Of a stretch of 64,000 bases of DNA, positions 1 to 64,000 are shown one piece after another. The translations under genes were made by a program, and so were the position numbers. How positions within the stretch are numbered: position 1 is the stretch's first letter; every line of letters begins with the position of its first letter. Under the pieces are notes generated by a model. It saw nothing but the letters and a program-made list of their open reading frames with translations. It had not been told where the DNA came from and ran no database searches. The stretch comes from Escherichia phage radambza. Where the stretch lies: sequence record MN850639.1, one strand, 5' to 3'.

Positions 1-3359
<3,359 letters not shown>

Positions 3360-3360
<1 letters not shown>

Positions 3361-3599
3361 TACATTTTTCCTGCTCTTCTAAGTTCGTTGTAAGCAATTT
3401 CCTCTTTATACGACCTCTGAATCTCAAGAAATTGTCTCAATGATAATAAATCAGAGAATGTCATAGCAAAGAGTTGGTCAAGTGTTTCTTTACACCCTTC
3501 CATACCATAAATAGCAAGCACAAATTTCATCTCGTCTGCTTCTTCATAGGTTGCCTCTACAGCAGCATCAGTTAGTGGTGTCTGTAGAGTGTTACCCAT
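3360..3599 (-). CDS. tail assembly chaperone, frameshift extension ORF (T-like part of a G/GT pair)
   Basis: 79-aa ORF in the -1 frame relative to the upstream 132-aa ORF; the -1 frame from the slippery site runs into it without a stop. Confidence 0.6.
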
Positions 3600-3601
3600 G
3601 T

Positions 3602-4000
3602 TTACTGAGAAGTTAGGCTTTTGAAAATGCTTGCTTCGAAAAAACTTCCGAAGTTTGCCTCCAGCGCAAATGCTAAGTAATCAATAAACTCACCGTAGTT
3701 TGCTTGGAAGTACGTATCAATATTAAGTGGGAAGTCGTCAACAGTTGCCCCTTGAAATAATAAGGTAGCCATCTCTTCAAGGTTAATTTCTTCAATTCTG
3801 TCAAAACAAGCTTCAACAAGTTCTTTAAATGGAACCATTGGAGCTTCTTTCTTACCCTTGTCAGTCAGACTTGACAGCATCTGTGCAAAAGTTGGAACAA
3901 CAATTTTACCCAACTTCATAGACATCTTAATACCATCTCTTGCCCCAAGCAGAACGATATTTACTTTCTTACCATTAATTACTCTAGATTCTGTTTTCAT
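3602..4000 (-). CDS. tail assembly chaperone (G-like)
   Basis: 132-aa ORF just upstream of tape measure; slippery heptamer T TTT TTC about 35 nt before its stop. Confidence 0.65.
   Translation of the reverse strand: MKTESRVINGKKVNIVLLGARDGIKMSMKLGKIVVPTFAQMLSSLTDKGKKEAPMVPFKELVEACFDRIEEINLEEMATLLFQGATVDDFPLNIDTYFQANYGEFIDYLAFALEANFGSFFEASIFKSLTSQ
3638..3644 (-). other. programmed -1 ribosomal frameshift slippery heptamer (minus-strand T TTT TTC)
   Basis: Plus-strand GAAAAAA; zero-frame codons AGT TTT TTC; -1 frame reads RSKHFQKPNFSVN then MGNTLQ... of the next ORF. Confidence 0.6.
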
Positions 4001-4073
4001 TGTGATTCCTTAATACTTTTAAAAGAAACAAAAAAGGGGAAGACCTTTTAAAGTCTCCCCCTTATAGGATTTA

Positions 4074-4520
4074 TTAAACACTTGACGCTGGAATTGTAGA
4101 AGTGTAGTCTAGCTTCTCACAACCAAAAATCCAAGTTTTAGAGTTCTGGTCACGACCAAGTTCAATCTGCGGTAATTCCTGCAACCAAGCATTAATACCA
4201 GTTGCCAGAACAGAGCCTGATGGGTCGTAGATTACGAAGTTAGAAGAGATATCTTCTTCAAGTTCCATATTGTCTTGTTTAGCTTGAATTGCAGAAAGCA
4301 TCTGGTTAGAGAGAGAAGTCTGCATTAACTCAATCTCAATAGTACCTGTCTTGTCTGCATTTCTTGTCAGAGCAACTTGACCACCTGCACCAACAACTGG
4401 TGTCACAAGTGGTGATGTTCTCTGTAGACGCAAGAATGAATCTGGGGCAAAGCCTTCAATGGCAATACCATTCCAGCTACATACAACGTCTTTAGGGGAA
4501 TATTGCTGATACATAGCCAT
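4074..4520 (-). CDS. tail tube protein (putative)
   Basis: 148 aa, ATG start; position between sheath-sized gene and chaperones; size typical of myovirus tube proteins. Confidence 0.5.
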   Translation of the reverse strand: MAMYQQYSPKDVVCSWNGIAIEGFAPDSFLRLQRTSPLVTPVVGAGGQVALTRNADKTGTIEIELMQTSLSNQMLSAIQAKQDNMELEEDISSNFVIYDPSGSVLATGINAWLQELPQIELGRDQNSKTWIFGCEKLDYTSTIPASSV

Positions 4521-4535
4521 TCCAATTTACCTCTA

Positions 4536-5888
4536 TTATTCGTAAGCCACTGTACCTTTCAAGTCAACATCCAAGATAGCCCCTGCTAAGATACCTGCGA
4601 AGGTAACATCTTTCAGGATACGAGCTTTCTTGTCTGCCAAAGCAACTTGAGAGGCTTTAGGAACATTAACTGTGTAAGATGACAGGAAGTTTCTGTTGAC
4701 TGCTCTTTGCAGAGAGGTTTCAATGACTTGACGAATACGGGTAATACCAGTATCATCATAAGTAATCTTACCACCCTTCTGGTTAATTAGCAAGTCTCTC
4801 AGAGAAGTTTTCAGGTCTGATTCTAACCAGTCAACACCACGGATGATATCAATCCATTCCCCACCAGAAGTAATCCCTCTACGAACCACTGGAACACCAC
4901 CATCAAGGTCAATAAAGTTACAGTGACGTGCATCTAAAGCTGACTTCTGAATACTTGTCAGAGGTCTCTGATTAGAAGGTTGTAGAGAAGCTGCTACACC
5001 AGTTAGCTGAGCATTACCCCAAGCAATTGAACCTGCATCATATGGAGCACCATAAGCAATGTATGCCATCTCTGGGTAATCTTCTGCTGCTGCGTGATGC
5101 CACAAGCAAACTGTACGAGTGTACATATTCTTAGCAAGCTGTGCTGGAACATCATTTGCACTGGCTAATTCTGTCCCTTGCAGTGCTGCTACATCAGAGT
5201 TAGCTGTAAAGAAGATTTTCTTGCGAGCCTGAATCTCAGAAGCCATCGCTAAGACAAACTGTTGAGTTCTGTCTTCTGCTGCAATGAAATACCAGTCGGT
5301 AGAATAAGCTTCGATAGCTGCCAGAGCAGTTGATGCTGTATCGGCAGTTGTACTTGCAATATACACAGTCTGTGCTGTGGTTGTTACTTTCACAAAGTCA
5401 TTATCACCAGCTTTGGTAATAATCATTGTGGCAGAGCCATTGCTACCAGTTACATTCACAGAAACCTTATCTTTGATTGTTGGGTCAGCTTCAATCTGTG
5501 TTTTAAACTGTTGCAACACTACCTCAGCAGTGTCTGAATCTTGTGCTGTGTACTGGTATGGTTGAGAAATTCCACCGCCAGCAGCTACAGTAATTGAGTA
5601 GTCTGTACTTTCGGTAACGGCATCAGGAATTGATACAGTGTACTGCATAGCACGTCTACCAATATAAAGCTGAGTTACTTTAGGAGTCTGACTCCAAAGT
5701 TGTTTAGCAGCCTTATATGCAGCAGAGTTTTCATCGAAATCTTCAGCAACTTCAGTTAAGGAAGTGTAACCACGGACTCTTTCTTCAAAGTTATCTGTTG
5801 AAGCTAAGAATAGTGGCAAACCAAAACCTTCTCTTGTAGTTCCTGCGGTGTTCAATGTAATATCTACATTAACAATTGGATTCCACAT
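4536..5888 (-). CDS. tail sheath protein (putative)
   Basis: 450 aa, ATG start; immediately upstream of tube gene; C-terminal GGEWIDIIRGVDWL region is sheath-like. Confidence 0.6.
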   Translation of the reverse strand: MWNPIVNVDITLNTAGTTREGFGLPLFLASTDNFEERVRGYTSLTEVAEDFDENSAAYKAAKQLWSQTPKVTQLYIGRRAMQYTVSIPDAVTESTDYSITVAAGGGISQPYQYTAQDSDTAEVVLQQFKTQIEADPTIKDKVSVNVTGSNGSATMIITKAGDNDFVKVTTTAQTVYIASTTADTASTALAAIEAYSTDWYFIAAEDRTQQFVLAMASEIQARKKIFFTANSDVAALQGTELASANDVPAQLAKNMYTRTVCLWHHAAAEDYPEMAYIAYGAPYDAGSIAWGNAQLTGVAASLQPSNQRPLTSIQKSALDARHCNFIDLDGGVPVVRRGITSGGEWIDIIRGVDWLESDLKTSLRDLLINQKGGKITYDDTGITRIRQVIETSLQRAVNRNFLSSYTVNVPKASQVALADKKARILKDVTFAGILAGAILDVDLKGTVAYE

Positions 5889-6488
5889 TTATTTTACCCC
5901 TTTGGAGTCTACATCTAGATGGATAGTATATTCTGGTGGCTCTTGTCCTTCTTCATAAACCAACTCACCATCAACAATGACACGCTCAATAATACTTCCA
6001 CGTTCATCCTTCAGGACTGAGTTTTTTACAAGAGTTACAACAAGAGGTGCAGAATTTTCGAAATCTGTATTGAGATAAGTATAGTCATTCGGGATAGCTC
6101 CAGTGTCTAGTACTGTAGCTCCTGTTTCTTCAAGGATTAAATCTCTGACTGAACTCATCTCTAATCGTTGTTTAAGCTCAAGCATAATACTGTGAGCACC
6201 TTTACCATTCACCGTAATTAATACTGGAATCTGAAAAGCAATTCTGTAGCAAACTACATCATCCTCAACAAACTTATCAAGAACCCAACCATAAGGTGTT
6301 GCAGCATCTTGACAATATACGGTAATAAATGGCTGGTCAGGTTTTAAACCTTTGTCATTTGAGTTATCAGAAGGGTAAGCTCTAATTACATTTGGTCTAT
6401 TATTCTTATCACGAGCTAATCTGTGACCAATAACATCCACTAAGGTTCTAACTAGACCTTTTTCAAGTTCTGCTGTTTCTAACTGCAT
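5889..6488 (-). CDS. head-tail joining / tail completion protein (putative)
   Basis: 199-aa ORF between capsid and sheath genes. Confidence 0.4.
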   Translation of the reverse strand: MQLETAELEKGLVRTLVDVIGHRLARDKNNRPNVIRAYPSDNSNDKGLKPDQPFITVYCQDAATPYGWVLDKFVEDDVVCYRIAFQIPVLITVNGKGAHSIMLELKQRLEMSSVRDLILEETGATVLDTGAIPNDYTYLNTDFENSAPLVVTLVKNSVLKDERGSIIERVIVDGELVYEEGQEPPEYTIHLDVDSKGVK

Positions 6489-6864
6489 TCATTTTATCCC
6501 TTCTAATAATGATATATTCATAATGGGACGTATGAGCTAATTGCTGTGACCAATCCATAGTCATAAATACTTCATACTCATGACCATCAATCATAACAAT
6601 ATCAGACTCATTCCACTCTACATCATCTGAAGTTCTAAGTTTATATGTGGTATACAGGATTCTTGTATCGGTAAGCCTAATACCTTCCGGTAAAGCAATC
6701 TGTGTACCATTCTTTACAGAACCTTTGATATATGGCTGGATATTACCTTTGCAGTTAACCTCTACAATATCTTGTGAAGCTACCCAATCACCATCATCAT
6801 TATAATAACCATCTTCAGAGACTTTACGCTTTACTACAAAGCTGTGTCTGTTTAAGAGTCTCAT
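6463..6864 (-). CDS. neck / head-tail connector protein (putative)
   Basis: 133-aa ORF, overlapping neighbours, in morphogenesis module. Confidence 0.4.
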   Translation of the reverse strand: MRLLNRHSFVVKRKVSEDGYYNDDGDWVASQDIVEVNCKGNIQPYIKGSVKNGTQIALPEGIRLTDTRILYTTYKLRTSDDVEWNESDIVMIDGHEYEVFMTMDWSQQLAHTSHYEYIIIRRDKMNAVRNSRT

Positions 6865-7343
6865 TTCTTAATACCCTTCTTAGTAGAAATTTTATAAGCA
6901 AGGTTATCTCTTAAGTCACCTGTCTCAACAAGAGGTGCATTAAAGCCTTTTTTCTTGACTGTGGAAGGTGCGTTAGGAGGGAGGATAGCAGAATTACCAA
7001 ACCCCCTTTTAATTACCTTTTGAGTATTCTTTGCAAATGCTTCTAAGGTATTTGAAGGGTCTGTGTTGAGACTGCTAAGTTGCTTATATAGATTCTTCTT
7101 AGTCTGCTCTAACAAGGTCTGTTTGTTTAGCATCATAGTGATTTCAAACAACCTACGATATACTTTACCAGAAGCTGAAGGAACCCCAATAACTTCTTGT
7201 AAATACATTAAAGCAGGATAAGAAAAACCAGAGCTATGTTGACCTTGTTCTTGAAAATACCCAACTTGAGCATTAGCCGTTTGCAAGTTCTTCATAGCCC
7301 CGACTAATTTTGCTCTAGCGGGGTGAATAACCCTTTTAACCAT
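6861..7343 (-). CDS. neck / head completion protein (putative)
   Basis: 160-aa ORF in morphogenesis module. Confidence 0.4.
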   Translation of the reverse strand: MVKRVIHPARAKLVGAMKNLQTANAQVGYFQEQGQHSSGFSYPALMYLQEVIGVPSASGKVYRRLFEITMMLNKQTLLEQTKKNLYKQLSSLNTDPSNTLEAFAKNTQKVIKRGFGNSAILPPNAPSTVKKKGFNAPLVETGDLRDNLAYKISTKKGIKK

Positions 7344-7792
7344 TATTCATCTCGCTCGATAATAAATACGCCATTAACACGGTTGCAGTAATCTCTGCCT
7401 TCGTATCTGGCAGCATCACCATATTCTGTGTATTTCTTGACAGAGCAAGGATTCTGACGACGCATGTCAATATCACACTGATTAATACCACCTGCATAGG
7501 GTAGTCCTGAAACAGAGCTTTTAACAAGGTCGTCATAAACAGCTTTCAGAGATTTGAATCTGGAAGAGTTACGTAAATAAACACCACCAACCTTCTCATC
7601 TCCCATCTTGGCTACTTGAAAGAGTAAATATTTAAGAGCTTTGATGGCTGCTTTCTTTTCATCCTTTCCAGATTCTAGATAGAACCACTCTAGCACAGAC
7701 TGTTCAATAAGAATTTCATCATTATTGGTGTCTGTGCAGAGGATTCTTACTCTATCAAGAGGGTTATTGGCTGGGTCGCCTGTATAACACAT
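7343..7792 (-). CDS. head-tail adaptor (putative)
   Basis: 149-aa ORF directly downstream of major capsid gene. Confidence 0.4.
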   Translation of the reverse strand: MCYTGDPANNPLDRVRILCTDTNNDEILIEQSVLEWFYLESGKDEKKAAIKALKYLLFQVAKMGDEKVGGVYLRNSSRFKSLKAVYDDLVKSSVSGLPYAGGINQCDIDMRRQNPCSVKKYTEYGDAARYEGRDYCNRVNGVFIIERDE

Positions 7793-7813
7793 TCATAACC
7801 CTCCTTAAGAATA

Positions 7814-8920
7814 TTAGTCAGCTTTAGCGTCAGCGCGAACATCTACCAGCAACTGAGGACGAGTACAGTATGGCAGCATGTAAGAGTGAGCTTCGAAGTC
7901 AATACCTTCGTCACGGTCTTTTTCGTATTCGAATACGTACAGTTCCTGACCAAGTGTATTTGCGTAACCCATCTTAGGACATGGACCATATGCAACTTCG
8001 AAGATGTTGTTAGCTTCACCCAGCATAGCTACGTTAGGGAAAGCATGACCAACACCAACAGTGTCTGCTACGCTGTCAATGCTAACCAGAGTGTGAACCT
8101 TACCACGCTTGTCTTTGAACTTACCGTTGTACTGGACAAACTTAACACCACCGTAGTAGAAGGTGTTCATATGAGCCTGAACGCCGTCAGTACCACCAGT
8201 TCTCAGAGAACCAGTAATCTGTTGCCAAGCCAGTGGGGTCTGCTGTGCAAGATAAGCGTCACGAATCTTAGGATGCTTAACCAGTTTGCTGAAGAATACA
8301 CGGTCAACAACTACGTGAATTTCTTCACCGTTGATTACAGTGCCAGTCTTAGCTTCGTCTTCCATGTGCATACGCAGTTCTTCAATAGAAGCGTCAATGT
8401 CAGCATTAGGGTTGTCAAGGTCGAAGTAAACAGTCTTCTTCTCAACGTCGAACTGCTTGTACAGGTCAGCGTACAGAGTACCACGAGCATCAACAACTTT
8501 ACCCTTCAGAGCTTGCATAAACAGGAACTCACGAGTAATATCGAACTTGGTACGAATCTTCATCAGCTTCTTAGCACGTACTACAGCTTCAGTAGTCAGT
8601 TCGTTTGCAGTGCCTGGCTGACGTACACCCTGAATTTCATCAGGAGTGATGCTTTCAACTTCTTTGAAGTACATCATTGGGAAGCTGATTTGACGAACAC
8701 GCTCAGGTGCGCTAGTCTCTGCTTTACGGCTATCACGGTCTACCGCATCAAGCAAGCTAACATCCCAATCAGTCAAGTCCATAAGGAAAGTAGTTTGGGT
8801 GATTGGTGCTGAACGGAACAGACCTAAGTTGGAAATATACCCATAAGTATTTGGGATAGACTGGACTTCACCAGTCAGGTCAGCAAGGAAAAATCTGCTT
8901 TTTTCAGAATTAGTCAACAT
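7814..8920 (-). CDS. major capsid protein
   Basis: 368 aa, ATG with GGAG SD; codon usage looks highly expressed; lambda-E-like order (protease, decoration, capsid). Confidence 0.85.
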   Translation of the reverse strand: MLTNSEKSRFFLADLTGEVQSIPNTYGYISNLGLFRSAPITQTTFLMDLTDWDVSLLDAVDRDSRKAETSAPERVRQISFPMMYFKEVESITPDEIQGVRQPGTANELTTEAVVRAKKLMKIRTKFDITREFLFMQALKGKVVDARGTLYADLYKQFDVEKKTVYFDLDNPNADIDASIEELRMHMEDEAKTGTVINGEEIHVVVDRVFFSKLVKHPKIRDAYLAQQTPLAWQQITGSLRTGGTDGVQAHMNTFYYGGVKFVQYNGKFKDKRGKVHTLVSIDSVADTVGVGHAFPNVAMLGEANNIFEVAYGPCPKMGYANTLGQELYVFEYEKDRDEGIDFEAHSYMLPYCTRPQLLVDVRADAKAD

Positions 8921-8953
8921 TGTAAAATTCTCCAGAATGTCTTATTATTGTTA

Positions 8954-9331
8954 TTACAGGCCAGTTGGTACGAAATCAATACCTTTAGCAGCCAGAGCTT
9001 TCTTGACTTCAGTAGCATCAACGCTTGATTCAAGAGTTAGCAGGTCTTTCAGTTCTGCATCACGGTGGATACCTACTACTTTCAACTGACCATGATAAGA
9101 CAGTTGCAGGTCTGCGTAGAAATTAACGATACATACAGAGTCTGCTTGGGCTTCTTCTCCAGCTTGTACCTTAGTACCATCTGCTTTCAGAACTTCACCT
9201 ACACGATACTCTGTAGATGCCTGTGGAGTGTACTCTTTACGAGAGTGGCCTGTTGGGGTAATCTGTTCCCAAAGAATGATATCATTCAGAGGTTCTCTGT
9301 TACCTAACTTAGTAAAACCTTGATATGCCAT
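8954..9331 (-). CDS. head decoration protein (putative)
   Basis: 125-aa ORF between protease/scaffold and capsid genes, as for lambda gpD. Confidence 0.45.
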   Translation of the reverse strand: MAYQGFTKLGNREPLNDIILWEQITPTGHSRKEYTPQASTEYRVGEVLKADGTKVQAGEEAQADSVCIVNFYADLQLSYHGQLKVVGIHRDAELKDLLTLESSVDATEVKKALAAKGIDFVPTGL

Positions 9332-9342
9332 TATTGTGTTCC

Positions 9343-10689
9343 TTATTTGATAAGAGATTTTAGAGCATTCTGGAGAGCCAGTTTGCGTTGTTCAGCGGTG
9401 TCTTCGGAAGCATTCTTAGCTGGTTCTTTTTCTTCTTCAACCAAATCAGCTTCGCCGTCATTACCCATTTCTTCCATAGCATTAGAATGTTCAAGAACAG
9501 CACCAGCAGTTTCTTTCAGCTTGGTAATTTCTGATTCTTTTTCTTCCATTGCAGAAGCATGGGACGCGATAGTTTCATTAAGTTTCTGGTTAGCACCTTC
9601 CATAGCATTCATAAACAGAACACTCAGAGGGTTATCAAGACCAGCACCTAAAATAGTCGTTGCAGCTTCTTTTGCATCAAACCCAAAAGCTTCAGCAGAA
9701 GCAGAAATCTTATTAGTCAAATCTGACAAAGCAGCTTCCTGTTCTTTAGCTTTCATTTGAGCAACCTGAAGACGCAAAGCTTCTAGTTCTTGCTTTTCTT
9801 GTTCAGTCATTTCTTCACCTGAATTGTTAACGTTTAAACTTACAGGAGCCTCTTCAGAACCTTGTAAGTAATTTAAGAAATCATCTTGAGACATGATTGA
9901 GTTAATTAAACCAAGTTCAAGAGCTTCCTGAGCAGAATAAACATTCGCCTCAGTATTCTTTACAGCTTCTTCAGAGAGATTACGAGATTCGGCTACAAAA
10001 CCTGTAAAGGTTGCGTAGGTATCATTAATTCTCTTTTGAAGTCTTTCTTTGCTTTCTTCTGAAAGTGCTTGGAATGGTGAACCCATACCTTTAAATTCAC
10101 CAGCTTTAATGACGTTAATTGTTACGCCATTCTTTTCAAATGCCTTAGTTAATTCCTGATGAACCATGATTACACCGATAGAACCAACATCTGCATCTGG
10201 TGATGCAATAATTTCTTCAGCAGAAGATGCAAGAGCGTATGCAGCGGAACAAGCGAACTCATCTACATAAGCAATAATTTTCTTTTGGCCTCTTGAAGCC
10301 ATAATGTGACGTGCTAATTCAAAGCAACCTGAAGCTTCACCACCACCGGAATCAATATGCAGAACAATAGTCTTGATTGACTCATCTGCTAAAGCTTCGT
10401 CAAAGCCTCTACGCAAACCTTCATAAGAGCTTAATCCACCTGTACACATTGCATCAATGAATGTCATACGATGGGTTAAACCACCCATAATAGGGATAAT
10501 AGCAATGTCATCTTTTACTTTTAAAAGACTTCTTGCTTCACCTTTGGGTTTATCAAAGTTTACTGCTGCTTGGACATCACCCAGCAATCTGTTATTCACA
10601 TAAGTTGCTGCTGAGTGAGCTAATGATTCAGTGGCTAGTAAAGGTTGGTTGAATAATCTATCAGCAAGTCTGAAGATATTCGAACTCAT
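9343..10689 (-). CDS. prohead protease (S49/ClpP family) fused to scaffold-like C-terminal domain
   Basis: 448 aa; TIVLHIDSGGGEASG peptidase motif; C-terminal half coiled-coil, Glu/Lys/Ala-rich. Confidence 0.85.
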   Translation of the reverse strand: MSSNIFRLADRLFNQPLLATESLAHSAATYVNNRLLGDVQAAVNFDKPKGEARSLLKVKDDIAIIPIMGGLTHRMTFIDAMCTGGLSSYEGLRRGFDEALADESIKTIVLHIDSGGGEASGCFELARHIMASRGQKKIIAYVDEFACSAAYALASSAEEIIASPDADVGSIGVIMVHQELTKAFEKNGVTINVIKAGEFKGMGSPFQALSEESKERLQKRINDTYATFTGFVAESRNLSEEAVKNTEANVYSAQEALELGLINSIMSQDDFLNYLQGSEEAPVSLNVNNSGEEMTEQEKQELEALRLQVAQMKAKEQEAALSDLTNKISASAEAFGFDAKEAATTILGAGLDNPLSVLFMNAMEGANQKLNETIASHASAMEEKESEITKLKETAGAVLEHSNAMEEMGNDGEADLVEEEKEPAKNASEDTAEQRKLALQNALKSLIK

Positions 10690-10700
10690 TTTTACTCACC

Positions 10701-11033
10701 CTATTTGTTTAAATCTACAGAGACTGAAGAGATAACATAGATACCTTCTTCAGCAAAGAATTGAGGTTTGCTAAGAGCACCAGTTGCCACGCATTTATCG
10801 TTAGCATCCCACAAGCTATAGTGTGAGACCGTTGCAGAAGCTGGAACAGTAATGTTAACTGTGTCTTCTGAGGCAATTAAGCCATTATCCGGTTCAGAAA
10901 AATAAATAGCCACTGGCTGAGTAACCTTATTTGCTGTAGGGTCTGCCGTTGGGTCTACATTGTGTAAAATAATAGTCGTTGGGGTTAGCGTGGCGAGGAT
11001 TTTATTCTTACCATCAATAGTTAATGTTCCCAT
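10701..11033 (-). CDS. hypothetical head-module protein
   Basis: 110-aa ORF, ATG start, between portal and protease. Confidence 0.4.
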   Translation of the reverse strand: MGTLTIDGKNKILATLTPTTIILHNVDPTADPTANKVTQPVAIYFSEPDNGLIASEDTVNITVPASATVSHYSLWDANDKCVATGALSKPQFFAEEGIYVISSVSVDLNK

Positions 11034-11533
11034 TAATTAAACCTTACTTTTTGTTTAAGGACTGTTGAATGGTTACCAGATTCATCTACCACATTTACAA
11101 TCATATCATATACTTTGCCTTTGACAAGTACTTTGTAATCATTTTGTGAAAAAATGTATTCAAGTCTGTTTGTTTCTTTATTAACTGTCATTGGAGATTG
11201 AAATGCAGTGTCGAGGGTAATGAAAGCGGCTTCAATGCTATTAACATTGATACGTTTATTCTCGCAGTTATATAACTTTACACCCAAAAGGCATGAACTG
11301 TCAAATGGAATTTTAACAATTTCACTACAATTTCCTGAAATAAACGGTTTTCCACTCATTGGAGCATCAAGTAACCTGCAAATAGTGAAAACGTCAGAGG
11401 TTCCACCATCACTTACATAACCTGAAAGGCTGACCCTTGAGCCAGCCTCTACAGATAATTTGTCAGTGATAATAAGAACACCTCTATACGAATGCACCCG
11501 TGTAGCATTTGAAATAGAGATAACTTCAGCCAT
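11033..11533 (-). CDS. hypothetical head-module protein
   Basis: 166-aa ORF, ATG start overlapping portal stop. Confidence 0.4.
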   Translation of the reverse strand: MAEVISISNATRVHSYRGVLIITDKLSVEAGSRVSLSGYVSDGGTSDVFTICRLLDAPMSGKPFISGNCSEIVKIPFDSSCLLGVKLYNCENKRINVNSIEAAFITLDTAFQSPMTVNKETNRLEYIFSQNDYKVLVKGKVYDMIVNVVDESGNHSTVLKQKVRFN

Positions 11534-12999
11534 TATTTATTTGCCTTATTTGCTGTGCTTGGGTCTTTCGCTGAAGGTGTCTTTGCAGTACCTTCTCCAG
11601 CGGTCTTATAACCATCTCCTGAACGGCTTTGGCTATTTGGAGAAAGCTTTTCAGATACTGGCTGAGACTCATCAGCAGGAGGAAGACCAATATGCTCTCT
11701 AAGTTTGTTAGATAGCTCTTTGTCAACTTCCAAAGCACCTACTGCAACAGTCTTCTGAATATAAGAACCAATTGCTTCAAGGTCTGGAGTTTCGATATCA
11801 TCATATGTGATTTGTACATGCTCTTCATCATCCCACATATTAAGAGCATAAGTCTGTGCAACTAAATCACGGTTAATTACGTTCTTAATTTGCTTCAGCA
11901 GAATATCTACTGACATTGCTAATAAGCTTGTCTTAGAATCTGCAAGAGAGAATGAACCATATTTTGACTGACCCATAGCAAGAACATCTGACATAAATGC
12001 CATCATAATCTGCTTAGAATATCTGTCAATGATAGAACCTGTGTCATACGCTTTAGCACCCTGTCTAGAAACTAATGAGAACTCAAAGATATCCTCTTTA
12101 GTTTCTGGGTCGATATATCTAGGCCAGATTAAACCTGCTCTATCATTAGCAATCATATCATTAACAACAGTTTTGCAGTATTGTACGAAAGCTTTCTTTT
12201 CAGGTTCTGCATTTTCATCCAGATAATCTGGTGGTAAACCAATTTTTGGCATACCTACCAAGTCTCTTGAAACACCAACAGCTTCATACTCTTCAATCTG
12301 TACTTTATATTTCCACGGTACATAAGCATTAAGTAATGGTGAACGACCTTCTGGGTTTCCATATTCATCGTCATACTTAAACAGCATGAATTTAGCTCGT
12401 GGAAGTTTTCTTGTCAGTGGTCTTTCTCCGAGATTAATTGCTCCAGCAATATGTGAAACATTTCTCAGATTCTGTCTAACACCAGTAACTTTTCTAAAGT
12501 CTTCGTCAAAGTACCACTTATCAAGCGTTGACTGATTTCTGATTGGTAATTTAGCCCATCCAATTAGACCATCATCAAATTTTGACTGGTACTTTCCTTT
12601 CTTACCCTGACGTTTCTTATAAACCTTTTCATTAACACAGAACCCATAAGTGCAGAATGACATTACAGAGTTAATAAAATCTGCCCAATCATGCTCCATG
12701 TCATCCATTAAAGAATTAAAGAAGTCTGCTCTTTCAAGCATTTTAGGGTCTTGCTCTTTTCCCTTTGGAGGTACAAATCTCCAGTTGACTTTTCTGACAA
12801 ACATCTTAATAATATTTACAGATGCTGCTACAGCAGGGTCACGCATCATTAATTGGAAAGTTTTAATACTTTCAGGGAACCTTAGTGCCTGACGAGGTTC
12901 TTCATAGATTCTTCCATTCTTAACCTTCAGACCCAAAGAACCTACTTCACCCATTCTAAATGGTGGTAAGCTTTCTTGTGTTTCTGTAATATCTGCCAT
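11533..12999 (-). CDS. portal protein
   Basis: About 488 aa; ORF-track start is GTG at 13008, trimmed to ATG at 12997-12999 with GGTGAG SD; directly downstream of terminase. Confidence 0.75.
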   Translation of the reverse strand: MADITETQESLPPFRMGEVGSLGLKVKNGRIYEEPRQALRFPESIKTFQLMMRDPAVAASVNIIKMFVRKVNWRFVPPKGKEQDPKMLERADFFNSLMDDMEHDWADFINSVMSFCTYGFCVNEKVYKKRQGKKGKYQSKFDDGLIGWAKLPIRNQSTLDKWYFDEDFRKVTGVRQNLRNVSHIAGAINLGERPLTRKLPRAKFMLFKYDDEYGNPEGRSPLLNAYVPWKYKVQIEEYEAVGVSRDLVGMPKIGLPPDYLDENAEPEKKAFVQYCKTVVNDMIANDRAGLIWPRYIDPETKEDIFEFSLVSRQGAKAYDTGSIIDRYSKQIMMAFMSDVLAMGQSKYGSFSLADSKTSLLAMSVDILLKQIKNVINRDLVAQTYALNMWDDEEHVQITYDDIETPDLEAIGSYIQKTVAVGALEVDKELSNKLREHIGLPPADESQPVSEKLSPNSQSRSGDGYKTAGEGTAKTPSAKDPSTANKANK

Positions 13000-13015
13000 T
13001 CTTCTCACCTAGCTA

Positions 13016-14617
13016 TCAACGTCTAAGCCCCTCATATGGGTTTCCTCTCACTAAATCTGTGTGAGCACCCATTGATGGTGGCTTGAATAATTTAACTTCG
13101 TTAAGACTGTTGAAAGCATCACTGGTAGCATCCACTTGGTCATCTTTAGTTTTACCGTCACCACAAAAGCCTTCAAGTTCTTGAAAGTAAGCTTCATTCC
13201 AACTACCTCTCAAGACTTTTACAAGTCCAGCTTCAGAAGCAGCAGAAAATCCCGCAAAGCGGGTAACTTTATCTTTATTTGTTGGTTTGGCTCTTGCTCG
13301 ATAACCTTTCTCGGCAAGTTTCCTGATGAGGGATGTTGCGTAGGATTTACCAGCAGCGCCTGGGTCTTGAGGGATAAAAATACCAGTTCGCTTACCGTCA
13401 CTTTCAGCAGTCAAATTAATTTGTGTTTCGACTCCAGAGGGTCTATCTCTAAATCTTACTACATCAATGATATAATAGCAACCGTCTTTTTTAGATTTAC
13501 CCATCTTAACACCTGCTGTCCAGTCTGGATTAGGGTTAACCTCAGATGGTAAAGTTGCTGCTAAGTCCCATGCTCTAACATCAAATACATCTTCTGGGAG
13601 TGAATCAACAATCTCACACCATTGTCTTTGCCAATAGTTTGAACCTTCTGCACGAGCTTTCCAGTTACCGAAACGAAGCCTTGCAACGTTTACAGGGGTG
13701 TTGTTTTCCAACTTACCACGGTACTTAGGCTCTAAGAAGTCAAGGATTGGGTTATCATCAATCGTACCAGAGATGAAGGTGTATGTTTGAGGAATCTCAA
13801 GAGGGAACATTTCAAGAATCTTGTCTCTCTCCCAATCAGAAACCATCACACCATCATTCATTACATACCAACGAATACGACCACACTTTTCAGGGTCTGG
13901 ATAACCTTCTTCATCTAAGAATGGCTCTACCCAATCATAAATAAAATGGTCTCTGTCTGGGTTCATGGAAATTTTCATGTATGAATCACCTTCAGCACCA
14001 GAACGAAGACGTGTTTGTAGGTATGAAATCTGTGAAGCAGAGAAGTGTGTACCTTCGTCAAAGTAAATAGCTGAGTATTCAATACCCTGATGACCTTCAG
14101 CGTGCTTTTCAAGTTCTAGATAGGTAAACTTGATAGTCGCCCCAGAAGGGAATGTGATAGTCATCTTCTGCTCGTGAGGAACCCCACCAAACTTACCAAA
14201 TAGTTTCTTTGCAGCAGGCCATAAACCACCTTGTAACTGTGTTGTATTTCGACGGAAATATACAGCATTATAGTTAGGGTCTTCAATAAACCTTAAAGAG
14301 TCCATTAACAATGCAGCAGTTTTACCAGCACCAGCAGCACCACCATAGAGAACCAAGTCAGCATTAGTATTTAAAAAGACCTCTTGAGAACCCGGCTGAG
14401 GGGCTACATAATTCTTATCAGTCATCAATTTAAAGATAAGGCGAACTTGGTCTGGTGTGTATCTTAATAAAGTCAGAATTTGAGTTGGAAGGAATTTAGA
14501 GGGGTCTTTACCGAATGATTTAATAATTTCTTTTACTTCATCAGAAAGCCCCAACTCTCCAGCTAGGACTTTCCTAACATCTTCCACTCGCTTCTGCTTA
14601 ACAGCATTTAAGTCCAT
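13016..14617 (-). CDS. terminase large subunit
   Basis: Walker A LYGGAAGAGKT; nuclease-domain-like C-terminal half; ORF-track TTG start trimmed to ATG at 14615-14617 with GGAGG SD. Confidence 0.9.
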   Translation of the reverse strand: MDLNAVKQKRVEDVRKVLAGELGLSDEVKEIIKSFGKDPSKFLPTQILTLLRYTPDQVRLIFKLMTDKNYVAPQPGSQEVFLNTNADLVLYGGAAGAGKTAALLMDSLRFIEDPNYNAVYFRRNTTQLQGGLWPAAKKLFGKFGGVPHEQKMTITFPSGATIKFTYLELEKHAEGHQGIEYSAIYFDEGTHFSASQISYLQTRLRSGAEGDSYMKISMNPDRDHFIYDWVEPFLDEEGYPDPEKCGRIRWYVMNDGVMVSDWERDKILEMFPLEIPQTYTFISGTIDDNPILDFLEPKYRGKLENNTPVNVARLRFGNWKARAEGSNYWQRQWCEIVDSLPEDVFDVRAWDLAATLPSEVNPNPDWTAGVKMGKSKKDGCYYIIDVVRFRDRPSGVETQINLTAESDGKRTGIFIPQDPGAAGKSYATSLIRKLAEKGYRARAKPTNKDKVTRFAGFSAASEAGLVKVLRGSWNEAYFQELEGFCGDGKTKDDQVDATSDAFNSLNEVKLFKPPSMGAHTDLVRGNPYEGLRR

Positions 14618-14638
14618 TAAGCGCCTCCGCAAATAGAA

Positions 14639-14839
14639 TTATTCAGAGTCTGTAGCAGTCTCTTCTTTCTTAACTTCGAACTTTGCATCAACGGCATCAA
14701 GAAGTGCATCCATAGATGCTTCTTTAATATCAATACCTGTTGCTACAGACAGTCTGTCTGCAATTGCCATGATAGTATTCTGCATAAATTCTAGCTTTTT
14801 GTTAGCTTCATAAAGTTCTTTATAAACGGTCTCACTCAT
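14639..14839 (-). CDS. small hypothetical protein upstream of terminase
   Basis: 66-aa ORF with GGAG SD, follows a minus-strand terminator hairpin. Confidence 0.45.
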   Translation of the reverse strand: MSETVYKELYEANKKLEFMQNTIMAIADRLSVATGIDIKEASMDALLDAVDAKFEVKKEETATDSE

Positions 14840-14874
14840 TATGTTTTCTCCAAATAATTAACCATGTTTCTCCT

Positions 14875-14899
14875 TAAAAAAGACGGCACAGAGACCGTC
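14875..14899 (-). terminator. rho-independent terminator (minus strand)
   Basis: Plus AAAAAA then GACGG-cacagaga-CCGTC; on minus strand hairpin then TTTTTT. Confidence 0.5.
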
Positions 14900-14965
14900 A
14901 AGGAGAAACCACAATGTACGTCAGAGACATACTGTATAAGCCTTCTTATAAAGTATAACTCTGTA

Positions 14966-15024
14966 AAAAAGCCCTGTCTAAAAATACTCTTCGGTAGCGA
15001 AAGGAAGAATACTTATAGCAGGGC
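14966..15024 (-). terminator. long imperfect hairpin with T-run (minus strand), downstream of tRNA cluster
   Basis: GCCCTG ... CAGGGC with internal pairing; minus-strand TTTTTT after the stem. Confidence 0.4.
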
Positions 15025-15064
15025 ATTATTATTATTATTTTAATTGAGAGAGAGTAAAATAACT

Positions 15065-15140
15065 TGGAGAATCCGAAGGGACTCGAACCCTTATAAACCT
15101 GTTTTGCAGACAGGCACATAGCCATTTCTGTCACGGATTC
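15065..15140 (-). tRNA. tRNA-Cys (anticodon GCA)
   Basis: Manual cloverleaf: 7-bp acceptor GAATCCG/CGGATTC, T-arm with TTCGAGT loop, anticodon loop cTGCAaa, encoded CCA. Confidence 0.7.
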
Positions 15141-15144
15141 AAAT

Positions 15145-15237
15145 TGGAGGAAGATACCAGACTTGAACTGGTACACCGATTTCTCAGCTACTGGCAGTTT
15201 AGCAAACTGCTCCCTTACCTTTTAGGGTTAATCTTCC
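15145..15237 (-). tRNA. tRNA-Ser (anticodon GCT), type II
   Basis: Perfect acceptor GGAAGAT/ATCTTCC, anticodon stem GCAGT/ACTGC loop ttGCTaa, long variable arm, encoded CCA. Confidence 0.7.
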
Positions 15238-15238
15238 A

Positions 15239-15973
15239 TTATTTCTGTAATGCGCTCTTCATTTCTGGTGTTGCAATAGTGTCAATTACACCAGTTTTAC
15301 AGGCATCATCAAACCAGTCTGGTAAGATACCTGCTAAGAACCCATTGATATTCGTTTTAAGGTACTCTGCAATAAGGGCAGCTTCTTCTTCAATCATCTG
15401 CACAACTTCATCTGCATAAGCTGTAATCTTTGAGATACCTTCATTAATCTTACTAACAGCTTGGTTAGCTAAATCAGAAATAGTATCAAGACCTTTGTCA
15501 ATAGCGTCTTGTAAATCACTTAATACATCATTAACACCGTCTAGTGCACTGTTAATCGTATCAATAGCTTTTTGACCATACTCTGTAGCAACACCCATAA
15601 TACCACTAAATGGTGTACAGCCAACTTGTTCACCTGCTGCACTCATAACATTAGAATAACCTTTTGCTACCTGCATACGTGATGAAAACTCATCAATGGA
15701 CTTTTGACCGTAATCTGTCAGTGTTTTGGTGGTTGATGTAGTGCTTGTTAGACTCGTGGTAAAGCTGTTAAGCAGAACTGTTGTAAGTCCAGCAGCAACA
15801 AGCTTATCCTTTACTGTAGGGTCTGATACAGAGCTAATAGAGCTTACAAGTGATGTAGAGGCAGCTACGGTTCCACCGAGAACTGCTGCACCAGTAATAA
15901 GGGGGTTAGAAAACCCTTTACCAGTTTTTAAGAGATTAAAAATCTCCTTACCTTGTTCTGTCATCTCTTTCAT
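15239..15973 (-). CDS. hypothetical protein embedded in tRNA cluster
   Basis: ORF-track GTG start at 16036 overlaps tRNA-Phe; trimmed to ATG at 15971-15973 (MKEMTEQGKEIF...), about 244 aa. Confidence 0.5.
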   Translation of the reverse strand: MKEMTEQGKEIFNLLKTGKGFSNPLITGAAVLGGTVAASTSLVSSISSVSDPTVKDKLVAAGLTTVLLNSFTTSLTSTTSTTKTLTDYGQKSIDEFSSRMQVAKGYSNVMSAAGEQVGCTPFSGIMGVATEYGQKAIDTINSALDGVNDVLSDLQDAIDKGLDTISDLANQAVSKINEGISKITAYADEVVQMIEEEAALIAEYLKTNINGFLAGILPDWFDDACKTGVIDTIATPEMKSALQK

Positions 15974-15989
15974 TAAGCACCTTTGAAAT

Positions 15990-16066
15990 TGGTAGTCCAG
16001 TGGGATTTGAACCCTCTTCTCATGTTTTTCAGACACGCGCTTTAACCATATAAGCTACTTGGACTA
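15990..16066 (-). tRNA. tRNA-Phe (anticodon GAA)
   Basis: Acceptor TAGTCCA/TGGACTA, anticodon stem CGTGT/ACATG loop ctGAAaa, T-loop TTCAAAT; 3' end register ambiguous by one nt. Confidence 0.6.
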
Positions 16067-16071
16067 TAAAT

Positions 16072-16147
16072 TGGGGTGACCTACGGGATTTGAACCCGTA
16101 TAGACCATGTTCACAGCATGGGTCATTACCATTTATGATAAGGCCAC
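16072..16147 (-). tRNA. tRNA-His (anticodon GTG)
   Basis: Acceptor GTGGCCT/AGGTCAC, anticodon stem CCATG/CATGG loop ctGTGaa, perfect T-arm, encoded CCA. Confidence 0.7.
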
Positions 16148-16178
16148 ATTTAAGGACTCTCGTAAGAATCCTTAGAAG

Positions 16179-16254
16179 TGGCAGCGGCATAAGGATTTGA
16201 ACCTTAATAAGACAGCTTCAGAGACTGCTGCATTGCCAGTTATGCTATACCACT
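16179..16254 (-). tRNA. tRNA-Gln (anticodon CTG)
   Basis: 76 nt; acceptor with two G-U pairs; anticodon loop ctCTGaa; T-arm TAAGG/TTCAAAT/CCTTA; encoded CCA. Confidence 0.6.
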
Positions 16255-16259
16255 AAATT

Positions 16260-16338
16260 TGGTACTCCATATCGGATTCGAACCGATACATAACACAGAT
16301 TTTAAGTCTGGCCTCTCTGCCAATTGGAGTAATGGAGC
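16260..16338 (-). tRNA. tRNA with Leu-type anticodon TAA, short variable arm, 5' end ambiguous (16330 or 16338)
   Basis: Perfect T-arm ATCGG/TTCGAAT/CCGAT, discriminator A, encoded CCA; anticodon stem only 4 bp (CAGA/TCTG), loop cTTAAaa. Confidence 0.45.
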
Positions 16339-16340
16339 AT

Positions 16341-16416
16341 TGGCGGGGGATGTTGGAATTGAACCAACTTCTTCGATTTCAAAGACCGAGGTTTTAACCT
16401 TGTAAACTAATCCCCT
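16341..16416 (-). tRNA. tRNA-Gln (anticodon TTG), 1:72 mismatch
   Basis: T-arm GTTGG/TTCAATT/CCAAC, anticodon stem TCGGT/ATCGA loop ctTTGaa, encoded CCA; first acceptor pair A-C. Confidence 0.5.
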
Positions 16417-16424
16417 TTAAATCT

Positions 16425-16982
16425 TTACTTTCTCAGTGGATGAATAAAGAATGCCAACATAACTCTTTCCCTTGAGAATGCTCTTTCTTCTGGGACAACA
16501 CTTTTTAGTTTCCATCCAATATAAATTCTCCAGTAAAATTGTTTACCAAAGATTTTAATTGATGGGATAAAAGCGAATAATCCCCAAGCATTCCTGTTCC
16601 ACATTAGGAGATAACCAGTCTGATTATCTTCAGGGTTAGAACTTACGTTGATATTACCTTTCCACTTAGTAACATCTTTTACATCTCTTCCTAACACATG
16701 GTAAGAGAAGTTATAAGCTTTGTTTCTCCAGAGCCATCCAACTCTTTGCATGTAGACACCTAGTTTACCAATCCATCTAATATTAGCCCATCTTTTAACG
16801 TGACCTTCATCACCATCAATTGGGTTGTCATATGTCTCCATCCATCTGAATCCGAAAGGTAAGTGTCCTTTCTTCTCACTGTAGAATGGAACTACAAAAG
16901 GTGCTAAGATAACTGCTAAGATTGCTGCAAATGGCTCTAACAAAGCTAAGAAAATCCATGAAGCATACTTTAAGTATCTCAT
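16425..16982 (-). CDS. membrane protein (N-terminal transmembrane segment, Trp-rich), function unknown
   Basis: 185 aa, ATG start; hydrophobic N-terminus IFLALLEPFAAILAVILAPFVVPF; embedded between tRNA genes. Confidence 0.55.
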   Translation of the reverse strand: MRYLKYASWIFLALLEPFAAILAVILAPFVVPFYSEKKGHLPFGFRWMETYDNPIDGDEGHVKRWANIRWIGKLGVYMQRVGWLWRNKAYNFSYHVLGRDVKDVTKWKGNINVSSNPEDNQTGYLLMWNRNAWGLFAFIPSIKIFGKQFYWRIYIGWKLKSVVPEERAFSRERVMLAFFIHPLRK

Positions 16983-17001
16983 CTAAATAGCCTCTTAAAA
17001 T

Positions 17002-17079
17002 TGGTGTTCCAAGACGGATTCGAACCGTCACTAATACAAGGTTTGAGCTTGCATCCTCTGCCAATTGGGATACTGGAAC
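17002..17079 (-). tRNA. tRNA with Leu-type anticodon CAA, short variable arm
   Basis: Acceptor GTTCCAG/TTGGAAC, T-arm GACGG/TTCGAAT/CCGTC, anticodon stem GCAAG/CTTGT loop ctCAAac, discriminator A, encoded CCA. Confidence 0.5.
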
Positions 17080-17080
17080 A

Positions 17081-17155
17081 TGGTACTCACTAAAGGACTT
17101 GAACCTTTTTCTTCATCTTGTAAGGGTGATGTTTTACCATATAAACTAAGCGAGT
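17081..17155 (-). tRNA. tRNA-Val (anticodon TAC)
   Basis: Acceptor ACTCGCT/AGTGAGT, D-stem GTTT/AAAC, anticodon loop ctTACaa, encoded CCA. Confidence 0.6.
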
Positions 17156-17159
17156 GTGA

Positions 17160-17250
17160 AAGAGGTCTGAAGTTGTGCCGCTAACTCAACTCCGTGGAAT
17201 TTGTTACGGTCTTCAGTTGACTCAAAGCGGTCTTTCACTTGACCTCTGAA
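17160..17250 (-). ncRNA. structured non-tRNA element (candidate small RNA or processing structure), strand uncertain
   Basis: Terminal inverted repeat AGAGGTC ... GACCTCT enclosing nested stems (AGTTG/CAACT, CCGT/ACGG, GACCGC/GCGGC-like); no T-loop or anticodon arm. Confidence 0.3.
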
Positions 17251-17251
17251 T

Positions 17252-17327
17252 TGGTGCTCCCACAAGGATTCGAACCCTGATAAGTTGCTTACAAGGCAAC
17301 CGTAATAGCCAATTATACGATAGGAGC
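17252..17327 (-). tRNA. tRNA-Thr (anticodon TGT)
   Basis: Acceptor GCTCCTA/TGGGAGC, perfect anticodon stem GTTGC/GCAAC loop ctTGTaa, encoded CCA. Confidence 0.7.
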
Positions 17328-17334
17328 ATTAATT

Positions 17335-17409
17335 TGGAGCATCCAGAGGGAATCGAACCCTCAACCTCAGTTTGGAAGACTGTAATTTTCCCGTTTAAAC
17401 TATGGATGC
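17335..17409 (-). tRNA. tRNA-Gly (anticodon TCC)
   Basis: Perfect acceptor GCATCCA/TGGATGC, T-arm GAGGG/TTCGATT/CCCTC, anticodon loop ctTCCaa, encoded CCA. Confidence 0.65.
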
Positions 17410-17415
17410 ACTAAT

Positions 17416-17491
17416 TGGTGGAGAAGCAGGGAATTGAACCCTGTACTTAAGTTTGCAAAACTTATGTTTTAACCATGTAAACTACATCCCC
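17416..17491 (-). tRNA. tRNA-Ala (anticodon TGC)
   Basis: Perfect anticodon stem TAAGT/ACTTA loop ttTGCaa, T-arm CAGGG/TTCAATT/CCCTG, encoded CCA; one acceptor mismatch. Confidence 0.7.
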
Positions 17492-17497
17492 AATGTT

Positions 17498-17573
17498 TGG
17501 TACAGGTGGAGGGAATTGAACCCATCGTCTTACTGATTAAGAGTCAGCCGCATAACCATTTTGCTACACCTGC
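17498..17573 (-). tRNA. tRNA-Lys (anticodon CTT)
   Basis: Acceptor GCAGGTG/CACCTGT, anticodon stem GCTGA/TCAGT loop ctCTTaa, encoded CCA; paralogous to the tRNA at 18731-18806. Confidence 0.6.
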
Positions 17574-17580
17574 ATTAATT

Positions 17581-17657
17581 TGGTACACCTAGAGAGATTC
17601 GAACTCACACTGAGCAGATTCTAAGTCTGCTGCCTCTACCAGTTGGGCTATAGGTGC
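17581..17657 (-). tRNA. tRNA with Leu-type anticodon TAG, short variable arm
   Basis: Perfect anticodon stem GCAGA/TCTGC loop ctTAGaa, acceptor GCACCTA/TAGGTGT, discriminator A, encoded CCA; 77 nt. Confidence 0.55.
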
Positions 17658-17915
17658 ATTAAATCTTTTTAGAGAACTTCTAAGAACCTGAGCAACAAGG
17701 TTCCACAACAAGCGACTAATAACCTTAGAAGCCCTCTAAAAAGACCTAAATAGGTCTTTGCATAGTCTTGTTTAATCCGGTGACTAGAACCTTTGGAGAG
17801 CTTGATATTATCTCTTCTCCGTGACACCTACTAGGTGTTTTATCAGTGTGTACGACAATACACGAGGGATACCAAAGCAACATCCGAATGAAGCTTGGCT
17901 TTAAATCTTATTAGG

Positions 17916-18003
17916 CGGTAAGTAAAGGAGTCGAACCCTCACCGTATCTCTACAGTGGCAACTGTTTTCAAGACAGTTTGGCTACCATTAGCCGCTACCT
18001 ACC
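17916..18003 (-). tRNA. tRNA-Ser (anticodon TGA), type II, CCA not encoded
   Basis: Acceptor GGTAGGT/ACTTACC, perfect anticodon stem ACTGT/ACAGT loop ctTGAaa, long variable arm. Confidence 0.65.
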
Positions 18004-18016
18004 CCTAATAAGACTT

Positions 18017-18099
18017 TGGCATGGGACGGAGGAGTTGAACCCCTTTGAAACGGTTTTGGAGGCCGTTGCTCATGCCTTAGAGTCTTAACATCGTCCCAT
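18017..18099 (-). tRNA. tRNA-Trp-like (anticodon CCA) with enlarged D region
   Basis: Perfect acceptor ATGGGAC/GTCCCAT with encoded CCA, T-loop TTCAACT, anticodon loop ctCCAaa; 26 nt between acceptor and anticodon stem instead of about 19. Confidence 0.45.
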
Positions 18100-18242
18100 A
18101 CTATAATTCGAAGCTTACCGTATTATCTCAACACTGTAAAGCCCCTTCTCAGATTATTTACATGTTCTGGAAAACATGAGATACAGACCACCTCCTTACA
18201 CGGAGACCCGATAAGGTCGTCTAAGCAATCTGCTAACTAAAT

Positions 18243-18324
18243 TGGTCGAGGCGGCAGGACTCGAACCCGCATACTCCACTTACTCGGTTAACGGCGGTTT
18301 AGAAGACCGCTGAGATACGCCCCG
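18243..18324 (-). tRNA. tRNA-like element, atypical (anticodon-like loop TCT; no recognisable D arm; 23-nt variable region)
   Basis: Acceptor CGGGGCG/CGCCTCG, T-arm GCGGG/TTCGAGT/CCTGC, encoded CCA, perfect stem GCGGT/ACCGC with loop ctTCTaa, but only 7 nt between acceptor and that stem. Confidence 0.35.
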
Positions 18325-18572
18325 TAATTATCTTTAAAGACTCTCTTAGAAAGCCCTTAAAGATGCCCACTTTATTAATCATACCGTGGGCGAGTACGCC
18401 AAATTCTTTGATGAGGGATTGGAAGACCTCACTGGTGTTTAGCCTATCAAGCTACTGCCAGAAAAACATTGTCGTTTGCATTTATTTTAAATTTGCAAAA
18501 TAGACGCTACGCAACGAAAACTAAGGTTACTATAAAGTAGTCACATCTCAATGTCAACAACTTTATTGAAAG

Positions 18573-18647
18573 TGGTTGTAGGTGAGGGTATCGAACCCTC
18601 TTCTAACGGTTATCAGCCGTTTGCATTACCATTTATGCTAACCCACA
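18573..18647 (-). tRNA. tRNA-Ile (anticodon GAT)
   Basis: Perfect anticodon stem AACGG/CCGTT loop ctGATaa, T-arm GAGGG/TTCGATA/CCCTC, encoded CCA. Confidence 0.7.
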
Positions 18648-18649
18648 AT

Positions 18650-18726
18650 TGGAGGTTCAGGTGGGAATTGAACCCACATTCATAGGGCTTATGAAACCCT
18701 TGCATTACCTTATCTGCGACTGAACC
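18650..18726 (-). tRNA. tRNA-Met (anticodon CAT)
   Basis: Perfect acceptor GGTTCAG/CTGAACC, anticodon stem AGGGT/GCCCT (three G-C pairs) loop ttCATaa, T-arm GTGGG/TTCAATT/CCCAC, encoded CCA. Confidence 0.65.
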
Positions 18727-18730
18727 ATAT

Positions 18731-18806
18731 TGGTAGAAGTGGAGGGATTCGAACCCATCGCCTGTCAGATTAAAAGTCTGCCGCATCACCATTCTGCTAC
18801 ACTTCC
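18731..18806 (-). tRNA. tRNA-Lys (anticodon TTT)
   Basis: Acceptor GGAAGTG/CACTTCT, anticodon loop ctTTTaa, encoded CCA; paralog of 17498-17573. Confidence 0.6.
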
Positions 18807-18810
18807 ATTA

Positions 18811-18954
18811 AATTATCTTTGTAGATAAGCTACCCAGACTTGCTTAAGGTCTGTAGCGATGTGCCTTTTTGGGTTTAAATCTAGAATTTACCCTTTCACC
18901 CTTTGTGGTCGCATACTCACAGGTAAGCTTAATAACTTATCTACAAAGATAATT
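18811..18954. repeat. perfect 19-bp inverted repeat pair (18811-18829 and 18936-18954) flanking a 106-bp spacer
   Basis: AATTATCTTTGTAGATAAG and its exact reverse complement CTTATCTACAAAGATAATT; internal hairpin CAGAC-ttgcttaag-GTCTG. Confidence 0.6.
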
Positions 18955-19005
18955 ACCAGACCGTTGTTTATCATCTTAAGTGCTACCATTACACCAACTC
19001 GACAT

Positions 19006-19031
19006 CTGCCGAGTGAAGGAATCGAACCTTC
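19006..19031 (-). pseudogene. tRNA 3'-half-like fragment (T-arm plus acceptor 3' strand, no 5' partner)
   Basis: Perfect T-arm GAAGG/TTCGATT/CCTTC but no complementary acceptor 5' strand or anticodon arm within 100 nt. Confidence 0.3.
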
Positions 19032-19234
19032 GCCTTTTCTTTACCGAGAAATAGATTGTTTAAGTTTTGCTGTAAACGGTCTTCTGTAAATTTGTTGAGC
19101 CAGACCAAGTTTTAGATTTTCAAAATTAAATTGGCTTGAAATTTCATACGTTCTTGCTGTATTTGGTCTTCTGCTCCTTTAAAGAATACTCGTAAGAACT
19201 CTTTAAGGGAGGGGCTAAATAGCCCTCTCAAAAT

Positions 19235-19310
19235 TGGCGAGGTATGCGAGAATCGAACTCGCGGCTCAGGAGAGACAATCCCGTATTTTACCCATCTAAA
19301 CTAATACCCC
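19235..19310 (-). tRNA. tRNA-Asp (anticodon GTC)
   Basis: Acceptor GGGGTAT/ATACCTC, T-arm GCGAG/TTCGATT/CTCGC, anticodon loop ttGTCtc, discriminator G, encoded CCA. Confidence 0.7.
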
Positions 19311-19314
19311 AAAT

Positions 19315-19743
19315 TCATGTACCATTTCTTAGATACTTCTTCCTACGTCTTTCTGGACTATAGTTTCTTCTACTCTCAGCATTCTTAGCCAGCCTACACT
19401 CATCGCATCTACAGCCTTTAAAATAGCTATACGCAGTTCCGTGTTTAATTGTTTTATGTTTTCTTTCACTTATCTGTGCTGGTCTTGCTGCTTTCATGTT
19501 ACATTTAAGATGACTATAAGAAATATTATCTAGTGAAAAGAAAAGCTCTTTTGCATTCTCACTATGTCTCCACGGAATCTTATGCTCGATAGAGAAATCA
19601 TCCCTAGTCATTTCTTTTCCGCACTGAAAACATCTATTTTGATTTGTCTTACATATAAAATCGAATAGCAAATCTTTTACTAGTCTGTTTTGTGCAGTTC
19701 CCAAACTCATACCAAGTTGTGATTTGTATACTTCATCTCTCAT
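19315..19743 (-). CDS. HNH homing endonuclease
   Basis: CFQCGKEMTRDDFSIEHKIPWRHSEN...SHLKCN HNH motif; ORF-track start at 19836 overlaps tRNA-Tyr, trimmed to ATG at 19741-19743. Confidence 0.75.
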   Translation of the reverse strand: MRDEVYKSQLGMSLGTAQNRLVKDLLFDFICKTNQNRCFQCGKEMTRDDFSIEHKIPWRHSENAKELFFSLDNISYSHLKCNMKAARPAQISERKHKTIKHGTAYSYFKGCRCDECRLAKNAESRRNYSPERRRKKYLRNGT

Positions 19744-19765
19744 AACTAAGTATCTCGCTAAGTGT

Positions 19766-19853
19766 TGGTGTGCCGTGTAGGAGTCGAACCTACCGAGTCT
19801 CAATGACAAGGGATTTACAGTCCCCACCGCTACCATCTACGGGATAACGACAC
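19766..19853 (-). tRNA. tRNA-Tyr (anticodon GTA), type II
   Basis: Acceptor GTGTCGT/ACGGCAC, anticodon stem GGGGA/TCCCT loop ctGTAaa, long variable arm, T-arm GTAGG/TTCGACT/CCTAC, encoded CCA. Confidence 0.7.
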
Positions 19854-19864
19854 ATTTAATTTTG

Positions 19865-19938
19865 CGGTTAGTCAGGGATTCGAACCCTGTGCCATTCGCT
19901 TAACAGGCGACCGCACATACCTTATGTGCTTCCTAACC
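19865..19938 (-). tRNA. tRNA-Asn (anticodon GTT), CCA not encoded
   Basis: D-stem GCAC/GTGC, anticodon loop ctGTTaa, T-arm CAGGG/TTCGAAT/CCCTG. Confidence 0.6.
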
Positions 19939-20022
19939 ATATTTAGTATTACCAGACCGTATCTTTCAATTTTTTCCGCTAAAAATTTAATAAATGTTGC
20001 TGTAAACGGTCTTCTGTAAATT

Positions 20023-20099
20023 TGGAGGCGGGTGCAGGAGTCGAACCTGCCGATACCATGCTAATGAGACATGTGAGACGCCCTTTCTCTATACCCGCA
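20023..20099 (-). tRNA. tRNA with CAT anticodon (Met, initiator or Ile-lysidine type), unpaired 1:72
   Basis: Anticodon stem CATGT/GCATG loop ctCATta, T-arm GCAGG/TTCGACT/CCTGC, encoded CCA; first acceptor position U opposite C. Confidence 0.6.
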
Positions 20100-20190
20100 A
20101 TTCTTAATGACCAGACCAAATCTCTTCTTTGTCCGATTTACCTTCAGATGAATAAGATTAAGTTTGCTGTAATTGGTCTTCTGTCAAAAC

Positions 20191-20268
20191 TGGCGTTCCA
20201 GAAGGGATTTGAACCCTCAAATATCCACTTTGAAAGAGTGGTGACTATACCATTTTGTCTACTGGAAC
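20191..20268 (-). tRNA. tRNA-Glu (anticodon TTC)
   Basis: Perfect acceptor GTTCCAG/CTGGAAC, perfect anticodon stem CCACT/AGTGG loop ctTTCaa, encoded CCA. Confidence 0.7.
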
Positions 20269-20275
20269 ATTAATT

Positions 20276-20352
20276 TGGTCTCTGTTGGAGGACTTGAACC
20301 TCCGGCCTTACCGCCCCAAACGGAACGCTCTACCAAGCTGAGCTAAACAGAG
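20276..20352 (-). tRNA. tRNA-Pro (anticodon TGG)
   Basis: Perfect acceptor CTCTGTT/AACAGAG, D-stem GCTC/GAGC, anticodon loop ttTGGgg, T-arm GGAGG/TTCAAGT/CCTCC, encoded CCA. Confidence 0.65.
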
Positions 20353-20378
20353 ATAAACTTTTCAAACTCTATGTAACC

Positions 20379-20409
20379 ACTTTAACATTATTTTTTAGTG
20401 ATTGTCAAG
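20379..20409 (-). promoter_or_regulatory. candidate sigma70-type promoter for the tRNA cluster (minus strand)
   Basis: Minus-strand TTGACA, 17-19 nt spacer, then TAAAGT/TTAAAG, about 30 nt upstream of the first tRNA. Confidence 0.3.
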
Positions 20410-20517
20410 AACTTTTTTAAAATATTTTTCAGTATCTTAGAAAAGCTCTCGTTTCGTTTCTATGTAGAACATATTAAAGGGTATCAAACACATTGTCAAT
20501 ACCCTTTTTGAAACTTT

Positions 20518-21933
20518 TTACCAGATGTAACGGTCAATCATTACTGCTTTGAGCATTACGCTGATTGGGTCAAACTTCTCACCACCAAGCAGAGCTTTTA
20601 AAGTTGCTGGAGAGAAACCAGATACCATTGCTACACCGTTATCCTTAACAGACACTTCGCAAGTACCATTACGGTTTGCTAAGTACCAGAATACCAGTTG
20701 AGGCATTTCGTACCCAGCTTTTTTGTACTTACTCTGAATTGCTTCAAAGTTTGTACGACCGTTAGCTCCATCAACCTGATTGAACTCCATATCGGAGAAG
20801 ATGATAAGCTTACTTGGCATGTCTTTCTGAGTCAAGTTGTTTCTCTTACCTACCTCAAGAATGCGGTCAAAAGCTGCTTGTAAGTTAGTTGAGCCATATT
20901 CAACATGTCGCATCACCTGACGATGACGGTTTCGTAAATCACCACTCAGTTCGATGAAGTGAGGGTTTGTTGAATAAACCATTAACTCATCCTTGAAGCA
21001 ACCTGTATTGCGTTCTGCTACATACAAGGCAAGTGATACACCAATATCAAGGGCAGTGATTGAACCAAGATTCACCCAAGACATTGAGCTTGAAACATCA
21101 GTCATACACAGGATGTTTTCACCTTCTGCCATCCAGTTTGGTAGTGCTTTCCACTGCTCATTAGCAACATCTGCATTACCATACTTGATAGATTTAATCA
21201 CATCGTATGGGTAAACAGCACCAGCATTAATCTTAGCCTCACCTTTTGAGAGGGACTCGATGTAAGCTTTGTAACGCTCTCCATCTTTACGGTTAAACAG
21301 TTTTTGGTAACGTGCAGCAGCAAGTGAAGGAATCTTACTGTAGTCAATCTTACCAAACTCATTAGCAGAGATTTTTTGCTCAACTGTATCAGATAGTGCA
21401 GACAACAGTGTGCGGTACTCTTTCTCACTCAAGTTGGCAAACTTGCAGAAACGTTTTACAAACTGCTTATGACGTGGTTTGACTCGTGGTAACCACTTAG
21501 CCGCCAAGCCTGCTGTTGCAGGGTCTAGTAATGCTGCTTCTAAATGTTTGAAGGCATCTGTCTCGAAACGAGTACCTACAAAGATTTTGAAGTCATCAAA
21601 ACGACCAAGCTCTGCAATCTTATCCATAATGCGAAGAACCTGTGTAGGTTCTAAAACTTTATCTTCAATTGCTTGAAGTAAAACAGTTCGGAAAGCTTTA
21701 CGCTCACCCATACCTTCTCGTACATCTCGCATATGCAGTAAAATACGAACTGCAACATCAACATCCTCACGCAAAGCTTTGTAGAACAGGTCTGGTAAGA
21801 TTACTACATTGCTACGGCTCGAACCAGCAGCTTTGTAAAAGTCTACAAGAGCAGACATTGATGAAGTATGGTTTACAGCACCATTTTCAGTTCGACCTGC
21901 ATGAAGGTGCGCATGTTTAAATAATTCGCTCAT
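20518..21933 (-). CDS. von Willebrand factor A (vWA) domain protein with N-terminal helical domain
   Basis: 471 aa; MIDAS-like ILCMTDVSSSM at about residue 280 and later IIFSDMEF; N-terminal roughly 270 aa of unknown fold. Confidence 0.6.
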   Translation of the reverse strand: MSELFKHAHLHAGRTENGAVNHTSSMSALVDFYKAAGSSRSNVVILPDLFYKALREDVDVAVRILLHMRDVREGMGERKAFRTVLLQAIEDKVLEPTQVLRIMDKIAELGRFDDFKIFVGTRFETDAFKHLEAALLDPATAGLAAKWLPRVKPRHKQFVKRFCKFANLSEKEYRTLLSALSDTVEQKISANEFGKIDYSKIPSLAAARYQKLFNRKDGERYKAYIESLSKGEAKINAGAVYPYDVIKSIKYGNADVANEQWKALPNWMAEGENILCMTDVSSSMSWVNLGSITALDIGVSLALYVAERNTGCFKDELMVYSTNPHFIELSGDLRNRHRQVMRHVEYGSTNLQAAFDRILEVGKRNNLTQKDMPSKLIIFSDMEFNQVDGANGRTNFEAIQSKYKKAGYEMPQLVFWYLANRNGTCEVSVKDNGVAMVSGFSPATLKALLGGEKFDPISVMLKAVMIDRYIW

Positions 21934-21967
21934 ATTTTACTCTCTTCTCTCATTTTGTTTGTTGATG

Positions 21968-22002
21968 TGACAGACTTTAGAGCAACTTTGTAGAGTCTGT
22001 CA
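21968..22002 (-). promoter_or_regulatory. intergenic hairpin (9-bp stem, 17-nt loop) between two minus-strand genes
   Basis: TGACAGACT ... AGTCTGTCA perfect inverted repeat; no flanking U-run. Confidence 0.4.
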
Positions 22003-22015
22003 ACACCTTTTAAAA

Positions 22016-22387
22016 TTATTTTTTGAGAGTCGCTACAGCAGAGAACGTTGGTTTGTTATCTGTCTGAGACTGACCACCATTATCAGGGGTCTTCTTAGTG
22101 TCTGCTGCAATCGCTTTCATCTCACCTGCTGAGTGAGTCATGATGGTTTTACCAGCCTCCATCATCGACTTCAGGTTTACATCGTCAGTCGTCAAACCGA
22201 ACTCTGCAAGCTTAGCAGCATCCCTTGTAACAACCGCCTCAAACAACTTTGCAGCAAACTCAGCAGAATTATCAATGGTCAGTTGAGCTTTTACAAGTGA
22301 GCTTTTGTTACGAGAGCCTTTTGGTCTTCCAGATGGGTTTCCAGACTGGCCTTTTTTAAACTGGCCTTTGTTTGTTCTGTTTTTCAT
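22016..22387 (-). CDS. small basic protein with N-terminal KGQSGNPSGRPKG motif
   Basis: 123 aa, ATG start; first gene of the minus-strand block at the divergent regulatory region. Confidence 0.5.
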   Translation of the reverse strand: MKNRTNKGQFKKGQSGNPSGRPKGSRNKSSLVKAQLTIDNSAEFAAKLFEAVVTRDAAKLAEFGLTTDDVNLKSMMEAGKTIMTHSAGEMKAIAADTKKTPDNGGQSQTDNKPTFSAVATLKK

Positions 22388-22562
22388 TGGTATGCCTCTT
22401 ATAAGACCTCTTAAAAGGCTTTTAAGATAAAAGATAGATATCCAGAAAGATATCTGTTTAAATAGCCTTTTTAGAGGAACCTTTTAAGTTATCTTCTAAG
22501 TATTTATAAGCCTACACCTTGTCAAGTACTTTGTCAACAACTTTTTTAACTTGCAATAGTTC

Positions 22563-22591
22563 TTGACTTGTTGTATGGATTACTGTACCAT
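22563..22591 (+). promoter_or_regulatory. candidate sigma70-type promoter for plus-strand operon
   Basis: TTGACT, 17-nt spacer, TACCAT, about 45 nt upstream of first plus-strand ATG. Confidence 0.35.
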
Positions 22592-22636
22592 CTTACTTAA
22601 AGCTGTAGGTCTGCCTTGTTCTACAAAGGAGACTTA

Positions 22637-22798
22637 ATGAGAAAATCAAATAAACCGAAGAAAGGTAAGAATACCAATCACTGTAAGGAATCAAAAAGGG
22701 TAGAATTAATCTACTATTCATCCTCTGAAATTGGTCTGTACCTGTTCTTTCAAAATTACAGAAGACAAGAGGATTATCTATGTGTAGTTCCCAATTAG
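22637..22798 (+). CDS. small hypothetical protein
   Basis: ORF-track TTG start trimmed to ATG at 22637 preceded by AAAGGAG. Confidence 0.4.
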   Translation: MRKSNKPKKGKNTNHCKESKRVELIYYSSSEIGLYLFFQNYRRQEDYLCVVPN

Positions 22799-23013
22799 AA
22801 ATCGCAGATATTATAGATTTATATCAAACTGCAAAGAGTCATGGCTATATAACCTCAATTGGAAAGAATAGTCACTATGATGCTTTGACTGGAATGTATT
22901 TCAGGGCAATGGCTCAATCTAGTGAACAACACTTAGTGGTTTCTTCCAGTGAGTTTACTTCGTTTCTCTATTGCAGCAAAATTATAAATCGCAGGAGAAC
23001 TGAAAAATGTTAA
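22780..23013 (+). CDS. hypothetical protein
   Basis: 77 aa, ATG with AAGAGGA SD. Confidence 0.45.
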   Translation: MCSSQLEIADIIDLYQTAKSHGYITSIGKNSHYDALTGMYFRAMAQSSEQHLVVSSSEFTSFLYCSKIINRRRTEKC

Positions 23014-23597
23014 CAGTAAGTTTTAATTACAATAGTGATGGCTCTGTATCAATTAACTCACCATATGCAAATGACCTACTTAAAGAGCTAGTCAATCAGT
23101 GTGAGAGGGGTCTTCACTATGTTCAAAATTCTTTTAAACAGAAGACTATTGCTAATAACTTGATGCGTGTAACAGTGACGGCATCGAATCCAAATTATGA
23201 CTTTGATAGTGAAAGTCCGTACTCATTAGTTGCGCTTGGAGAGAGCAGCCAATTCAAACTTGTTTGCCACGACTCAGAAACATTCCTTAAGGTATTTTCC
23301 AACCTTATTCATAATAATAAGTACAGCTACGTTGATGGTAGTGTAAATTTCTATCCAGCAAACTATACATGTTTGTTGGTTGATAATATGAGAAAAAGTA
23401 AGCAAGAGCCTACAGAGATTTCATTTGATGTGAACTCTAGTCCAGACGCAGAAATAAGTAAGAACTTTGATATGAGTTACGCATTGTCACTCAGTAAGAA
23501 ATCCGAGTTCATTGATTATGTCAATGGATTTGGTTTTAAGTTTGATGAGAGTATGAATCTTAAAAAACTTAAGAACCTACTTAAGACCAAAGCTTAA
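23007..23597 (+). CDS. hypothetical protein
   Basis: 196 aa, ATG with AGGAG SD. Confidence 0.55.
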   Translation: MLTVSFNYNSDGSVSINSPYANDLLKELVNQCERGLHYVQNSFKQKTIANNLMRVTVTASNPNYDFDSESPYSLVALGESSQFKLVCHDSETFLKVFSNLIHNNKYSYVDGSVNFYPANYTCLLVDNMRKSKQEPTEISFDVNSSPDAEISKNFDMSYALSLSKKSEFIDYVNGFGFKFDESMNLKKLKNLLKTKA

Positions 23598-23644
23598 GTG
23601 TGAATAGGGGCTGATGCCCCTTTAACTATTTATAAGGATACTTA

Positions 23645-24016
23645 ATGAAAGCTAAGAGTGCAAAAGACTTTTATTGCTTCCTACAATCCTATATCAATTC
23701 CGTGCAAAATGGTGAAAGGTACAACCTTAATGATGTTATCCCAACACCTTTGACATGGAGACTCAGCAAATGGCCTGAAGAAGATATTACACCAACAATC
23801 GAACAGCGTACCTACAAACCTGAAATAAATATTCCAGATTCTGAGAACCTATTATATCCAATGTTCCATATTGTTGGACTTGGAAGATTCCTTATGGATA
23901 TCCAGTATGTAATTGGTAAAGGCTATAAGGTTAAAGGTATTGTTGTTGGTGATGTATCTCCGCATCACAAAGGTTATTTTAGACTAAACGCACATTTAGA
24001 GGCTAAAAAGAAATGA
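23645..24016 (+). CDS. hypothetical protein, paralog of the N-terminal domain of the next gene
   Basis: 123 aa; shares Y..F...Y...GERY/GKRY ... WPE.DI ... YKP ... LLY ... MD[IL]QY with 24013-24894. Confidence 0.55.
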   Translation: MKAKSAKDFYCFLQSYINSVQNGERYNLNDVIPTPLTWRLSKWPEEDITPTIEQRTYKPEINIPDSENLLYPMFHIVGLGRFLMDIQYVIGKGYKVKGIVVGDVSPHHKGYFRLNAHLEAKKK

Positions 24017-24894
24017 TTAAAGCAAAGACTTACCCAGACTTCAAAGAGTTTGTGAAGGGCTTCGTTGCGAACGTAAAGGCTGGTAAGAGATATGATTTTA
24101 GAACATATCAAGAGGCTATTTTACCACTTACCTATAGTTCGTATTGGCCTGAAGCTGATATTGCAGAAGTTAAGAAGTTTGACTACAAACCAGACTACAA
24201 AGTTCCATTTAGTGATGAGTTGCTTTACAGCGTTGGTGCTCAAATGAGAACGTCTGACTTCTTCATGGACTTACAATATGCAATTATCAATGGTAAAGAC
24301 GTTGATACAGTTTATTGTGAATGGCTGGCAAGAGTTAAACCGTTCTCAATGTTGAATGCTAAGTTGAAGGATGCTATCAAGCCACCATCAATCACTCAGC
24401 AACCAACCAATCAAACAGTAAATGAAGGGGGTACACTTACCCTAAGCGTTATTGCAACTAATGCCACTGGATATCAATGGAAAAAGGATGGTGAGGACAT
24501 CCCTAGTGCCAATTCTGCAACTTACACAAAACAGTCAGTAGCACCTTCTGACGCTGGTTCATACACTTGCGTTGTAACAGGTGCAGGTGGTTCTGTTACT
24601 TCTAGCCCTGCAACAGTTACTGTGAATGCACTTCCGGTAATCACTCAGCAACCAACCAATCAAGAAATCACTGAAGGTGAGACCTTAACACTGAATGTTG
24701 TGGCAACAGGTGCGACAGGTTATCAGTGGAAGAAAGGTGAGGAAGTCATCCCAGACGCAACTGCTGCAACTTACACCAAAGAAGGTGCAACCGCTGCTGA
24801 TGCAGGAAGCTACACCTGTGTAGTGACTGGCGCAGGTGGCTCTGTAACATCTAATGCGGCAACAGTTACAGTTAACCCAGCAGGGGAGGCATAA
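24013..24894 (+). CDS. protein with duplicated N-domain plus two tandem Ig-like repeats
   Basis: 293 aa; two roughly 90-aa repeats ITQQPTNQ...TGATGYQWKK...AGSYTCVVTGAGGSVTS; ATGA overlap with upstream gene. Confidence 0.65.
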   Translation: MIKAKTYPDFKEFVKGFVANVKAGKRYDFRTYQEAILPLTYSSYWPEADIAEVKKFDYKPDYKVPFSDELLYSVGAQMRTSDFFMDLQYAIINGKDVDTVYCEWLARVKPFSMLNAKLKDAIKPPSITQQPTNQTVNEGGTLTLSVIATNATGYQWKKDGEDIPSANSATYTKQSVAPSDAGSYTCVVTGAGGSVTSSPATVTVNALPVITQQPTNQEITEGETLTLNVVATGATGYQWKKGEEVIPDATAATYTKEGATAADAGSYTCVVTGAGGSVTSNAATVTVNPAGEA

Positions 24895-25358
24895 TGCAAC
24901 TCTCAAGAAAAGGTTTAGAAGCTATTAAGTTCTTTGAAGGTCTGAAGTTAGAGGCTTACGAAGACTCTGCCGGAATCCCTACAATCGGGTATGGTACAAT
25001 CCGTATTGACGGAAAACCTGTTAAGATGGGTATGATAATTACTGCTGAACAAGCTGAACATTATCTTCTCGCAGATGTTGAAAAGTTTGTTACAGCAGTG
25101 AACAAAGCTATCAAGGTTCCAACTTCTCAGAACGAGTTTGATGCACTTGTAAGTGAAACATACAACATCGGCATCACAGCTATGCAGGATTCTACATTTA
25201 TCAAGCGCCACAATGCTGGTAATAAGGTAGGTTGCGCAGAAGCTATGCAGTGGTGGAACAAGGTTACAGTCAAAGGTAAGAAGGTCACCTCAAACGGTCT
25301 GAAAAACAGACGTAGAATGGAAGCTGACATTTATCTTGACAGTGTATATCCAAAGTAA
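24894..25358 (+). CDS. lysozyme / endolysin (glycoside hydrolase family 24-like)
   Basis: 154 aa; N-terminal EGLKLEAYEDSAGIPTIGYGT catalytic motif; TAATG overlap with upstream gene. Confidence 0.85.
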   Translation: MQLSRKGLEAIKFFEGLKLEAYEDSAGIPTIGYGTIRIDGKPVKMGMIITAEQAEHYLLADVEKFVTAVNKAIKVPTSQNEFDALVSETYNIGITAMQDSTFIKRHNAGNKVGCAEAMQWWNKVTVKGKKVTSNGLKNRRRMEADIYLDSVYPK

Positions 25359-25367
25359 TATCTTCAT

Positions 25368-25394
25368 AGGCTCCTTCGGGAGCCTTTTTTATTT
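25368..25394 (+). terminator. rho-independent terminator / attenuator after lysozyme gene
   Basis: AGGCTCC-ttcg-GGAGCCT hairpin with UUCG loop followed by TTTTTTATTTT. Confidence 0.6.
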
Positions 25395-25409
25395 TCTAAG
25401 GAGAAAACT

Positions 25410-25808
25410 ATGAAGCTTTGGGCTAGTGACTTTGGGACTTTTAAGTACACTCGCAATGGTTCGCTTGTACGCATTGTCGGAAACAATGTGGTTTCAAGAG
25501 GCGACAAGGTGTATACACGGTTTACTGTAGAGCTTGTTGAACTGTCACCTATTGAGTCTGTGAACAATGGCCTGTTCAAGTTTGAGACTTACAATGTCAA
25601 TGAGCATGGACAATTCAACCCTCTTGGCGAAAGTGGACTCGATATTATTTCAGAACACCCGTTGACAAAAGAGCAACTTGCAGGTTATTATAAAACTGTT
25701 CTTGAAAGGCAGTTAGCAACACATGAACAAGAAGCTAACTACCATTTACAACATTGCGAAATTTTAAGAGCAAAAATCGAACAAGCAGAGAGAGGTTTTT
25801 ATGAATAA
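25410..25808 (+). CDS. hypothetical protein
   Basis: 132 aa, ATG with AAGGAG SD. Confidence 0.55.
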   Translation: MKLWASDFGTFKYTRNGSLVRIVGNNVVSRGDKVYTRFTVELVELSPIESVNNGLFKFETYNVNEHGQFNPLGESGLDIISEHPLTKEQLAGYYKTVLERQLATHEQEANYHLQHCEILRAKIEQAERGFYE

Positions 25809-26196
25809 TAACAGTCATATCCATGTTAAGGTTGATGTCAGCCGTTACAGCGAAAATGAGGAACTAGACCTGCAAGATGCTCTTCTATTTGAGAAGAATG
25901 GTAATCTCCATTTGCATTTTGAAGGTACAAACACATATCTCCACAGATGTCGAGATGATGCAGATGGTTGCCCTGTTTTTGCTTGGTATAATTTAGAGTT
26001 TCCACTTTACGCAATCCACTACCCAGATGGTGGAGAAGACTGGACAACTCAATCAATCTTTGATGAGCTTAACGGTATTCCGGTTGAGCAGGAAGAACAA
26101 GAGCCTGTTGAACTTACCTTCACCTTCGTCAAAGAAGAAACGGTTGGTGATTTGTCAGTAACTGAAGCTATTCAGGTAACACAGGTCATTTGCTAA
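25801..26196 (+). CDS. hypothetical protein
   Basis: 131 aa, ATG overlapping upstream stop. Confidence 0.55.
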   Translation: MNNNSHIHVKVDVSRYSENEELDLQDALLFEKNGNLHLHFEGTNTYLHRCRDDADGCPVFAWYNLEFPLYAIHYPDGGEDWTTQSIFDELNGIPVEQEEQEPVELTFTFVKEETVGDLSVTEAIQVTQVIC

Positions 26197-26489
26197 TGAG
26201 TAAAGTACAGGTTATTTTCCCTATTTGTGACTTCTCACTAGAGCGTGAACTTGACCTGTACGAAGAAATTACTGACGAAATCATCTGGTCTGTTGTAGAA
26301 GAGTCTATCAAGAAGCTGTATGGTGGCCTCTTAAACCCATCAAGTAAGAAGTTAAGCACTAAGCAAGTAGCTGACCCATATGTTTCATATGATGCCTACA
26401 ACAAACCTTTTGAGAATACCTGCTTTGACCTTATGGTAGGTAATAACAAAGTCAACTATTTCTTCGTCAGAGAGTTTAACGATGAGTAA
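26196..26489 (+). CDS. hypothetical protein
   Basis: ORF-track TTG start trimmed to ATG at 26196 (TAATG overlap). Confidence 0.5.
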   Translation: MSKVQVIFPICDFSLERELDLYEEITDEIIWSVVEESIKKLYGGLLNPSSKKLSTKQVADPYVSYDAYNKPFENTCFDLMVGNNKVNYFFVREFNDE

Positions 26490-26826
26490 GCTCCATGTCA
26501 CAGTGTACAAAAACTTCTCAGATATTAAAGAGTCTTTAACAAACAAGCTTGATATGCAACGTAAAAGGCTCTTTTTAATGTATGACATAGACAACTACAA
26601 CCATCCTAAAGAGTTTAACTATAAAGATGGTACAAAGATTGTCGAATTTGAAGATTCTGTAACGGTGTATGTCAAACATGACTTACCAGCAAAGTACATA
26701 GGGATGTTAGAGTATTATATATTCAGGCATACAGGTATGCGTGGTGAATCTGTCAAGATATCTTCTATAGAAGTTTTTGAGAAACCTAACACACAACTTA
26801 AAAAGTATTTAATGAGGAAACTGTAA
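26482..26826 (+). CDS. hypothetical protein
   Basis: 114 aa, ATG start, overlaps neighbours. Confidence 0.55.
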   Translation: MSKLHVTVYKNFSDIKESLTNKLDMQRKRLFLMYDIDNYNHPKEFNYKDGTKIVEFEDSVTVYVKHDLPAKYIGMLEYYIFRHTGMRGESVKISSIEVFEKPNTQLKKYLMRKL

Positions 26827-27416
26827 TGTCTGAAGAGCAACAGGATATTATCCCACAAGTAACATTAGTTCAACATTTTGGAAACATTGAAGGATGTGTT
26901 GCACTTTTTCAACCAAGTGTCAATTCTCCTGCAAAAGTTTGCAAGCTGACTATGAATGTTAATAACATTAGTGTCTGCCTTGTTGATGAAGTCCAGTACT
27001 TCAAGTTCAATGACAGAGAAGTTGATGCTGCACTATTGAAGTATCGAGCAAGCCTCGAAAAAGACATTGACCATAAAGAGCTTGTCACATTGTTTGGTGA
27101 CCTTCACAAGCTTCTTGAAAAGGTTATGAAGCGTACATACTACATGAACAATGGTTCAATTATCACCACCATGATTTCACCATGTATCTCTGAGCCAATT
27201 TTAACTGATGATGGCGGGTACTATGTTGTAGCATCAGCAGATTCTGATTGGTGGATGAAAAATACAGCACTTAAGACGGTTATTGACGCTATTCGTGAGC
27301 ATATCCCTTCATTCAGCCCGTGGAAAGGTAAAGGTGATGACTTTATCGCGTTGTTGAGTGAAGAAAGCAGCAAACGTAGTGCATTAATGCCTAAGAAATA
27401 CTCTTGCAGAGTATAA
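26826..27416 (+). CDS. hypothetical protein
   Basis: 196 aa, ATG start. Confidence 0.55.
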   Translation: MSEEQQDIIPQVTLVQHFGNIEGCVALFQPSVNSPAKVCKLTMNVNNISVCLVDEVQYFKFNDREVDAALLKYRASLEKDIDHKELVTLFGDLHKLLEKVMKRTYYMNNGSIITTMISPCISEPILTDDGGYYVVASADSDWWMKNTALKTVIDAIREHIPSFSPWKGKGDDFIALLSEESSKRSALMPKKYSCRV

Positions 27417-27478
27417 AATATTAGCTATAATGGGAGCTATCGAGAGGTAGTTCCCTTTTTAGTTTCTGGAGAATAGAA

Positions 27479-28024
27479 ATGCCTAAAGTAAAAGAACACG
27501 ATAAAATTATTTTGTATGTTAAACAGAACCCTTCTAAGAGTGTTGAGGCTGTTGTGACATATGTCTCACACAATGGCACAGTCTATTTTCGACCACTGAA
27601 GAACTTAGACTTTGACATAACACAAAGCTACACATTTAGTACCTCTGCTAGACTGTGTGCAGGGACTGTATACTCAACTTCTGAGATTGAGTCCTTATCT
27701 TTCACAGGTGCTTACAAGAACTTTATCGGGATTGCTTTAAAGGACTCTGAAGAATCTTTTAAATTTTTCATGGAGACTAATAAAGGTTGCTACGCACATG
27801 TTATGCCAGTCTATAAGAAAGTTGATACAGAACTTACCAGTAAGTGCGAAGAGATTAGTAGTGACCTGAAGGAGCGCAAAACAGCTATTCAGAATGCCAT
27901 TTACATCATTGAGAGGAACCATTTAGAAGTTCTTTTCAGAGATATGCTAAAAGCAGGGTTTACTCCAAACGAAATTACAAGAGAAACACAACGACAGTTC
28001 AGAAACGCTATGGTGAAAGAATGA
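27479..28024 (+). CDS. hypothetical protein
   Basis: 181 aa, ATG with GGAG SD. Confidence 0.55.
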   Translation: MPKVKEHDKIILYVKQNPSKSVEAVVTYVSHNGTVYFRPLKNLDFDITQSYTFSTSARLCAGTVYSTSEIESLSFTGAYKNFIGIALKDSEESFKFFMETNKGCYAHVMPVYKKVDTELTSKCEEISSDLKERKTAIQNAIYIIERNHLEVLFRDMLKAGFTPNEITRETQRQFRNAMVKE

Positions 28025-28239
28025 AAAAGTTAACTACAGTTGAAGATTACTACAAACTATCCCTGTTAGAGCAGTATCGCAGAAGCCAGAGTATCAGAAA
28101 ATGCTATGGTAAACACGCTGAAGGTGACTTTTACCGTTGTTACGATGCAGATTTAAAAGGTGTAACACCTAGAGGGAAAGTCCTGCAAAGACTTGTTGAC
28201 CTTGAGTGGAACAAACGATTGAGAGGGGTTGGAAAATGA
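28021..28239 (+). CDS. hypothetical protein
   Basis: 72 aa, ATGA overlap with upstream gene. Confidence 0.5.
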   Translation: MKKLTTVEDYYKLSLLEQYRRSQSIRKCYGKHAEGDFYRCYDADLKGVTPRGKVLQRLVDLEWNKRLRGVGK

Positions 28240-28739
28240 TTTACGAAGAAAGATACAAGATAGACTATCAGAAGACTGGTCATCATACTTCACTAAGAGT
28301 AACCAAACCAAATGGGGATACTGGTATCATAGCACATTTTGGTGGTGATTATTGGTACGGTACAGGTTGCTTTGAAGGCTACACTCAAGAATACTTGAAA
28401 GCTTTCTACAGAGACTTTACAAATGACTACAACAGGGTTGTTGAAGAGAAGAATAGGTGCATTAAGCATGAATACCATGCCAGAGGTTGTCTGAATATTG
28501 TTATGATACTAGTGTTCTTCTTAGCAACATTGATAGCCGTATCGTCAATCAGCTACATAGCTCAAGACTTGACCATTACACAGATTACTGCAAAGGTACA
28601 TGATGTTTGGTACTTGTATGCTGTTCCTTTAGCTGGTATCATCATCTCACTAATGAGGTTCAGAGTTCATAAGAAACGACTTAAGGACTCTGAAGTTAAA
28701 CTTGAAGAGGTAAGTAAAGAATGCAACCTACAATTATAG
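28236..28739 (+). CDS. membrane protein (two predicted TM segments)
   Basis: ORF-track GTG start trimmed to ATG at 28236 (ATGA overlap); hydrophobic LNIVMILVFFLATLIAVSSISYIA and YLYAVPLAGIIISLM. Confidence 0.5.
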   Translation: MIYEERYKIDYQKTGHHTSLRVTKPNGDTGIIAHFGGDYWYGTGCFEGYTQEYLKAFYRDFTNDYNRVVEEKNRCIKHEYHARGCLNIVMILVFFLATLIAVSSISYIAQDLTITQITAKVHDVWYLYAVPLAGIIISLMRFRVHKKRLKDSEVKLEEVSKECNLQL

Positions 28740-28814
28740 CTGTATGTGTTCGTTTTGCAATCGCTGAAATGATTAACAAGGCAATCTTAAAAGATGCCTA
28801 TGGAGAGACTAAGA

Positions 28815-29039
28815 ATGATTAAGACACCTGTACCAATTTTTGGATTTCCTTCTATAGAAGAGTTCAAAGTTTATCTTGACAAAAACTTCTACAACGAGCA
28901 GCCTGTTACTTTGCTGAAGAGTGACTTATCAGAGCTTCTTGATATGGTTATCAAGGCAACTCCTGAGAAGGAACCTGAGCAGAAAGCTGAGAAGAAGACT
29001 AGTAAGAAATCTGATAAGAAGACTGAAAAGTCTGAGTAG
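28815..29039 (+). CDS. hypothetical protein with lysine-rich C-terminus
   Basis: Start chosen at ATG 28815 with GGAGAG SD; upstream ATG at 28794 lacks SD. Confidence 0.45.
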   Translation: MIKTPVPIFGFPSIEEFKVYLDKNFYNEQPVTLLKSDLSELLDMVIKATPEKEPEQKAEKKTSKKSDKKTEKSE

Positions 29040-29092
29040 TAACTTGAGGGGTTACTTGATAGCCCCTTTGTAGAAACTTAGAAGGTAGCGAA

Positions 29093-29515
29093 ATGAAAGA
29101 GCTTATTGGTAAAAGATTGACAGTTTACTGCTCTAAAACAAAGAAACCACTCACTTCTGTGAAGGTATTTGATGTTGACGACACTGGTGTAGAGTATCCA
29201 ATCCAATGCACAATAATTACTCCATTCAATGCAGATGATATGGATTTTAAAGAGTGTGAAGTGATATCTTTTAATGCTGATGGGTATTGGAGAGGTAAGT
29301 TAAACAAACAATCGAAAGATTTTGATATGCAAATCCTCATCAATGAAGGATATATCGGTGTAAAAGATATCCTTGTAGAAGCCTATGAAGAAGGTATAAT
29401 AGATGTTGTGCATGATGTTGAAGAAGCTTTAAAGCTCATTATGCCACATTTAGAATCTGGAAAGCTGACTTTAGAGATGCTTAATAGGGTTATTCGGAGA
29501 GCTTATGAAAATTAA
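29093..29515 (+). CDS. hypothetical protein
   Basis: 140 aa, ATG with GAAGG SD. Confidence 0.55.
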   Translation: MKELIGKRLTVYCSKTKKPLTSVKVFDVDDTGVEYPIQCTIITPFNADDMDFKECEVISFNADGYWRGKLNKQSKDFDMQILINEGYIGVKDILVEAYEEGIIDVVHDVEEALKLIMPHLESGKLTLEMLNRVIRRAYEN

Positions 29516-29969
29516 AGAAGTCGTTCAAAAAGCCATGCTTAACAATTCAACTAAACATGAAATGTACATAGAGATTTGTGATAAGCTGAATTGTTCAAGA
29601 CATGCTGCTAAGGTTCTTGTAAGTTGCTTTATCTGGGAATGCTCAGAAGCTTATATGCAATATGTAGCGTTTGAAAGTTCTCACTTACTAGGTGATGTAG
29701 AAGCTGGTGAGAAGCTAAAAGAACCTGAAGTGAAAACAGTCCCTAAAGTTGGTAATGTATACCGTCTTAAAGACTTCAAGACTGGAAAGATTGTTGCAAA
29801 AGGTGTAGTAGAATCTGTCTATCATGATGGTAAATACCTACTTAAAATATTTGAGTATGACAGCCACTATACGCACTTATGTGGGATTACATTCTTAGTA
29901 ACAGAAGAAGACCTTATTAAGAACAACAGCAACAAGTTTGCAGTACCAGCCTACCAAGTTTTACGATAA
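29505..29969 (+). CDS. hypothetical protein
   Basis: 154 aa, ATG start. Confidence 0.55.
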   Translation: MKIKEVVQKAMLNNSTKHEMYIEICDKLNCSRHAAKVLVSCFIWECSEAYMQYVAFESSHLLGDVEAGEKLKEPEVKTVPKVGNVYRLKDFKTGKIVAKGVVESVYHDGKYLLKIFEYDSHYTHLCGITFLVTEEDLIKNNSNKFAVPAYQVLR

Positions 29970-29982
29970 TGGTGTGATAGCT

Positions 29983-30531
29983 ATGGAAAAAGATAACTTA
30001 AAAGAAGTTGAAGGTAACTACTTAGTACTTGACTGGAAGGATGTTCGGGAAGCACTCTCCGAAGAAAATCTTGACTGGTTCGAACAAATTATCTTTGCAG
30101 TACGGCATAACCGAGAAGTTGAAAATGGTAAAGAGCCACTTGAAGGAATCTTTGTAGAAAGGTCTTATCCATTCTATGAAGACACTTTGCAGAAAGTTAA
30201 GATGTACTTTAAACAGAAGAACCGTAAAGTGGTCACTATGGTATCTCTTGGTGGACAGAGTATGTCTGTGATGGAAGATATCAACCCTAAGAGACCAAGT
30301 AAGGGTGTCTGTATAAAAATCACAGGTCATGAAGAGTACATCTCAGCAAGTGATTTTAGTGTGTTCTGTAATGGTTCTGCTGTCTTTAATGGGTTTCACT
30401 ATGATATCCGAGTGTACCCAATCAAGGGAGATGATATCATGATGCAGATATTCGATAACAATAATGGGTTCACTCATTTTTACCAGACAACTAAGTCATC
30501 CTTGAAGACAGTTTTAGAAAGCCTGATTTAA
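29983..30531 (+). CDS. hypothetical protein
   Basis: ORF-track TTG start at 29938 trimmed to first ATG (MEKDNLKEVEG...). Confidence 0.5.
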   Translation: MEKDNLKEVEGNYLVLDWKDVREALSEENLDWFEQIIFAVRHNREVENGKEPLEGIFVERSYPFYEDTLQKVKMYFKQKNRKVVTMVSLGGQSMSVMEDINPKRPSKGVCIKITGHEEYISASDFSVFCNGSAVFNGFHYDIRVYPIKGDDIMMQIFDNNNGFTHFYQTTKSSLKTVLESLI

Positions 30532-30542
30532 AATATCTTAAG

Positions 30543-30572
30543 AGCCTCCTTAATTGGGGGCTTTTTAATTTT
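30543..30572 (+). terminator. rho-independent terminator ending the plus-strand operon
   Basis: AGCCTCC-ttaatt-GGGGGCT hairpin followed by TTTTTAATTTTTAT. Confidence 0.6.
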
Positions 30573-30629
30573 TATAAAATTTTATCGGTTGTTCCAACCT
30601 CTGGGTCACCATCACATGTGAATAAAATA

Positions 30630-31850
30630 TCTACCCTTCTTAACAACCTTCTTAAGCTTACTCTCTATATATAGTTATATAGTACTATATAGTATCTTAG
30701 TATCTATCTAGTGGTCTTAATAGCCCCTCTGTATAAACCTTCTAAACACTCTTCTAACAAGCCTTCTTAACAACCTATACAATCACCTTAACCATCCCTC
30801 TACACCCTCTTAGAAGCTCCTATACACCTCTTAATCTCTATGTCAGCTATGTTACCCTCTATAGGTGTTCACTAGGTATTACTAAACCTCTATATAGACT
30901 GTTTTAACAAACTTAACAGGAATATCTTTACAGACCTTATCTCACAAGGTCTAACACGGTACTAACAAGGTATCTTATAAGCCTGTTATTACCTGTATTT
31001 TTAAAAGGCTGTATAGGTAATTATTCAGAATCTTAAAATTTTTATAAAATAGGACTATCAAGTCATTTTTTAGGGTCTTTGAAGGAACTGAAAAATATCT
31101 GTAGAGGATGTATATCTGCTTGGTAGCCCTTAACAGCTCCCTTACAAGTACTTTGCAAAATTTTAAAATATCCTTAACAATCTCTTAACAGTTCTCACAT
31201 CTTCTTAACAACTCTTCAAAGGTCTTAACAGTTTCTTAACAGAACTAACAAGGGCTTAACAGTTTTCTAGGGATTGGTAACAATACCAATTAACAAGTGC
31301 TGAATAGTCTTTACAGAGGCTTAACAGATGACTAACAAGAGCTAACAAGTTAATTTTAAAGAGTTATTTTGTTAAGATAATTAACAAGTTCCTAACAAGT
31401 GTTTAATCTTTTTAACAAGCTGTTAACATGGTCACTACTCTTTTCTTATCGTTCCCTTTCCTTTCTTAGTGATTCTTTAAACATACCTCTTAAAAGCTCT
31501 GTATAGCTCTGCATAACCCCTTTTAAGTCTCTTCCTAGTATCTACAGCCCAACTATACAGACACCTCTTTATAAGGCTTTACAGAAGCTTTAAAGGCTAT
31601 GTCAAAGACTCTTACAAGGCTTTTACGTGGTCTTAACAGAGATTTAACAAGGGGCTAACAAGTTGCTAACAAGTGCCTTAAAAGCATAACTATGTAGGAT
31701 TTGTTAAGAAATTGTTAAGAAAATGTTAAGGGGGCTAGCATTTACGTAACTTTTAAGCTACTTCAAAGTAACTTTTAAGCCCCTATAACATACTTTAAGA
31801 CACTAACAAGCCCTTTTTAGTTATTCACAAGATAGCTAACGAGATGATAA
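30630..31850. repeat. iteron-like array: about 30 copies of YTAACAR, densest at 31175-31430 and 31633-31720
   Basis: Motif starts at 31175, 31186, 31206, 31226, 31237, 31246, 31257, 31278, 31291, 31322, 31333, 31343, 31382, 31393, 31413, 31424; spacings mostly 10-11 bp or multiples; inverted copies TTGTTAAG at 31691-31720. Confidence 0.6.
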
Positions 31851-31956
31851 AGCTTACACCCTTATAAGATTCTTTTAAGGCTCTGGGAAGCTCTAGGAAG
31901 GGCTTTTTAGAGTGGGTTAATATGATTGCTTAAGTTAGGTTGATAAGGCTGTTATA

Positions 31957-31986
31957 GAGCGTTTTAGAGCGTTTTAGAGCGTTTTA
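31957..31986. repeat. perfect tandem repeat, 3 x 10 bp (AGAGCGTTTT)
   Basis: agagcgtttt agagcgtttt agagcgtttt read directly. Confidence 0.8.
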
Positions 31987-32153
31987 GTGGTTGCCCTTCC
32001 CTTTCGGGTTATGGGCTTACATTTAAGGGAAAGATTAAGTTGATTTGATAAAAGGCTATAGAGTAGACTATAGAGTTATTGCTTTTTAAGGTCTGGTAAA
32101 GTTCTGACTTGTTAGGTGGGTTTTAAGATTCTGGAAAGGAATTTGATAGACGT

Positions 32154-32176
32154 AAAAAAAGCCCCATTTAAGGGGC
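32154..32176 (-). terminator. rho-independent terminator at end of the minus-strand small-gene array
   Basis: Plus AAAAAAA then GCCCC-atttaa-GGGGC; hairpin then U-run on minus strand; second hairpin GGGGCT-attt-AGCCCC at 32190-32205. Confidence 0.55.
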
Positions 32177-32215
32177 TGTAAAGGTATCTGGGGCTATTTA
32201 GCCCCGTTGCGGCGT

Positions 32216-32464
32216 TTAGTTAGTGCCTTCTTTGTCGTAGTACAGGGAGACAATTTTTTCACCCCAGTAGTGGTATGTATAACCCTCTTTGAGAGCTTCC
32301 TGTTTTGTTTCTTTCCAGAATTCATCAGAGGGGTTGTAGTCACTGATGGTCTGGCTGATAAGGCCTTTCACCATTTCAAAGGCGTTATCAGTACCTACAA
32401 GGTCAAATTTAACGTCCAGAGAGTAGAAGCCAAATTCGTTAACAGTTGCGCGGATAGTAGCCAT
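32216..32464 (-). CDS. small hypothetical protein (cassette gene 1)
   Basis: 82 aa; ATG preceded by the conserved leader. Confidence 0.55.
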   Translation of the reverse strand: MATIRATVNEFGFYSLDVKFDLVGTDNAFEMVKGLISQTISDYNPSDEFWKETKQEALKEGYTYHYWGEKIVSLYYDKEGTN

Positions 32465-32569
32465 TTTTGAATCTCCAGTTTAGGAAGTTGATTAAGGGTT
32501 TTATTTAGTGGGGAAGGTCATTCCCTCCCCGTTGATTGACAATTTACAAACTTTTGATTGTCTCGTCAA
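32465..32569 (-). promoter_or_regulatory. conserved promoter/leader cassette, type A
   Basis: Minus strand TTGACG-17nt-TAAATT, leader hairpin GGGGAGGG-aatga-CCTTCCCC (G-U pair), then GGAGATTCAAAAATG. Confidence 0.5.
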
Positions 32570-33119
32570 TATCTTTTTCAATATCTTTTAAAGTTTTTTC
32601 TAAGTTCTTGATATTGAAAGATAAGCCTTCCCCCAGTGTCTTAGAGTAACCGCTAGGACGTGAGTCATAGAGTTCGATTTCTTCCACTTCGAAGAGGCTA
32701 ACCAACTCACCGCTTACACTGTAAGCCATTGAAACAGTATTTACAGGGGCTTTATAGAACTTGTTTAAAGACTTGATAGAACGCTCGTAAGCCATTTTAT
32801 AGCCATTTAAAAGGTCTTTAACGTGGTTACGAACGTTTTTACACTCATCTAAGTAAATCTCTAAGAATAACGGTAATAATTCTGCTACAGCTTGCATAAA
32901 GTGAGAGACTACAACGGTTGCAACATTACGACGATGGATATAATAAGCCCCGTTTTCTGATTTGGTGATGGTTGCAAAGTGTACACCGTTGCAGCGGAAT
33001 TCATAGGTATCTTTAACAGGCTTAGACATTACAGCATTTGAGCGAATGTAGTTGATAGCTCGAAATTTGTTCATTTTTGAATCTCCTAGTTTAAGGACTT
33101 TGTTTAGTGGGGAGGTCAT
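32544..33119 (-). CDS. hypothetical protein (cassette gene 2)
   Basis: 191 aa; ATG preceded by conserved leader. Confidence 0.55.
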   Translation of the reverse strand: MTSPLNKVLKLGDSKMNKFRAINYIRSNAVMSKPVKDTYEFRCNGVHFATITKSENGAYYIHRRNVATVVVSHFMQAVAELLPLFLEIYLDECKNVRNHVKDLLNGYKMAYERSIKSLNKFYKAPVNTVSMAYSVSGELVSLFEVEEIELYDSRPSGYSKTLGEGLSFNIKNLEKTLKDIEKDIDETIKSL

Positions 33120-33166
33120 TACCTCCCGTTGATTAGTAATTTACTTGTTTTGATATCTGATTGCAA
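33120..33166 (-). promoter_or_regulatory. conserved promoter/leader cassette, type A variant
   Basis: TTGCAA-17nt-TAAATT, hairpin GGGGAGGT-cattac-CTCCC with stem changes that keep pairing. Confidence 0.5.
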
Positions 33167-33295
33167 GCAATTTTTTAAGTTTATCTATAAAGAATCTTTT
33201 AAGTTAATCCCTTTTAGATAAACCCCCTCGAACAAATCTACCAATGTCAAGGGGCGTTGTCAATACTTTTTTGAAAGTTTTTTGTAAGTTATTGA

Positions 33296-33637
33296 TTAAC
33301 TGATGAATATTTTTTCAGGTTTTACATAGCTGATACGCTGACTTTTTAGCAGGTCATCCCAGATTAACGCGGCGATATGGGCATAACCGGATTCACGTAA
33401 TAACTTCATCGTTTTACATCTCGTTTCAAATCGGGTTGCGTAGAACTCGCTGTTTAAAGTCGTTTTCTTCCCTTCATTGTCTACATGGATAATCTGCATC
33501 ACTTGAAAGGGGCTTGTGTCCTCGCCTTTGTTCCACTGTTCAAAGTATTTTAGGCACTGCATAGGCGACATCTTATCACTAACCTGAGTTGACCAAGATG
33601 AACCCTCTTTATCAGTAATTACGGTTACATAAGCCAT
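33296..33637 (-). CDS. hypothetical protein (cassette gene 3)
   Basis: ORF-track start at 33682 trimmed to ATG at 33635-33637 (MAYVTVITDK...) set by the conserved leader. Confidence 0.55.
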   Translation of the reverse strand: MAYVTVITDKEGSSWSTQVSDKMSPMQCLKYFEQWNKGEDTSPFQVMQIIHVDNEGKKTTLNSEFYATRFETRCKTMKLLRESGYAHIAALIWDDLLKSQRISYVKPEKIFIS

Positions 33638-33730
33638 TTTTTGAATCTCCAGTTTAGGATTTTGTTTAGTGGGGAAGGTCATTCCCTCCCCGTTGATGTG
33701 TAATTTACAGATTTTTATCAGGCTTGTCTA
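33638..33730 (-). promoter_or_regulatory. conserved promoter/leader cassette, type A
   Basis: TAGACA-17nt-TAAATT, hairpin, conserved SD context. Confidence 0.5.
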
Positions 33731-33961
33731 GTCTTTTTCTATAATTATTTCATATTGACCGTCTACACTATCGAAATAGATACCATCTTCATCTTCTGTC
33801 TTAAAGTAACATTGTATGTCATCACTGGCGGGATAGTCTTGTCTTGCTATCTGGCAAACTTGAATAGCATTTTCTTTACTTCCTGTAAACTCCTCAAGCC
33901 CTTTAAAATCACATGAATGGCCATTACAAATTGAGAGGATGAGATAAACGGTTGTTAGCAT
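33728..33961 (-). CDS. small protein with hydrophobic N-terminus (possible signal peptide)
   Basis: 77 aa, MLTTVYLILSICNGHSC...; no conserved leader; preceded by hairpin GCCCC-tacaa-GGGGC at 33980-33994. Confidence 0.45.
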   Translation of the reverse strand: MLTTVYLILSICNGHSCDFKGLEEFTGSKENAIQVCQIARQDYPASDDIQCYFKTEDEDGIYFDSVDGQYEIIIEKD

Positions 33962-34027
33962 GATTTAAGCCCTCTAAAAGCCCCTACAAGGGGCTAATCA
34001 GTGTTTATAAGGTGATTGTGTAGGTTT

Positions 34028-34570
34028 TTAGAAAAAGCTCTTTAAATCCTCTTCTGCGATGTTTCCCGTTAGTGTGTCCATGATGTCACAAAAAACCTGA
34101 ATACTGTCCGACTGTTGGACACTTTTAGCAAGAAGCTCCAGAGACTCATCAAGATAATTTAAATTTGGGTTATCCAATGAAGGAAGACAAAAAGGCGAAT
34201 ACATAGCGTTAAACTCTGTTACGTAAACCTTTTTAATCCAATTTAAATCGAAGTATTCTGTAAAACTTGCTACGCCAGACATATTATCACAAGAATAATC
34301 GTCATTTAGGTCATCCTCTGGGATATCAAGTTCTAAGATAACAATATTTTGGGTTTTCATCTGGAAAGCGGCCGTAATAGTGGCATTACCTAACGCTTGC
34401 TGGATACCTTCAGAGATTATCTCTTCCTCATCGTCGCCATAGATTTTATTTTCTGGGTACACGTAAAAATTGCCGTCCATATCCGAACAATTCCATGCAC
34501 CTGATGGCTTGTCACCGTTATTAATCAGGTTGAGGAAATTTTCTTGGGTAGTTCCGTGATAGCATTTCAT
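34028..34570 (-). CDS. acidic hypothetical protein (cassette gene 4)
   Basis: 180 aa; ATG preceded by conserved leader. Confidence 0.55.
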   Translation of the reverse strand: MKCYHGTTQENFLNLINNGDKPSGAWNCSDMDGNFYVYPENKIYGDDEEEIISEGIQQALGNATITAAFQMKTQNIVILELDIPEDDLNDDYSCDNMSGVASFTEYFDLNWIKKVYVTEFNAMYSPFCLPSLDNPNLNYLDESLELLAKSVQQSDSIQVFCDIMDTLTGNIAEEDLKSFF

Positions 34571-34652
34571 TTTTGAATCTCCTAGTTTAAGGATTGAGTG
34601 ATTAAGCTCTTTATCTGGGGCTTAAGATATCAACTTCCAAGCCCCCTGTAAA
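34571..34652 (-). promoter_or_regulatory. conserved promoter/leader cassette, type B
   Basis: TTTACA-17nt-TATCTT with hairpin GGGGCTT...AAGCCCC overlapping the spacer. Confidence 0.45.
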
Positions 34653-34657
34653 GTACT

Positions 34658-34861
34658 TTATTTGTTATTTTTGACAACTTTTAAAACTGCAAGATAACCT
34701 AAGCAATAAGAATCACCGAAGAGAGTCCTACCCATGAAAGAGTCCTCTTTGATATCCTTTGCAGTGACAGTTTTCTCTACGCCGTGGGAAAGGACTACAT
34801 CACCAACTTTAATATCTTTGATGTGAGTTGTTTCAATGTGTAAGCCGTTAATAATAGCCAT
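34658..34861 (-). CDS. small hypothetical protein (cassette gene 5)
   Basis: 67 aa; conserved leader. Confidence 0.5.
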   Translation of the reverse strand: MAIINGLHIETTHIKDIKVGDVVLSHGVEKTVTAKDIKEDSFMGRTLFGDSYCLGYLAVLKVVKNNK

Positions 34862-34952
34862 TTTAGAATCTCCAGTTTAGGATTTTATTTAGTGGGAAGG
34901 TCATCCCCTTCCCGTTGATGTGTAATTTAATCTATCTAAAAACCAGTGTCAA
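34862..34952 (-). promoter_or_regulatory. conserved promoter/leader cassette, type A
   Basis: TTGACA-17nt-TAAATT, hairpin GGGAAGGGG-atga-CCTTCCC. Confidence 0.5.
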
Positions 34953-34961
34953 CAAAATTTT

Positions 34962-35366
34962 TTAGAGTTCTGCATAAATTGCATCACAGACATCGCGAAA
35001 ATCATGATTTGTCAAATTACGTTGTAACCAAGTGGCAAAGAAATCAGCGATTGCAAAATTAGCGTCATACTCGACAGATAACCATACTTTCACGGCAAAT
35101 CGAAACATTTTTAAATCAAGCTCTTTATTCATTACCTTCGATTTGCCTAACATGTCAGCCATTTCATATTGCGCACCGTCTAGCGTGATACCTGCTGCAA
35201 CGTCAGCCAATGAACTTTTTACGTTTTCAACGTCTAAGATAACGCTTTGAATCTTTCCGATAATGTTGTGCAATGTTTCATCAGGCGCTGATGACGTCAT
35301 GATATTGATTCGATTAACGGTCAAGCGTGCTTTTAAGATTGATAATTCACGGTTATTAATAGCCAT
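34962..35366 (-). CDS. hypothetical protein (cassette gene 6)
   Basis: 134 aa; conserved leader. Confidence 0.55.
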   Translation of the reverse strand: MAINNRELSILKARLTVNRINIMTSSAPDETLHNIIGKIQSVILDVENVKSSLADVAAGITLDGAQYEMADMLGKSKVMNKELDLKMFRFAVKVWLSVEYDANFAIADFFATWLQRNLTNHDFRDVCDAIYAEL

Positions 35367-35446
35367 TTTAGAATCTCCAATTTAGGATTGAGTGGTAAAG
35401 TTCTTTATCTGGGGCTTACTTTATCGAACTATAAGCCCCCTGTAAA
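35367..35446 (-). promoter_or_regulatory. conserved promoter/leader cassette, type B
   Basis: TTTACA-17nt-TAAAGT embedded in hairpin GGGGCTTA...TAAGCCCC. Confidence 0.45.
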
Positions 35447-35451
35447 GTACT

Positions 35452-35724
35452 TTACACTAAATGCAGTTTTTTACCTTTTACTATAATGTAACTCGATGCA
35501 CTATTGCTTTGCACATCCTGATAAATTCTGCGCAAACGGCCTTCATAGTGTACTTTCCAACTGGTTGGAATCTTTTTACCGTATCCGGTAGCAGTTTTTT
35601 GGAGTCCTGCGACTTGCCAATCTAAGATATGTTGTTCAGCTTGTAAGTCTTCAAAGTGCATGACACCATCTACATAGTGACGTAGTGTGACATTTAAAGT
35701 GCGACCGTTGTTAGTAGTATACAT
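35452..35724 (-). CDS. small hypothetical protein (cassette gene 7)
   Basis: 90 aa; conserved leader. Confidence 0.5.
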   Translation of the reverse strand: MYTTNNGRTLNVTLRHYVDGVMHFEDLQAEQHILDWQVAGLQKTATGYGKKIPTSWKVHYEGRLRRIYQDVQSNSASSYIIVKGKKLHLV

Positions 35725-35816
35725 TTTAGAATCTCCAGTTTAGGACTTTATTTAGTGGGGAAGGTCATCCCCTTCCCGTTGATGTGTAATTTAATCTATC
35801 TAAAAATCAGTGTCAA
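35725..35816 (-). promoter_or_regulatory. conserved promoter/leader cassette, type A
   Basis: TTGACA-17nt-TAAATT, hairpin, SD. Confidence 0.5.
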
Positions 35817-36145
35817 GAATTTTGTTTTCGTTTGCTCAACTCTTGAACAATTACAGCATGATAGTCTTTCAAGTCACTGATGTTTAAAGCATTTATCAGA
35901 GAATTATAATCATCAACTAACTGAAAATCATCTTTGAAGATGTCACTTATCTGATAGGTTTTGGCTTTATATCTGAAGCTCATCTCTAGCCGCTTTATTT
36001 GCTCATCACTGAGACGTCCTAGAAAGCTTTCTACAAGGTTATTGCTAACCTGCTGTGTGATTGCCTTATTTGCTAGATTATAGGCTTTATATGCCTTATA
36101 TAGCGCGAAAATGGCAATGATTGCAGTGATACCAGTCATTAACAT
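35813..36145 (-). CDS. small membrane protein (N-terminal TM)
   Basis: 110 aa, MLMTGITAIIAIFALYKAY...; start overlaps upstream stop. Confidence 0.5.
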   Translation of the reverse strand: MLMTGITAIIAIFALYKAYKAYNLANKAITQQVSNNLVESFLGRLSDEQIKRLEMSFRYKAKTYQISDIFKDDFQLVDDYNSLINALNISDLKDYHAVIVQELSKRKQNS

Positions 36146-36435
36146 GGTGTTTCCTCTTTACGTGATACTTTGCCACTTACAGTTATCTCATAAGATTCTA
36201 ATAAATCGCTTTTAGACTTTACAGGGCTTTTAAAAGTATCATCGTAAATATTGACTTGCAATACAGGTTTTTTATACTCCCTGCAACTACTCCATAAGCA
36301 AATCACTACACGACGGCCTTTGATTTTTCCGTGTAACCATTCCATAACATCATGACTATTCCTTGATGTTTCAATGAAATCAATTTTATTAAGTAACTTG
36401 CTTAGATTTTCACGGACTTTATTTGATAGTTTCAT
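36139..36435 (-). CDS. small hypothetical protein (cassette gene 8)
   Basis: 98 aa; conserved leader. Confidence 0.5.
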   Translation of the reverse strand: MKLSNKVRENLSKLLNKIDFIETSRNSHDVMEWLHGKIKGRRVVICLWSSCREYKKPVLQVNIYDDTFKSPVKSKSDLLESYEITVSGKVSRKEETPC

Positions 36436-36515
36436 TTTTGAATCTCCAGTTTAGGATTTAGTGGTAAAGCTCTTTATCTGGGGCTTACTTTATCGAACTA
36501 TAAGCCCCTTGTAAA
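36436..36515 (-). promoter_or_regulatory. conserved promoter/leader cassette, type B
   Basis: TTTACA-17nt-TAAAGT embedded in hairpin; near-identical to the 35367-35446 element. Confidence 0.45.
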
Positions 36516-36523
36516 GTACTTTA

Positions 36524-36904
36524 TCAGTTAATTTTGAAGATTGTTACATAACCATCGCTCCCGATGATTTGTGATACTCCAGCTTTTTCTACTTGATAGC
36601 CCATATTTTCAAGATGATAAATAGCGTCATCGTAACCATATGCGCCACCCTGATAACGTCTCTTATCGCATCTTATCAGGTTTTTTCCACGCCCAGCAAG
36701 TGCATGTAGAATTGTTTTTTCACTTGAAAGAGTGCCATCTAACATGGTTGCCGTGTAATGGTTGATTTTATTCCCGTTGATATCATACTTAAAATTGAAC
36801 GAGTGAACAACAATCACATTACCTTTGAAATTTTCATCAAGTGACTTCTCCAGTACGCTACGAAAGTTGTCTTTGTTGATGAATTTAGGCGCACGATATT
36901 TCAT
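36524..36904 (-). CDS. hypothetical protein (cassette gene 9)
   Basis: 126 aa; conserved leader. Confidence 0.55.
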   Translation of the reverse strand: MKYRAPKFINKDNFRSVLEKSLDENFKGNVIVVHSFNFKYDINGNKINHYTATMLDGTLSSEKTILHALAGRGKNLIRCDKRRYQGGAYGYDDAIYHLENMGYQVEKAGVSQIIGSDGYVTIFKIN

Positions 36905-36997
36905 TTTTGAATCTCCAGTTTAGGACTTTATTTAGTGGGGAAGGTCATTCCCTCCCCGTTGATGCAAATACTAGATAACCCCGTTCAAAGAGTCAAG
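36905..36997 (-). promoter_or_regulatory. conserved promoter/leader cassette, type A
   Basis: TTGACT-18nt-TAGTAT, hairpin GGGGAGGG-aatga-CCTTCCCC, SD. Confidence 0.5.
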
Positions 36998-37123
36998 AAA
37001 AATTTTAAAAATATCTTTGGCAAAACTGTAATGAAACGGGCGCACACGACTACCACAAAACAGAACACAAATCAAGAATTATTTTTCAATCCGCTACAAA
37101 TTTTTCTCTTGACTTTTGGGGAG

Positions 37124-37352
37124 AGGGGGAGTAAGAGGGGGAGAGGGGTTGGTCTGGCTCTCTATAAAAACCTACCTGCACGATTCTAAAATGATTTTTC
37201 TTGCCCGACCTGAGCGGGGTCTGCACGTTTTGAAAATGAAAAAGCCCTTTGGAGATTACCTGCACAGTTTGAAAATGAATTTTCTCTTTGGAGTTCAAAA
37301 TTTTCTCTACAGATTTCTATACAGAACTCTACCTGCACAATCCTGAAATGAA
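37124..37352. repeat. intergenic repeat cluster: purine tract GGGGAGAGGGGGAG... and four copies of CTGCAC-N5-6-GAAAATGA
   Basis: Copies begin at 37176, 37221, 37260, 37333; two are followed by AAAAAGCCC. Confidence 0.6.
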
Positions 37353-37424
37353 AAAGCCCTCCTTACCTGAAAAATTTACCAGATAAGAAAGGCTTAGTCT
37401 ATTATGAATATTCTACAGAGTTTC

Positions 37425-38210
37425 TTAGTTCTTTGCGTCTAAGAAGGTAACTTCTGGTGAAGAGAAGATTGCCTCGATATCCTCATCAGTTCTTGCATAG
37501 ATATAAGCTTCTGCATCACTACCAAATGTTACAGCAATTCTGTGATTGCTCTTCGACAGGTGGGTAACTAGAGCGTTGCTTAGAGACATCTTTTCAACCG
37601 GAGGGTTACTTTGATGTATCTTACCTTTTCTTCGTCTGAAGAGGGTAACTGCATTATCCGTGAACACTGCTACACCTGCAAAGTATCCTGGCTCACAGTA
37701 GTTTTTCCAACCTGAGAGTAACTTGTGGTACATATCACCTTCATAGACATACAGATAGACATCTACACTCTTCATCACCTGATTGATGATAACTGTGACA
37801 GCTTGAGGGTCAAGTCCACCGATACCTGCACCAATCATAGGTAGACCGACTTTCTTCAACTGATTCACTTCACAGTATCTGTTAAGTTGCTTCAAAGATG
37901 ACTCTAAAGCACTGTATCGGGCATCTTTACCAGTCTTAAGCTGAGTGTAAAGGTTAGCTATACGACCTTGTTTTAAGCGTGCTACAGAGAAATTACCTAG
38001 TAAATTCTCACAAGGTTTGTGACCTATACCACCTGCATAGAGATAAACTTCTGTATCGGTCTCATATGCTTTTGGGTAAAGTTTAGAAATCTTGTCAGCG
38101 ATACCTGCACCCATTAGGTTCATGCAGTTACAACCATGACCAATGATGTCAAACTTACCTTTATCAAATGCAGCAAAGATATCACCATTGATGATTTTTA
38201 CAATACCCAT
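37425..38210 (-). CDS. macro domain protein (ADP-ribose binding/processing) with C-terminal extension
   Basis: 261 aa; N-terminal GDIF...DIIGHGCNCMNLMGAGIA and VGLPMIGAGIGGL are macro-domain glycine-rich motifs. Confidence 0.7.
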   Translation of the reverse strand: MGIVKIINGDIFAAFDKGKFDIIGHGCNCMNLMGAGIADKISKLYPKAYETDTEVYLYAGGIGHKPCENLLGNFSVARLKQGRIANLYTQLKTGKDARYSALESSLKQLNRYCEVNQLKKVGLPMIGAGIGGLDPQAVTVIINQVMKSVDVYLYVYEGDMYHKLLSGWKNYCEPGYFAGVAVFTDNAVTLFRRRKGKIHQSNPPVEKMSLSNALVTHLSKSNHRIAVTFGSDAEAYIYARTDEDIEAIFSSPEVTFLDAKN

Positions 38211-38411
38211 TTAACATCTCTCCCAAGATTCTTTATCCTCTGAAGGCTTTACACGTTGCCCTTCGTGGTCTACCCAGATGCACCCACAACCTTCACAGAT
38301 TACTGGCATTGCATAACCAGCTTTAAAGTCATCTTCAGTGATAAGACCTTTTAAGTCACCTGTATCACGTCCAAACATTTCTATAGAACAGTCTTTGCAG
38401 AAGTCAGCCAT
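38211..38411 (-). CDS. small Cys-rich (zinc-ribbon-like) protein
   Basis: 66 aa, CKDC ... CEGCGC. Confidence 0.45.
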   Translation of the reverse strand: MADFCKDCSIEMFGRDTGDLKGLITEDDFKAGYAMPVICEGCGCIWVDHEGQRVKPSEDKESWERC

Positions 38412-38423
38412 ATCATATACACC

Positions 38424-38651
38424 TTATAGTTCAGTTTCTCGTAATTCTTTGCCTTCATCATAGAAGCATTTATAGAATGTATCTATAGAAATTCTGGCAA
38501 AGGTAAGGTCTTCAAAGTATTCTTCTGGAGTTATCCCTGTAAAACTAAAGCTATCGAGATTGTAAAATGGTATCACTGTGTCGTTACTAACGAAAACACA
38601 TGCTGATGTCACTTCTCCAGTATCTTTATCAATTACCTCTAGAGCCTTCAT
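38424..38651 (-). CDS. small hypothetical protein
   Basis: 75-aa ORF. Confidence 0.4.
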   Translation of the reverse strand: MKALEVIDKDTGEVTSACVFVSNDTVIPFYNLDSFSFTGITPEEYFEDLTFARISIDTFYKCFYDEGKELRETEL

Positions 38652-38952
38652 AGTTTACCTTCTCAGTTAGCTCATATAAATCAACATGCTCAATACTGTC
38701 AATGTGGATATCAATCTTTTTGAAACGCTCCATCACTTCGTTATCAGTCATCCATATCAGACACCAATGATTATGGATGGATTCTTCAAGAAGTTCAACA
38801 CAATCTTTAAAAGTTTTTGTATCACTTCTCGTTCCAACTACTGCGATTGTTCCATATAGCCACCCACCATTGCCATAAGATACTTGCGCTACGCCAACTT
38901 CTTTACCTTTCTCGTAGTAAACGGCTACAAAGTCTCTTCCATTAATCTGCAT
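38629..38952 (-). CDS. hypothetical protein
   Basis: 107-aa ORF. Confidence 0.45.
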   Translation of the reverse strand: MQINGRDFVAVYYEKGKEVGVAQVSYGNGGWLYGTIAVVGTRSDTKTFKDCVELLEESIHNHWCLIWMTDNEVMERFKKIDIHIDSIEHVDLYELTEKVNYEGSRGN

Positions 38953-38954
38953 AG

Positions 38955-39224
38955 TTACTTCCTCGTTTTAAGAACTGCTAAGATTTCTTTAGAATCTGGT
39001 AAGAACCATGTGTAGTGATTCTCTTTGATTTCTGGATGAGTGTCAACCTTTATTTTGCACTCTTTACCAACATGCTTAAGCTGTGCTGTGACACCTTGCA
39101 TAAAGATATGACACATCACATTATCCATAATGGTTGGCAAGAAGTCAATTCGCATATAAGTTTCTTTTGGTCGTGGTAACAGTAAGTAACCTTCTACATA
39201 GAAAGTGTCTTGATTCTCTGTCAT
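38955..39224 (-). CDS. hypothetical protein
   Basis: 89-aa ORF. Confidence 0.45.
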   Translation of the reverse strand: MTENQDTFYVEGYLLLPRPKETYMRIDFLPTIMDNVMCHIFMQGVTAQLKHVGKECKIKVDTHPEIKENHYTWFLPDSKEILAVLKTRK

Positions 39225-39490
39225 TGCTGCTTATTCCCTAATAAAATCATGTCAATAAGGTTATTAGCTTTAATTGTACACTGGTAAAAGCCGTCACGGT
39301 AGAACTCAAGTGCTGCTGCTACATCACTGCCTGTGTTGCCTTTGATGATATACCGTGATTCTTCTTGAGTGTACTTATCACTCTCACTTACTTGGGAGTT
39401 TTTGAATGTACTGCTCACTTTGTTCGTTGAACACCCTGACATAATTATCAGTAACACAAACATTATAAAACTCTGGCTTAGTTTTTTCAT
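39221..39490 (-). CDS. outer-membrane spanin (Rz1-like lipoprotein), overlapped with i-spanin gene
   Basis: 89 aa; signal peptide MKKLSQSFIMFVLLIIMSGC with lipobox Cys; starts inside the upstream gene in another frame. Confidence 0.5.
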   Translation of the reverse strand: MKKLSQSFIMFVLLIIMSGCSTNKVSSTFKNSQVSESDKYTQEESRYIIKGNTGSDVAAALEFYRDGFYQCTIKANNLIDMILLGNKQQ

Positions 39491-39731
39491 ATGTTAGTAC
39501 CTCTTTTGTGTGCTTATTCTTAGCAAGCACATCTTTCAAATCATTTTTGTAATTGGTGCTCAGTGTAACTAATCCTTCCTGATAAGCATCTTTAGCAACA
39601 CTTATTAGCTTCTCATTGCTTAACTCAGCTTCAGCAACTTGGTAGTCTCTGTAAGAGTATCCTCCCCAGACACCCGCCCCAGCTAAGAAAACAATTATGA
39701 AAGTGGCTTGACAGAACTCTTTAAATGTCAT
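39384..39731 (-). CDS. inner-membrane spanin (Rz-like)
   Basis: 115 aa; N-terminal TM then periplasmic helical domain; overlapped by the lipoprotein ORF. Confidence 0.55.
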   Translation of the reverse strand: MTFKEFCQATFIIVFLAGAGVWGGYSYRDYQVAEAELSNEKLISVAKDAYQEGLVTLSTNYKNDLKDVLAKNKHTKEVLTYEKTKPEFYNVCVTDNYVRVFNEQSEQYIQKLPSK

Positions 39732-39750
39732 TTAGCAATCTCCTGAAATG

Positions 39751-39771
39751 AAAAAGGCTCCCGAAGGAGCC
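39751..39771 (-). terminator. rho-independent terminator (minus strand)
   Basis: Plus AAAAA then GGCTCC-cgaa-GGAGCC; hairpin then U-run on minus strand. Confidence 0.55.
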
Positions 39772-39783
39772 TGTATCTTAACC

Positions 39784-40248
39784 TTAACCGAGGACTTTAG
39801 CAAGGATATTCGCAGCCATCGAAGAAGCTTTTGCAGCAGCAACTACGCCAGCTTTGACAGTGCTATCCTTAATAGCAGATACCGTTGCAGCATCAGTAAA
39901 GAGATAAGTGATTGTTTTAGAACCACTTGTAAAGGAAAGCATAAGAGTAGTTTCCAGATTGAAAGAGCGATACGGAGCACCTTCTTTAACGATACCTTCA
40001 GCACCTAACTCTGAAGCCTTACCCATATCATAGATAGTCATCAGGTTTTCTTTGTGTGCAGTCGTTGAACCAGCACCTTTTACGTGTTTTTTAACATTCA
40101 ATAATGCACGATATTCACGAATGCTGCCATCAGCTTTTACATTAACAGCACGGAAAATTTTACCTTCAAAGTTACCTTGAATCATTTTACGAACTATTGC
40201 AGATTTGTTTACCGTATCGTCCAGTGCTACCGTAATGATATTGTTCAT
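39784..40248 (-). CDS. hypothetical protein
   Basis: 154-aa ORF, ATG start. Confidence 0.5.
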   Translation of the reverse strand: MNNIITVALDDTVNKSAIVRKMIQGNFEGKIFRAVNVKADGSIREYRALLNVKKHVKGAGSTTAHKENLMTIYDMGKASELGAEGIVKEGAPYRSFNLETTLMLSFTSGSKTITYLFTDAATVSAIKDSTVKAGVVAAAKASSMAANILAKVLG

Positions 40249-40258
40249 AAGTTTTCTC

Positions 40259-40954
40259 TCAATGTTTAACTAACATGGTTTTAATGTGTGGAAGGATTCT
40301 GTTCACCTTCTGCACATTCTTCTCTGTGTCTTCTATAAAACATACTATATTAAAGTAAGGCAGGATGCAAGACTGAATCATCCTCACTTTCAAACTTTCT
40401 GCACTTATAGAGTTAGTTCCAAAACCACGCATAAAAAGCATGTAGTCATGCTCTATGTTATGCCTTAAAAACATCTCAGTAGGTATTCTCTGAGATTCAC
40501 CTCTCGCTGTCAAGAGTCCAATGGCAGCATGATTAGCAATTGCATCAATAATACTAAAAACATACGTTGGTTTTGCTCTTACAGAATCAAGAAGATTAGT
40601 GTACTGTGAGAATGACCCATCAGTCAATTCCGTTGAACAATCTTCGTGATTAAAATTTGTAAGAACACCATCAATATCTGCTAAGATGAGATTCCCTTTT
40701 TCTACAAGGTCTTTATTGACTATGACTAAGCTATCACGACTTACTCCTATAGATTGTCCAGTCTCTTTGTCCACAACGTTCACAATTGGTTCTGATGTGT
40801 GGAACTCTTCAAGTGAACATACAACTTCTCTTGCAGTGTCTTCAAAATCCCTACACTGTTCTGGAGACCATACACAGGAATCAAGACCTAACTCATGAGG
40901 ATGTAAGTCATAAGCATGACACAGTACTTCATCAGACTTTCTTAATTTTTTCAT
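40259..40954 (-). CDS. HAD-superfamily hydrolase (putative phosphatase / nucleotidase)
   Basis: 231 aa; ILADIDGVLTNF matches the HAD motif I. Confidence 0.5.
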   Translation of the reverse strand: MKKLRKSDEVLCHAYDLHPHELGLDSCVWSPEQCRDFEDTAREVVCSLEEFHTSEPIVNVVDKETGQSIGVSRDSLVIVNKDLVEKGNLILADIDGVLTNFNHEDCSTELTDGSFSQYTNLLDSVRAKPTYVFSIIDAIANHAAIGLLTARGESQRIPTEMFLRHNIEHDYMLFMRGFGTNSISAESLKVRMIQSCILPYFNIVCFIEDTEKNVQKVNRILPHIKTMLVKH

Positions 40955-41480
40955 GATTTACCTTAGAAATGTTTGTTGCAAATTCACATTGAGCAATTAC
41001 TTTCATGTTGTTATAGACATCTTGAGAATACTTCTTAGCTTTAGGGATTCTGTACGAATACCCAGCATTATATGATGCTAAAACTTTTTGTAAAGTCTTC
41101 TTTGACTTTGGCTGACCATGCACCTTTGTCCAAAACTCAAGCTCTTTGTGAGTTTCCTTCGCAGCATAATCAAAGTCTCTTAAGAGTTTCTTTTTAGCCA
41201 CATTAGGACTAATTTTGTTACGCTTTACAACAGTCTTCAAGTGATTCTGGAAAATACCATAATCATGTGTCTTTTTATTTTCTACCTTCAGACCTAACTC
41301 TGACTCTTGTAAGGCTATAGCTGCTAGAGTGATACCCCAACCTTTACCCATGTTATTCTCGCCATACTGGTAAGCTTTTAACATGTTCACTTTTTGGCTA
41401 ATTGATAGCTCTGGGCAGTCAACTGCATAAGATAAGTGTGCTGTAAACATTAAGCACAAACCTAGAATCAATTTCTTCAT
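40932..41480 (-). CDS. secreted lytic transglycosylase-like protein
   Basis: 182 aa; signal peptide MKKLILGLCLMFTAHLSYA; ALQESELGL...YGIFQ resembles the SLT catalytic motif. Confidence 0.55.
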   Translation of the reverse strand: MKKLILGLCLMFTAHLSYAVDCPELSISQKVNMLKAYQYGENNMGKGWGITLAAIALQESELGLKVENKKTHDYGIFQNHLKTVVKRNKISPNVAKKKLLRDFDYAAKETHKELEFWTKVHGQPKSKKTLQKVLASYNAGYSYRIPKAKKYSQDVYNNMKVIAQCEFATNISKVNHEKIKKV

Positions 41481-41540
41481 TGGTTCTCCTGTTTAGTTTA
41501 TCGTGACAACAATTATACAGCACTCTGCACAAAATACAAA

Positions 41541-41564
41541 TAAAAAAGGCCGCCGAAGCAGCCT
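41541..41564 (-). terminator. rho-independent terminator after rIIB (minus strand)
   Basis: Minus-strand AGGCTGC-uucg-GCGGCCT (UUCG loop, one G-U pair) then UUUUUA; the plus-strand version has a C-A mismatch. Confidence 0.6.
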
Positions 41565-41581
41565 TTTAAGAGAATTACTTA

Positions 41582-42691
41582 TTAGATTTCACGTTTACGC
41601 TGAGAAATAAGTTCGCCAGCAGTACCAACGATAACATGTAGAGCTTCAGTCTTGCCATCCCATGCTTTCAGAACATTACGCTGGCTATCAACGATAGCTG
41701 CAACTTCATAACGTGATGAACGCATTTTCATATCATTGTAATCAGTTGGAACAGATACAACATCTCGTGGGTGGACACGAACTTTCAGGATTGTATCACC
41801 TGAGAAGCTACGAACATAATCCCAAGCACCAACATGAAGACCTTGAGAGCAAGTCACGTTACGGTTATTATCAACCATCCAACGTGGCATCTCTACAATG
41901 TTACCCAAATCGTTAGGAACTTTGTAGGTGTGGGAGTCAACCAGCTTACCTTCACGAGTAGATACTTTCTTCCAACCAATGATGTAGCCTTCTTCATCAA
42001 TTTCAACATCAAGGTGAGATACAAAGCCCCAAAGTTGTTCTACAGAGTCTTTAGATGGGTTTTCCATCAGTTTTTCGAAGAACATCACAAGGCGTTCAAA
42101 GCCTTTATCTCCAGTCTTCATCATGTGAAGAATACGGTCAACCAGAGTAGAACGCATCTCAACAGCACCGTAGAATAGCTTGTCACCTTTGATTGTGATA
42201 GCACCCTGAGTGAAGTTTTCGATAGACTTACGAATATTCATCAGTTCAAAGGCTTTCTTGAACTCACCTTTCACAACATGAACTACAATCTCTTGATAGT
42301 TCGGATGAGTAGACTCAACAATTTCAGATTCTGAACCATAAGTCATAATTACAGAGTCGCCAGTAATCATGTACTCAATTTTGTCATCTTTCTGCATAGC
42401 TTCATGCAGTTTATTTACTGGAGCTTTCTGTACAGCATCTTTAACGACCTTTTCAACTGGTTTGTCAGCTTTCTTTTTAAATGTCTTAGCAACTTGCTTC
42501 AAAGTCTTCGTAGCTGGTGTAGAAGTTGCCTTCTTATCCCCTTTTAAAGTTGCTTCATGACGCTCTACAGCACGACCAACTGAACGGGTTGAAGTATTAA
42601 ATTTCTGTGCAATAGCTGTTTTAGTCAGCTTACCTTCTTTAACCAGTTTGTAAATTTCTGCGTCAATCTGTGCTTTAGTTTTAGTAGTCAT
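41582..42691 (-). CDS. rIIB: rIIB protein
   Basis: 369 aa; C-terminal KVRVHPRDVVSVPTDYNDMKMR and STLVDRILH / ENPSKDSVEQLW match rIIB blocks as I recall them; directly downstream of rIIA. Confidence 0.8.
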   Translation of the reverse strand: MTTKTKAQIDAEIYKLVKEGKLTKTAIAQKFNTSTRSVGRAVERHEATLKGDKKATSTPATKTLKQVAKTFKKKADKPVEKVVKDAVQKAPVNKLHEAMQKDDKIEYMITGDSVIMTYGSESEIVESTHPNYQEIVVHVVKGEFKKAFELMNIRKSIENFTQGAITIKGDKLFYGAVEMRSTLVDRILHMMKTGDKGFERLVMFFEKLMENPSKDSVEQLWGFVSHLDVEIDEEGYIIGWKKVSTREGKLVDSHTYKVPNDLGNIVEMPRWMVDNNRNVTCSQGLHVGAWDYVRSFSGDTILKVRVHPRDVVSVPTDYNDMKMRSSRYEVAAIVDSQRNVLKAWDGKTEALHVIVGTAGELISQRKREI

Positions 42692-42770
42692 CTTATTACT
42701 CTCTCTTGTTAGTTAATAAATCATTTTGTGATGCTATTCTAAGGGGCTTCAAAGCCCCTTGTCAAACACT

Positions 42771-45137
42771 TTAATCGTAAATTGTAGTCCCTTCTGGAAC
42801 ACACTTCACATCAAAGCCTAAGAACTTACTCACTTCGATAGGCGACACTTTATTCCAATCTAAATGAGAAAGCAAGAAGTTTTCTTGTTTTCTTTTTGAA
42901 AGGTAGTTTGTCACCTTAATGACCATGCGGTCACCAGCTTTCTTAATTTTCTTGTAAAGCTTTGTATCATTGTCAAGACAGTCTTTCAAAGTTTTCAATA
43001 CACTAACAGTATAAGTGTATGCAAATGGTGCAGCAACGTATTGGATTTTACCGAACATTGCCTCTACAGCATCTTCATTGCCTTCTAGGAAGATAGTTTT
43101 GTTAGTATCTCGTGAATAGCAATAACCACGAGAAATCTTCCTGTTATTGAATGTAAAGTTTCTGGCGATAATCCAACTGCTTGTAAGGTCAAGAACACCA
43201 TTCATATAGATACGTGTCATATACCTGTTATGATTAATCCAGTGAACATCAGTTAAGCTGTCGTTCAAGAGCTTCTCATCTACTTCAATCCAGTCTTCTG
43301 GTATCTTTTTCCAATTTGCTTTTCGGAAAACATAGACTGTCTTCCCTAGAACATTAGCGACTGACTTAGCTACATCTTCTGGAGATGAGCAAAAACATTC
43401 GCCATCAACTGTGTCACCAACTGCCTTAATGTAAAGCTGAGGTTCTTCAATTGTATCAAAGTCCTCTGAAACCTCTTTATAGGAAGCTACACCTTCTGCT
43501 GGAACAGCTTTCCAGAGTTTTACAACACCCCTTACAGCTTCTTTGCGCTGGTAATGGTGCTCCTTATCAGACATTTTCACAATCTTTAACAAGCTTTTAT
43601 CAAGTTTGTGTAGGTTGATTAAGTCATCTAGCTCTTTTTCAGTCGAGAATACAAACACAATACCATTGTATCTGTGAAACAGACTTGACTCGTTGGCGTA
43701 GTCTCGACATGCACCACGCAAGATTTGATTGCGTCCTACAGTCTTCTCAGTTCCGTTTTTATTGCGACGGTCATTAATCACGAACAAAAACTGTTCAATT
43801 TGGCTTTTACGCATTGCACCAAAGATATTGAACATACTTGCCTCTTGAGTGTAGGAAAGTGCTGTTGCACGAATCTTACTCTCTAAAGAGTTGAACTTGA
43901 CATAAGCAACTGGATTGTATAGGTAGTCCACTTTAGGAATGTTGTTTCCTTTACTGTCAACCTTAATATTACCTTTACCGTCACGTTCATAAATGACTGA
44001 GCCGTCTTCTGCGTAGATAATCCCACGACGAATGTTTAGCAATTCTTCTTCCAGAGAATCAAGCTTAACGCCTCCCCACTCTAGCTTTGGACACACAGCA
44101 TTAAACATCTCTCGTGAGTTCAAACGTAACTCAGCATAAGCCTGTGCAGCATCCATGAGTGTAGGTTGGCTATTAACTTTCTTGATAACATCCTTTGTAA
44201 TGGCTTCAGTTATCTTTTTAGTAGCCTCAATGATAACATTTTTTGTCGTGTCATTCATCTGCAATGCTTCACGAGAAGCTGCAATAGCAACTGAACCAAT
44301 AGGCATGTAGATGTTTACAAGGTCTACGCTCCTACGGAAAAATTCTGGCAATACTTTGAAGAAGTCATCACCAAGTAATGCTTCCATGTTAACAGGGTAG
44401 GAAATGTTACCCATCACCACATTAAACTCTGTCCTGTTACCACTAGAACGCCAACTTTGCTTATGAATCATGGCATCATAAACACCCTCTTCACGGGCAA
44501 TGACGTTCATATCTGCTAATACATCGTCGTACACAATATTACTTTCTGGTTTTACAGCAAAGTATGAGTATACATTACCAGCTTCTTCAAAGAACTTTGA
44601 GATACGGTGGTCAGCAACTGCCACACGTACAGCTAAACCATTAGGTTCTTTTGTTGGGTTAGTTGTCAGCTTAGTTACTTGAGGGATACCATTCTCAAGG
44701 TAAACAGAGTACTTATTAACAACACCATCAACATAGCTAGATACTGTGAATGACTGAGCAATTGCAAATGGTGACTTTGAGCCGATACCCATTGCACCAA
44801 TGTAGTCATTGGAGTCATTCTTTGTAGAAGCCCCATAGTTCAGATACAAACTCATTACTTTGTCATGGGTTAAACCAGTTCCAAAGTCACGGACTTCAAA
44901 GTAAGGCTCAAATCGAGTAGGTAAATGCACATGGAATGGGATGTTCTCTTTTCCAGCTTCTTTTTGAGCATCTACTGCGTTACATGACAGTTCACGAATC
45001 ACTGCCCTTTCTTTGAATGTGTATACACCTGAACTCAAAAGGCTGAACATTTCAGGTGTCATTGTAATCTGTGCTTGAGATGTCTCCAAAGAAGTTGAAC
45101 TCTTAATCACTTCTGCGTGGTCGTTTACCATGCGCAT
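42771..45137 (-). CDS. rIIA: rIIA protein (N-terminal GHKL/HATPase-like domain)
   Basis: 788 aa; ELSCNAVDA ... VRDFGTGL ... GAMGIGSKSPF Bergerat-fold motifs; rIIA-rIIB gene order. Confidence 0.85.
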   Translation of the reverse strand: MRMVNDHAEVIKSSTSLETSQAQITMTPEMFSLLSSGVYTFKERAVIRELSCNAVDAQKEAGKENIPFHVHLPTRFEPYFEVRDFGTGLTHDKVMSLYLNYGASTKNDSNDYIGAMGIGSKSPFAIAQSFTVSSYVDGVVNKYSVYLENGIPQVTKLTTNPTKEPNGLAVRVAVADHRISKFFEEAGNVYSYFAVKPESNIVYDDVLADMNVIAREEGVYDAMIHKQSWRSSGNRTEFNVVMGNISYPVNMEALLGDDFFKVLPEFFRRSVDLVNIYMPIGSVAIAASREALQMNDTTKNVIIEATKKITEAITKDVIKKVNSQPTLMDAAQAYAELRLNSREMFNAVCPKLEWGGVKLDSLEEELLNIRRGIIYAEDGSVIYERDGKGNIKVDSKGNNIPKVDYLYNPVAYVKFNSLESKIRATALSYTQEASMFNIFGAMRKSQIEQFLFVINDRRNKNGTEKTVGRNQILRGACRDYANESSLFHRYNGIVFVFSTEKELDDLINLHKLDKSLLKIVKMSDKEHHYQRKEAVRGVVKLWKAVPAEGVASYKEVSEDFDTIEEPQLYIKAVGDTVDGECFCSSPEDVAKSVANVLGKTVYVFRKANWKKIPEDWIEVDEKLLNDSLTDVHWINHNRYMTRIYMNGVLDLTSSWIIARNFTFNNRKISRGYCYSRDTNKTIFLEGNEDAVEAMFGKIQYVAAPFAYTYTVSVLKTLKDCLDNDTKLYKKIKKAGDRMVIKVTNYLSKRKQENFLLSHLDWNKVSPIEVSKFLGFDVKCVPEGTTIYD

Positions 45138-45165
45138 AATACTTTCCTCTTAGTTTACTGTTAAA

Positions 45166-45342
45166 TTACTTATTAAACATTTTACCAGAACCACCACAAA
45201 TAGGGCAACAACCTGCTCTTGTGTACCCTTCCCCGTTGCAGTAATCACACTTCTTGTGCTCTGCATAGTACTTGCAAAGAAGGTAAACAAATACTGCTAC
45301 ACTACCAAGTGACAGTAAAATTTCTATCCAATATGCTTGCAT
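45166..45342 (-). CDS. small membrane-anchored zinc-ribbon protein (not in ORF track, 58 aa)
   Basis: ATG at 45340-45342 with GAGAGGTGAG SD; MQAYWIEILLSLGSVAVFVYLLC then CDYC...CPIC; stop at 45166. Confidence 0.35.
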   Translation of the reverse strand: MQAYWIEILLSLGSVAVFVYLLCKYYAEHKKCDYCNGEGYTRAGCCPICGGSGKMFNK

Positions 45343-45659
45343 GACTCACCTCTCATATTCTTGTAAAGGATAAAGCTTCTGTCATGGACGATACTTGTAG
45401 ACACTGCAAAGTTACTTTCAAGCATCTGTTTGTTTGGATTGTAGAAGCTTTCTTTAAACTCGTCAAGTGCAAATTGGTGATGTTGTGGAAGACCTTTTAC
45501 ACAGATTTTTATTGTGATTGCTGCTGCAATCTTGCCAGTCAGTTCTTCTTTAGCTGCTACTAAAATTTTGTTAAGGAACTTTTTACCATCTTCAGGTTTC
45601 TTAATGTTCTCCCAACGTTCTTCTAGGACAACGTTAATGTTCATTTCTTTGATTTTCAT
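45324..45659 (-). CDS. hypothetical protein
   Basis: 111-aa ORF, ATG start. Confidence 0.45.
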   Translation of the reverse strand: MKIKEMNINVVLEERWENIKKPEDGKKFLNKILVAAKEELTGKIAAAITIKICVKGLPQHHQFALDEFKESFYNPNKQMLESNFAVSTSIVHDRSFILYKNMRGESCKHIG

Positions 45660-45675
45660 AATCTTCTCCAGAAAT

Positions 45676-45698
45676 TAAAAAGGCTCCCGTAGGAGCCT
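45676..45698 (-). terminator. rho-independent terminator after Nampt-like gene (minus strand)
   Basis: Plus AAAA then AGGCTCC-cgta-GGAGCCT; hairpin then U-run on minus strand. Confidence 0.55.
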
Positions 45699-45712
45699 CT
45701 TATCATATACTT

Positions 45713-47509
45713 TTAAAGCTGCTTGTCAATATTATTTCGAATATCACCAAGAGTTGTGTAACCGAACTGCTCAGAGTCGCTAAAGACTAGACGCAAAGCA
45801 CAAGCTGGGTGTTCAAGTGCATCTGCAAAGCTCTGGAACCCATAGCCATCTACAGCTTTCAGATTTTCACCATCCCACATAGGTGCTACACCACCAAAGG
45901 CAGATTTCTTAACACCACTATCTGTTTTAGGGTCTTTTGCAAGCATAATCTCTTTACCACCAATGCTTGCAAGAGTTGCTTTGACAGCAAATGCAAAGGT
46001 GTCACGAGTCATGTACTGGTAAGTGTAAGAGCCTACACCAAACACTACGTTAGAGCTTGCAAAACCCATTTCATACAGACGCTTCAGGATTTCGTTTGCA
46101 CGTTCCAGCGTGATAGAGTCACCATAGATAAGGCCGATGTGCTCATCCAGTACCTTAAACCCTTTAGAGTTAATAGTCCCTCCGAAGATGTTGTACAGGG
46201 TCTTAATAGCCCCATCAATCTCAGCTACAGGACGTGTTACAACGTTTGCAGAACCAACCATATAAGCATTCTTCAACATCACCGTATCAGCAACTTCAAA
46301 GTCTTCTCTGTCAACAACCATTTCGTAGCCTTCTGACAGTAGCCATCCAGCAATACCATAGTTGATGTTTTCAAGCTTCATGTTCAGAACAGCATTCAAC
46401 ATTGTGTCACTAGCTTCCAGCTTGCTTAGGTGCTCATAATAAGCCTTCTTAGCACACTCTAAGTGGATTGCTTTATAGCCTGTGACAATATGTACAGGGT
46501 CTCCAGAGTCAGGGCGAATTACCAGCTTACCATCACGTTCCATAATTTCTTTACGAAGTGCTGGTAAGATTTCTGACACAGTTCTCCAGAAGTTATAAGT
46601 ATCTGAAACAATACTTGCAATACCAGTTGGGTAAGTTTCTGTTAAGAAACGACGGAAGGTTTGCAACTCACCTTTAAAGCGTCTTTCCTCTTCAATCAAT
46701 TCATTACCACCTTCCCAAGCAATGTTTGCACACATTACAGAGTGTTCAGTGGCTGGTACAGAACTACCAATATCAGAAATTGGGTAAGACTGTCCATAGA
46801 TGCGTTTAGCCGTGTATACAGCAGGGAAGCTATCAGTTCCTTTAAAGCTGGTTAAGTGACCTACAGCATTAAATGCGTCATCGGTAAAGCCGGACATACC
46901 ACGCATAGCAAAGTCATGGCACTGATAAGGTAAATGTAAGTCATTGTCGCAAGTAAGGTCAGTCCACTTCTTACAGATACGTTTGTAGTGCAATGCAATA
47001 GTTGCAATGGTGCAAGCCTTCCAAATCTCAGCAGAGAAAGCATCTTCCAGATAACCTGCTACCCAATGGAAACCTGAAACAGTGTTCTGGAAGACAATCA
47101 TTGGAACACGCATAGGAACAACTGTACCTTCTTCTACAGCGTATACTTCAACTGGTAGATAGCCTAAATCGTGAAGTGCTTCCCAATGCTCTCGACCTAT
47201 AGCATCTTTACCCAGAACACCATTCATGACTTCTAAGATTTCGTCAATTGCTTCTTTTTTATCACGTTCAAAGAAAGTGGCATTCCAGTGGTCTATCAAG
47301 TAATCTTTAACAAAACGTTGAATACCAAAAGCTACTACACCGTCAATTGCTAAGGGGCTGTTAAACCAGAGGCTGTTAAACCATTTGTCACTACGTGGTG
47401 TCAGGTTCAACATAAGATATTGCGTAGCATCTGGATACTGATATATATGTGATGCCTTGTAAGCATCTGCATTAAGACCTGCTGGTACTGCGTAAAGTGA
47501 CTTACTCAT
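45713..47509 (-). CDS. nicotinamide phosphoribosyltransferase family protein (Nampt/NadV-like; possibly a Namat-type NAD+ reconstitution enzyme)
   Basis: 598 aa; VIRPDSGDP and GLIYGDSIT motifs typical of the Nampt family. Confidence 0.85.
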   Translation of the reverse strand: MSKSLYAVPAGLNADAYKASHIYQYPDATQYLMLNLTPRSDKWFNSLWFNSPLAIDGVVAFGIQRFVKDYLIDHWNATFFERDKKEAIDEILEVMNGVLGKDAIGREHWEALHDLGYLPVEVYAVEEGTVVPMRVPMIVFQNTVSGFHWVAGYLEDAFSAEIWKACTIATIALHYKRICKKWTDLTCDNDLHLPYQCHDFAMRGMSGFTDDAFNAVGHLTSFKGTDSFPAVYTAKRIYGQSYPISDIGSSVPATEHSVMCANIAWEGGNELIEEERRFKGELQTFRRFLTETYPTGIASIVSDTYNFWRTVSEILPALRKEIMERDGKLVIRPDSGDPVHIVTGYKAIHLECAKKAYYEHLSKLEASDTMLNAVLNMKLENINYGIAGWLLSEGYEMVVDREDFEVADTVMLKNAYMVGSANVVTRPVAEIDGAIKTLYNIFGGTINSKGFKVLDEHIGLIYGDSITLERANEILKRLYEMGFASSNVVFGVGSYTYQYMTRDTFAFAVKATLASIGGKEIMLAKDPKTDSGVKKSAFGGVAPMWDGENLKAVDGYGFQSFADALEHPACALRLVFSDSEQFGYTTLGDIRNNIDKQL

Positions 47510-47531
47510 ATTTTATCTCTCTCTCTCTATC

Positions 47532-48023
47532 TTAGTTATGTCTTGCAAACTCACCATGAAGTTCTATTCGCTTTTTAATTACAGCTTCTTTTGCTTCTTC
47601 TACCGTTTTAAATCTTCCACAAAAGTATTCTTTATGGTAAAGCATGACTCTTGCTTTGTAAAGACCTGTTTGTTTACAAAAACTTACACCCTTCACACCA
47701 GTTTTATTATTCTTGTATATACCCCTATTCCTCTGATTTTGTGACTTTGTGCTAAGTCTTAAATTCTCCAACTTATTATTAGATTTATCAAGGTCTATGT
47801 GGTCTATCTCATATCCACTTGGCATCTCACCTCCAGACATAATCCATGCAATATTATGTGCATAGTACCTCTTCTTATTTATCTGGACTTGGATATAACC
47901 CTTCTTAGACCTTGTGCCAGCAACATTACCAGCAATAGCGGTATTGCAAAGGGTTACTTTCCAAATTAGTAAACCTGTCTCCGGTTCGTATATTAGGTAT
48001 TTTTCGAAGTAACCCTTATCCAT
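47532..48023 (-). CDS. HNH homing endonuclease with AP2-type DNA-binding domain
   Basis: 163 aa; YEPETGLLIWK N-terminus, IDHIDLDKSNNKLENLRL HNH motif, GVKGVSF...YKARV AP2-like domain; sits between the Nampt-like and Prs-like genes. Confidence 0.8.
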   Translation of the reverse strand: MDKGYFEKYLIYEPETGLLIWKVTLCNTAIAGNVAGTRSKKGYIQVQINKKRYYAHNIAWIMSGGEMPSGYEIDHIDLDKSNNKLENLRLSTKSQNQRNRGIYKNNKTGVKGVSFCKQTGLYKARVMLYHKEYFCGRFKTVEEAKEAVIKKRIELHGEFARHN

Positions 48024-48031
48024 TTTAATAC

Positions 48032-48913
48032 CTAATCCAAATTTGCTACAGTAACTTGACTGTAATGTGTTAAGCCACGTTCTTTAGCTTCGCCTAAAGA
48101 GTTTGTAGTGTAAATATGGTCGATACCATTGTCAAGAAGGTTTTCAACATCTTTAGAGAAGATACCATGTGTTACATAAAGCTCTACACGTTTTGCACCT
48201 GCTTCACGTAGGTGTTTAGCTGCCTCTACGAAGGTTCGACCACCATCACAGATATCATCAAGAATCATGACGGTTTTATCGGTCAAATCAACATCGTCAA
48301 GGATTTGCATACCAGTGATTTCTCCAGTCTTAAGATTTCGCACCTTAGACATTGTGATATATGGTTTATCAACCTCTTTAGCAGTCTCTGCAATCTTCTT
48401 AGAAGCACCTGCATCTGGGGCTACTAAGTAATCAATCAGAGGGTCATTTGCGTAATGGACTGCAATCTCCTTTTGAGGAATACTCTGGAAGCAATTGAAA
48501 AGGTTATCTGGAACGTAACTATGAGGGTCAACTGCACAGACTGCATCAAAACCCATTGCATTAACCTGTTGTGCAAACACTTTCAAAGCTGCTGCATCAC
48601 CTTTAAACATGTGACGGTCGTAACGTGCATTTGGCAAATAGTAAAAGATAGCAGTCTTCATAGCAAACTTATGAGGTACTAAATCATCAATTGCTTCTTT
48701 AGCCAGTGCCACAGCAAACAGTGTGTCTTTGTCATAACCCTTTACAATCATAACCACATTGTTAATAGATGATGCTGCATAAGCAGTAAAATCAACAAGC
48801 TCTTGTGAAAAGTGGCCACCAATCTCACCAGAAGGGAATTGGATGATGTTAAACTCTTCTTCATGAGTTCCTTTAGTCGGTGAATGAATTGTGACACGGA
48901 TAGATGTTTTCAT
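48032..48913 (-). CDS. ribose-phosphate pyrophosphokinase family protein (Prs-like; possibly an ADP-ribose pyrophosphokinase)
   Basis: VDPHS and ILDDICDGGRT PRPP-synthetase motifs; ORF-track TTG start trimmed to ATG at 48911-48913. Confidence 0.85.
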   Translation of the reverse strand: MKTSIRVTIHSPTKGTHEEEFNIIQFPSGEIGGHFSQELVDFTAYAASSINNVVMIVKGYDKDTLFAVALAKEAIDDLVPHKFAMKTAIFYYLPNARYDRHMFKGDAAALKVFAQQVNAMGFDAVCAVDPHSYVPDNLFNCFQSIPQKEIAVHYANDPLIDYLVAPDAGASKKIAETAKEVDKPYITMSKVRNLKTGEITGMQILDDVDLTDKTVMILDDICDGGRTFVEAAKHLREAGAKRVELYVTHGIFSKDVENLLDNGIDHIYTTNSLGEAKERGLTHYSQVTVANLD

Positions 48914-48924
48914 AGTTTTCTCTC

Positions 48925-49203
48925 TCAATCAAAAGTTACGTTTGTTACTGCCATTGCAGATTTGCATTTTACAGGGTCTACAACGTGGTAAAGTACACTA
49001 CAGTTACCTGTGCTGTCTGGTACAGGTTTTACCCATTGATGCTTTATAGTTGGCTCTCCTAAGTCTTTGTAAGAACCATCTGTAAAGTTGTTTACCATCT
49101 CAAGTGCAATTGGTTCTGGAACATGACCACGTATCATGTACATTTCACAACCATTACCACCTTCACTGACTAATGGTAAAATTTCCCACTTCTCTTTAGC
49201 CAT
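48925..49203 (-). CDS. hypothetical protein
   Basis: 92-aa ORF. Confidence 0.4.
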   Translation of the reverse strand: MAKEKWEILPLVSEGGNGCEMYMIRGHVPEPIALEMVNNFTDGSYKDLGEPTIKHQWVKPVPDSTGNCSVLYHVVDPVKCKSAMAVTNVTFD

Positions 49204-49711
49204 TGTAAGTTGCCCTATAAACTGTCTCGAACTTCAACAGGAGATATATTGCCAAATCTGTATAGTTGTTGTCAAGCACATCTGGCATATTATTTTTGAT
49301 ATATTTCTCTTGCTCTTCATAGGTCATCTTAGGTGTGCTTAGAAGGTTATCTCCCTGCTTCTGGTTATCAAGTTTAGTCTGGATAAACCAGTTTGCACAG
49401 TGATGCTCACCACCCTTTGTAACAGGTTTGTGGTGGCCTAATGTGAAGGATTGACTACCTGTGTATCTACAAAGCTTATTGAGCACTGCAATGGTGTTCT
49501 TCACAACAAAACATTCATACAGGTTATCTATAGTGTAGTGTGGGTAATAACGGAATAGTACTCTTTCACGAGTACTTTCACGATTCCAGAGAATCATGTG
49601 ATTGGAGTTTGAGGGGTCGTATTGGTGGGAGTCAATGAACTCTTGACGTTCCTCAAAGCTAAGTCTTAACACTGACATTGCAGCAGAACGTTTTAGGTTT
49701 GACAGATACAT
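49196..49711 (-). CDS. HNH-motif nuclease-like protein
   Basis: 171 aa; GHHKPVTKGGEHHCANW...N resembles an HNH core. Confidence 0.45.
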   Translation of the reverse strand: MYLSNLKRSAAMSVLRLSFEERQEFIDSHQYDPSNSNHMILWNRESTRERVLFRYYPHYTIDNLYECFVVKNTIAVLNKLCRYTGSQSFTLGHHKPVTKGGEHHCANWFIQTKLDNQKQGDNLLSTPKMTYEEQEKYIKNNMPDVLDNNYTDLAIYLLLKFETVYRATYNG

Positions 49712-49762
49712 ATCATCTCCAAAATAAAAAGGGAACTGTAAAGGTTCCCTTATAGTATCTGT

Positions 49763-50083
49763 TTACTGAGCTACTTTCAAGATGCTTGTGAATGAAATCT
49801 CACTCTCATCCATAAACTCTTTTGCTTCTCCAGTAACTTTTACAAAGTTATCTAGGCAGATAATCTTCTTATCTTTCTTGCTATAGGTTAGCTTGACCTT
49901 TTCAATATCTTTCTTAGAGTTTTTCTCTTCATTAAAGAGCTTCACAGCTTCTTTAAATGGTAGGTATGAACCATCATCATCGCTAATAAAACCTGTGCCG
50001 CAATAGTAGAAGTTATATTCTTTAGCCATAAACTGGCACAGTACGAAAATCTGTAATTTGCGAGTGTTATATACTTTGCTCAT
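49763..50083 (-). CDS. hypothetical protein
   Basis: 106-aa ORF. Confidence 0.45.
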   Translation of the reverse strand: MSKVYNTRKLQIFVLCQFMAKEYNFYYCGTGFISDDDGSYLPFKEAVKLFNEEKNSKKDIEKVKLTYSKKDKKIICLDNFVKVTGEAKEFMDESEISFTSILKVAQ

Positions 50084-50085
50084 AA

Positions 50086-50352
50086 TTATTTAACCTTCTT
50101 ATTACGTTTACGGTTACGAGCTTTCTTAGCTGCTCGTTTAATAGCTGCTGCACCAGACTGGTGGTGAGCTTGTTTCTTACCACCTTTACCACGTCCTACG
50201 TAGATGTAAGGCTGCTGTTCAATTTGGCTTGTAAGAACCTGTGCAACCGCTGAAGCATCTACACCGACCTGCTTTCCAGTCATAGAAATGATTGCTGCTG
50301 CTTTTGCCAGTGCCTTCAAGAAGCCAGCCTTCATATTACCTAAAATTCCCAT
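50086..50352 (-). CDS. small basic protein (Lys/Arg-rich C-terminus)
   Basis: 88 aa ending AAKKARNRKRNKKVK. Confidence 0.45.
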   Translation of the reverse strand: MGILGNMKAGFLKALAKAAAIISMTGKQVGVDASAVAQVLTSQIEQQPYIYVGRGKGGKKQAHHQSGAAAIKRAAKKARNRKRNKKVK

Positions 50353-50367
50353 TTTTAGTCTCTCTCA

Positions 50368-50724
50368 TTAAAGTTTAATACAGAACTTATGGAGTTCTTC
50401 TTCAGTGATACCGATTGGAGTTACACCTTCTCTGATGTTTTGAATCCTGTAGAAGTCTCCAAATTTATCTGACTCGTGTATGGCAAAGGTGACATTCTTT
50501 ACAATCGTTGCAAGAGCACATAATGAATGTGCACCAAATTTTTCTCTTGTATAAATAATCCAGGCATCTAACTTGTTGATGTCATAAGTCCACTTGCCAG
50601 AATAATCATTCTGCTCGCCATTGACAATCGCCTTGCCATCCATACTCTTTTCTCCAGAGGTTTTGGTTATCAGAACCACGATATGGTTTAACTGTTGGTT
50701 TAGACGAATCATACTTACCATCAA
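50368..50724 (-). CDS. hypothetical protein (start uncertain, overlaps nrdG 3' end)
   Basis: 118-aa ORF. Confidence 0.4.
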   Translation of the reverse strand: MMVSMIRLNQQLNHIVVLITKTSGEKSMDGKAIVNGEQNDYSGKWTYDINKLDAWIIYTREKFGAHSLCALATIVKNVTFAIHESDKFGDFYRIQNIREGVTPIGITEEELHKFCIKL

Positions 50725-51091
50725 TCACCACGTCAACATATTTCATCACATCTAAGTGGATTTTTTCGTGCAGTTGAAAACCTGTCCAAAGCCAGATAGA
50801 CTTCTCTGGGTAAACAGTTTTAATACGTTTGCATATGTTGGTAACCTCTTGAATATTTCTATCATCCAGAGGTTCTCCACCAAGTATTGACAACCCACTG
50901 ATGGCCTCATCATCCATTAACTTAATGATGCCGTAGAGGTTTGCATAAGTAAATACTTTACCAGCATTAAACTTCCAAGACTCCCTATTAAAGCAGCCTT
51001 CACAGTGATGCTTACAACCAGCTACGAAGAGGCTTACACGAACCCCTTCACCATTAGCTGTGTCAAATGGTCTAATCTCCATGTAATTCAT
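50606..51091 (-). CDS. nrdG: anaerobic ribonucleotide reductase activating protein
   Basis: 161 aa; radical-SAM CKHHCEGC (CxxxCxxC); downstream context of nrdD. Confidence 0.8.
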   Translation of the reverse strand: MNYMEIRPFDTANGEGVRVSLFVAGCKHHCEGCFNRESWKFNAGKVFTYANLYGIIKLMDDEAISGLSILGGEPLDDRNIQEVTNICKRIKTVYPEKSIWLWTGFQLHEKIHLDVMKYVDVVIDGKYDSSKPTVKPYRGSDNQNLWRKEYGWQGDCQWRAE

Positions 51092-51151
51092 CTAGTTACC
51101 TCACCAATAAATATAAATGTTCTTTAAACCTTTTTCTTCGAATTGTTTTAC

Positions 51152-51547
51152 TCATTCAAACACCACCTCACAAGGAACCTGTTTAGTAATAAACTCTTCA
51201 CAGTGTTCTTTAATAAAGTCTTGTAATGGAACACAGTCTTGCGCGCAAGTCATTAGCATAATGTACTCTGGATTCATGATGTTTTCAAGGGTGTAGAAGA
51301 CAACATCATCAGATAATTCATGACCATCTTCTTCAGACCAAGTTCCAGTGACTACAGCTAATTTATCAAGTAACTCATTAGGCAACGCTACACCGTCTTC
51401 TACGGAGTCGCTTAGAACGTTGTCGCCAACATACAATGTGAATACCGTGTGGAATGTTGAGTACCTTACGTGATTCTTTTCACAAGAGCCACACTCTGAG
51501 GCATAATCTTTAATCCACTCTAACTGTTTCTGGTTGAGCTTAATCAT
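51152..51547 (-). CDS. hypothetical Cys-rich acidic protein
   Basis: 131-aa ORF. Confidence 0.45.
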   Translation of the reverse strand: MIKLNQKQLEWIKDYASECGSCEKNHVRYSTFHTVFTLYVGDNVLSDSVEDGVALPNELLDKLAVVTGTWSEEDGHELSDDVVFYTLENIMNPEYIMLMTCAQDCVPLQDFIKEHCEEFITKQVPCEVVFE

Positions 51548-51735
51548 AATTTCACCTTAGTTGGTAATGCACTGAATGCTATAGCTAACCCTAAAAATGG
51601 TTTGAAGCATGACCATAAATCCATCTGACCATGATATGAGAAACTCCATTGTGGGTCTGAAAAACCCCATACCATAACACTAACCCCAAAGAAGAAGACC
51701 AGTATGTGTAGTATGGGTATCAACGTTTTAAACAT
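51544..51735 (-). CDS. small membrane protein
   Basis: 63 aa, two hydrophobic segments. Confidence 0.4.
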   Translation of the reverse strand: MFKTLIPILHILVFFFGVSVMVWGFSDPQWSFSYHGQMDLWSCFKPFLGLAIAFSALPTKVKL

Positions 51736-51899
51736 TTTAACTTGCCTCTTAATTCACAATAAGAGAGTCCTAAAAAGAACCCTAGTAAGACAGAACCTAT
51801 GAATAACCCAATAATACTCTCTGCCATATCTAACATCCAATAAAAAAGGTGATGTAAGCCTATCAAGACTCACACCACCTTGTCAAGTTTTACATAAGG

Positions 51900-52457
51900 T
51901 TATTTTTTCTTACAATTGTCAAAATGATATCGAGTCATGTTACCAGCACCACCAGTCATGCCACAATGAGGACAGGTTTTCTTTTCCTTTGGCTTTTTTC
52001 CGGCTTCTGACATCTTCTTCCTTGTTTCTATAGACCTTTTACAACCTTTTGATTTTGTATTTCCTATTTGGGATTCCCCTAGTCGTCTTCGATGTTCTTC
52101 AGTGAAAACCCTGCCTTTATTCACAATGGATAAAGCTTTCGCGTTCAAAGCCCTTACCTTTTCATAGTCTCTGGATGATATTTTCCTATCTAGGCCATCA
52201 TGAGCTAACCTGTGCCATGCGAACCATAACTTATGATTGTTTGGATACATCTTAACCAGTAATTTATGAGCTATATAATGCTCTCTAGGTGTAAGTAAAG
52301 CAATATTATCTCCACTAATTTTATCGCCACCTAGACATACTGGTATGATATGGTGTCTTTCATAACCCTTACCTTGACATTTGTAGTATGTCAGAGGCAC
52401 ACCCCTTTCAGAATGTGCCTTCTTAATAATTGCATTATATATTAGTTCGTAATTCAT
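51900..52457 (-). CDS. HNH homing endonuclease
   Basis: 185 aa; ERHHIIPVCLGGDKISGDNIALLTPREHYIAH HNH motif; basic C-terminal tail with Cys/His cluster. Confidence 0.75.
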   Translation of the reverse strand: MNYELIYNAIIKKAHSERGVPLTYYKCQGKGYERHHIIPVCLGGDKISGDNIALLTPREHYIAHKLLVKMYPNNHKLWFAWHRLAHDGLDRKISSRDYEKVRALNAKALSIVNKGRVFTEEHRRRLGESQIGNTKSKGCKRSIETRKKMSEAGKKPKEKKTCPHCGMTGGAGNMTRYHFDNCKKK

Positions 52458-52464
52458 TTATATG

Positions 52465-54609
52465 CTACATAGAAACCCTATCCTTAATTTCTGCCATCTT
52501 AGCGTCATTCATTCGAGACTGACCTTTAATTTTTGTGAATGACAAGTACCCGCACACCCTGTTAATCACAGAGATATCATGTGAATGGCAAACCTCACAT
52601 TCTTCAACATCAGCCTTTGGTCTGTTACCACAATGTTCACAGATTGCTAAGTCAAAGTTAAGCCCCTGATAAAAACCTTTCAACATACCTCTTGTAATAC
52701 AACCTTTAAGTGCTGTTAAGTTTTCTGGATTAGCTACCCTTACATACTGGATTCTGCCACCTCTACAGATATGGAAGAAGGGTTCTTCTAAGTCCTGCTT
52801 CTCAAATGGTGTAATGTCTGCTGCAACATTCATATGGAAACTGTTTGTAAAGTATTCCTTATCAGAAACACCCTTGATAACTCCAAACATATCTCTGAAC
52901 TGTTTTAGCTGAGTTCCACAAAGTGATTCTGCTGGAGTGCCATAGACTGCATATAAGAAGCCATCTTCATTTTTAAACTCTTCAGTCTTCATGTTGATAT
53001 ATTCCAGCACATCGTATGCAAAACTACAGCTTCCAACTTCATGAAGTCGTTTACCTTCAGCAAGAACAGACAGCTCATCAAGCGCAGTAACCCCAAAAGA
53101 AGCTGTGAAAGACTTCACAATATCCCAACCAACCCTGTCAGTAGGCTTCTTAGTTCCTTTATACAGACCACCTTGTGTAAATGCAAGAGGGTTAGAACTT
53201 GCTGGCATATTAGCAATCATTTCGTAACGTTTCTTGTGGAAGCTGCGAATCATCTCTAGGTACTTATCAAGCTCTTTCCAGAAATCTAAGCCATTCTCTT
53301 TAGAATACTGGTAAATCATTGGTAAGTTCAAAGATACAGCACCAATGTTAGCACGACCAACATAGAACTCTTCCCCATTATCGTTAAGATATGGTGATAA
53401 GAACGCTCGGCAACCCATCGGTGAAATTACCTTGCCAGAACGCTCAAAAGCCTCTGCTACAGCACCATGACCAGATACACTTAAGAAATCTGGATACATT
53501 GCTTTAGAGCAACACTCAATAGCTTTACTGTACAGGTGGCCTTGACAGATATTCTCATCGTGTCTCTTCTGGTCATAAATATAAACCAGTTTAGGGAATA
53601 CAACAGGCTTCTTGCTCTTACCTTGTCCATTCATACGAACATCTAGGAGAGTACTTGCAATCATGTATTGCAGTCGGTTATCTTCATTGGACATATCTGA
53701 GTCAAGTAACCCGAATGTCAAAGTTGTGAATGCAAAATCCCCACGGCTGCAAGGTACAGTATTGAGCTTCATTTCAAGAGACTGAAAACCTTGAGTTAAT
53801 TCAATCTGTAGCTGCTCCATGACATAATTGTGGTAATGTTCTTTAGGAATACCGTAAGACGCTGCTTTTTCAGCATGGTAATGTAGAGACTTCTTAGCAT
53901 ACGGTACAAGTACCTTATCAATCTCTGCTAAAGTAAAGCCACCAAATTGCTGTGCAGTTGCTGAAAGAACTACATCACCAATAACCTGTAAGGCTGATAG
54001 CACAGACTTTGGTTCACAATATTCAATGCCAGACATTTCAAAGCCACCTTTCAGTACTTTACCAATGTCAAACAGGCAACAGTTGATACCACCAAAAATT
54101 AGGTCTCTTAAATCATGGATATAGATAAACCCTTTTTCAATGGCTTCAAGTTCCTCTGGTGTTAAATGGTACTGTTTAAAGATTTCTTTAGTCAGATAAC
54201 CACGAATAATTGAACCTTTTGTAGAAATTAAACTACTGTCAAAGTTAGCATTCTCTCTATCACCTAAGAAGAGTGTATCTTTGGTCTTCTGGTAAAGTTC
54301 ATCCCAATTTTGAGCAACCTCTTTACGGTAATTTCTATATGTTGAGTAAGACTCATAAATCTCGTGATTGACTTCTGCCAAAGCACCCTCAACAATACTG
54401 TGAATATCATTTACAGAAATTAGCAAATTATTCTGCTTAGTGGATTTTACCAGAATCCTCATAAATGCTGACTCAAGAGCTTGGGTAACATCTGGTGGGA
54501 GTTCTTTATACCCAACCCTATTAGCTGACTTTGTGACTGCTGCTAAAACTTTTTTGATATCAGGTTCTTCGAGTGAGCCATTCTTTTTAATAATCTGTAC
54601 TTTGTTCAT
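52465..54609 (-). CDS. nrdD: anaerobic ribonucleoside-triphosphate reductase (class III)
   Basis: 714 aa; C-terminal CEHCG...CEVCHSH zinc site and RVCGYL glycyl-radical motif. Confidence 0.9.
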   Translation of the reverse strand: MNKVQIIKKNGSLEEPDIKKVLAAVTKSANRVGYKELPPDVTQALESAFMRILVKSTKQNNLLISVNDIHSIVEGALAEVNHEIYESYSTYRNYRKEVAQNWDELYQKTKDTLFLGDRENANFDSSLISTKGSIIRGYLTKEIFKQYHLTPEELEAIEKGFIYIHDLRDLIFGGINCCLFDIGKVLKGGFEMSGIEYCEPKSVLSALQVIGDVVLSATAQQFGGFTLAEIDKVLVPYAKKSLHYHAEKAASYGIPKEHYHNYVMEQLQIELTQGFQSLEMKLNTVPCSRGDFAFTTLTFGLLDSDMSNEDNRLQYMIASTLLDVRMNGQGKSKKPVVFPKLVYIYDQKRHDENICQGHLYSKAIECCSKAMYPDFLSVSGHGAVAEAFERSGKVISPMGCRAFLSPYLNDNGEEFYVGRANIGAVSLNLPMIYQYSKENGLDFWKELDKYLEMIRSFHKKRYEMIANMPASSNPLAFTQGGLYKGTKKPTDRVGWDIVKSFTASFGVTALDELSVLAEGKRLHEVGSCSFAYDVLEYINMKTEEFKNEDGFLYAVYGTPAESLCGTQLKQFRDMFGVIKGVSDKEYFTNSFHMNVAADITPFEKQDLEEPFFHICRGGRIQYVRVANPENLTALKGCITRGMLKGFYQGLNFDLAICEHCGNRPKADVEECEVCHSHDISVINRVCGYLSFTKIKGQSRMNDAKMAEIKDRVSM

Positions 54610-54628
54610 TATTGCCCCTTTACATGCT

Positions 54629-54649
54629 AAAAAGGTCTCCGAAGAGACC
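54629..54649 (-). terminator. rho-independent terminator (minus strand)
   Basis: Plus AAAA then GGTCTC-cgaa-GAGACC; hairpin then U-run on minus strand. Confidence 0.55.
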
Positions 54650-54657
54650 CTTTCATT

Positions 54658-54864
54658 TTAAATCTTTTTAGAAAACTTCGCAAAGAGTTCTCTTAGTTTT
54701 TCAGTGATACCTAACTGTATCTCTAATATTTCGAAGATAACCCATAGTAACATGGCTCCAAACAATGAACCTTGTTCAAAGTCAGTAAATAGGTTAACAA
54801 TAAGCATACCAATCACAATAGCTGGTGCATCAACAACCAAACCTTCCCAAATGCGTTTAAGCAT
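54658..54864 (-). CDS. small membrane protein
   Basis: 68 aa with two hydrophobic segments. Confidence 0.4.
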   Translation of the reverse strand: MLKRIWEGLVVDAPAIVIGMLIVNLFTDFEQGSLFGAMLLWVIFEILEIQLGITEKLRELFAKFSKKI

Positions 54865-55099
54865 TATTCACCTCTGCCATAAAATTCTGTAGCGTCCCAA
54901 CAGGTTTTAGGTTTTGTCCATCAGTTTTCATGATGAATGGCATCTGACGAACTGGCATCTGTGCAATACCCATCAGGTCTGATAGTTCATAGTCCTGCCC
55001 TAACATTCTCACAACATGGTCAATACCACGAGCTTTTGCAAAATTCTTTGCAGTCTCACACTGAGGGCATCCAGTTTTGGAGTAAATTACATAAGTCAT
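54857..55099 (-). CDS. glutaredoxin-like protein (NrdH/NrdC-like redoxin)
   Basis: 80 aa; CPQC active-site motif near N-terminus; adjacent to nrdB. Confidence 0.7.
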   Translation of the reverse strand: MTYVIYSKTGCPQCETAKNFAKARGIDHVVRMLGQDYELSDLMGIAQMPVRQMPFIMKTDGQNLKPVGTLQNFMAEVNNA

Positions 55100-56172
55100 T
55101 AAGGAACCTCTAAAAATCCACTATTCAAATCATCTACAACAGTATTCAATAGGTACGCACCATTCTGTTGCTCCTGATTAGCATTCTGCTCTTTATCAAT
55201 TTCCATCTTCTTAATCATGTACTTCAAAGGTGGTTCTTTAGGAGCTACAAAATCTCTTTGAATGCCAAACATGTCATACAGTGGGGCAGCATTATAGTAA
55301 ACCCACTCATGAAGAAGCTTTGTATTTAAGCCAACTACAGCACGTCCTTCGGAGAAGATATAATACGACCATTTCTCTTCACTTTCAACTACTTCATCTA
55401 AGATTACTTTAATCTCTGGAAGAATTTGTTGAAAAGCTTTCTGCCACTCATCATCTCTTAAAGTTTCTTTTAAAACTTCAATATCAATTTTAGTGTGAAG
55501 GATTTCGTCAAGCATAATTTTCTGTACCGCTTGAGCAATACCCTGAAATTTATCTTGAGCATCAAGTGCAAAAGTACATGCAAAGGATGCCATAAAAGAT
55601 ATACCTTCCAGTGCAGTCACTGCAAATAGACCTTTCAGAATCACTTTATGGAAGTGTAAAGGGTCTTTGTCCAGAAGTGAATCACGGACATAACTCAGTC
55701 GGTAGTTTATCCCTTCATCCAGTAATTCTTCAAGAATACGATTCACAGTTTTTAATCGGTCTTGCACAGCAACATTCTGGTTAATCTCATCTAAGATTGT
55801 TTCAGGGTTTTTAATACATTGTCTTACAATCTCTGAGTAAGTAAGAGCATGTAGGTTTTCAATCTCAGATTGCTTCATAATTGCAGTTGCATAGATGTCA
55901 TCAGAGATAAAGGGTGCAAAGGCAAATGCCAAGCTCTTAGCAACTTGAGTGTCTGCTTCCCATTGCCACTTAAGAATCTCAAGCATTACACCTGACATTG
56001 ATGCTGGGACACTCTCAAAATCAAGACGTGATTGTTCAAAAGGGAACTCATCTTCTGACCAATCTTGTGCTTTTTGTTGTTTATAAAGCTCAAAGATTTT
56101 TGGGTAGTGCTTATTAAGTGAGTCAAAAGTTTTTCTCTCACCACCTAAAAAGATTGGGTGCTGGTTAATCAT
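55099..56172 (-). CDS. nrdB: ribonucleotide reductase small subunit (class Ia)
   Basis: ORF-track TTG start at 56232 trimmed to ATG at 56170-56172 with AAGGAG SD; paired with nrdA. Confidence 0.85.
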   Translation of the reverse strand: MINQHPIFLGGERKTFDSLNKHYPKIFELYKQQKAQDWSEDEFPFEQSRLDFESVPASMSGVMLEILKWQWEADTQVAKSLAFAFAPFISDDIYATAIMKQSEIENLHALTYSEIVRQCIKNPETILDEINQNVAVQDRLKTVNRILEELLDEGINYRLSYVRDSLLDKDPLHFHKVILKGLFAVTALEGISFMASFACTFALDAQDKFQGIAQAVQKIMLDEILHTKIDIEVLKETLRDDEWQKAFQQILPEIKVILDEVVESEEKWSYYIFSEGRAVVGLNTKLLHEWVYYNAAPLYDMFGIQRDFVAPKEPPLKYMIKKMEIDKEQNANQEQQNGAYLLNTVVDDLNSGFLEVP

Positions 56173-56426
56173 AGCGTGATTTCTCCTTTCTTTATCATTT
56201 CTAAGGCTTGTTTTCTGTCTAAAACTTCCCAATTTTCTTTGTTAAACATCTCATAAGGTCTTGCATAGATTTTACCATCTGCTGTAGAGATGTAAGAGGC
56301 TCCAGTGACCCATAAGTCATTATTCTGCTTTATCATGATACCTGTGCTGCTCACATAGTACAATGCTTTGCGGGGTTTGTAGAGCAAGTATATTGGTCGC
56401 TCATGTTTTTCTATTAAATCTTTCAT
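56169..56426 (-). CDS. hypothetical protein between nrdA and nrdB (start uncertain)
   Basis: ORF-track 113-aa ORF overlaps nrdA 3' end; trimmed to ATG MKDLIEKH... with GGAGAG SD. Confidence 0.4.
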   Translation of the reverse strand: MKDLIEKHERPIYLLYKPRKALYYVSSTGIMIKQNNDLWVTGASYISTADGKIYARPYEMFNKENWEVLDRKQALEMIKKGEITL

Positions 56427-56481
56427 GGTCTCTCCAAAGTTATTTTTAGAGGGTCTTTTACGACCCTCATAGTTGTTAAAA

Positions 56482-58716
56482 CTAAACACCACATCCCTCG
56501 CAATAAGCATCTTGCAGTGCAGATTTACCTACACCAATGCGACTGTTAAGGTAGTACATGGTTTTCATACCTACAGAGTTGGCATAAATCATGTACTTCA
56601 AAGCTTGAGCCAATGATACCTTCTTAGACTTTGCATAGTCAACATAGAAGTCTGAAGAGATAGCTTGACCAGTGAACTTTTGAACAATTGCATAACAATC
56701 AATCAGGTCAAAGGTGTCAATACCCCAAGCAATTTCATATACATACTTCAACTCTTCATAATCTGGAACAATAAACAGTACGTTACCAGTTGCAGACTTT
56801 TTAGTTAAAATAAAGTCACGAATTGGGTACAAGCCATTTGTCGTATTAGTTGCTAGTGAAGAACTCTCATTAGGCATGTAAGCTTCTAATACAGAGTTTC
56901 GGATTCCACCATTTTCTTTGATACGTTGTGCTAAGTCATCCCAATCATATCGTAGTTTTGCATCATGCTTTTCATCAATCTTCTTGTTAGCTGTCTTTGG
57001 AGGAACCCAGCCTTCAGGATACTTAGTGAACTTCATGTACTCTGGAACGCCACGCTCTTTAGCAAGTCTCAGAGAGGCTTCATGCAGATAGTAAGAGTGC
57101 ATCTCTGCAAGTTCATGAAGTTTCGTTTTACCTGCTCGTGAAGAGTAGTTCACGTAGTTCTTCGCAAGGTAATGAGCCACATTTGTAAGGCCAATCCCAA
57201 CAGAACGACGCTTCTGAACATGGTTACGCATCGACGGATACGGATAATCCATAAGGTCAATAACGGAGTCAACCATTGCAAGAGCATAATAAGCAACGTC
57301 AGCGTATTCATCTTCTGAAATTCTCCCTGCAACCAAACTAGCTAGGAAGCAAAGAGCCACCTCACCATCCTCTTTCACAGCATCGTCTCTGTAAAGGTCT
57401 GTCTCTTTCTCAAAACCATACACTGGCAATACAATTTCCATACAAAGATTTGACATCTTCAATGGTTCTTTAAATGGTGTATGTGTGTTTGCATTGTTAG
57501 TGAAGAATGGATACACACGACCTGTAGCATAACGCTGTTGAATAAACAGCTTAGCAATTTCACGAGCCTTTACTCGTCTGTGCTTAACTCCTGAATGTAC
57601 TGCGTGACCAACTGCCATAGCAAACTCATCAGCAGATGCTGTGTAGAACATGTCATAGAGTTTTGGTGCATCTTTGTAAGAGAATAGCAACCAATCTGTA
57701 TCATACTGAACACACTGCCAGAAGTAATCGTTTGTGCCGAATGAGTAGTCCATCTCGTTAATACGTTTAGAAGGAACCGTTGTAGGGTGCTTCAAACGCA
57801 GTAAATCTTCAATCTGCGGGTCTAGAGCAGTGTAGAAGTTATTAGCTGAACCACCACGACTCTTCTGTTTGTTTGCCTCTACAGATGAACGTACAAGTTT
57901 GTAATAAGGTAGTTTACCCATGTGCTCAATCGTATTTTGACGGATACCATCACCAATAGTGCGAGTCTCCATCAGCATACCAATACCAGCTTGCTTTGTA
58001 GTCATATCATAAGCAACCTTTGCAGCAATACCAAGTGATTCAGCAGTATCGTTTGCCTTAATCAAGCAGCATGACGCATAACCTGATTTAGTTGCTCTTA
58101 AACCGTTTAAATAAGGCGTAGGAGCGTTAATCTTCAGGTCAGATAGGTAAGTGTACAGCTTGATAACATCTTGCAGTCTACGGTGCTTTGGTTGCTTCTC
58201 AAAAGCTTTCATAGCCATACCCATAAACATAAATTGTGGTGACTCAAAAAGTCTTCCCGTTTTAATATCACGGATACCATACTTGTCTCTGAACTGTTTC
58301 AAGACTGCATAACCGTAAGAGATATCTTTTGAGTGTACGATGTAACCTTGCAGGTATTCAAGCTCTTCCTGTGAATAATCCATCTTCTCCCAAAGTCCTG
58401 CTCTCTCCATATTTTTAACGAAGGTAACCAGCGTAGGAACCTTAGTAAAGCCTCCAAAGGCTTCTTTGTAGATAATACCCAAAAGCAGTCGTCCAGCCAT
58501 ATCTGAGTACTCTTGAGTTTGTTTATCAACACAAACATCAATCATGGCTTGGTGCATCTCTTTTGTAGTGCAACCCTCATAGACACGTTTCATGGCTTCC
58601 ATAGTGACTTCTGACCAGATAATCCCACGTTTATCTGCCCATGATGCCCACTTATTCAGTCTTTCTGGGTCAAAGCTTACTACTGTACCGTTTGATTTTT
58701 TAATTGTCTTAATCAT
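56482..58716 (-). CDS. nrdA: ribonucleotide reductase large subunit (class Ia)
   Basis: 744 aa; ATP-cone-like N-terminus, catalytic NLCMEI region, C-terminal redox Cys pair (CEGCGV). Confidence 0.9.
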   Translation of the reverse strand: MIKTIKKSNGTVVSFDPERLNKWASWADKRGIIWSEVTMEAMKRVYEGCTTKEMHQAMIDVCVDKQTQEYSDMAGRLLLGIIYKEAFGGFTKVPTLVTFVKNMERAGLWEKMDYSQEELEYLQGYIVHSKDISYGYAVLKQFRDKYGIRDIKTGRLFESPQFMFMGMAMKAFEKQPKHRRLQDVIKLYTYLSDLKINAPTPYLNGLRATKSGYASCCLIKANDTAESLGIAAKVAYDMTTKQAGIGMLMETRTIGDGIRQNTIEHMGKLPYYKLVRSSVEANKQKSRGGSANNFYTALDPQIEDLLRLKHPTTVPSKRINEMDYSFGTNDYFWQCVQYDTDWLLFSYKDAPKLYDMFYTASADEFAMAVGHAVHSGVKHRRVKAREIAKLFIQQRYATGRVYPFFTNNANTHTPFKEPLKMSNLCMEIVLPVYGFEKETDLYRDDAVKEDGEVALCFLASLVAGRISEDEYADVAYYALAMVDSVIDLMDYPYPSMRNHVQKRRSVGIGLTNVAHYLAKNYVNYSSRAGKTKLHELAEMHSYYLHEASLRLAKERGVPEYMKFTKYPEGWVPPKTANKKIDEKHDAKLRYDWDDLAQRIKENGGIRNSVLEAYMPNESSSLATNTTNGLYPIRDFILTKKSATGNVLFIVPDYEELKYVYEIAWGIDTFDLIDCYAIVQKFTGQAISSDFYVDYAKSKKVSLAQALKYMIYANSVGMKTMYYLNSRIGVGKSALQDAYCEGCGV

Positions 58717-58744
58717 TTTTGAATCCTACAGATGAAAATAGCCT

Positions 58745-58765
58745 CCGAAGAGGCTCCATAGTTTA
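58745..58765 (-). terminator. rho-independent terminator (minus strand)
   Basis: AGCCTC-cgaa-GAGGCT hairpin with flanking A/T runs. Confidence 0.5.
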
Positions 58766-59098
58766 AATCTTGAAAATTTGCTCATTCTGCCACATATCGT
58801 AAAACTTATCACTTACTTTTGTGACTGACGAGGTGTGCATACAATTTAGGAACCATGATGGTGCGCTAGCATCCATAATTGTTTCAAGTTTTTGTGTAAC
58901 GTTCACATCCATGTCTGCAACAACGTAATTACCTCTCATCTTGCAAACAATTCTTCCAAACAAGATTGCACTTCTACCTCTTCGGTCATCACAGTACATG
59001 ACTGTGTCTCCGTGCTTAACATCTTGTCCGATACTATCAACACCTAACTTAGCACCTGAGATAATGTCATCATAAGATAGCTTTTTTGCTTTAGACAC
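58763..59098 (-). CDS. hypothetical protein
   Basis: 111-aa ORF. Confidence 0.45.
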   Translation of the reverse strand: MSKAKKLSYDDIISGAKLGVDSIGQDVKHGDTVMYCDDRRGRSAILFGRIVCKMRGNYVVADMDVNVTQKLETIMDASAPSWFLNCMHTSSVTKVSDKFYDMWQNEQIFKI

Positions 59099-59423
59099 GG
59101 TATTTCTCCAAGTTTCTTTTCAGATACAGCCAACCATAGTCAGTCCTTTCTACACCCATAAAGAGCGGAGCCATCACAACTTTACCAAAAGTATTCCTGT
59201 GTTGGCAGATTTCAAAAGAATACTCTTTCTCAATGTCAATCCCGTATTTGTACAGGACTGCTTTTAAAACTTGTTCATTATCCAGAAGTGTATCTGGAGT
59301 CTCACCATACTTTTCAAGTAACGGGTCATTCATAAACACCGTCATAGAAATATTGTAGTTTGAGAAGTGGCTCTTCTGAGCCACACCCTCTTTATTAATG
59401 TTCTGTGAATCCATTATAACCAA
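59091..59423 (-). CDS. hypothetical protein
   Basis: 110-aa ORF. Confidence 0.45.
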   Translation of the reverse strand: MVIMDSQNINKEGVAQKSHFSNYNISMTVFMNDPLLEKYGETPDTLLDNEQVLKAVLYKYGIDIEKEYSFEICQHRNTFGKVVMAPLFMGVERTDYGWLYLKRNLEKYRV

Positions 59424-60150
59424 CCCCTTTTAACCAGCACTTCAGGTTATTAGCATCATAATTCAGTTTCGGGTATGAGGTTACATGGAACTGCTCACCA
59501 TCATAGTAGACAATATCTGCAATCCATAGTCCGTTCTCTTTACAGAAGTCTTTATCTGCTTTAGAGGTAATTGGATTAACTTCTACAAAACCATCTACAC
59601 CCAAATCCTTTAAGCTACCTACAATACCTTTGCAGATAACGCATGTCTCAGATACTACCACAAAAAGTTCTTGGCTTTCAAGCTCTACAATGTATTCACC
59701 AAGCTGTACTTTAGGGAGATTTGATTGCTTCATAATCTTCCCATCGGCTGCACGGACAATCGCATACCACTCTTTACCATCAACCACTGACATTCTGATG
59801 ATACACTCTTGACCAGTACGCTTCTCAACATCTGCAAGACGTTTTAAAGCTTCTTCATAGTCATCTGTGTACTTCAGGTCATTATTATGGCAAACAGCTT
59901 TCATAGCACCATTGTGGTCATGTTGTGACAGGTAAATCAAACCGTCAAGAACATATTGCAAATCTGCCTGAGCATCCAGTGTCTCAATGGGGTCTTTCTC
60001 TTCAATTGCTTTTACAAGCTCTTTTGCTTCTTCAAGCATACACAGAGATTGAGATTTTAAAGATTCCCAATACTCATTACTGTAAGGTTGCTTTTGAGTG
60101 TTTCCACAACGAAGGTTCCAGTTTTTTACTGATTCTCTTGAGTTAAACAT
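59395..60150 (-). CDS. protein with MazG-like nucleotide pyrophosphohydrolase N-domain (tentative)
   Basis: 251 aa; EEAKELVKAIEEKDPIETLDAQADLQYVLDGLIY resembles the MazG EExxE...D motif. Confidence 0.4.
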   Translation of the reverse strand: MFNSRESVKNWNLRCGNTQKQPYSNEYWESLKSQSLCMLEEAKELVKAIEEKDPIETLDAQADLQYVLDGLIYLSQHDHNGAMKAVCHNNDLKYTDDYEEALKRLADVEKRTGQECIIRMSVVDGKEWYAIVRAADGKIMKQSNLPKVQLGEYIVELESQELFVVVSETCVICKGIVGSLKDLGVDGFVEVNPITSKADKDFCKENGLWIADIVYYDGEQFHVTSYPKLNYDANNLKCWLKGVGYNGFTEH

Positions 60151-60389
60151 TCGGACTCCTTAAAATATCTGTTAACTTTTAGCTCTCGTGTTTCAATATA
60201 TTCTAGATGCTCACGTAGCTCTTGGCGTTTAAGCATTAGGTGCTGCATTTGTGATTCAACAGCTTCAACTTCTTTAATTATTGATTCTCTAGCATTTGCA
60301 AGAATGCGCTCAAGTTCTTCAATCTTACTGTCAACTTTTGCTACATGACTCACAGCTTTGCTTTTGTTAAACATTTTATTCTCTCTCAA
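60126..60389 (-). CDS. small coiled-coil protein
   Basis: 87-aa ORF, heptad-like charged pattern. Confidence 0.4.
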   Translation of the reverse strand: MRENKMFNKSKAVSHVAKVDSKIEELERILANARESIIKEVEAVESQMQHLMLKRQELREHLEYIETRELKVNRYFKESECLTQENQ

Positions 60390-60395
60390 TAGTTA

Positions 60396-60896
60396 TCAAG
60401 CACAATTTGCTTTCATTACCTTATGGATTCTTTTTTCAGCATCTTCATAAGTTTCTTTAGTAATAAACTTAATTGCTGCAATATTGGCATTGTAGAAGAG
60501 TCTGAGCTTCGAGTCAATCCTTTTTGTCATTACATCGAATTTATGTTGAAGGTTTGCTTCACCATAGACTAGGCCACCTTTTGTGTAGTAGGTCTGAATA
60601 ATGTAAAAGTCAAAAAATTCTTTTCCAAAGCTCTCAATATCTTTTTTAATATACTCAGAAGAAGTCTCATAAGTCATCCAATCACTCTCCTTAGTGACTA
60701 CCTTCTTCCGAGTCTTCCCAGCAACTTTTCTTTTGGTCACACTGTTAAGCTGTTTCTTACCCAAATAGTACTGTCCAGTCTTTTTACAGTACACTAGGTA
60801 GACAAAACCAAAGTGCTTTGCTGGGTCAACTTCACCACATAGTGAAATCCAGTGACCATAAGTGGGGCAACTCCCAAAACCTTTAACTTTAATCAT
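60396..60896 (-). CDS. GIY-YIG nuclease domain protein (homing endonuclease-like)
   Basis: 166 aa; FGFVYLVYCKKTGQYYLGKK matches GIY...YIG spacing; ATGA overlap with upstream HNH gene. Confidence 0.6.
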   Translation of the reverse strand: MIKVKGFGSCPTYGHWISLCGEVDPAKHFGFVYLVYCKKTGQYYLGKKQLNSVTKRKVAGKTRKKVVTKESDWMTYETSSEYIKKDIESFGKEFFDFYIIQTYYTKGGLVYGEANLQHKFDVMTKRIDSKLRLFYNANIAAIKFITKETYEDAEKRIHKVMKANCA

Positions 60897-61393
60897 TCAT
60901 AAGCTTCTCCGTGATTTGTAAACTCTCTATGGAGTTCTTCTCTTTTCTTTTTGACAACTGCTTCAGCCTCAGCAACAGAGTCAAATAGACCTAGATGGTA
61001 GCAAACTTTATTATGCTTAACTTGTGCAGCCCATCTACCTCTTTGCTTGTGGTAATATACACCCTTCACGCCAGACTTATTATCTCTTCTTTTGACTGCA
61101 TTACAGTTGTTGTCTGACCTACTACACTCTCTCAAATTGTCGAACCAGTTGTCGCATCTGATACAATTCTTATGGTCAACAAATTTTGGGAGGTATCCTT
61201 TCATATACAAGAATGCCAGCCTGTGTGCTGCATATCTTTTTCCGAAGAGTTTTATATAGATATAGCCGCTATGGTGTTTCAAACCTGCTACTGAGCCAGC
61301 TTTGGCCTTACCTTTTCTATCAACTAACCAAGTAAAGACCCCTGTTTCGGGGTCATAGTGCAGGTACTCTTTAAGAGTTTGTTGAGTTAACAT
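60893..61393 (-). CDS. HNH homing endonuclease with AP2-type domain
   Basis: YDPETGVFTW, VDHKN...N HNH motif, SGVKGVYYHKQRGRWAAQV AP2-like; ORF-track TTG start trimmed to ATG at 61391-61393 with GGTGGA SD. Confidence 0.75.
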   Translation of the reverse strand: MLTQQTLKEYLHYDPETGVFTWLVDRKGKAKAGSVAGLKHHSGYIYIKLFGKRYAAHRLAFLYMKGYLPKFVDHKNCIRCDNWFDNLRECSRSDNNCNAVKRRDNKSGVKGVYYHKQRGRWAAQVKHNKVCYHLGLFDSVAEAEAVVKKKREELHREFTNHGEAYE

Positions 61394-62417
61394 TTGGTGT
61401 CCACCCATACTTATCAAAAGTAAAATCGTCTTTTTTATTTCTTTCCTGATAAGCTAAGAAAAAGTGTTGCTGCATTAATTCTAAAGGTGTTCTGGTAATT
61501 GTTTGACCATCCCATGATACATAAGTGTAGGAGTCTTTCTTAGCATATAGCTCGTAAATTGCATCAAGACACTCTTTGTAAGTTGTTTTCCCTTCAAGAG
61601 CCTTCATCACAGCAGCTTTGCCAACACCCTTTAAACCAAAGTAATTATCCGCATTATCACCAGCCACAGCTTGATAGCAAAGAAATTTAAAACCTACACC
61701 AACTGTCTTCTTAGCTTTTGGTGTCGATTTTATTGGACAATCCCAAATTTCACCAACGTTGTTATCAGCAATGAAAATTAAAGGTGATTTTTCATAGGTC
61801 ATATCAATGCAGTAAGTACCTTCAGCTTGGCGAAGGTCTTTATCAATACTCATTAAGGCGGCCTTTTTTCCCATCTTTTCAGCTTTAGCGATAACGATAG
61901 AGTCAGCTTCAAATCCATCAAGAATCAATTTGAACTCTGGTCTTGACAGAAGATACTCACGACAAGCAACCAAGTGTGTTGGTGTGACAGCATCTTTACG
62001 GTTACCTTGATATTGGTGCTCAAGACCTTTAATGTCTTTATGTTTATGCACACCTTTCTCTGTTAAATAACCTACCCAAGTTCTCTCTTTACCAACAATC
62101 TTAAGCCATTCCTGAAGCACCTGTTGAGTAGCCATGATAGCTTCTTTTTCACTCTTAGCTTCTTTCCAAGTCTGTCTTTCCCATTCATCTTCATCAAATG
62201 TCAGGCCAAGTTCTTCCACAAGGATTCTCTGGTCTGCTAACCATCTTGCAGCATCTTTCGCATTATCAAATGGTTCAGATTCTTCTGCTGTGAGTTTATT
62301 GACATATTTATATTTTGCTTTCTCAACTACACAAGCACCTTTATAGGCAATACTGTCAGAGTCAATAAAGACATGTGTAACTGAATCGGGAAGCTTTGTT
62401 AATGTGTACTTCTCCAT
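61371..62417 (-). CDS. 5'-3' exonuclease / flap endonuclease (RNase H-like)
   Basis: 348 aa; VFIDSDSIAYKG N-terminal motif and AVAGDNADNYFGLKGVGKAAVMKAL helix-hairpin-helix block. Confidence 0.8.
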   Translation of the reverse strand: MEKYTLTKLPDSVTHVFIDSDSIAYKGACVVEKAKYKYVNKLTAEESEPFDNAKDAARWLADQRILVEELGLTFDEDEWERQTWKEAKSEKEAIMATQQVLQEWLKIVGKERTWVGYLTEKGVHKHKDIKGLEHQYQGNRKDAVTPTHLVACREYLLSRPEFKLILDGFEADSIVIAKAEKMGKKAALMSIDKDLRQAEGTYCIDMTYEKSPLIFIADNNVGEIWDCPIKSTPKAKKTVGVGFKFLCYQAVAGDNADNYFGLKGVGKAAVMKALEGKTTYKECLDAIYELYAKKDSYTYVSWDGQTITRTPLELMQQHFFLAYQERNKKDDFTFDKYGWTPNVNSTNS

Positions 62418-62479
62418 TATGGCTCTCCATATGAAAAAGCCCCATACTAAGTACAGGGCTTTAAAGTAACTTTTAGAGA

Positions 62480-63328
62480 TTAGTCTTCTGTATCGAAGTC
62501 TTCATCATCTGGGTCTGGCAAATCTTCATCATCACCATCATCAGACTCATTCGAAGATTTATGGTCTGTTGCGTCTTCTTCAGTGATTTCACCGTTATCT
62601 TCGACACCATCAAGACCAAGCATAGCCAGTTCGTCTTCATCCAGTTCAGGTTCACCGTTAGCACCGTTACCACCAGTGTAAGGTACAAGAGTATCAATGA
62701 TAAACTGTTCCTGAATAGGTTTTGTCAGAACATTGTTCTCAAAAGTGTAGAAGTGAGTAGAAAGAATCACACTACCAAAAGAACCGTTGCCAACTGCAAT
62801 ATCTGGATGAATTACATCATAGTTCTTATCATCTTCATGTTTATCAGATGCTTGAGCTTTGATTTTCTTCATCGGCTGCTTAACAGCTACACGCTTACCA
62901 TTTACTTCTTCAATAAGCATAACAGGGAATGACTGTTTAGCTGTCCATACAGCACCATCTTTATAAGCTGCTGCACGACTTACTTTCAAGATGTAGTAAG
63001 TGTCTGCTTCAAAAGGTGGTTTACAACCAAACTTCTCTTCGAAGTCGTCTGCATCAACTGCTTCAGTCGTGACTTTATCCCAGCCTTCTGGATTTTTCTT
63101 AGACTTAGTAAACTCTTTAAACAGTTTGTTACCGTCTTCTGCCAGAATTGATACACTGTAGTTACAGTCTTTGCCTGGGAATTTCTTATCAATAGACTTA
63201 CCTTTTCCCGGACGTGGTGAAGTGTTCAGGTAATAAAACCAGACATCTTTCAGCAGGTAACGCAGAGTTTGGCGTTCAGTACCGTTGTACTTCTCTACCG
63301 GAGCTTTCATTTTAACAACTTTAGACAT
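62480..63328 (-). CDS. putative single-stranded DNA-binding protein
   Basis: 282 aa with strongly acidic C-terminal tail (DDEDLPDPDDEDFDTED); position among replication genes. Confidence 0.4.
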   Translation of the reverse strand: MSKVVKMKAPVEKYNGTERQTLRYLLKDVWFYYLNTSPRPGKGKSIDKKFPGKDCNYSVSILAEDGNKLFKEFTKSKKNPEGWDKVTTEAVDADDFEEKFGCKPPFEADTYYILKVSRAAAYKDGAVWTAKQSFPVMLIEEVNGKRVAVKQPMKKIKAQASDKHEDDKNYDVIHPDIAVGNGSFGSVILSTHFYTFENNVLTKPIQEQFIIDTLVPYTGGNGANGEPELDEDELAMLGLDGVEDNGEITEEDATDHKSSNESDDGDDEDLPDPDDEDFDTED

Positions 63329-63400
63329 TATTTAAACCTCTATCTCAATTTATGAAGAGTACCAATTCTAGTTTGTTGATACTCTATTGTCAAATACTAA

Positions 63401-63550
63401 TTACTGGAAGTTGTGCTTATCTTTAGAAGCTGCTTTACGTGCAGTTTTTCCAGTTCTTACACGTTTTTCTTCATAGTATTTTGCTGGTTTTCCAGCAGTG
63501 GCTTTTAAGGAATCCCCAAAAACTTTTTCAAATGCTTTAGAGTGTTTCAT
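63401..63550 (-). CDS. small basic protein (49 aa, not in ORF track)
   Basis: ATG with GGAGAA SD; ATGA overlap with stop of upstream ORF; MKHSKAFEKVFGDSLKATAGKPAKYYEEKRVRTGKTARKAASKDKHNFQ. Confidence 0.3.
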   Translation of the reverse strand: MKHSKAFEKVFGDSLKATAGKPAKYYEEKRVRTGKTARKAASKDKHNFQ

Positions 63551-63828
63551 GATATTCTCCGATATACTTGATATTCAAACACATTTTCTTTCATTATAAA
63601 CAGCCAACCAATATTATGCTGAGGTATAGTAATAGTGACTGTAATAATACTGTGATGGAAGTTTTCTTCTACCTCAACGCCTCCATCACATTTCATGCAG
63701 AGCATTCTATAGAACCTATCAATCTTTGTCAAACACTCTTCCTGAAATTTATTTAAACTTTTTTCTTCAAAGAAGGGTGTGAACCCCTCTCTTTTATAAC
63801 TATCACTCAGTTTCGAACGGGCAGTCAT
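63547..63828 (-). CDS. hypothetical protein (start uncertain)
   Basis: ORF-track 97-aa ORF; several possible ATG starts; start at 63826-63828 assumed. Confidence 0.35.
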   Translation of the reverse strand: MTARSKLSDSYKREGFTPFFEEKSLNKFQEECLTKIDRFYRMLCMKCDGGVEVEENFHHSIITVTITIPQHNIGWLFIMKENVFEYQVYRRIS

Positions 63829-64000
63829 CTGCATCCTCACTTAATACAGGTGGAATCGTTGAGCTTTGACGCTGCTCTTCAGTATAGACTTCACCAGTCT
63901 CACGGTCAAACACTTCATCCTCATAATGTGGCAAAGAGTCATCGTAATGGTCTTCAGCTTCACCAATACCAAACTGCTGGCGAATGTTTTCTGCTGCACC
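63803..64000 (-). CDS. acidic protein, C-terminal part only (gene starts beyond window end)
   Basis: Minus-strand frame open from window edge to TGA at 63803-63805 (...EDADDCPFETE). Confidence 0.4.
   Translation of the reverse strand, partial: GAAENIRQQFGIGEAEDHYDDSLPHYEDEVFDRETGEVYTEEQRQSSTIPPVLSEDADDCPFETE

What the first reader, a model, noticed from the sequence alone, without database searches (positions are those of the whole stretch)
18811..18954. Perfect 19-bp inverted repeats bracketing a 106-bp spacer inside the tRNA cluster
AATTATCTTTGTAGATAAG at 18811-18829 is exactly reverse-complemented at 18936-18954. A 19-bp perfect inverted repeat is unlikely by chance in 64 kb. The enclosed 106 bp has its own hairpin (CAGAC...GTCTG) and CCCTTT repeats. 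Could be a long RNA stem-loop, a miniature inverted-repeat insertion, or a recombination site.
Basis: seen in the sequence. Interest (0 to 1): 0.45.

Follow-up and report, generated by a model that had tools for sequence, protein, structure and literature searches.

The report
Stem of a phage non-coding RNA
The perfect 19-bp inverted repeat is the closing stem of a conserved, folded, roughly 144-nt RNA made together with the phage's tRNAs; it lies beside other RNA modules and a gene for a Ro60-like RNA-binding protein, so it probably belongs to an undescribed set of phage "Y RNA-like" partners of that protein.

Summary
AATTATCTTTGTAGATAAG (18811-18829) is exactly reverse-complemented at 18936-18954, occurs once in the window, and is far beyond chance.

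It is not a mobile element or a recombination site. It is helix P1 of a ~144-nt structured RNA, here called "module E", read on the minus strand with the tRNA array. One copy sits just 5' of tRNA-Lys(UUU) in every relative examined but one, a deletion variant. These include distant phages whose arm sequences are unrelated but still pair over 18-24 bp. Of 19 modelled pairs, 16 show compensatory changes. G·U pairs fit only the tRNA strand.

The context matters more than the repeat. The same spacer region holds four modules (A-D) with a shared covarying stem followed by UAYAGCAA. Module D encloses a circularly permuted tRNA-like domain (T-arm, 7-bp acceptor-like hairpin, D-arm), the architecture of bacterial YrlA Y RNAs.

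Directly upstream, on the same strand, is a 471-aa DUF2828/DUF7788 protein. Its predicted structure matches Ro60, and it is 98% identical to Bas63 gp130, a reported anti-Ppl factor.

That module E is a conserved RNA helix is well supported. That Ro60-like gp130 binds it is inferred. No Rfam family matches, and I found no description in the literature searched.

The parts
18811..18954 (-). Module E: the ~144-nt structured RNA bounded by the inverted repeat. It consists of outer helix P1 and inner hairpins P2, P3 and P4.
   Evidence: MFE -48.3 kcal/mol, z = -5.6. Covariance model R1 finds exactly one copy per phage, scoring 125-149 bits on the tRNA strand against 25-44 bits on the opposite strand. 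No Rfam match.
18936..18954 (-). P1 5' strand (AAUUAUCUUUGUAGAUAAG), one arm of the reported inverted repeat.
   Evidence: Covaries with the 3' strand across lineages.
18811..18829 (-). P1 3' strand (CUUAUCUACAAAGAUAAUU), the other arm.
18900..18923 (-). P2: hairpin with a purine-rich GAGUAUGCG-type loop.
   Evidence: The stem differs between lineages while the loop is similar: GUG/CAC (window), CAU/AUG (type 2), GGGG/CCCC (L038). This helix is probable but was not formally tested.
18871..18893 (-). P3: hairpin whose tip carries a self-complementary hexamer (UCUAGA).
   Evidence: The tip is palindromic in most other lineages with a different sequence: ACUAGU in L038/L042 and AACGUU in L037/L041/L043; L040 has an ordinary hairpin there. 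Its meaning was not tested.
18830..18856 (-). P4: hairpin CUA-CAGAC-[CUUAAGCAA]-GUCUG-GG-UAG, next to the P1 3' strand. Its loop resembles the UAYAGCAA motif of modules A-D.
   Evidence: All 5 modelled pairs show compensatory changes. The GCAA-containing loop is kept in L037, L038 and L040-L042; in L043 it reads CUUGCACA.
18953..19089 (-). Module D: framework stem (UUAC-AGA-AGACCGU ... ACGGUCU-G-GUAA) enclosing a circularly permuted tRNA-like domain. The parts are V hairpin 19036-19052, T-arm 19015-19031, 7-bp acceptor-like hairpin 18997-19014 and D-arm 18980-18994.
   Evidence: The acceptor-like hairpin covaries fully: ACUCGGC/GUCGAGU, ACACGUU/GGCGUGU, ACCCUUC/GAAGGGU. ARAGORN calls the un-permuted pieces a tRNA, and does not when the arms are shuffled. 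The MFE of the whole spacer gives a cloverleaf-like fold.
19097..19176 (-). Module C: framework stem GAGC-AGA-AGACCAA + AUACAGCAA ... UUGGUCU-G-GCUC.
19949..20019 (-). Module B: framework stem UUAC-AGA-AGACCGU + UUACAGCAA ... ACGGUCU-G-GUAA, between tRNA-Met and tRNA-Asn.
   Evidence: The lower stem covaries with UUGC/GCAA in relatives.
20108..20186 (-). Module A: framework stem UGAC-AGA-AGACCAA + UUACAGCAA ... UUGGUCU-G-GUCA, between tRNA-Glu and tRNA-Met.
20518..21933 (-). Gene for a 471-aa Ro60-like protein (Pfam DUF2828 + DUF7788; PHROG 850 'RNA-binding protein'), 98% identical to Bas63 gp130.
   Evidence: Pfam and PHROGs. AlphaFold2 model with pLDDT 87. The top 11 Foldseek PDB hits are all Ro60/TROVE proteins, E 4e-9 to 1e-6, TM 0.53-0.65. 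A DxSxS MIDAS motif is invariant. Identity to bas63_0130 is, and the literature on gp130.
20379..20408 (-). Sigma-70-like promoter (TTGACA, 18-nt spacer, TG-extended TAAAGT) just upstream of tRNA-Pro. It is the predicted start of the transcript that carries modules A-E.
   Evidence: No other promoter-like or terminator-like site is found on the minus strand until 18557. This is a consensus match only.
18731..18806 (-). tRNA-Lys(UUU), always the gene immediately 3' of module E.

Best explanation
The inverted repeat is helix P1 of a ~144-nt structured non-coding RNA, module E, read on the minus strand. It is transcribed as part of the tRNA-array precursor, from the promoter at 20408-20379.

P1 is formed by the 5' and 3' ends of the module. 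It encloses three hairpins (P2-P4). P4 lies next to the P1 3' strand and presents a UUAAGCAA loop.

Module E is the last of five spacer RNA modules (A-E) in the array. Modules A-D share a covarying bipartite stem followed by UAYAGCAA. Module D encloses a permuted tRNA-like domain, as in YrlA Y RNAs.

The Ro60-like protein encoded directly upstream (the homologue of Bas63 gp130) is the most likely partner. The shared stem and GCAA element would be the protein-binding site. The differing parts (the tRNA-like domain in D; P2 and P3 in E) would be effector or tethering surfaces. This is how Y RNAs work with Ro60.

Shown here: the repeat; its RNA-level conservation and strand; the module family; the tRNA mimicry of module D; the Ro60-like fold of the protein; and the co-location of protein and modules in several phage lineages.

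Inferred: transcription and processing into discrete RNAs; binding by the Ro60-like protein; and any role in countering host defence.
For: - **Repeat.** It is real and non-random.
- **RNA helix.** On a model-guided alignment of 27 distinct sequences, 96.7% of cells pair, against 35-46% when partners are slid. 16 of 19 pairs have double-sided changes, and 0 of 500 shuffles reach the observed values.
- **P1 across lineages.** P1 is 18-24 bp in six lineages with largely unrelated arm sequences. Examples: window AAUUAUCUUUGUAGAUAAG, L037 UUUAUUUGAAGUGAGUCUUGUG, L043 UUUAUUUAAUGUAUCACCUGUG. In L040 it is about 20 bp, interrupted by small internal loops. Each P1 has 1-4 G·U pairs, which are valid only on the tRNA strand.
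- **Strand.** The covariance model scores 125-149 bits on the tRNA strand and 25-44 bits on the other.
- **Copy number and position.** One copy per phage, always 3-14 nt 5' of tRNA-Lys(UUU).
- **Framework modules.** There are 4 in the window, against 0.25 expected by chance. Lower stems covary and upper stems pair 7 of 7 in all but one of the variants tabulated.
- **Permuted tRNA-like domain.**
- **Protein.** The Foldseek top 11 hits are all Ro60/TROVE. It is 98% identical to Bas63 gp130, described as Ro60-like and as a counter of the Ppl defence system.
- **Co-location.** In 8 further loci (L036-L043), homologues of the protein sit directly upstream of a tRNA array on the same strand. In L047 the homologue lies about 3.4 kb downstream of a tRNA cluster on the same strand. 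GCAA-motif modules are seen in the spacers I inspected, including a 143-kb phage and a T4-like vibriophage.
- **Fit to known YrlA rules.** YrlA RNAs lie within 4 kb of Ro60 on the same strand and have the order stem-V-T-AS-D-stem (PMC4201824).
Against: - There are no expression, processing or binding data for any module.
- The canonical Ro60-binding motif (GNCGAAN0-1G / CGAA) is absent from module E and from the framework stems.
- Rfam's YrlA model does not match any module.
- Module E lacks the tRNA-like domain. It was not found in the 143-kb phage that has the protein and A-D-type modules. Its link to the protein is therefore weaker than that of modules A-D.
- The P4 stem sequence is not the same as the A-D upper stem in all lineages; only the GCAA-containing loop is shared.
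- One natural isolate (SP116) lacks module E and is viable.
- The alignment used for the pair counts was fitted to the model, which biases the counts toward the structure.
Confidence: 0.6

Rival explanations
1. Processing signal only. P1 is a long double-stranded RNA segment in the tRNA-array precursor that host RNase III cuts, as happens with the stems flanking rRNAs and with phage T7 early transcripts. The cut would separate upstream modules from tRNA-Lys and help its maturation. The element would have no stable product and no link to the Ro60-like protein.
For: P1 is 18-24 bp and nearly uninterrupted in most lineages. That length suits RNase III, by general knowledge of the enzyme. The element always directly precedes a tRNA.
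Against: A pure cleavage site does not need about 100 nt of conserved interior. P4 has five covarying pairs and a conserved loop. P2 keeps its loop while its stem changes. P3 keeps a palindromic tip. Other tRNA junctions in the same array have spacers of 2-10 nt with no such stem. This rival is also compatible with the best explanation, because RNase III could be the enzyme that releases module E.
Confidence: 0.2
2. A structured RNA with a function unrelated to Ro60. Examples would be a decoy or sponge for a host nuclease or defence sensor (tRNA-Lys-UUU is a classic anticodon-nuclease target), or a self-associating scaffold held together by the palindromic P3 loop.
For: Constant adjacency to tRNA-Lys(UUU). 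A self-complementary hexamer at the P3 tip is kept while its sequence changes: UCUAGA, ACUAGU, AACGUU. Module E is absent from one phage that has the protein and A-D-type modules.
Against: The P4 loop shares the GCAA-containing motif with modules A-D. Module E sits in the same transcription unit, within 3.2 kb of the Ro60-like gene on the same strand. There is no direct evidence for any decoy target. The 9-nt P4 loop is not an anticodon-loop mimic.
Confidence: 0.13
3. A DNA-level element: a miniature inverted-repeat transposable element, a recombination or inversion site, or a protein-binding palindrome or cruciform.
For: Perfect 19-bp terminal inverted repeats flank a short, non-coding interior. 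The interior comes in two versions within Felixounavirus, which could suggest cassette exchange.
Against: The element is single-copy in the window and in every phage searched. It has the same insertion point across genera. No target-site duplication is seen. The arms change by compensatory substitutions and tolerate G·U pairs, which would be C·A mismatches in the opposite strand of a cruciform. A sequence-specific DNA site would keep its sequence rather than its pairing. The two interior versions are alignable homologues that share P3 and P4.
Confidence: 0.03
4. Protein-coding. Some GenBank records annotate short hypothetical CDSs on the opposite strand across this region. The window has a 76-aa ORF at 18859-19089 (+).
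For: Annotations bas63_0137 and bas63_0138, L27 BBJ27057 and BBJ27058, and the ORF list.
Against: Close relatives carry 1- and 2-nt indels inside the putative ORF (L012, L013, L027, L036). The substitution pattern preserves base pairing rather than codons. The ORF runs antisense through a T-arm and D-arm.
Confidence: 0.02

Closest known systems
Bacterial and phage Y RNAs of the YrlA type with Ro60/Rsr (Chen et al. 2014, PMC4201824; Thermus phage phiLo Ro60 with Yrl1/Yrl2, PMC12135203)
   Same: Small RNAs are encoded within a few kb of a Ro60-family gene on the same strand. Several RNAs share one stem or motif and differ elsewhere. The 5' and 3' ends pair to close each RNA. Module D has the same order of parts as YrlA: stem, V, T-arm, acceptor-like hairpin, D-arm, stem.
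   Different: The protein is a divergent Ro60 homologue that matches DUF2828/DUF7788 rather than Pfam TROVE. The shared RNA motif is AGAAGACC..UAYAGCAA, not GNCGAAN0-1G / CGAA. The RNAs are embedded between tRNA genes of a phage tRNA array. Module E, the element in the finding, has no tRNA-like domain and a different architecture (P1-P4). The Rfam YrlA model does not match.
Bas63 (JohannRWettstein) gp130, reported as Ro60-like and as a counter of the Ppl defence system (PhageMaP preprint, 10.1101/2024.10.10.617714)
   Same: It is the same gene: 98% identical protein, in the same position upstream of the tRNA array.
   Different: [quoted passage not shown] The candidates found here are not the annotated tRNAs. 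They are the spacer modules between them, which Bas63's annotation covers with two small opposite-strand 'hypothetical protein' CDSs.
Stable non-tRNA RNAs in phage tRNA clusters (T4 species 1 and 2 RNAs, rnaC and rnaD; cited from my own knowledge and not checked here)
   Same: Small structured RNAs co-transcribed with, and processed from, a phage tRNA cluster.
   Different: No sequence or structural relationship was tested. T4 has no Ro60-like gene as far as I know.
Large ornate phage-associated RNAs often found near tRNAs (ROOL, GOLLD)
   Same: Conserved, structured non-coding RNAs in phage genomes, placed next to tRNA genes.
   Different: Those are far larger, about 580-800 nt by my recollection, and have Rfam models. 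Neither matched here.
RNase III processing stems (rRNA operon stems, T7 early-region sites)
   Same: A double-stranded RNA stem of about 20 bp or more, formed by sequences that flank a unit inside a polycistronic precursor.
   Different: Here the stem encloses a conserved multi-hairpin RNA rather than a gene. Cleavage is untested.

Membership tests
Y RNA / YrlA (Ro60-associated ncRNA) | Encoded close to a Ro60-family gene (within about 4 kb) on the same strand | tested here: met
   Module E lies 1.6-3.1 kb downstream of the Ro60-like gene (20518-21933), and both are on the minus strand. Modules A-D are closer still. The criterion comes from PMC4201824.
Y RNA / YrlA (Ro60-associated ncRNA) | 5' and 3' ends pair to form the closing stem of the RNA | tested here: met
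   P1 has 19-24 bp with covariation. The true RNA ends are unknown.
Y RNA / YrlA (Ro60-associated ncRNA) | Ro60-binding motif GNCGAAN0-1G / GGUCCGA-type bulged helix near the 5' end | tested here: not met
   The motif is absent from module E in the window and in nearly all relatives, and from the framework stems. The only window hit (GGCGAAGG at 19034) is at the V/T-arm junction of module D and is not conserved in other lineages.
Y RNA / YrlA (Ro60-associated ncRNA) | tRNA-like domain with T-arm, acceptor-like stem-loop and D-arm, in that order | tested here: not met
   Not present in module E. It is present in the adjacent module D, so module D meets this feature and module E does not.
Y RNA / YrlA (Ro60-associated ncRNA) | Match to the Rfam covariance model RF02553 (YrlA) | tested here: not met
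   No YrlA hit over 18790-19250 at E <= 10. The only YrlA hit in the cluster (17.3 bits, E 9.1) lies over two ordinary tRNAs.
Y RNA / YrlA (Ro60-associated ncRNA) | Physically bound by the Ro60 protein | not testable with these tools
   Requires RIP, CLIP or EMSA with gp130.
Ro60 / TROVE protein family (for the neighbouring gene) | HEAT-repeat ring plus a C-terminal von Willebrand A domain with a MIDAS motif | tested here: met
   The AF2 model (pLDDT 87) has helical repeats at 28-263 and an alpha/beta domain at 274-471. It aligns over its full length to Ro60 structures 2i91, 1yvp, 2nvo, 9l5y and 9kop. D279-x-S281-x-S283 is invariant in 40 homologues.
Ro60 / TROVE protein family (for the neighbouring gene) | Sequence-level match to TROVE or to Ro60 chains | tested here: not met
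   Pfam gives DUF2828 + DUF7788, not TROVE. phmmer and a 40-sequence profile against PDB sequences find no Ro60. The similarity is detectable only by structure.
Miniature inverted-repeat transposable element | Multiple dispersed copies, target-site duplication, and presence/absence polymorphism by insertion or excision | tested here: not met
   One copy per genome. Flanks ...GGTCTGGT | E | TAATGG... show no duplication. The only absence (SP116) is a larger deletion between two T-arm repeats.
Intrinsic transcription terminator | Short GC-rich hairpin followed by a U-tract | tested here: not met
   No terminator-like site on the minus strand in 18400-20500. P1 is AU-rich, has a 96-106-nt interior, and is followed by UUAAUGG.
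RNase III substrate | About two turns of near-perfect double-stranded RNA; cleavage by RNase III | tested here: inconclusive
   The length criterion is met. Cleavage cannot be tested here.
Any Rfam 15 family | Covariance-model match | tested here: not met
   Over 18790-19250, only a partial tRNA T-arm hit and three chance-level hits at E 7-10.

The most novel reading that the evidence does not exclude
Felix O1-like and related phages carry, inside their tRNA arrays, an undescribed family of Y RNA-like molecules. There are four stem-plus-UAYAGCAA modules, one of which is a permuted tRNA mimic, plus the inverted-repeat element as a fifth member with a new architecture. These RNAs would load onto the divergent Ro60 homologue gp130 (DUF2828) and form the RNA half of an anti-defence ribonucleoprotein, gp130 being a reported counter of the Ppl system. 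The inverted-repeat element might additionally dimerise through its palindromic P3 loop, or couple the complex to tRNA-Lys(UUU).
Probability: 0.4. Interest if true: 0.8.

Novelty: new variant of a known kind. Interest (0 to 1): 0.62.

Why it matters
Ro60-Y RNA particles are well studied in animals and in a few bacteria. In phages, only canonical TROVE proteins with YrlA-like RNAs have been described.

The DUF2828-type Ro60 homologue is very common in phages: more than 2,800 database hits here. In Bas63 it is already linked to escape from a host defence system, but its RNA partners are unknown.

This locus supplies concrete candidates with defined coordinates, predicted structures and testable motifs. 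Those candidates are currently annotated as empty spacers, as spurious small ORFs, or as an odd "tRNA-Thr".

If the RNAs bind gp130, two things follow. It would show how a phage tRNA array doubles as a source of regulatory or anti-defence RNPs. It would also reveal a new RNA-recognition code for the Ro60 fold.

Even if the Ro60 link fails, the inverted-repeat element is a well-supported new structured RNA family that could be added to Rfam and used to correct phage annotations.

Tried and rejected
- **Rfam.** I searched the tRNA cluster and the Asp-Lys spacer at E <= 10. Nothing matched module E or modules A-D.
- **Broken or intron-containing tRNA in the spacer.** ARAGORN finds nothing there. 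The 129-nt 'tRNA-Thr-GGT' that tRNAscan-SE calls in some GenBank records needs a poor acceptor stem. It is better explained as the T-arm of module D.
- **Remnant of two tandem tRNAs.** I considered that T-arm, acceptor 3' strand, acceptor 5' strand and D-arm might be such a remnant. I rejected this because the two 'acceptor' strands covary as one 7-bp hairpin in three versions.
- **Two-piece (permuted) tmRNA.** Rejected: there is no tag reading frame, the D-arm is a real stem, and the weak Rfam tmRNA hits lie elsewhere.
- **Sequence searches against the PDB.** A single-sequence search and a profile search with the protein found no Ro60. Only the structure comparison did.
- **RNAalifold on the plain MAFFT alignment.** It recovered only P4, because indels misalign P1 between lineages. 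I therefore built a covariance model and realigned. I removed these by tightening the E-value threshold.
- **Literature.** Searches for DUF2828, for Felixounavirus non-coding RNA and for Ro60 with Bas63 found only the PhageMaP preprint's brief remark.
- **PhageMaP supplements.** The supplementary fitness tables, which might show a phenotype for the CDSs overlying modules D and E, are not held in the library.
- **P4 as an anticodon-arm mimic.** I looked for a resemblance between P4 and the tRNA-Lys anticodon arm. I judged it coincidental: the loop has 9 nt, and the P4 stem changes in L038.
Full report
**1.

The window is a Felix O1-like phage (Felixounavirus): 255 phage records match this region. 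AATTATCTTTGTAGATAAG at 18811-18829 is exactly reverse-complemented at 18936-18954. Even with 3 mismatches allowed, these are the only two occurrences in 64 kb. The chance expectation is 0.05, and 0 of 100 shuffles gave two matches.

All 24 tRNA genes that ARAGORN finds lie on the minus strand. The repeat lies in a 428-nt gap between tRNA-Asp (19235-19310) and tRNA-Lys-UUU (18731-18806).

**2. It is an RNA helix, not a DNA element**

The whole Asp-Lys gap is conserved in Felixounavirus, Mooglevirus and Suspvirus. Within the repeat, relatives show paired changes. The window's GUAGAUAAG/CUUAUCUAC is GCAG-UAGC/GGUUACUGC in others. Arm position 4 runs U-A, then U·G, then C-G.

I located homologues of the upstream protein in metagenomic and GenBank contigs. 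In those contigs I found the same element in much more distant phages. In each case it sits 3-14 nt 5' of tRNA-Lys(UUU), with largely unrelated arm sequences that still form 18-24 bp. Examples are L038 AUUAUUCUUGUAAGUAAGCUGUU, L037 UUUAUUUGAAGUGAGUCUUGUG, L041 UCUAUUUAAUGGGUGUUCUGUG and L043 UUUAUUUAAUGUAUCACCUGUG. In L040 the helix is about 20 bp, interrupted by small internal loops.

Each helix contains 1-4 G·U pairs. These would be C·A mismatches on the other strand.

I built a covariance model from 27 distinct sequences, using 14 P1 pairs and 5 P4 pairs. It finds exactly one copy per phage. It scores 125-149 bits on the tRNA strand against 25-44 bits on the opposite strand.

On the model-guided alignment:
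- 96.7% of cells form standard pairs, against 35-46% when partners are slid by 1-3 columns.
- 16 of 19 pairs have changes on both sides.
- No shuffle out of 500 reaches the observed values.

The alignment is fitted to the model, which favours the structure. The unaligned per-lineage arms show the same thing independently.

RNAalifold on a plain MAFFT alignment independently recovers P4, with 7 of its 8 predicted pairs compensated.

The single-sequence fold has -48.3 kcal/mol and z = -5.6.

**3. Anatomy of the element ("module E", minus strand)**

- **P1**, 18954-18936 with 18829-18811: 19 perfect pairs, extendable to 24 with G·U pairs.
- **P2**, 18923-18900: its loop GAGUAUGCG is similar across lineages while the stem changes (GUG/CAC, CAU/AUG, GGGG/CCCC).
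- **P3**, 18893-18871: its tip carries a self-complementary hexamer, UCUAGA here, ACUAGU in L038/L042 and AACGUU in L037/L041/L043.
- **P4**, 18856-18830: CAGAC-[CUUAAGCAA]-GUCUG, directly abutting the P1 3' strand.

P1 and P4 are formally supported. P2 and P3 are probable.

The interior exists in two alignable versions within Felixounavirus. This accounts for the partial BLAST coverage in some records.

**4. What the neighbourhood shows**

*Framework modules.* The string CAGAAGACC-NNN-TACAGCAA occurs four times in the window. All four are on the minus strand and all lie between tRNAs. Chance would give 0.25.

Each copy is the 5' side of a module closed by NN-GGUCU-G-NNNN. The structure is a 4-bp lower stem, an AGA/G internal loop, a 7-bp upper stem, then UAYAGCAA and a variable insert.

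Across about 40 loci, the upper stem pairs 7 of 7 in all but one of the variants tabulated. The lower stem covaries: UGAC/GUCA, UUAC/GUAA, UUGC/GCAA, GAGC/GCUC, GAGC/GUUC and GGGC/GUCC.

*Module D.* Module D (19089-18953) ends where module E begins. Its lower-stem 3' strand overlaps P1 by 2 nt. Its insert contains, in order:
- a T-arm, GAAGGUUCGAUUCCUUC;
- a 7-bp acceptor-like hairpin that covaries completely in three versions;
- UG;
- a D-arm, GUGUAAUGGUAGCAC.

When I un-permuted these pieces and supplied a borrowed anticodon arm, ARAGORN called them tRNAs. With the arms shuffled it did not. The minimum-energy fold of the whole spacer reproduces modules C, D and E (z = -4.6).

This stem, V, T, acceptor-like, D, stem order is the published architecture of YrlA Y RNAs (PMC4201824).

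*The upstream gene.* A 471-aa ORF lies directly upstream on the same strand (21933-20518).
- It matches Pfam DUF2828 + DUF7788 and PHROG 850, 'RNA-binding protein'.
- Sequence searches against the PDB find nothing.
- An AlphaFold2 model built from 40 homologues has pLDDT 87. It shows helical repeats followed by an alpha/beta domain with an invariant DxSxS motif.
- Its 11 best Foldseek matches in the PDB are all Ro60/TROVE proteins: Xenopus and human Ro60, Deinococcus Rsr and Thermus phage phiLo Ro60. E-values run from 4e-9 to 1e-6 and TM-scores from 0.53 to 0.65, over the full length.
- The protein is 98% identical to Bas63 gp130.

*Transcription unit.* A TG-extended sigma-70-like promoter lies at 20408-20379. 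No other promoter-like or terminator-like site is found on the minus strand before 18557. Modules A-E are therefore predicted to be made on one precursor together with nine tRNAs.

**5. The association between protein and modules is general**

In 8 further loci that carry homologues of the protein (98% down to 51% identity, L036-L043), the gene sits directly upstream of a tRNA array on the same strand. In L047 (46% identity) it lies about 3.4 kb downstream of a tRNA cluster on the same strand.

- **143-kb phage (L039).** The 690 nt between the gene and the first tRNA hold five stem + UAYAGCAA modules. Three of them enclose T-arm / 7-bp hairpin / D-arm domains.
- **Yersinia phage P778 (L037).** It has modules built on AGGAYU-type stems.
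- **T4-like Vibrio phage phi-pp2 (L047).** A ~250-nt module closed by AAGACAUU/AAUGUCU and carrying GUACAGCAA follows a tRNA about 3.4 kb upstream of the gene.

Module E itself has a narrower range. It occurs in Ounavirinae and in P778-like phages, and was not found in L039.

**6. How it most likely works**

*Shown.* Module E is a conserved, strand-specific, multi-helix RNA structure. Its closing stem is the reported repeat. It lies in a tRNA transcription unit next to a family of covarying modules, a tRNA mimic, and a gene for a protein with the Ro60 fold.

*Inferred.* The precursor would be processed into discrete RNAs. RNase P and RNase Z would act at the tRNAs, and RNase III might act at P1. 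The shared stem/GCAA element would be the binding site for the Ro60-like protein, by analogy with the short 5' motif that YrlA and YrlB share. The differing parts (the tRNA-like domain in D; P2 and P3 in E) would recruit or occlude other factors, as Y RNAs do for PNPase.

I put about 0.9 on 'conserved structured RNA helix on the tRNA strand'. I put about 0.5 on 'partner of the Ro60-like protein'. Hence 0.6 for the combined statement.

**7. Rivals**

- **RNase III processing stem only.** The stem length fits, but the conserved interior is left unexplained.
- **Ro60-independent RNA (decoy or scaffold).** This is possible, given the constant adjacency to tRNA-Lys(UUU) and the palindromic P3 tip.
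- **MITE or recombination site.** Rejected: single copy, fixed position, no target duplication, pairing conserved rather than sequence, and G·U pairs present.
- **Small ORFs, as annotated in some records.** Rejected because of frameshifting indels among close relatives.

**8. Comparison with known families**

*Works like.* A Y RNA: closing stem, shared motif plus variable module, next to Ro60 on the same strand.

*Membership.* Module E fails three YrlA criteria that I tested: the GNCGAA motif, the tRNA-like domain, and the Rfam model. I therefore do not file it as YrlA. Module D meets the architectural criterion but also fails the motif and Rfam tests.

*The protein.* It is a structural Ro60 homologue but not a Pfam TROVE member.

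**9. Natural variants**

- **SP116.** It has lost the acceptor-like hairpin, the D-arm, module E and most of tRNA-Lys, through recombination between the T-arm of module D and that of tRNA-Lys. Module E is therefore dispensable for growth on that phage's host.
- **ESCO56.** It keeps module E but has lost modules D and C and tRNA-Asp.

**10. Verdict**

The finding is real, and its 'RNA stem-loop' reading is right. The more interesting result is the surrounding, apparently undescribed set of Ro60-associated RNA modules in a very common phage group.

- Novelty: new variant of a known kind.
- Interest: 0.62.

Noticed in passing
window 20108-20186, 19949-20019, 19097-19176, 18953-19089 (all minus strand): Four spacer modules (A-D) between tRNAs share the same build: a 4-bp covarying lower stem, an AGA/G internal loop, a 7-bp upper stem (AGACCNN/NNGGUCU), then UAYAGCAA and a variable insert. 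Similar modules occur next to DUF2828 genes in a 143-kb phage, Yersinia phage P778 and Vibrio phage phi-pp2.
   Followed up: yes
window 18980-19052 (minus), inside module D: A circularly permuted tRNA-like domain: V hairpin, T-arm, 7-bp acceptor-like hairpin with an AGAU loop, then D-arm. ARAGORN accepts it as a tRNA once un-permuted. [quoted passage not shown]
   Followed up: yes
window 20518-21933 (minus): A 471-aa DUF2828 + DUF7788 protein whose predicted structure matches Ro60/TROVE and which carries a vWA MIDAS motif. It is 98% identical to Bas63 gp130, a reported counter of the Ppl defence system. It has more than 2,800 homologues, mostly in phage contigs. In 8 further loci examined the homologue is directly upstream of a tRNA array; in a ninth (L047) it is about 3.4 kb downstream of one.
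   Followed up: yes
window 18871-18893 (minus); L038 8340-8365; L037, L041 and L043 equivalents: The tip of hairpin P3 keeps a self-complementary hexamer whose sequence differs between lineages (UCUAGA, ACUAGU, AACGUU). This suggests loop-loop dimerisation. L040 has an ordinary hairpin at this position.
   Followed up: partly
window 18953-18956 versus 18953-18954: The 3' strand of module D's lower stem (GUAA) overlaps the first two nucleotides of P1 (AA). The two helices therefore compete for 2 bp, or the RNAs are cut apart.
   Followed up: no
L044 (Salmonella phage SP116, NC_027329) 686-921: A natural deletion joins the T-arm of module D to the T-arm and 3' end of tRNA-Lys. It removes the acceptor-like hairpin, the D-arm, module E and most of tRNA-Lys. 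The T-arm repeats in the array therefore act as recombination substrates.
   Followed up: yes
window 19315-19836 (minus): An HNH endonuclease ORF (weak Pfam HNH hit) is inserted between tRNA-Tyr and tRNA-Asp. Relatives such as Bas63 have the two tRNAs adjacent, while pSJ21, HMD-P8 and 35FD also carry an HNH gene there. This looks like a homing-endonuclease presence/absence polymorphism. The longest ORF overlaps the 3' part of tRNA-Tyr.
   Followed up: partly
window 19176-19229, 18333-18357, 16149-16173 (minus): A repeated family of stable hairpins with UUACGAG-type loops, for example CCUUAAAGAGUUCUUACGAGUAUUCUUUAAAGG just after tRNA-Asp. Related hairpins occur in Yersinia phage P778. Their function is unknown; they may act as processing or stability elements.
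   Followed up: no
window 18246-18324 (minus): Rfam's tRNA model scores 31.7 bits here, just above the gathering threshold, but ARAGORN calls no tRNA. Bas63 annotates a tRNA-Arg(AGA) at the equivalent position. Weak tmRNA and permuted-tmRNA hits at 18326-18630 look like by-products of tRNA-like pieces.
   Followed up: no
L036 (Bas63) 4079-4353; L009 (phage L27) 489-834: GenBank records annotate short 'hypothetical protein' CDSs over modules D and E: bas63_0137 and bas63_0138 on the strand opposite the tRNAs, BBJ27057 and BBJ27058 on the tRNA strand. Close relatives have frameshifting indels there, so these are very likely mis-annotations of the RNA modules.
   Followed up: partly

What the first reader, a model, noticed from the sequence alone, without database searches (positions are those of the whole stretch)
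20518..21933. vWA-domain protein beside the tRNA / structured-RNA cluster: possible RNA-binding (Ro60-like) module
The 471-aa protein has a helical N-terminal domain of about 270 aa followed by a vWA domain with a MIDAS-like DxSxS motif. That two-part architecture is what Ro60/Rsr-type proteins look like (TROVE domain then vWA), and bacterial and phage Ro60 homologs are encoded next to tRNA-like Y RNAs. The atypical tRNA-like elements and the nested-stem element at 17160-17250 would be candidate RNA partners. I cannot confirm homology by eye.
Basis: inference. Interest (0 to 1): 0.5.

Follow-up and report, generated by a model that had tools for sequence, protein, structure and literature searches.

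The report
Phage Ro60-like protein with Y-RNAs
This Felix-O1-type phage gene encodes a ring-shaped RNA-binding protein of the Ro60 kind, and the tRNA cluster beside it contains four unannotated small RNAs (one a tRNA mimic) carrying a conserved 'handle' that accompanies this protein family in very different phages, which gives a reported anti-defence protein concrete RNA partners to test.

Summary

What appears new is the RNA side. Four same-strand elements lie in gaps of the tRNA array (18953-20186). Each has a closing helix (AGR-N4...N4-YCU) followed by single-stranded UACAGCAA. One (E4) encloses a permuted T-arm/hairpin/D-arm domain like YrlA. The module recurs beside DUF2828-type genes in phages of Proteobacteria, Firmicutes and Actinobacteria, with strong covariation. 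Many of those loci have no tRNA nearby. It is absent from TROVE-type Ro60 loci, which have GNCGAA instead, and from a tRNA-rich T5-like phage.

Protein-RNA binding and function remain inferred. gp130 alone rescues T7 on Ppl, and about 33 modules have no gene on the fetched stretch. Verdict: new variant of a known kind.

The parts
20518..21933 (-). Gene for the 471-aa Ro60-fold protein (DUF2828 + DUF7788/vWA with a complete MIDAS motif); ortholog of Bas63 gp130
21974..22003 (-). Promoter-like site (TTGACA-18-TAAAGT) upstream of the gene. The leader at 21934-21973 has no CAGCAA module
   Evidence: consensus match only
20379..20507 (-). Hairpin immediately after the stop codon (20507-20476) that contains a TTGACA box, plus two promoter-like sites (20499-20471, 20408-20379) ahead of tRNA-Pro. 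This is a possible separate start for the tRNA/small-RNA array
   Evidence: a similar hairpin containing TTGACA follows the gene in Klebsiella phage FBKp34
20108..20186 (-). E1: short Y-RNA-like module between tRNA-Glu and tRNA-Met. Outer stem UGAC/GUCA, internal loop AGA vs G, helix AGACCAA/UUGGUCU, single-stranded UUACAGCAA, open A/U-rich loop
   Evidence: (R1 E 0.008)
19949..20019 (-). E2: short module between tRNA-Met and tRNA-Asn. Outer stem UUAC/GUAA, helix AGACCGU/ACGGUCU, UUUACAGCAA
   Evidence: (R1 E 1e-5)
19097..19176 (-). E3: short module. Outer stem GAGC/GCUC, helix AGACCAA/UUGGUCU, AUACAGCAA
   Evidence: strict signature; not reported by R1
18953..19089 (-). E4: long module with the same closing helix and UUUACAGCAA. 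It encloses a V-like hairpin, a T arm (GAAGG-UUCGAUU-CCUUC), a 7-bp hairpin in the acceptor-stem position, U-G, and a D arm (GUGU-AAUGGUA-GCAC). This is a YrlA-type permuted tRNA mimic; the tRNA-like domain spans 18980-19031
15065..20352 (-). Context: array of 24 tRNA genes on the same strand, in whose gaps E1-E4 lie. Flanking tRNA processing would release them
   Evidence: release by tRNA processing is inferred

Best explanation
The gene encodes a phage Ro60-type ring protein: a helical solenoid closed by a vWA/MIDAS domain. It belongs to the DUF2828/DUF7788 family, a distant sister of TROVE Ro60.

The adjacent tRNA array encodes four Y-RNA-like small RNAs (E1-E4) as its likely partners. Each RNA has a 7-9 bp closing helix whose base is conserved (5'-AGR...YCU-3'), followed by single-stranded U-N-CAGCAA. 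I propose this 'handle' is the protein-binding site, playing the role that the GNCGAA/bulged-helix site plays for TROVE Ro60.

The interior of the RNA is the variable part. In E1-E3 it is an open A/U-rich loop. In E4 it is a permuted tRNA-like domain, as in YrlA, that could engage tRNA-binding enzymes. Because the RNAs sit between tRNAs, RNase P and 3'-end processing of the flanking tRNAs would release them from the array transcript.

By analogy with Rsr-YrlA-PNPase and Thermus phage phiRo60-Yrl-PNPase, the particle would tether or sequester a host RNA enzyme during infection and so protect phage RNAs and tRNAs or blunt a host defence. The 98%-identical Bas63 gp130 counters the Ppl system.

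Shown here: the fold; the existence, covariation and strand of the RNA family; its co-occurrence with the gene; and the switch of RNA motif with protein type. Inferred: direct binding, release by tRNA processing, and the host target.
For: Protein:
- Model pLDDT 90.4, pTM 0.89.
- Foldseek: top 11 PDB hits are all Ro60, E about 1e-7, TM up to 0.68.
- BFVD shows a continuum from DUF2828/DUF7788 proteins to TROVE phage proteins.
- hhalign against a TROVE alignment: probability 76%, E 2.3e-5, pairing the MIDAS elements, AVYPYDV with RIHPFHIL, and IPSLAAARYQK with MPLTALLRNLGK.
- Many invariant Arg/Lys residues in the N-domain.

RNA in the window:
- Four exact copies of AGAAGACC-N3-TACAGCAA with GGTCTGG partners, all on the minus strand inside the array and nowhere else in 64 kb.

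RNA in 75 divergent loci:
- Same-strand ACAGCAA reaches 0.63-0.69 per kb within 500 nt of the gene, against about 0.03-0.15 per kb elsewhere.
- A closing helix of at least 7 bp is present at 71% of motif sites against 19.5% of random positions (p 8e-13). The strict signature occurs 36 times on the gene strand and once on the other; permuted 7-mers give a mean of 0.95.
- A covariance model built only from window E4 and Sf14 finds full-length gene-strand hits in distant phages at E 4e-11 to 2e-5; 46 of 47 hits are on the gene strand.
- 94.5% of pair cells are paired, against 56% in shuffles and 35-42% when partners are slid; 358 cells change on both sides, against 113.
- Modules are present next to the gene in Listeria, Campylobacter, Sinorhizobium, Bacillus, Klebsiella and Mycobacterium phages.

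Specificity:
- At least 11 loci with modules have no tRNA within 4 kb.
- TROVE-type loci have GNCGAA YrlAs and no CAGCAA module, while the tRNA-like domain is shared.
- A T5-like phage with about 26 tRNAs and no such gene has no modules.
- Starting from the RNA pattern alone, 20 of 54 well-formed modules have the gene on the same stretch, all on the same strand, at a median of 245 nt.

Function:
- Bas63 gp130 counters Ppl (PMC11482910).
- An RtcB ligase lies 1.3 kb from the gene in Listeria phage LMTA-34.
Against: - No binding or expression data exist for E1-E4.
- gp130 alone, from a plasmid or inserted into T7, rescues T7 on a Ppl host, so that phenotype does not need the phage's own RNAs.
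- About 33 well-formed modules in viral contigs have no DUF2828-type gene on the fetched stretch.
- Roughly a quarter to a half of DUF2828 loci show no convincing module within 4 kb.
- Rfam YrlA does not hit the window's E4 at E<=10, and all YrlA hits on relatives are below the gathering score.
- The short modules are thermodynamically unremarkable, z -1.3 to -1.9.
- The N-terminal ~190 residues are linked to Ro60 by predicted fold only.
- The pair counts come from an alignment fitted to the model.
Confidence: 0.6

Rival explanations
1. The protein acts alone. It would be a protein-binding inhibitor, for example using its vWA/MIDAS face to block the Ppl ATPase-PHP protein. The CAGCAA RNAs would then be functionally separate residents of phage tRNA regions, such as tRNA-mimic decoys or processing elements, that merely share a neighbourhood with the gene.
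For: gp130 alone rescues T7 on Ppl and even improves plating without any defence system. The LeBron homolog gp53 is toxic when expressed alone. About 33 modules lie in tRNA arrays with no gene on the stretch. The MIDAS motif is invariant, and in other proteins MIDAS sites bind protein ligands (established knowledge of vWA domains).
Against: Modules follow the gene in at least 11 loci without tRNAs and sit within a few hundred nt on the same strand in six host phyla or classes. The RNA motif switches from GNCGAA to CAGCAA exactly when the protein switches from TROVE to DUF2828. A tRNA-rich phage without the gene has none. A host RNA could stand in as partner in the T7 experiment.
Confidence: 0.2
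2. The modules are cis-acting regulatory elements, such as operators or attenuators bound by the protein to autoregulate its own mRNA or the array transcript, rather than free trans-acting Y RNAs.
For: In several phages a module lies in the gene's 5' leader with the Shine-Dalgarno directly after the 3' arm: L014, L015, L018 and L028 at -34 to -45, phi-pp2 and phiN3 at 2896-2930. In Listeria and Campylobacter phages tandem modules lie just upstream of the gene.
Against: In this window the leader has no module. E1-E4 lie 330-1560 nt downstream, beyond promoter-like sites and several tRNAs. One module per genome carries an elaborate tRNA-like domain, which an operator would not need. Leader copies fit autoregulation through mimicry of the true ligand, which still implies that the protein binds the module.
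Confidence: 0.1
3. The Ro60 resemblance is convergent. On this view a generic helical solenoid plus a vWA domain mimics the Ro60 shape in a predicted model, and the protein is not an RNA-binding ring.
For: No TROVE match by HMMER in 62 members. 11-16% identity to Ro60. The structure is predicted, not solved.
Confidence: 0.05

Closest known systems
Bas63 (Escherichia phage JohannRWettstein) gp130, from the PhageMaP preprint (PMC11482910)
   Same: The same protein: 460 of 471 residues identical and the same position directly upstream of tRNA-Pro. The preprint reports structural similarity to Ro60, speculates about Y RNAs among the tRNAs, and shows experimentally that it counters the Ppl defence.
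   Different: The preprint suggested that some annotated tRNA genes might be Y RNAs. Here the candidates are unannotated elements in the gaps between tRNAs. In Bas63, E4 lies under a small opposite-strand ORF, bas63_0137. The CAGCAA module and its family-wide distribution were not described there.
Bacterial Rsr (Ro60) with YrlA/YrlB, forming the RYPER complex with PNPase (Chen et al. 2014, PMC4201824)
   Same: Ring plus vWA protein. Small RNAs encoded within a few kb on the same strand. One RNA has a permuted T-arm/acceptor-hairpin/D-arm tRNA mimic (like YrlA) and shorter ones lack it (like YrlB). An RtcB ligase is nearby in the Listeria phage, as in the Salmonella rsr-yrlBA-rtcBA operon (the operon content is from established knowledge).
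   Different: The protein is DUF2828/DUF7788, not TROVE, by sequence. The conserved RNA motif is AGR-helix + U-N-CAGCAA rather than GNCGAAN0-1G. Rfam YrlA does not detect the window's E4. No PNPase link has been tested.
Thermus phage phiLo phiRo60 with Yrl1/Yrl2 (PMC12135203; PDB 9KOP, 9L5Y)
   Different: phiRo60 is a TROVE protein whose RNAs use a CGAA motif. Its binding and a cryo-EM complex are experimentally shown, whereas nothing here is.
TROVE-type Ro60 of actinophages (Catera/Bxz1 cluster C1, Streptomyces BE cluster, Gordonia GMA2) with YrlA
   Same: Same genomic theme: a Ro gene beside or inside tRNA arrays, with a YrlA-like tRNA mimic and sometimes a tmRNA. The D arm of Beuffert's element is nearly identical to that of E4.
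   Different: 357 phage records, almost all from actinophages, against 709 records across many host phyla for the DUF2828 type. No CAGCAA module.

Membership tests
Ro60 / Rsr (TROVE) protein family | TROVE domain (Pfam PF05731) detectable by sequence | tested here: not met
   hmmscan at E<=1 for the window protein and at E<=10 for 62 homologs gives only DUF2828 and DUF7788 plus weak VWA_2, VWA_CoxE and vWA_Ro60 matches. A PDB profile search gives only E 2.3 at the MIDAS strand.
Ro60 / Rsr (TROVE) protein family | Ring of helical (HEAT-like) repeats closed by a C-terminal vWA domain | tested here: met
Ro60 / Rsr (TROVE) protein family | vWA domain with a MIDAS motif (DxSxS...T...D) | tested here: met
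   D279, S281, S283, T349 and D381 are invariant. hhalign aligns them to Ro60's DVSASM, GSTD and TDCE. vWA_Ro60 (PF25045) matches 14 of 62 members, best E 4.7e-4.
Ro60 / Rsr (TROVE) protein family | Remote sequence homology by profile-profile comparison | tested here: inconclusive
   hhalign of A1 against a 4-sequence TROVE alignment gives probability 76%, E 2.3e-5, but only for window residues 190-444 against Ro60 266-526. Residues 1-190 are not aligned.
Ro60 / Rsr (TROVE) protein family | Binds Y RNA and misfolded RNA | not testable with these tools
   Only genomic association is available.
YrlA-type Y RNA (Rfam RF02553) | tRNA-like domain in permuted order: T arm, hairpin in the acceptor-stem position, D arm, closed by a 5'-3' stem | tested here: met
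   E4 has GAAGG-UUCGAUU-CCUUC, then ACUCGGC-AGAU-GUCGAGU, then UG, then GUGU-AAUGGUA-GCAC. All helices covary across 46 sequences.
YrlA-type Y RNA (Rfam RF02553) | GNCGAAN0-1G motif near the 5' end (proposed Ro-binding site) | tested here: not met
   The 5' region carries AGR-N4-NU-ACAGCAA instead. The GGCGAAG in E4 lies at the V-loop/T-stem junction and is not conserved in homologs. TROVE-type phage YrlAs do have the motif.
YrlA-type Y RNA (Rfam RF02553) | Score at or above the Rfam gathering threshold (69 bits) | tested here: not met
   There is no hit on the window at E<=10. Homologous long modules in FBKp34, Krypton555, PBC2 and phiN3 score 36-40 bits. That is the same range as the YrlAs of TROVE-type phages, 34-43 bits.
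YrlA-type Y RNA (Rfam RF02553) | Encoded within about 4 kb of the Ro gene on the same strand | tested here: met
   E1-E4 lie 330-1560 nt downstream on the same strand. The same holds in the distant loci.
DUF2828/DUF7788 family (PHROG 850 'RNA-binding protein'; SEA-PHAGES 'Ro-like RNA binding protein') | Full-length match to the family profiles | tested here: met
   PHROG 850 E 1.1e-183 over residues 1-471; DUF7788 148.9 bits (cut-off 27.1); DUF2828 100.8 bits (cut-off 29). 709 phage records contain a homolog.

The most novel reading that the evidence does not exclude
DUF2828/DUF7788 proteins and 'CAGCAA-handle' RNAs would form a second, previously unrecognised class of Ro60-Y RNA particles. 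It would be about twice as common in sequenced phages as the TROVE class. It would have its own RNA recognition code (an AGR/YCU-based helix plus single-stranded U-N-CAGCAA) and modular cargo domains: a tRNA mimic, open loops, or ornate interiors of 160-240 nt. Phages would use these particles to capture or decoy host RNA-directed enzymes, including defence nucleases. The relatives in giant viruses and plants (DUF2828) would then also be RNA-binding rings with undiscovered RNA partners.
Probability: 0.45. Interest if true: 0.78.

Novelty: new variant of a known kind. Interest (0 to 1): 0.62.

Why it matters
Ro60-Y RNA particles are a long-studied but functionally elusive RNA-surveillance system. 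In bacteria and phages they have been defined through TROVE proteins and the GNCGAA-type YrlA.

This locus shows that a sequence-unrecognisable sister family is accompanied by its own Y-like RNAs with a different conserved handle. The family occurs in 709 of about 50,700 phage records, including Felix O1-type coliphages, Listeria P100-type phages, and Staphylococcus, Campylobacter and KVP40-type phages.

That has three practical consequences:
- An experimentally tractable anti-defence protein (Bas63 gp130 against Ppl) gains four concrete RNA candidates and a mutable motif.
- Regions now annotated as empty spacers or tiny opposite-strand ORFs in hundreds of phage genomes get an explanation.
- A natural pair of protein/RNA specificities (TROVE with GNCGAA, DUF2828 with CAGCAA) becomes available for studying how Ro rings recognise RNA.

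Tried and rejected
- Rfam on the window, at gathering thresholds and then at E<=10 on 8 kb and on 341 nt, gave no Y_RNA or YrlA hit. I first read this as absence of a partner RNA, but the later model-based search showed E4 is too divergent for RF02553.
- The GGCGAAG in E4 looked like the YrlA hallmark. I rejected it because it sits at the V/T junction and is not conserved.
- Exact ACAGCAA undercounts the family. The core is really U-N-C(A/C)GCA, but a 5-mer core search is noisy: 136 hits against 27-46 for control cores.
- The MAFFT alignment of the long modules (A2) misaligned the 3' strand and was not used for pair counts.
- phmmer and hmmsearch against PDB sequences found nothing useful. hhalign against a single Ro60 sequence was marginal, E 0.002.
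- 'Modules are tRNA-array spacers' was rejected as a general explanation, but it was not fully excluded for the orphan modules.
- Autoregulatory leader module in this phage: none is present.
- The AFDB fold library was unavailable. The review PMC10870794 is not held. Literature searches for DUF2828, YrlA+phage, Ro-like+phage and Ppl found no description of the RNA module.
Full report
**1. The observation**

The ORF at 20518-21933 (minus strand, ATG start, 471 aa) exists as described. It lies directly upstream of 24 tRNA genes on the same strand, at 15065-20352.

Pfam assigns DUF2828 to the N-terminal part and DUF7788 to residues 275-455. PHROG 850, labelled 'RNA-binding protein', matches end to end at E 1e-183. 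In an alignment of 62 homologs at 40-89% identity, the MIDAS residues D279, S281, S283, T349 and D381 are invariant. So are many basic residues of the N-domain, including R40, R69, R72, R78, R111 and K146.

The window is a Felixounavirus. The region is 97% identical to several Felix O1-like coliphages, and the gene is conserved in about 250 such records.

**2. The protein has the Ro60 fold**

An AlphaFold2 model built from the 62-sequence alignment is confident, with mean pLDDT 90.4 and pTM 0.89.

- Foldseek against the PDB returns Ro60 for all of the top 11 hits: Xenopus, human, Deinococcus Rsr and Thermus phage phiRo60. They have E about 1e-7, TM up to 0.68 and full-length alignments. The next tier contains only vWA domains, at E above 2e-3.
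- In the viral structure library the nearest neighbours are DUF2828/DUF7788 proteins of phages and giant viruses (E 1e-33 to 1e-18). They are followed by TROVE or 'Ro-like' phage proteins at about 1e-8.

By sequence the link is weaker. No TROVE match appears in any of the 62 members, and 14 of 62 weakly match vWA_Ro60. hhalign against a four-sequence TROVE alignment gives probability 76% and E 2.3e-5 for residues 190-444 against Ro60 266-526. That alignment pairs the MIDAS elements, AVYPYDV with RIHPFHIL, and IPSLAAARYQK with MPLTALLRNLGK.

I conclude that this is a divergent sister of TROVE Ro60. It is homologous over at least its C-terminal half and Ro60-like in overall fold.

**3. Prior art**

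Bas63 (MZ501086) gene 130 is 460/471 identical and occupies the same position. The PhageMaP preprint (PMC11482910) reports the following:
- gp130 resembles Ro60 structurally and sits upstream of the tRNAs.
- Some of the annotated tRNAs might be Y RNAs.
- Deleting gene 130 gives tiny plaques on a Ppl-defence host.
- gp130 alone, from a plasmid or inserted into T7, rescues T7 on Ppl.

SEA-PHAGES annotates mycobacteriophage homologs as 'Ro-like RNA binding protein'. LeBron gp53 is toxic when overexpressed.

**4. The RNA partners**

Reading the minus strand of the array, I found four exact copies of AGAAGACC-N3-TACAGCAA. Each is followed 40-110 nt later by GGTCTGG. All four fold the same way:
- an outer 4-bp stem that covaries between copies (UGAC/GUCA, UUAC/GUAA, GAGC/GCUC)
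- a conserved internal loop (AGA opposite G)
- a 7-bp helix AGACCNN/NNGGUCU
- single-stranded N-UACAGCAA
- a variable interior

They lie at 20186-20108 (E1), 20019-19949 (E2), 19176-19097 (E3) and 19089-18953 (E4). All are in gaps between tRNAs. The strict signature occurs nowhere else in the 64 kb on either strand.

E4's interior contains a V-like hairpin, a canonical T arm, a 7-bp hairpin in the acceptor-stem position, U-G, and a D arm with GG in its loop. This is the permuted tRNA-like layout that defines YrlA.

**5. The RNA family is real and travels with the gene**

*Distant phages.* The same architecture sits right after the gene in Klebsiella phage FBKp34 (52% protein identity) and in mycobacteriophage Krypton555 (34%). 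In each, one copy carries a T/AS/D domain.

*75 divergent IMG/VR loci at 39-48% identity.*
- Same-strand ACAGCAA reaches 0.63-0.69 per kb within 500 nt of the gene, against about 0.03-0.15 per kb elsewhere and on the opposite strand.
- The consensus is 5'-AGR-N4-NU-ACAGCAA...N4-YCU-G-3', with freely covarying N4 pairs.
- 71% of motif sites have a closing helix of at least 7 bp, against 19.5% of random positions (p 8e-13). The strict signature occurs 36 times on the gene strand and once on the other. Permuted 7-mers give a mean of 0.95 and a maximum of 5.
- The core tolerates variants such as UUCAGCAA, UACCGCAA and UUGCAGCAU.
- Permuted tRNA-like domains occur 19 times on the gene strand and never on the other. 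16 of 17 are enclosed by the handle.

*Covariance model.* A model built only from window E4 and its Sf14 ortholog finds full-length, gene-strand matches in distant phages. Examples are L028 at 4e-11, L076 at 1.5e-9, Krypton555 at 4e-6 and FBKp34 at 7e-6. It also finds the window's E2 at 1e-5 and E1 at 0.008. 46 of 47 hits are on the gene strand. On the resulting alignment, 94.5% of pair cells are paired, against 56% in shuffles and 35-42% when partners are slid. 358 cells change on both sides, against 113. All 32 pairs show double changes. The caveat is that this alignment is fitted to the model.

*Most divergent branches.* The module is also present next to the gene in Listeria LMTA-34 (three tandem copies upstream), Campylobacter F365 (two), Sinorhizobium phiN3 (four) and Bacillus PBC2 (at least six, with R1 hits at 3e-12 and 8e-9).

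**6. Specificity tests**

- *Not a tRNA-array feature in general.* Only 18 of 60 loci have any tRNA within 4 kb, and at least 11 module-bearing loci have none.
- *Negative control.* A T5-like phage with about 26 tRNAs and no DUF2828 gene has no significant model hit (best E 0.35) and no strict module in its tRNA region.
- *Motif switching.* Rfam does contain YrlA (RF02553). It gives sub-threshold hits of 34-43 bits both to the YrlAs of TROVE-type phages (GMA2, Catera, Beuffert) and to the long modules of DUF2828-type phages (FBKp34, Krypton555, PBC2, phiN3). My model matches a Beuffert element at 2.8e-7, but only over the tRNA-like domain. TROVE-type RNAs carry GNCGAA(N)G and GGUUAYC and have no CAGCAA handle. 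So the tRNA-like cargo is shared, while the protein-proximal module changes with the protein family. That is the pattern expected if the handle is the binding site.
- *Reverse association.* I searched viral contigs for the RNA pattern alone. Of the 120 hits, 54 have perfectly complementary arms. Twenty of those have the gene on the same short stretch, all on the same strand, at a median distance of 245 nt. About 33 have no such gene on the stretch even with a profile HMM. These share no other neighbouring protein family and sit in dense tRNA arrays. Either the gene lies further away, as in phi-pp2 where one module is 3.4 kb from it, or modules can exist without it. This is unresolved.

**7. 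How it probably works, and what argues against it**

The best-supported reading is a phage Ro60-type particle. A ring protein would bind the helix-plus-CAGCAA handle of several small RNAs released from the tRNA array transcript. The RNA interiors would recruit or decoy other factors. These include a tRNA mimic, which could engage tRNA-recognising enzymes.

Known Ro60 systems tether PNPase (Rsr-YrlA), or attenuate it in the case of phiRo60-Yrl. The Listeria phage locus has an RtcB ligase and a phosphohydrolase close by. The Bas63 ortholog counters Ppl.

Points against an obligate RNP:
- gp130 alone suffices in T7.
- The orphan modules exist.
- Not all loci have detectable modules.
- The short modules are thermodynamically weak (z -1.3 to -1.9).
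- No binding or expression data exist.

Rivals considered: the protein acts alone through its MIDAS face; the modules are cis-regulatory operators, since some do sit in the gene's leader in other phages, though not here; or the fold is convergent.

**8. Verdict**

The protein identification is already known from annotation and a 2024 preprint. The cognate RNA family and its distinct recognition motif appear undescribed in Rfam 15 and in the searchable literature. I rate this a new variant of a known kind, of moderate to high interest to RNA-biology and phage-defence specialists because it is directly testable.

Noticed in passing
window 18284-18619 (minus strand): Possible phage tmRNA-like gene. 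A promoter-like TTGACA-17-TATAGT lies at 18557-18529, followed by a reading frame GCA AAC GAC AAT GTT TTT CTG GCA GTA GCT TGA TAG = ANDNVFLAVA** (compare the E. coli tag ANDENYALAA). ARAGORN calls a permuted tmRNA only at a relaxed threshold (-ps80). Rfam tmRNA_permuted scores 31.7 bits (gathering 47). The tag is identical in Sf14, Bas63 and two IMG/VR relatives. True tmRNAs also sit next to Ro-type genes in Gordonia phage GMA2 and in locus L026.
   Followed up: partly
It is about 96% conserved between Felixounavirus and Mooglevirus. It contains GAAGACCGUAACAAAU, which resembles the 5' half of the modules but lacks the CAGCAA core. Function unknown.
   Followed up: partly
window 18813-18952 (minus strand): Another unannotated element of about 140 nt directly 3' of E4. 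It has a ~22-bp closing helix, MFE -46.4 kcal/mol and z about -6.3 (mononucleotide shuffles). It contains a mini hairpin AGAC-CUUAAGCAA-GUCU-GG at 18852-18834. It is present in Bas63 under the small opposite-strand ORF bas63_0138.
   Followed up: partly
window 18246-18324 (minus strand): Atypical tRNA-like gene. It scores 31.7 bits with the Rfam tRNA model but is not called by ARAGORN. The equivalent is annotated tRNA-Arg (UCU) in Bas63 and Sf14. The D-arm region looks aberrant and the variable region is long.
   Followed up: no
window 19315-19836 (minus strand): An HNH homing-endonuclease ORF is inserted between tRNA-Tyr and tRNA-Asp. In Bas63 and Sf14 these two tRNAs are adjacent, so the insertion is specific to this phage lineage. 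The listed ORF start overlaps tRNA-Tyr, and the true start is probably further in.
   Followed up: no
L089 (Bas63, MZ501086) 4249-4523: The small opposite-strand ORFs bas63_0137 and bas63_0138 are annotated over E4 and the adjacent structured element. They are probably spurious calls over RNA genes. Similar mis-annotation is likely in many Felixounavirus records.
   Followed up: partly
window 20476-20507 and L002 (FBKp34) about 7451-7480: A hairpin immediately after the stop codon of the Ro-like gene encloses a perfect TTGACA -35 box in both phages, despite only 52% protein identity. This may be an overlapping terminator and promoter arrangement.
   Followed up: no
L093 (Listeria phage LMTA-34) 1428-1979 and 5808-7019: There is a near-threshold ROOL RNA hit (88.5 bits, gathering 99.1, E 9e-17) about 1 kb upstream of the Ro-like gene, and an RtcB 'tRNA splicing ligase' 1.3 kb downstream.
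   Followed up: no
L092 (Gordonia phage GMA2) 5737-6514: Downstream of a TROVE-type Ro60 gene lie, in order, a tmRNA (94.6 bits), a YrlA-like RNA (43.1 bits), tRNA-Trp, a Pistol ribozyme hit above its gathering score (56.8 bits against 34.5), and then the rest of the tRNA array.
   Followed up: no
L100-L215 (33 IMG/VR stretches, listed): These are well-formed CAGCAA modules inside dense tRNA arrays with no DUF2828-type or TROVE gene on the fetched stretch. The neighbours are mostly homing endonucleases.
   Followed up: partly
L014, L015, L018, L028, L005 (phi-pp2) 4974, L095 2896-2930: In some phages a short module sits in the 5' leader of the Ro-like gene, with the Shine-Dalgarno directly after its 3' arm. 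This suggests autoregulation through a mimic of the RNA ligand. The window's own leader has none.
   Followed up: partly
L017, L020, L027, L048, L060 short modules: The open loops of many short modules contain one or two further AGCAA repeats after the ACAGCAA, for example ACAGCAA...CAAGCAA...UAAGCAA. The 3' side of the internal loop in long modules is often A-rich (AAAAAR).
   Followed up: no
L096 (Bacillus phage PBC2, KT070867): The record annotates its 15 tRNAs on the strand opposite to the one on which Rfam finds them. By Rfam they are on the same strand as the Ro-like gene.
   Followed up: no

What the first reader, a model, noticed from the sequence alone, without database searches (positions are those of the whole stretch)
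30630..31850. About 1.2 kb of non-coding DNA packed with helically phased TAACA(A/G) iterons
Between the plus-strand operon terminator and the minus-strand array terminator there is no credible ORF, but the motif YTAACAR occurs about 30 times. In the densest block (31175-31430) sixteen copies start at spacings of 11, 20, 20, 11, 9, 11, 21, 13, 31, 11, 10, 39, 11, 20, 11 bp, i.e. one or more helical turns, which is how multimeric DNA-binding proteins are arrayed on one face of the helix. A second direct block (31633-31670) is followed by three inverted copies (TTGTTAAG, 31691-31720). Upstream is an AT-rich TATAG/TATATAGT stretch (30665-30710) that could serve as an unwinding element. A replication origin with iterons, a partition-like centromere, or a binding array for a phage regulator are the obvious candidates; I do not recognise the motif as a known host factor site.
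Basis: seen in the sequence. Interest (0 to 1): 0.72.

Follow-up and report, generated by a model that had tools for sequence, protein, structure and literature searches.

The report
Phased TAACA repeats in phage terminal repeat
The repeat-packed non-coding stretch is real, but it is the roughly 610-bp direct terminal repeat (the physical DNA ends) of a Felix O1-like phage, so the helically phased TAACA sites are most likely a docking array for the end-cutting and packaging machinery rather than a replication origin or centromere.

Summary
TAACAR occurs 27 times on the + strand of 30630-31850, against 1.9 +/- 1.4 in local dinucleotide shuffles. The sites are phased at 10.4-10.5 bp (p ~0.002). 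The YTAACA core is conserved across four Ounavirinae genera while the spacers drift.

The window is a Felixounavirus. The array sits in a 1.68-kb gap between two convergent operons. Two GenBank relatives carry exact 592- and 579-bp repeats at both record ends, and these map to window 31122-31735. The DTR determined experimentally for sister phage UAB_Phi87 (Bal31 plus run-off sequencing, 608 bp) maps to 31120-31727. Both DTR edges carry a TTAACA copy a few bases inside the cut, in mirror orientation.

The best reading is a cis-acting array for recognising and cutting the concatemer junction, analogous to the CCTAAAG heptamer arrays around the T7 terminal repeat. The binding protein is unknown, and no small terminase subunit is annotated in this group. 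A replication origin, an end-protection site and a centromere are weaker rivals.

The DTR itself is known. I found no description of the phased array. Verdict: a new member of a known kind, of moderate interest.

The parts
30540..30565 (+). Intrinsic-terminator-like hairpin that ends the + strand operon; left limit of the non-coding gap
   Evidence: the last + strand ORF ends at 30531
30569..30580 (+). Conserved AT-rich box TTTTTATAAAAT, copy 1
   Evidence: Occurs only twice in the 64-kb window, and both copies are in the gap. Invariant in the 8-genome alignment.
30634..30782 (+). Left-flank repeat family CCTTCT(T)AACAA; five copies, four of them consecutive at 12-bp spacing; includes three exact TAACAR
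   Evidence: family D5
30666..30712 (.).
31039..31050 (+). Conserved AT-rich box TTTTTATAAAAT, copy 2, about 70 bp to the left of the DTR
31110..31121 (+). Left cut-site box GTATATCTGCTT, immediately outside or at the left DTR edge; unique in the window
   Evidence: Invariant across three genera. Also present as GTATATCTGCTT in Erwinia phage phiEa21-4. Unique in the window.
31120..31735 (+). Direct terminal repeat (DTR) of the virion genome. Edges: 31120-31122 on the left and 31727-31735 on the right, depending on the source.
   Evidence: Exact 592- and 579-bp repeats at both ends of records PP461118 and OQ708377 map to 31122-31735. The experimentally determined UAB_Phi87 DTR (Fig S1 of PMC4837284) maps to 31120-31727. 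Further records start or end at these points.
31131..31429 (+). Array 1: 17 TAACA sites, all on the + strand, phased at 10.4 bp; the first copy lies 9-11 bp inside the left DTR edge
   Evidence: 13 of the 17 sites are kept in at least 15 of 17 genomes
31430..31633 (.). Central ~200 bp of the DTR without TAACA sites. It is conserved and carries CTCT(G)TATAG-type motifs. The 210-bp step across it is 20 x 10.5 bp, so it keeps array 2 in phase with array 1.
31634..31672 (+). Array 2: four tandem 11-bp units, YTAACARGNNN; copy number varies among relatives
   Evidence: (Felix O1 has 3 copies)
31673..31700 (.). Conserved unique core (CTTAAAAGCATAACTATGTAGGA) between the converging direct and inverted units
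   Evidence: GCATAACTATGT is invariant in three genera
31701..31730 (-). Inverted array: three 11-bp units TTGTTAAGAAA (TTAACA on the - strand), ending 5 bp or less from the right DTR edge
   Evidence: I4: 31127-31159 against 31700-31732, 33 nt, 73% complementary
31727..31739 (+). Right cut-site box (TGTT)AAGGGGGCTAGC; GGGGGCTA is unique in the window
31736..32159 (.). Right flank carrying a different family of short T-rich repeats (CTTTTAAG, GCGTTTTAGA x3.7) and an invariant GC-rich block at 31989-32016
32160..32177 (-). Terminator-like hairpin that ends the - strand operon; right limit of the gap
   Evidence: the first - strand ORF is at 32216-32464
13016..14632 (-). Large terminase subunit, the enzyme presumed to cut at the DTR edges; it lies 16.5 kb away
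   Evidence: phrog_979, E = 8e-234. No small subunit is annotated in relatives.

Best explanation
The 1.68-kb gap is the concatemer-junction region of a Felix O1-like (Ounavirinae) myophage. Window ~31120-31735 is the short direct terminal repeat that is present once per genome unit in replicating concatemers and at both ends of packaged DNA. This much is shown by homology to determined ends.

What follows is inferred. The roughly 21 YTAACA(R) sites in the repeat lie on one face of the helix (10.4-10.5-bp register) in direct orientation, and three copies are flipped at the right edge. I propose that they form a cooperative binding platform for the recognition component of the packaging machinery: TerL with an unidentified small partner, or TerL alone. 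Binding would wrap or bend the repeat and mark it as the unique junction. It would also place the nuclease at the two conserved edge boxes (GTATATCTGC|TTGGTAGCCC-TTAACA and TGTTAA-GGGGGC|TAGC). These boxes form an imperfect inverted pair, so each new DNA end starts a few bases before an inward-reading TTAACA. The repeat is then duplicated during cutting, as in T7-type packaging.
For: Shown:
- The window is a Felixounavirus.
- Exact terminal duplications in two relatives' records map to 31122-31735.
- The UAB_Phi87 DTR, determined by Bal31 digestion and run-off sequencing, maps to 31120-31727 and is 608 bp long.
- PhageTerm reports DTRs of 581 and 613 bp in other members.
- At least eight further records start or end at the same two points.
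- In Kolesnikvirus the exact 444-bp DTR of phage M7 covers the homologous TTAACA array and has the same edge boxes.
- The motif is enriched about 14-fold over local shuffles and phased at the helical repeat.
- Column entropy is 0.14 in motif columns against 0.44 in spacer columns across 17 genomes.
- Cross-genus identity is 0.74-0.90 in the YTAACA core against 0.5-0.65 in the flanks.
- Each genome keeps 19-22 copies in the aligned 31050-31800 segment (DTR plus ~70-bp flanks), although 11-bp units are gained and lost.
- The two DTR edges form an inverted repeat (I4), and the edge boxes are unique in the window.

Analogy checked on sequence: in T7, 16 of the 22 + strand CCTAAAG heptamers lie within about 400 bp of the ends, in one orientation.

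Established knowledge that I recall but did not check here: terminase recognition sites are typically clusters of short repeats beside the cut, for example lambda cosB R sites, the P1 pac hexamers and the SPP1 pacL/pacR boxes.
Against: - No protein is shown to bind the sites.
- No small terminase subunit is recognisable in this phage group. The 66-aa ORF upstream of TerL is acidic and does not look like a DNA binder.
- The ten ORFs next to the gap have no Pfam domain.
- Most of array 1 lies 50-300 bp from either cut, which is further than needed merely to position a nuclease.
- As far as I recall, the function of the analogous T7 heptamer arrays is itself unproven.
- Location in the DTR is equally compatible with other end-related roles, such as replication priming, recombination or annealing of ends, end protection, or ejection.
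- Aligners tend to stack repeated motifs on top of one another, which inflates the apparent conservation of the motif columns.
- The ends of this particular phage were not measured.
Confidence: 0.5

Rival explanations
1. The array is a replication origin, or a priming/initiator-loading site, placed in the terminal repeat. A phage or host initiator oligomerises on the phased iterons and melts one of the adjacent AT-rich tracts (TATATAG tandem at 30666-30712; TTTTTATAAAAT boxes).
For: Phased direct repeats next to AT-rich conserved boxes in a non-coding region. The whole gap, not only the DTR, is conserved across genera. T7 has the phiOL promoter right next to its left repeat array; I recall, without checking, that phiOL acts as a secondary origin.
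Against: - The repeat core is 6-7 bp in an 11-bp unit, not the 17-22 bp typical of iterons.
- No initiator-like gene lies nearby: no Pfam domain in ten neighbouring ORFs.
- Only two isolated one-mismatch DnaA-like boxes occur, both outside the arrays.
- The arrays are bracketed exactly by the two end-forming cuts and are mirrored there, which an origin does not require.
- Both flanking operons transcribe into the region.
Confidence: 0.15
2. The array is a telomere-like end-binding site. A virion-borne or early protein coats both DNA ends through the inward-reading TTAACA sites. This would protect the ends from RecBCD, hold the last-packaged end in the portal or tail, or promote end-to-end pairing for concatemer formation.
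For: Both ends of the mature DNA begin 6-11 nt before an inward-reading TTAACA. The 82-aa gene next to the gap (Felix O1 gp23) was detected in virions according to PMC3185647.
Against: No evidence links gp23 or any other protein to DNA: there is no Pfam or PDB similarity. Most sites are in direct, not mirrored, orientation, so the two ends are not equivalent beyond about 35 bp.
Confidence: 0.1
3. The array is a binding platform for a transcription regulator or a decoy for a host factor. TTAACA differs from the -35 hexamer TTGACA by one base, and it resembles the half-sites of OmpR/PhoB-type winged-helix regulators, which bind head-to-tail at 10-11-bp spacing.
For: The 11-bp tandem head-to-tail units. 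Several promoter-like matches use TTAACA as the -35 element.
Against: Promoter-like sites number 8 against 6.2 +/- 3.0 in shuffles. There is no Rfam family. No gene lies downstream in either direction, because both neighbouring operons end at the gap. The resemblance to host-factor sites is recalled from memory and is inexact.
Confidence: 0.07
4. The array is a partition centromere of the parC/ParR or tubC/TubR type, which segregates or positions phage DNA.
For: Arrays of about 11-bp units in helical phase resemble parC of plasmid R1 (recalled, not checked here).
Against: The group is described as strictly virulent. No partition ATPase/GTPase or adaptor is evident among the neighbours. The array coincides with the DTR.
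Confidence: 0.02
5. The array is a functionless by-product of replication slippage in non-coding DNA between two terminators.
For: Copy number of the 11-bp units varies among close relatives. Tandem-repeat structure is present.
Against: The core motif, the number of sites (19-22) and their register are kept across genera with about 75% overall identity, and partly in the Erwinia phages, while the spacers diverge. Phasing also holds for non-tandem sites and across a 210-bp gap.
Confidence: 0.04

Closest known systems
Concatemer junction of phage T7 (160-bp terminal repeat with CCTAAAG heptamer arrays in and beside it)
   Same: Both have a short exact DTR and lie in a non-coding region. Both carry a short oriented motif strongly concentrated at the junction: in T7, 16 of the 22 + strand copies lie within about 400 bp of the ends. 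Both have conserved unique boxes at the repeat edge.
   Different: The sequences are unrelated and the motif differs. T7 copies are spaced in multiples of 13 bp and lie mostly outside the repeat, whereas here they are phased at 10.4-10.5 bp and lie mostly inside it, with mirrored copies at one edge. T7 has a known small terminase subunit (gp18) and uses its own RNA polymerase and promoters near the junction; neither is evident here.
Terminase recognition sites made of clustered short repeats (P1 pac hexamers TGATCA/G; SPP1 pacL/pacR boxes; lambda cosB R sites). Recalled from the literature, not checked here.
   Same: Several short protein-binding repeats at about helical spacing flank the terminase cut. 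Bending or wrapping of the DNA is part of recognition.
   Different: Those systems have 3-7 sites and an identified TerS, and they produce headful or cohesive ends. Here there are about 21-25 sites, no identified TerS, and two cuts about 610 bp apart that generate an exact DTR.
Iteron-type replication origins (lambda ori, P1 oriR, pSC101)
   Same: Direct repeats in helical register beside AT-rich DNA.
   Different: The unit is 11 bp with a 6-7-bp core, against 17-22 bp in those origins. No adjacent initiator gene was found. The array is bracketed by the genome-end cut sites.
Type II/III partition centromeres (parC-ParR, tubC-TubR). Recalled, not checked here.
   Same: Many about 11-bp units form a one-faced array that is thought to be coated by a small dimeric DNA-binding protein.
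   Different: No partition genes were found, the lifestyle is virulent, and the location is terminal.
Herpesvirus terminal 'a' sequence (short direct-repeat arrays between the pac1 and pac2 cleavage signals). Recalled, not checked here.
   Same: A terminal repeat of a few hundred bp consists largely of short direct repeats bracketed by unique cleavage and packaging signals, with variable copy number.
   Different: It is a eukaryotic virus with unrelated sequence and proteins.

Membership tests
Short direct terminal repeat (DTR) of Ounavirinae genomes | The same sequence is present at both physical ends of virion DNA | tested here: met
   Met by homology. The experimentally determined UAB_Phi87 DTR maps to 31120-31727. 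Exact duplications at both ends of two records map to 31122-31735. The virion DNA of this particular phage was not measured.
Short direct terminal repeat (DTR) of Ounavirinae genomes | Doubled read coverage and sharp read-start peaks at the two edges in this phage's own sequencing data | not testable with these tools
   No reads are available for the window.
Short direct terminal repeat (DTR) of Ounavirinae genomes | Large terminase of the clade that makes short exact DTRs | tested here: inconclusive
   TerL at 13016-14632 matches phrog_979. I built no terminase tree. PMC4837284 reports that the Felix O1-type TerL groups accordingly.
T7-type junction repeat arrays (by analogy, not homology) | An oriented short motif concentrated in and around the terminal repeat | tested here: met
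   for the window; for T7.
T7-type junction repeat arrays (by analogy, not homology) | Sequence homology to the T7 junction or a shared motif | tested here: not met
   The motif is YTAACAR against CCTAAAG, and the spacing is 10.5 against 13 bp. This is an analogy only.
TerS-bound pac/cos recognition site | An identifiable small terminase subunit that binds the repeats | tested here: not met
   No TerS is annotated in Felix O1 or in the Pharokka-annotated relative H12. Neighbouring ORFs have no Pfam hits. Binding itself cannot be tested here.
TerS-bound pac/cos recognition site | The repeats lie adjacent to the terminase cut sites | tested here: met
   The first TTAACA lies 9-11 nt inside the left edge. 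The inverted copies end 5 nt or less from the right edge.
Iteron replication origin | An adjacent initiator (Rep/O-type) gene and iterons of about 17-22 bp | tested here: not met
   The unit is 11 bp with a 6-7-bp core. No domain was found in ten neighbouring ORFs.
Iteron replication origin | An AT-rich unwinding element and DnaA boxes beside the iterons | tested here: inconclusive
   AT-rich conserved tracts are present. Only two isolated one-mismatch DnaA-like boxes occur, both away from the arrays.
Iteron replication origin | The fragment supports replication initiation | not testable with these tools
   This needs marker-frequency or plasmid assays.
Partition centromere (parC/parS/tubC) | A cognate partition NTPase and adaptor genes in the element | tested here: not met
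   None was found among the neighbours or in 32 kb of an annotated relative. The rest of the genome was not scanned exhaustively.

The most novel reading that the evidence does not exclude
The phased YTAACA array would be the core of a previously undescribed end-recognition system for myophages that lack a small terminase subunit. An unidentified small phage protein, or TerL itself, would polymerise head-to-tail along one face of about 300 bp of the terminal repeat. This filament would define both cut sites 610 bp apart. It might also act as a telomere-like cap or a replication-priming site on the injected DNA. That would make the DTR a multifunctional nucleoprotein organelle rather than a passive repeat.
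Probability: 0.2. Interest if true: 0.65.

Novelty: new member of a known kind. Interest (0 to 1): 0.4.

Why it matters
Felix O1-like phages are classic Salmonella typing phages and are widely used in biocontrol and therapy cocktails. How they recognise and cut their genome ends is unknown, and no small terminase subunit has been identified in the group.

Placing a conserved, helically phased array of about 20 sites exactly inside the experimentally defined terminal repeat gives a concrete cis element to test. It could be mutated, footprinted, or used as bait to find the recognition protein. It also gives a candidate packaging signal for engineering transducing particles or synthetic genomes.

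There is a practical consequence too. More than 250 deposited Ounavirinae genomes are opened at arbitrary points. The edge boxes GTATATCTGCTT and GGGGGCTA would allow their true ends to be annotated by sequence alone.

Tried and rejected
- Rfam scan of 30400-32400 at E <= 1. It returned only a sub-threshold Phe-leader match over the + strand terminator, so no known RNA family is present.
- Promoter scan. It found 8 sigma-70-like sites against 6.2 +/- 3.0 in shuffles, which gives no support for a promoter cluster.
- DnaA boxes. Two isolated one-mismatch matches lie outside the arrays.
- Search for the binding protein. Pfam on ten ORFs flanking the gap found nothing. PHROGs returned only families of unknown function for the flanking ORFs. 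PDB sequence searches of the two immediately adjacent ORFs found nothing below E = 0.3. The 66-aa ORF upstream of TerL is acidic and not evidently DNA-binding. A Pharokka-annotated relative has no TerS.
- AA/TT dinucleotide periodicity as a proxy for intrinsic curvature. It showed no clear peak near 10.5 bp in the DTR, so the phasing belongs to the motif and not to A-tracts.
- IMG/VR scan for three TAACAR sites at 11-bp spacing. Dense arrays occurred only on contigs that were either confirmed Ounavirinae or of matching size (84-90 kb). The other dense hits were a simple (TAACAATA)-type satellite (L041), an unrelated GATAACAATAC iteron cluster (L093), and tandem repeats in giant-virus contigs that were not examined further. 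The motif array is therefore not a general phage feature.
- Literature. I searched for any description of the array, or of an origin or ncRNA in this gap. The Felix O1 genome paper lists other repeats but not these. The UAB_Phi87 paper prints the DTR sequence without commenting on its repeats.
- GC skew. It follows gene orientation and does not inform on an origin.
- Heavy protein-homology and structure tools were not used. The finding is a DNA element, and no specific candidate protein justified the cost.
Full report
**What the window is.** The region 30540-32200 matches 256 phage records. Nearly all are Felix O1-like myophages (Felixounavirus, 88-91% identity for the best), and 195 of them cover it almost fully. 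In annotated relatives it is the gap between two convergent gene blocks, Felix O1 ORF24 and ORF23. In the window the last + strand ORF ends at 30531 and the first - strand ORF starts at 32216. Nothing longer than 35 aa lies between them. Terminator-like hairpins sit at 30540-30565 (+) and 32177-32160 (-). The non-coding unit is therefore 30532-32215, 1684 bp with 34.7% G+C, a little wider than the finding.

**Checking the observation.** TAACAR is not enriched over the whole window: 135 observed against 122 +/- 11 in shuffles. The copies are strongly concentrated, however. The gap holds 34, of which 27 are on the + strand. That is 20.2 per kb, against 1.62 per kb elsewhere. One thousand dinucleotide-preserving shuffles of 30630-31850 itself give 1.9 +/- 1.4 on the + strand, with a maximum of 8, against 27 observed. 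The top k-mers of the gap all belong to one family: TAACAAG 13 times, CTTAACA 12 times, CTAACAAG 9 times.

A period scan from 5 to 25 bp peaks at 10.4 bp for the 17 sites at 31131-31424. This gives p = 0.002 within 9.5-11.5 bp and p = 0.004 for any period. With the four sites 210 bp further on, the peak is at 10.5 bp with p < 0.001. So enrichment, strand bias and helical phasing are all real. The only correction is that the inverted copies lie at 31701-31730, not 31691-31720.

**The key context: this is the direct terminal repeat.** Many GenBank records of relatives begin or end inside the gap at two recurring points about 610 bp apart. Two records carry an exact duplication at both ends: PP461118 (592 bp) and OQ708377 (579 bp). 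Both duplications map to window 31122-31735.

The published experimental work agrees. For the sister phage UAB_Phi87, Bal31 digestion and run-off sequencing defined a 608-bp direct terminal repeat (PMC4837284). The sequence printed in its Figure S1 is the reverse complement of window 31120 (TTGGTAGCCCTTAACA...) to 31727 (...AAGAAAATGTT), which also spans 608 bp. PhageTerm studies report 581 bp and 613 bp in other members (PMC8303462; PMC6454146), and short DTRs in the Erwinia-infecting genus.

The dense block, the second block and the inverted copies together fill the terminal repeat. The edges are uncertain by about 2 nt on the left and 8 nt on the right, depending on the source.

**Anatomy, in window orientation.**
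- *Left flank (30532-31119).* It holds a 12-bp repeat family CCTTCT(T)AACAA, a TATATAG tandem, three more TAACAR sites and two copies of TTTTTATAAAAT. That 12-mer occurs nowhere else in the 64 kb.
- *Left edge.* The box GTATATCTGCTT (31110-31121) is unique in the window and invariant across three genera. It abuts the left DTR edge.
- *Inside the DTR.* Array 1 has 17 + strand TAACA sites at 31131-31429, and the first lies 9-11 nt from the edge. A 200-bp conserved stretch without sites follows. Array 2 has four tandem 11-bp units at 31634-31672. Next come a conserved unique core containing GCATAACTATGT and three inverted 11-bp units TTGTTAAGAAA at 31701-31730. The right edge box is AAGGGGGC|TAGC.
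- *Symmetry.* The two DTR edges form an imperfect inverted repeat: 31127-31159 against 31700-31732, 33 nt, 73% complementary. Each mature DNA end therefore starts a few bases before an inward-reading TTAACA.
- *Right flank (31736-32159).* It uses different T-rich repeats, CTTTTAAG and GCGTTTTAGA x3.7.

**Conservation.** An 8-genome alignment spanning Felixounavirus, Mooglevirus and Suspvirus shows that the whole gap is conserved. The TAACA sites stay in place while the spacers vary, and 11-bp units come and go.
- Cross-genus identity is 0.74-0.90 at positions -1 to +4 (YTAACA) against 0.5-0.65 in the flanking positions. A permutation test gives p = 0.026.
- With 17 distinct sequences, column entropy is 0.14 in motif columns against 0.44 in spacers (Mann-Whitney p ~1e-9). 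Thirteen of the 17 array-1 sites are kept in at least 15 of 17 genomes. Every genome has 19-22 + strand copies in the aligned 31050-31800 segment.
- A caveat applies: aligners tend to stack repeats, which inflates this contrast.
- Erwinia phage phiEa21-4 (Kolesnikvirus) is too diverged for general DNA alignment, yet it has the same layout. GTATATCTGCTT is followed by a TTAACA array, then inverted TGTTAA copies, then ...AAAGTGGC|TAACC. The exact 444-bp DTR of phage M7 covers precisely that interval. Phasing is weaker there (p ~0.03-0.09).
- A pattern scan of IMG/VR found dense arrays only on contigs that were either confirmed Ounavirinae or of matching size (84-90 kb). The other dense hits were a satellite-like repeat, an unrelated iteron cluster and tandem repeats in giant-virus contigs that I did not examine.

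**Most likely mechanism.** It is established for DTR phages that replication yields concatemers with one repeat copy per junction, and that terminase must recognise that junction, cut at both repeat edges and duplicate the repeat. It is shown here that the array coincides with that repeat, that it abuts both cuts in mirrored fashion, that it is one-faced over about 300 bp and again 210 bp (20 turns) further on, and that it is under constraint.

I infer that the sites are a cooperative docking platform for the recognition component of the packaging machinery, which marks the junction and positions the nuclease at the edge boxes. TerL lies at 13016-14632. No small subunit is annotated in Felix O1 or in a Pharokka-annotated relative, so the reader of the motif is unknown.

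I put about 0.95 on the statement that this is the DTR and junction region, and about 0.5 on the statement that the array serves end recognition and cutting.

**Rivals.**
- *Iteron origin in the repeat (0.15).* It fits the phasing and the AT-rich boxes. Against it: there is no initiator gene, the units are short, there are no DnaA boxes in the arrays, and an origin would not explain the mirrored edges.
- *Telomere-like end-binding role (0.1).* It fits the inward-reading terminal copies. No protein is linked to the sites.
- *Regulator or decoy array (0.07).* It is not supported by the promoter or Rfam scans or by gene orientation.
- *Centromere (0.02).* No partition genes were found.
- *Pure slippage junk (0.04).* It is contradicted by the conservation.

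**Comparison with known systems.** The closest analogue I could check on sequence is T7. There, 16 of the 22 + strand CCTAAAG heptamers lie within about 400 bp of the ends, all in one orientation, in and beside the 160-bp repeat. The resemblance is functional and architectural, not homologous. The motif, the spacing (13 bp against 10.5 bp) and the placement (mostly outside against mostly inside the repeat) all differ.

Clustered-repeat terminase sites (P1 pac, SPP1 pacL/R, lambda cosB), parC-type centromeres and the herpesvirus 'a' sequence are further analogies. I recall these from the literature and did not test them here.

**Novelty and score.** The DTR of this genus is already known and its sequence has even been printed. 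I found no paper that notes the phased array, its conservation or its mirrored relation to the cut sites. It is a new member of a known kind of element, namely repeat arrays at the concatemer junction of DTR phages. Interest is moderate (0.4). The finding does not overturn anything, but it makes the open question of how TerS-less Felix O1-type phages recognise their ends directly testable.

Noticed in passing
window 30569-30580 and 31039-31050: The 12-mer TTTTTATAAAAT occurs exactly twice in the 64-kb window, both times in the gap and in the same orientation. The two copies are 470 bp apart and are invariant in eight genomes of three genera. It could be a promoter-like or protein-binding box; its function is unknown.
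   Followed up: partly
window 31989-32016: An invariant GC-rich block, GGTTGCCCTTCCCTTTCGGGTTATGGGC, lies in the right flank just after a 10-bp tandem (GTTTTAGAGC x3.7 at 31951-31987). It contains a small CCC-TTTC-GGG hairpin and is conserved across three genera.
   Followed up: no
L013 (Erwinia phage phiEa21-4) 3024-3321: The right flank of the Kolesnikvirus DTR carries 12 copies of TTAGAA(G), often 10-12 bp apart. The window's right flank uses a different motif (CTTTTAAG / TTTTAGAG). The flanking arrays therefore change motif between genera while the TTAACA array inside the DTR is kept.
   Followed up: partly
window 31110-31121; T7 (L019) 161-167: The left edge box GTATATCTGCTT contains ATCTGCTT. 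T7 has its only + strand ATCTGTT at 161-167, immediately after its 160-bp repeat, and I recall that site as the T7 RNA polymerase pause signal at the concatemer junction. The match is probably coincidental, since no T7-like polymerase is known in Felix O1-type phages.
   Followed up: partly
window 14639-14839 (-): A 66-aa acidic ORF that looks helical lies immediately upstream of the large terminase gene. It is also annotated as a hypothetical protein in relative H12. It sits where a small terminase subunit would be expected but does not look like a DNA binder.
   Followed up: partly
window 15065-20352 (-): A cluster of 24 tRNA genes lies on the - strand, between the terminase/structural block and the + strand late block.
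   Followed up: no
L093 (IMGVR_UViG_3300046167_000553) ~2790-3360: An unrelated 64.7-kb viral contig has its own non-coding array of about 12 GATAACAATAC-type repeats, with inverted GGTTGTTATCGG copies upstream. This looks like a classical iteron origin. The contig has no similarity to the window.
   Followed up: partly
window 32216-32464 (-): The 82-aa gene directly to the right of the gap is the homologue of Felix O1 gp23, which PMC3185647 lists among the proteins detected in virions. It has no Pfam or PDB similarity.
   Followed up: partly
GenBank records of relatives: Most of the more than 250 deposited Ounavirinae genomes are opened at arbitrary points, with the DTR internal and collapsed to one copy. 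Several annotate short spurious ORFs across the array, for example H12 CDS0001 and CDS0002 and ESh19.
   Followed up: no
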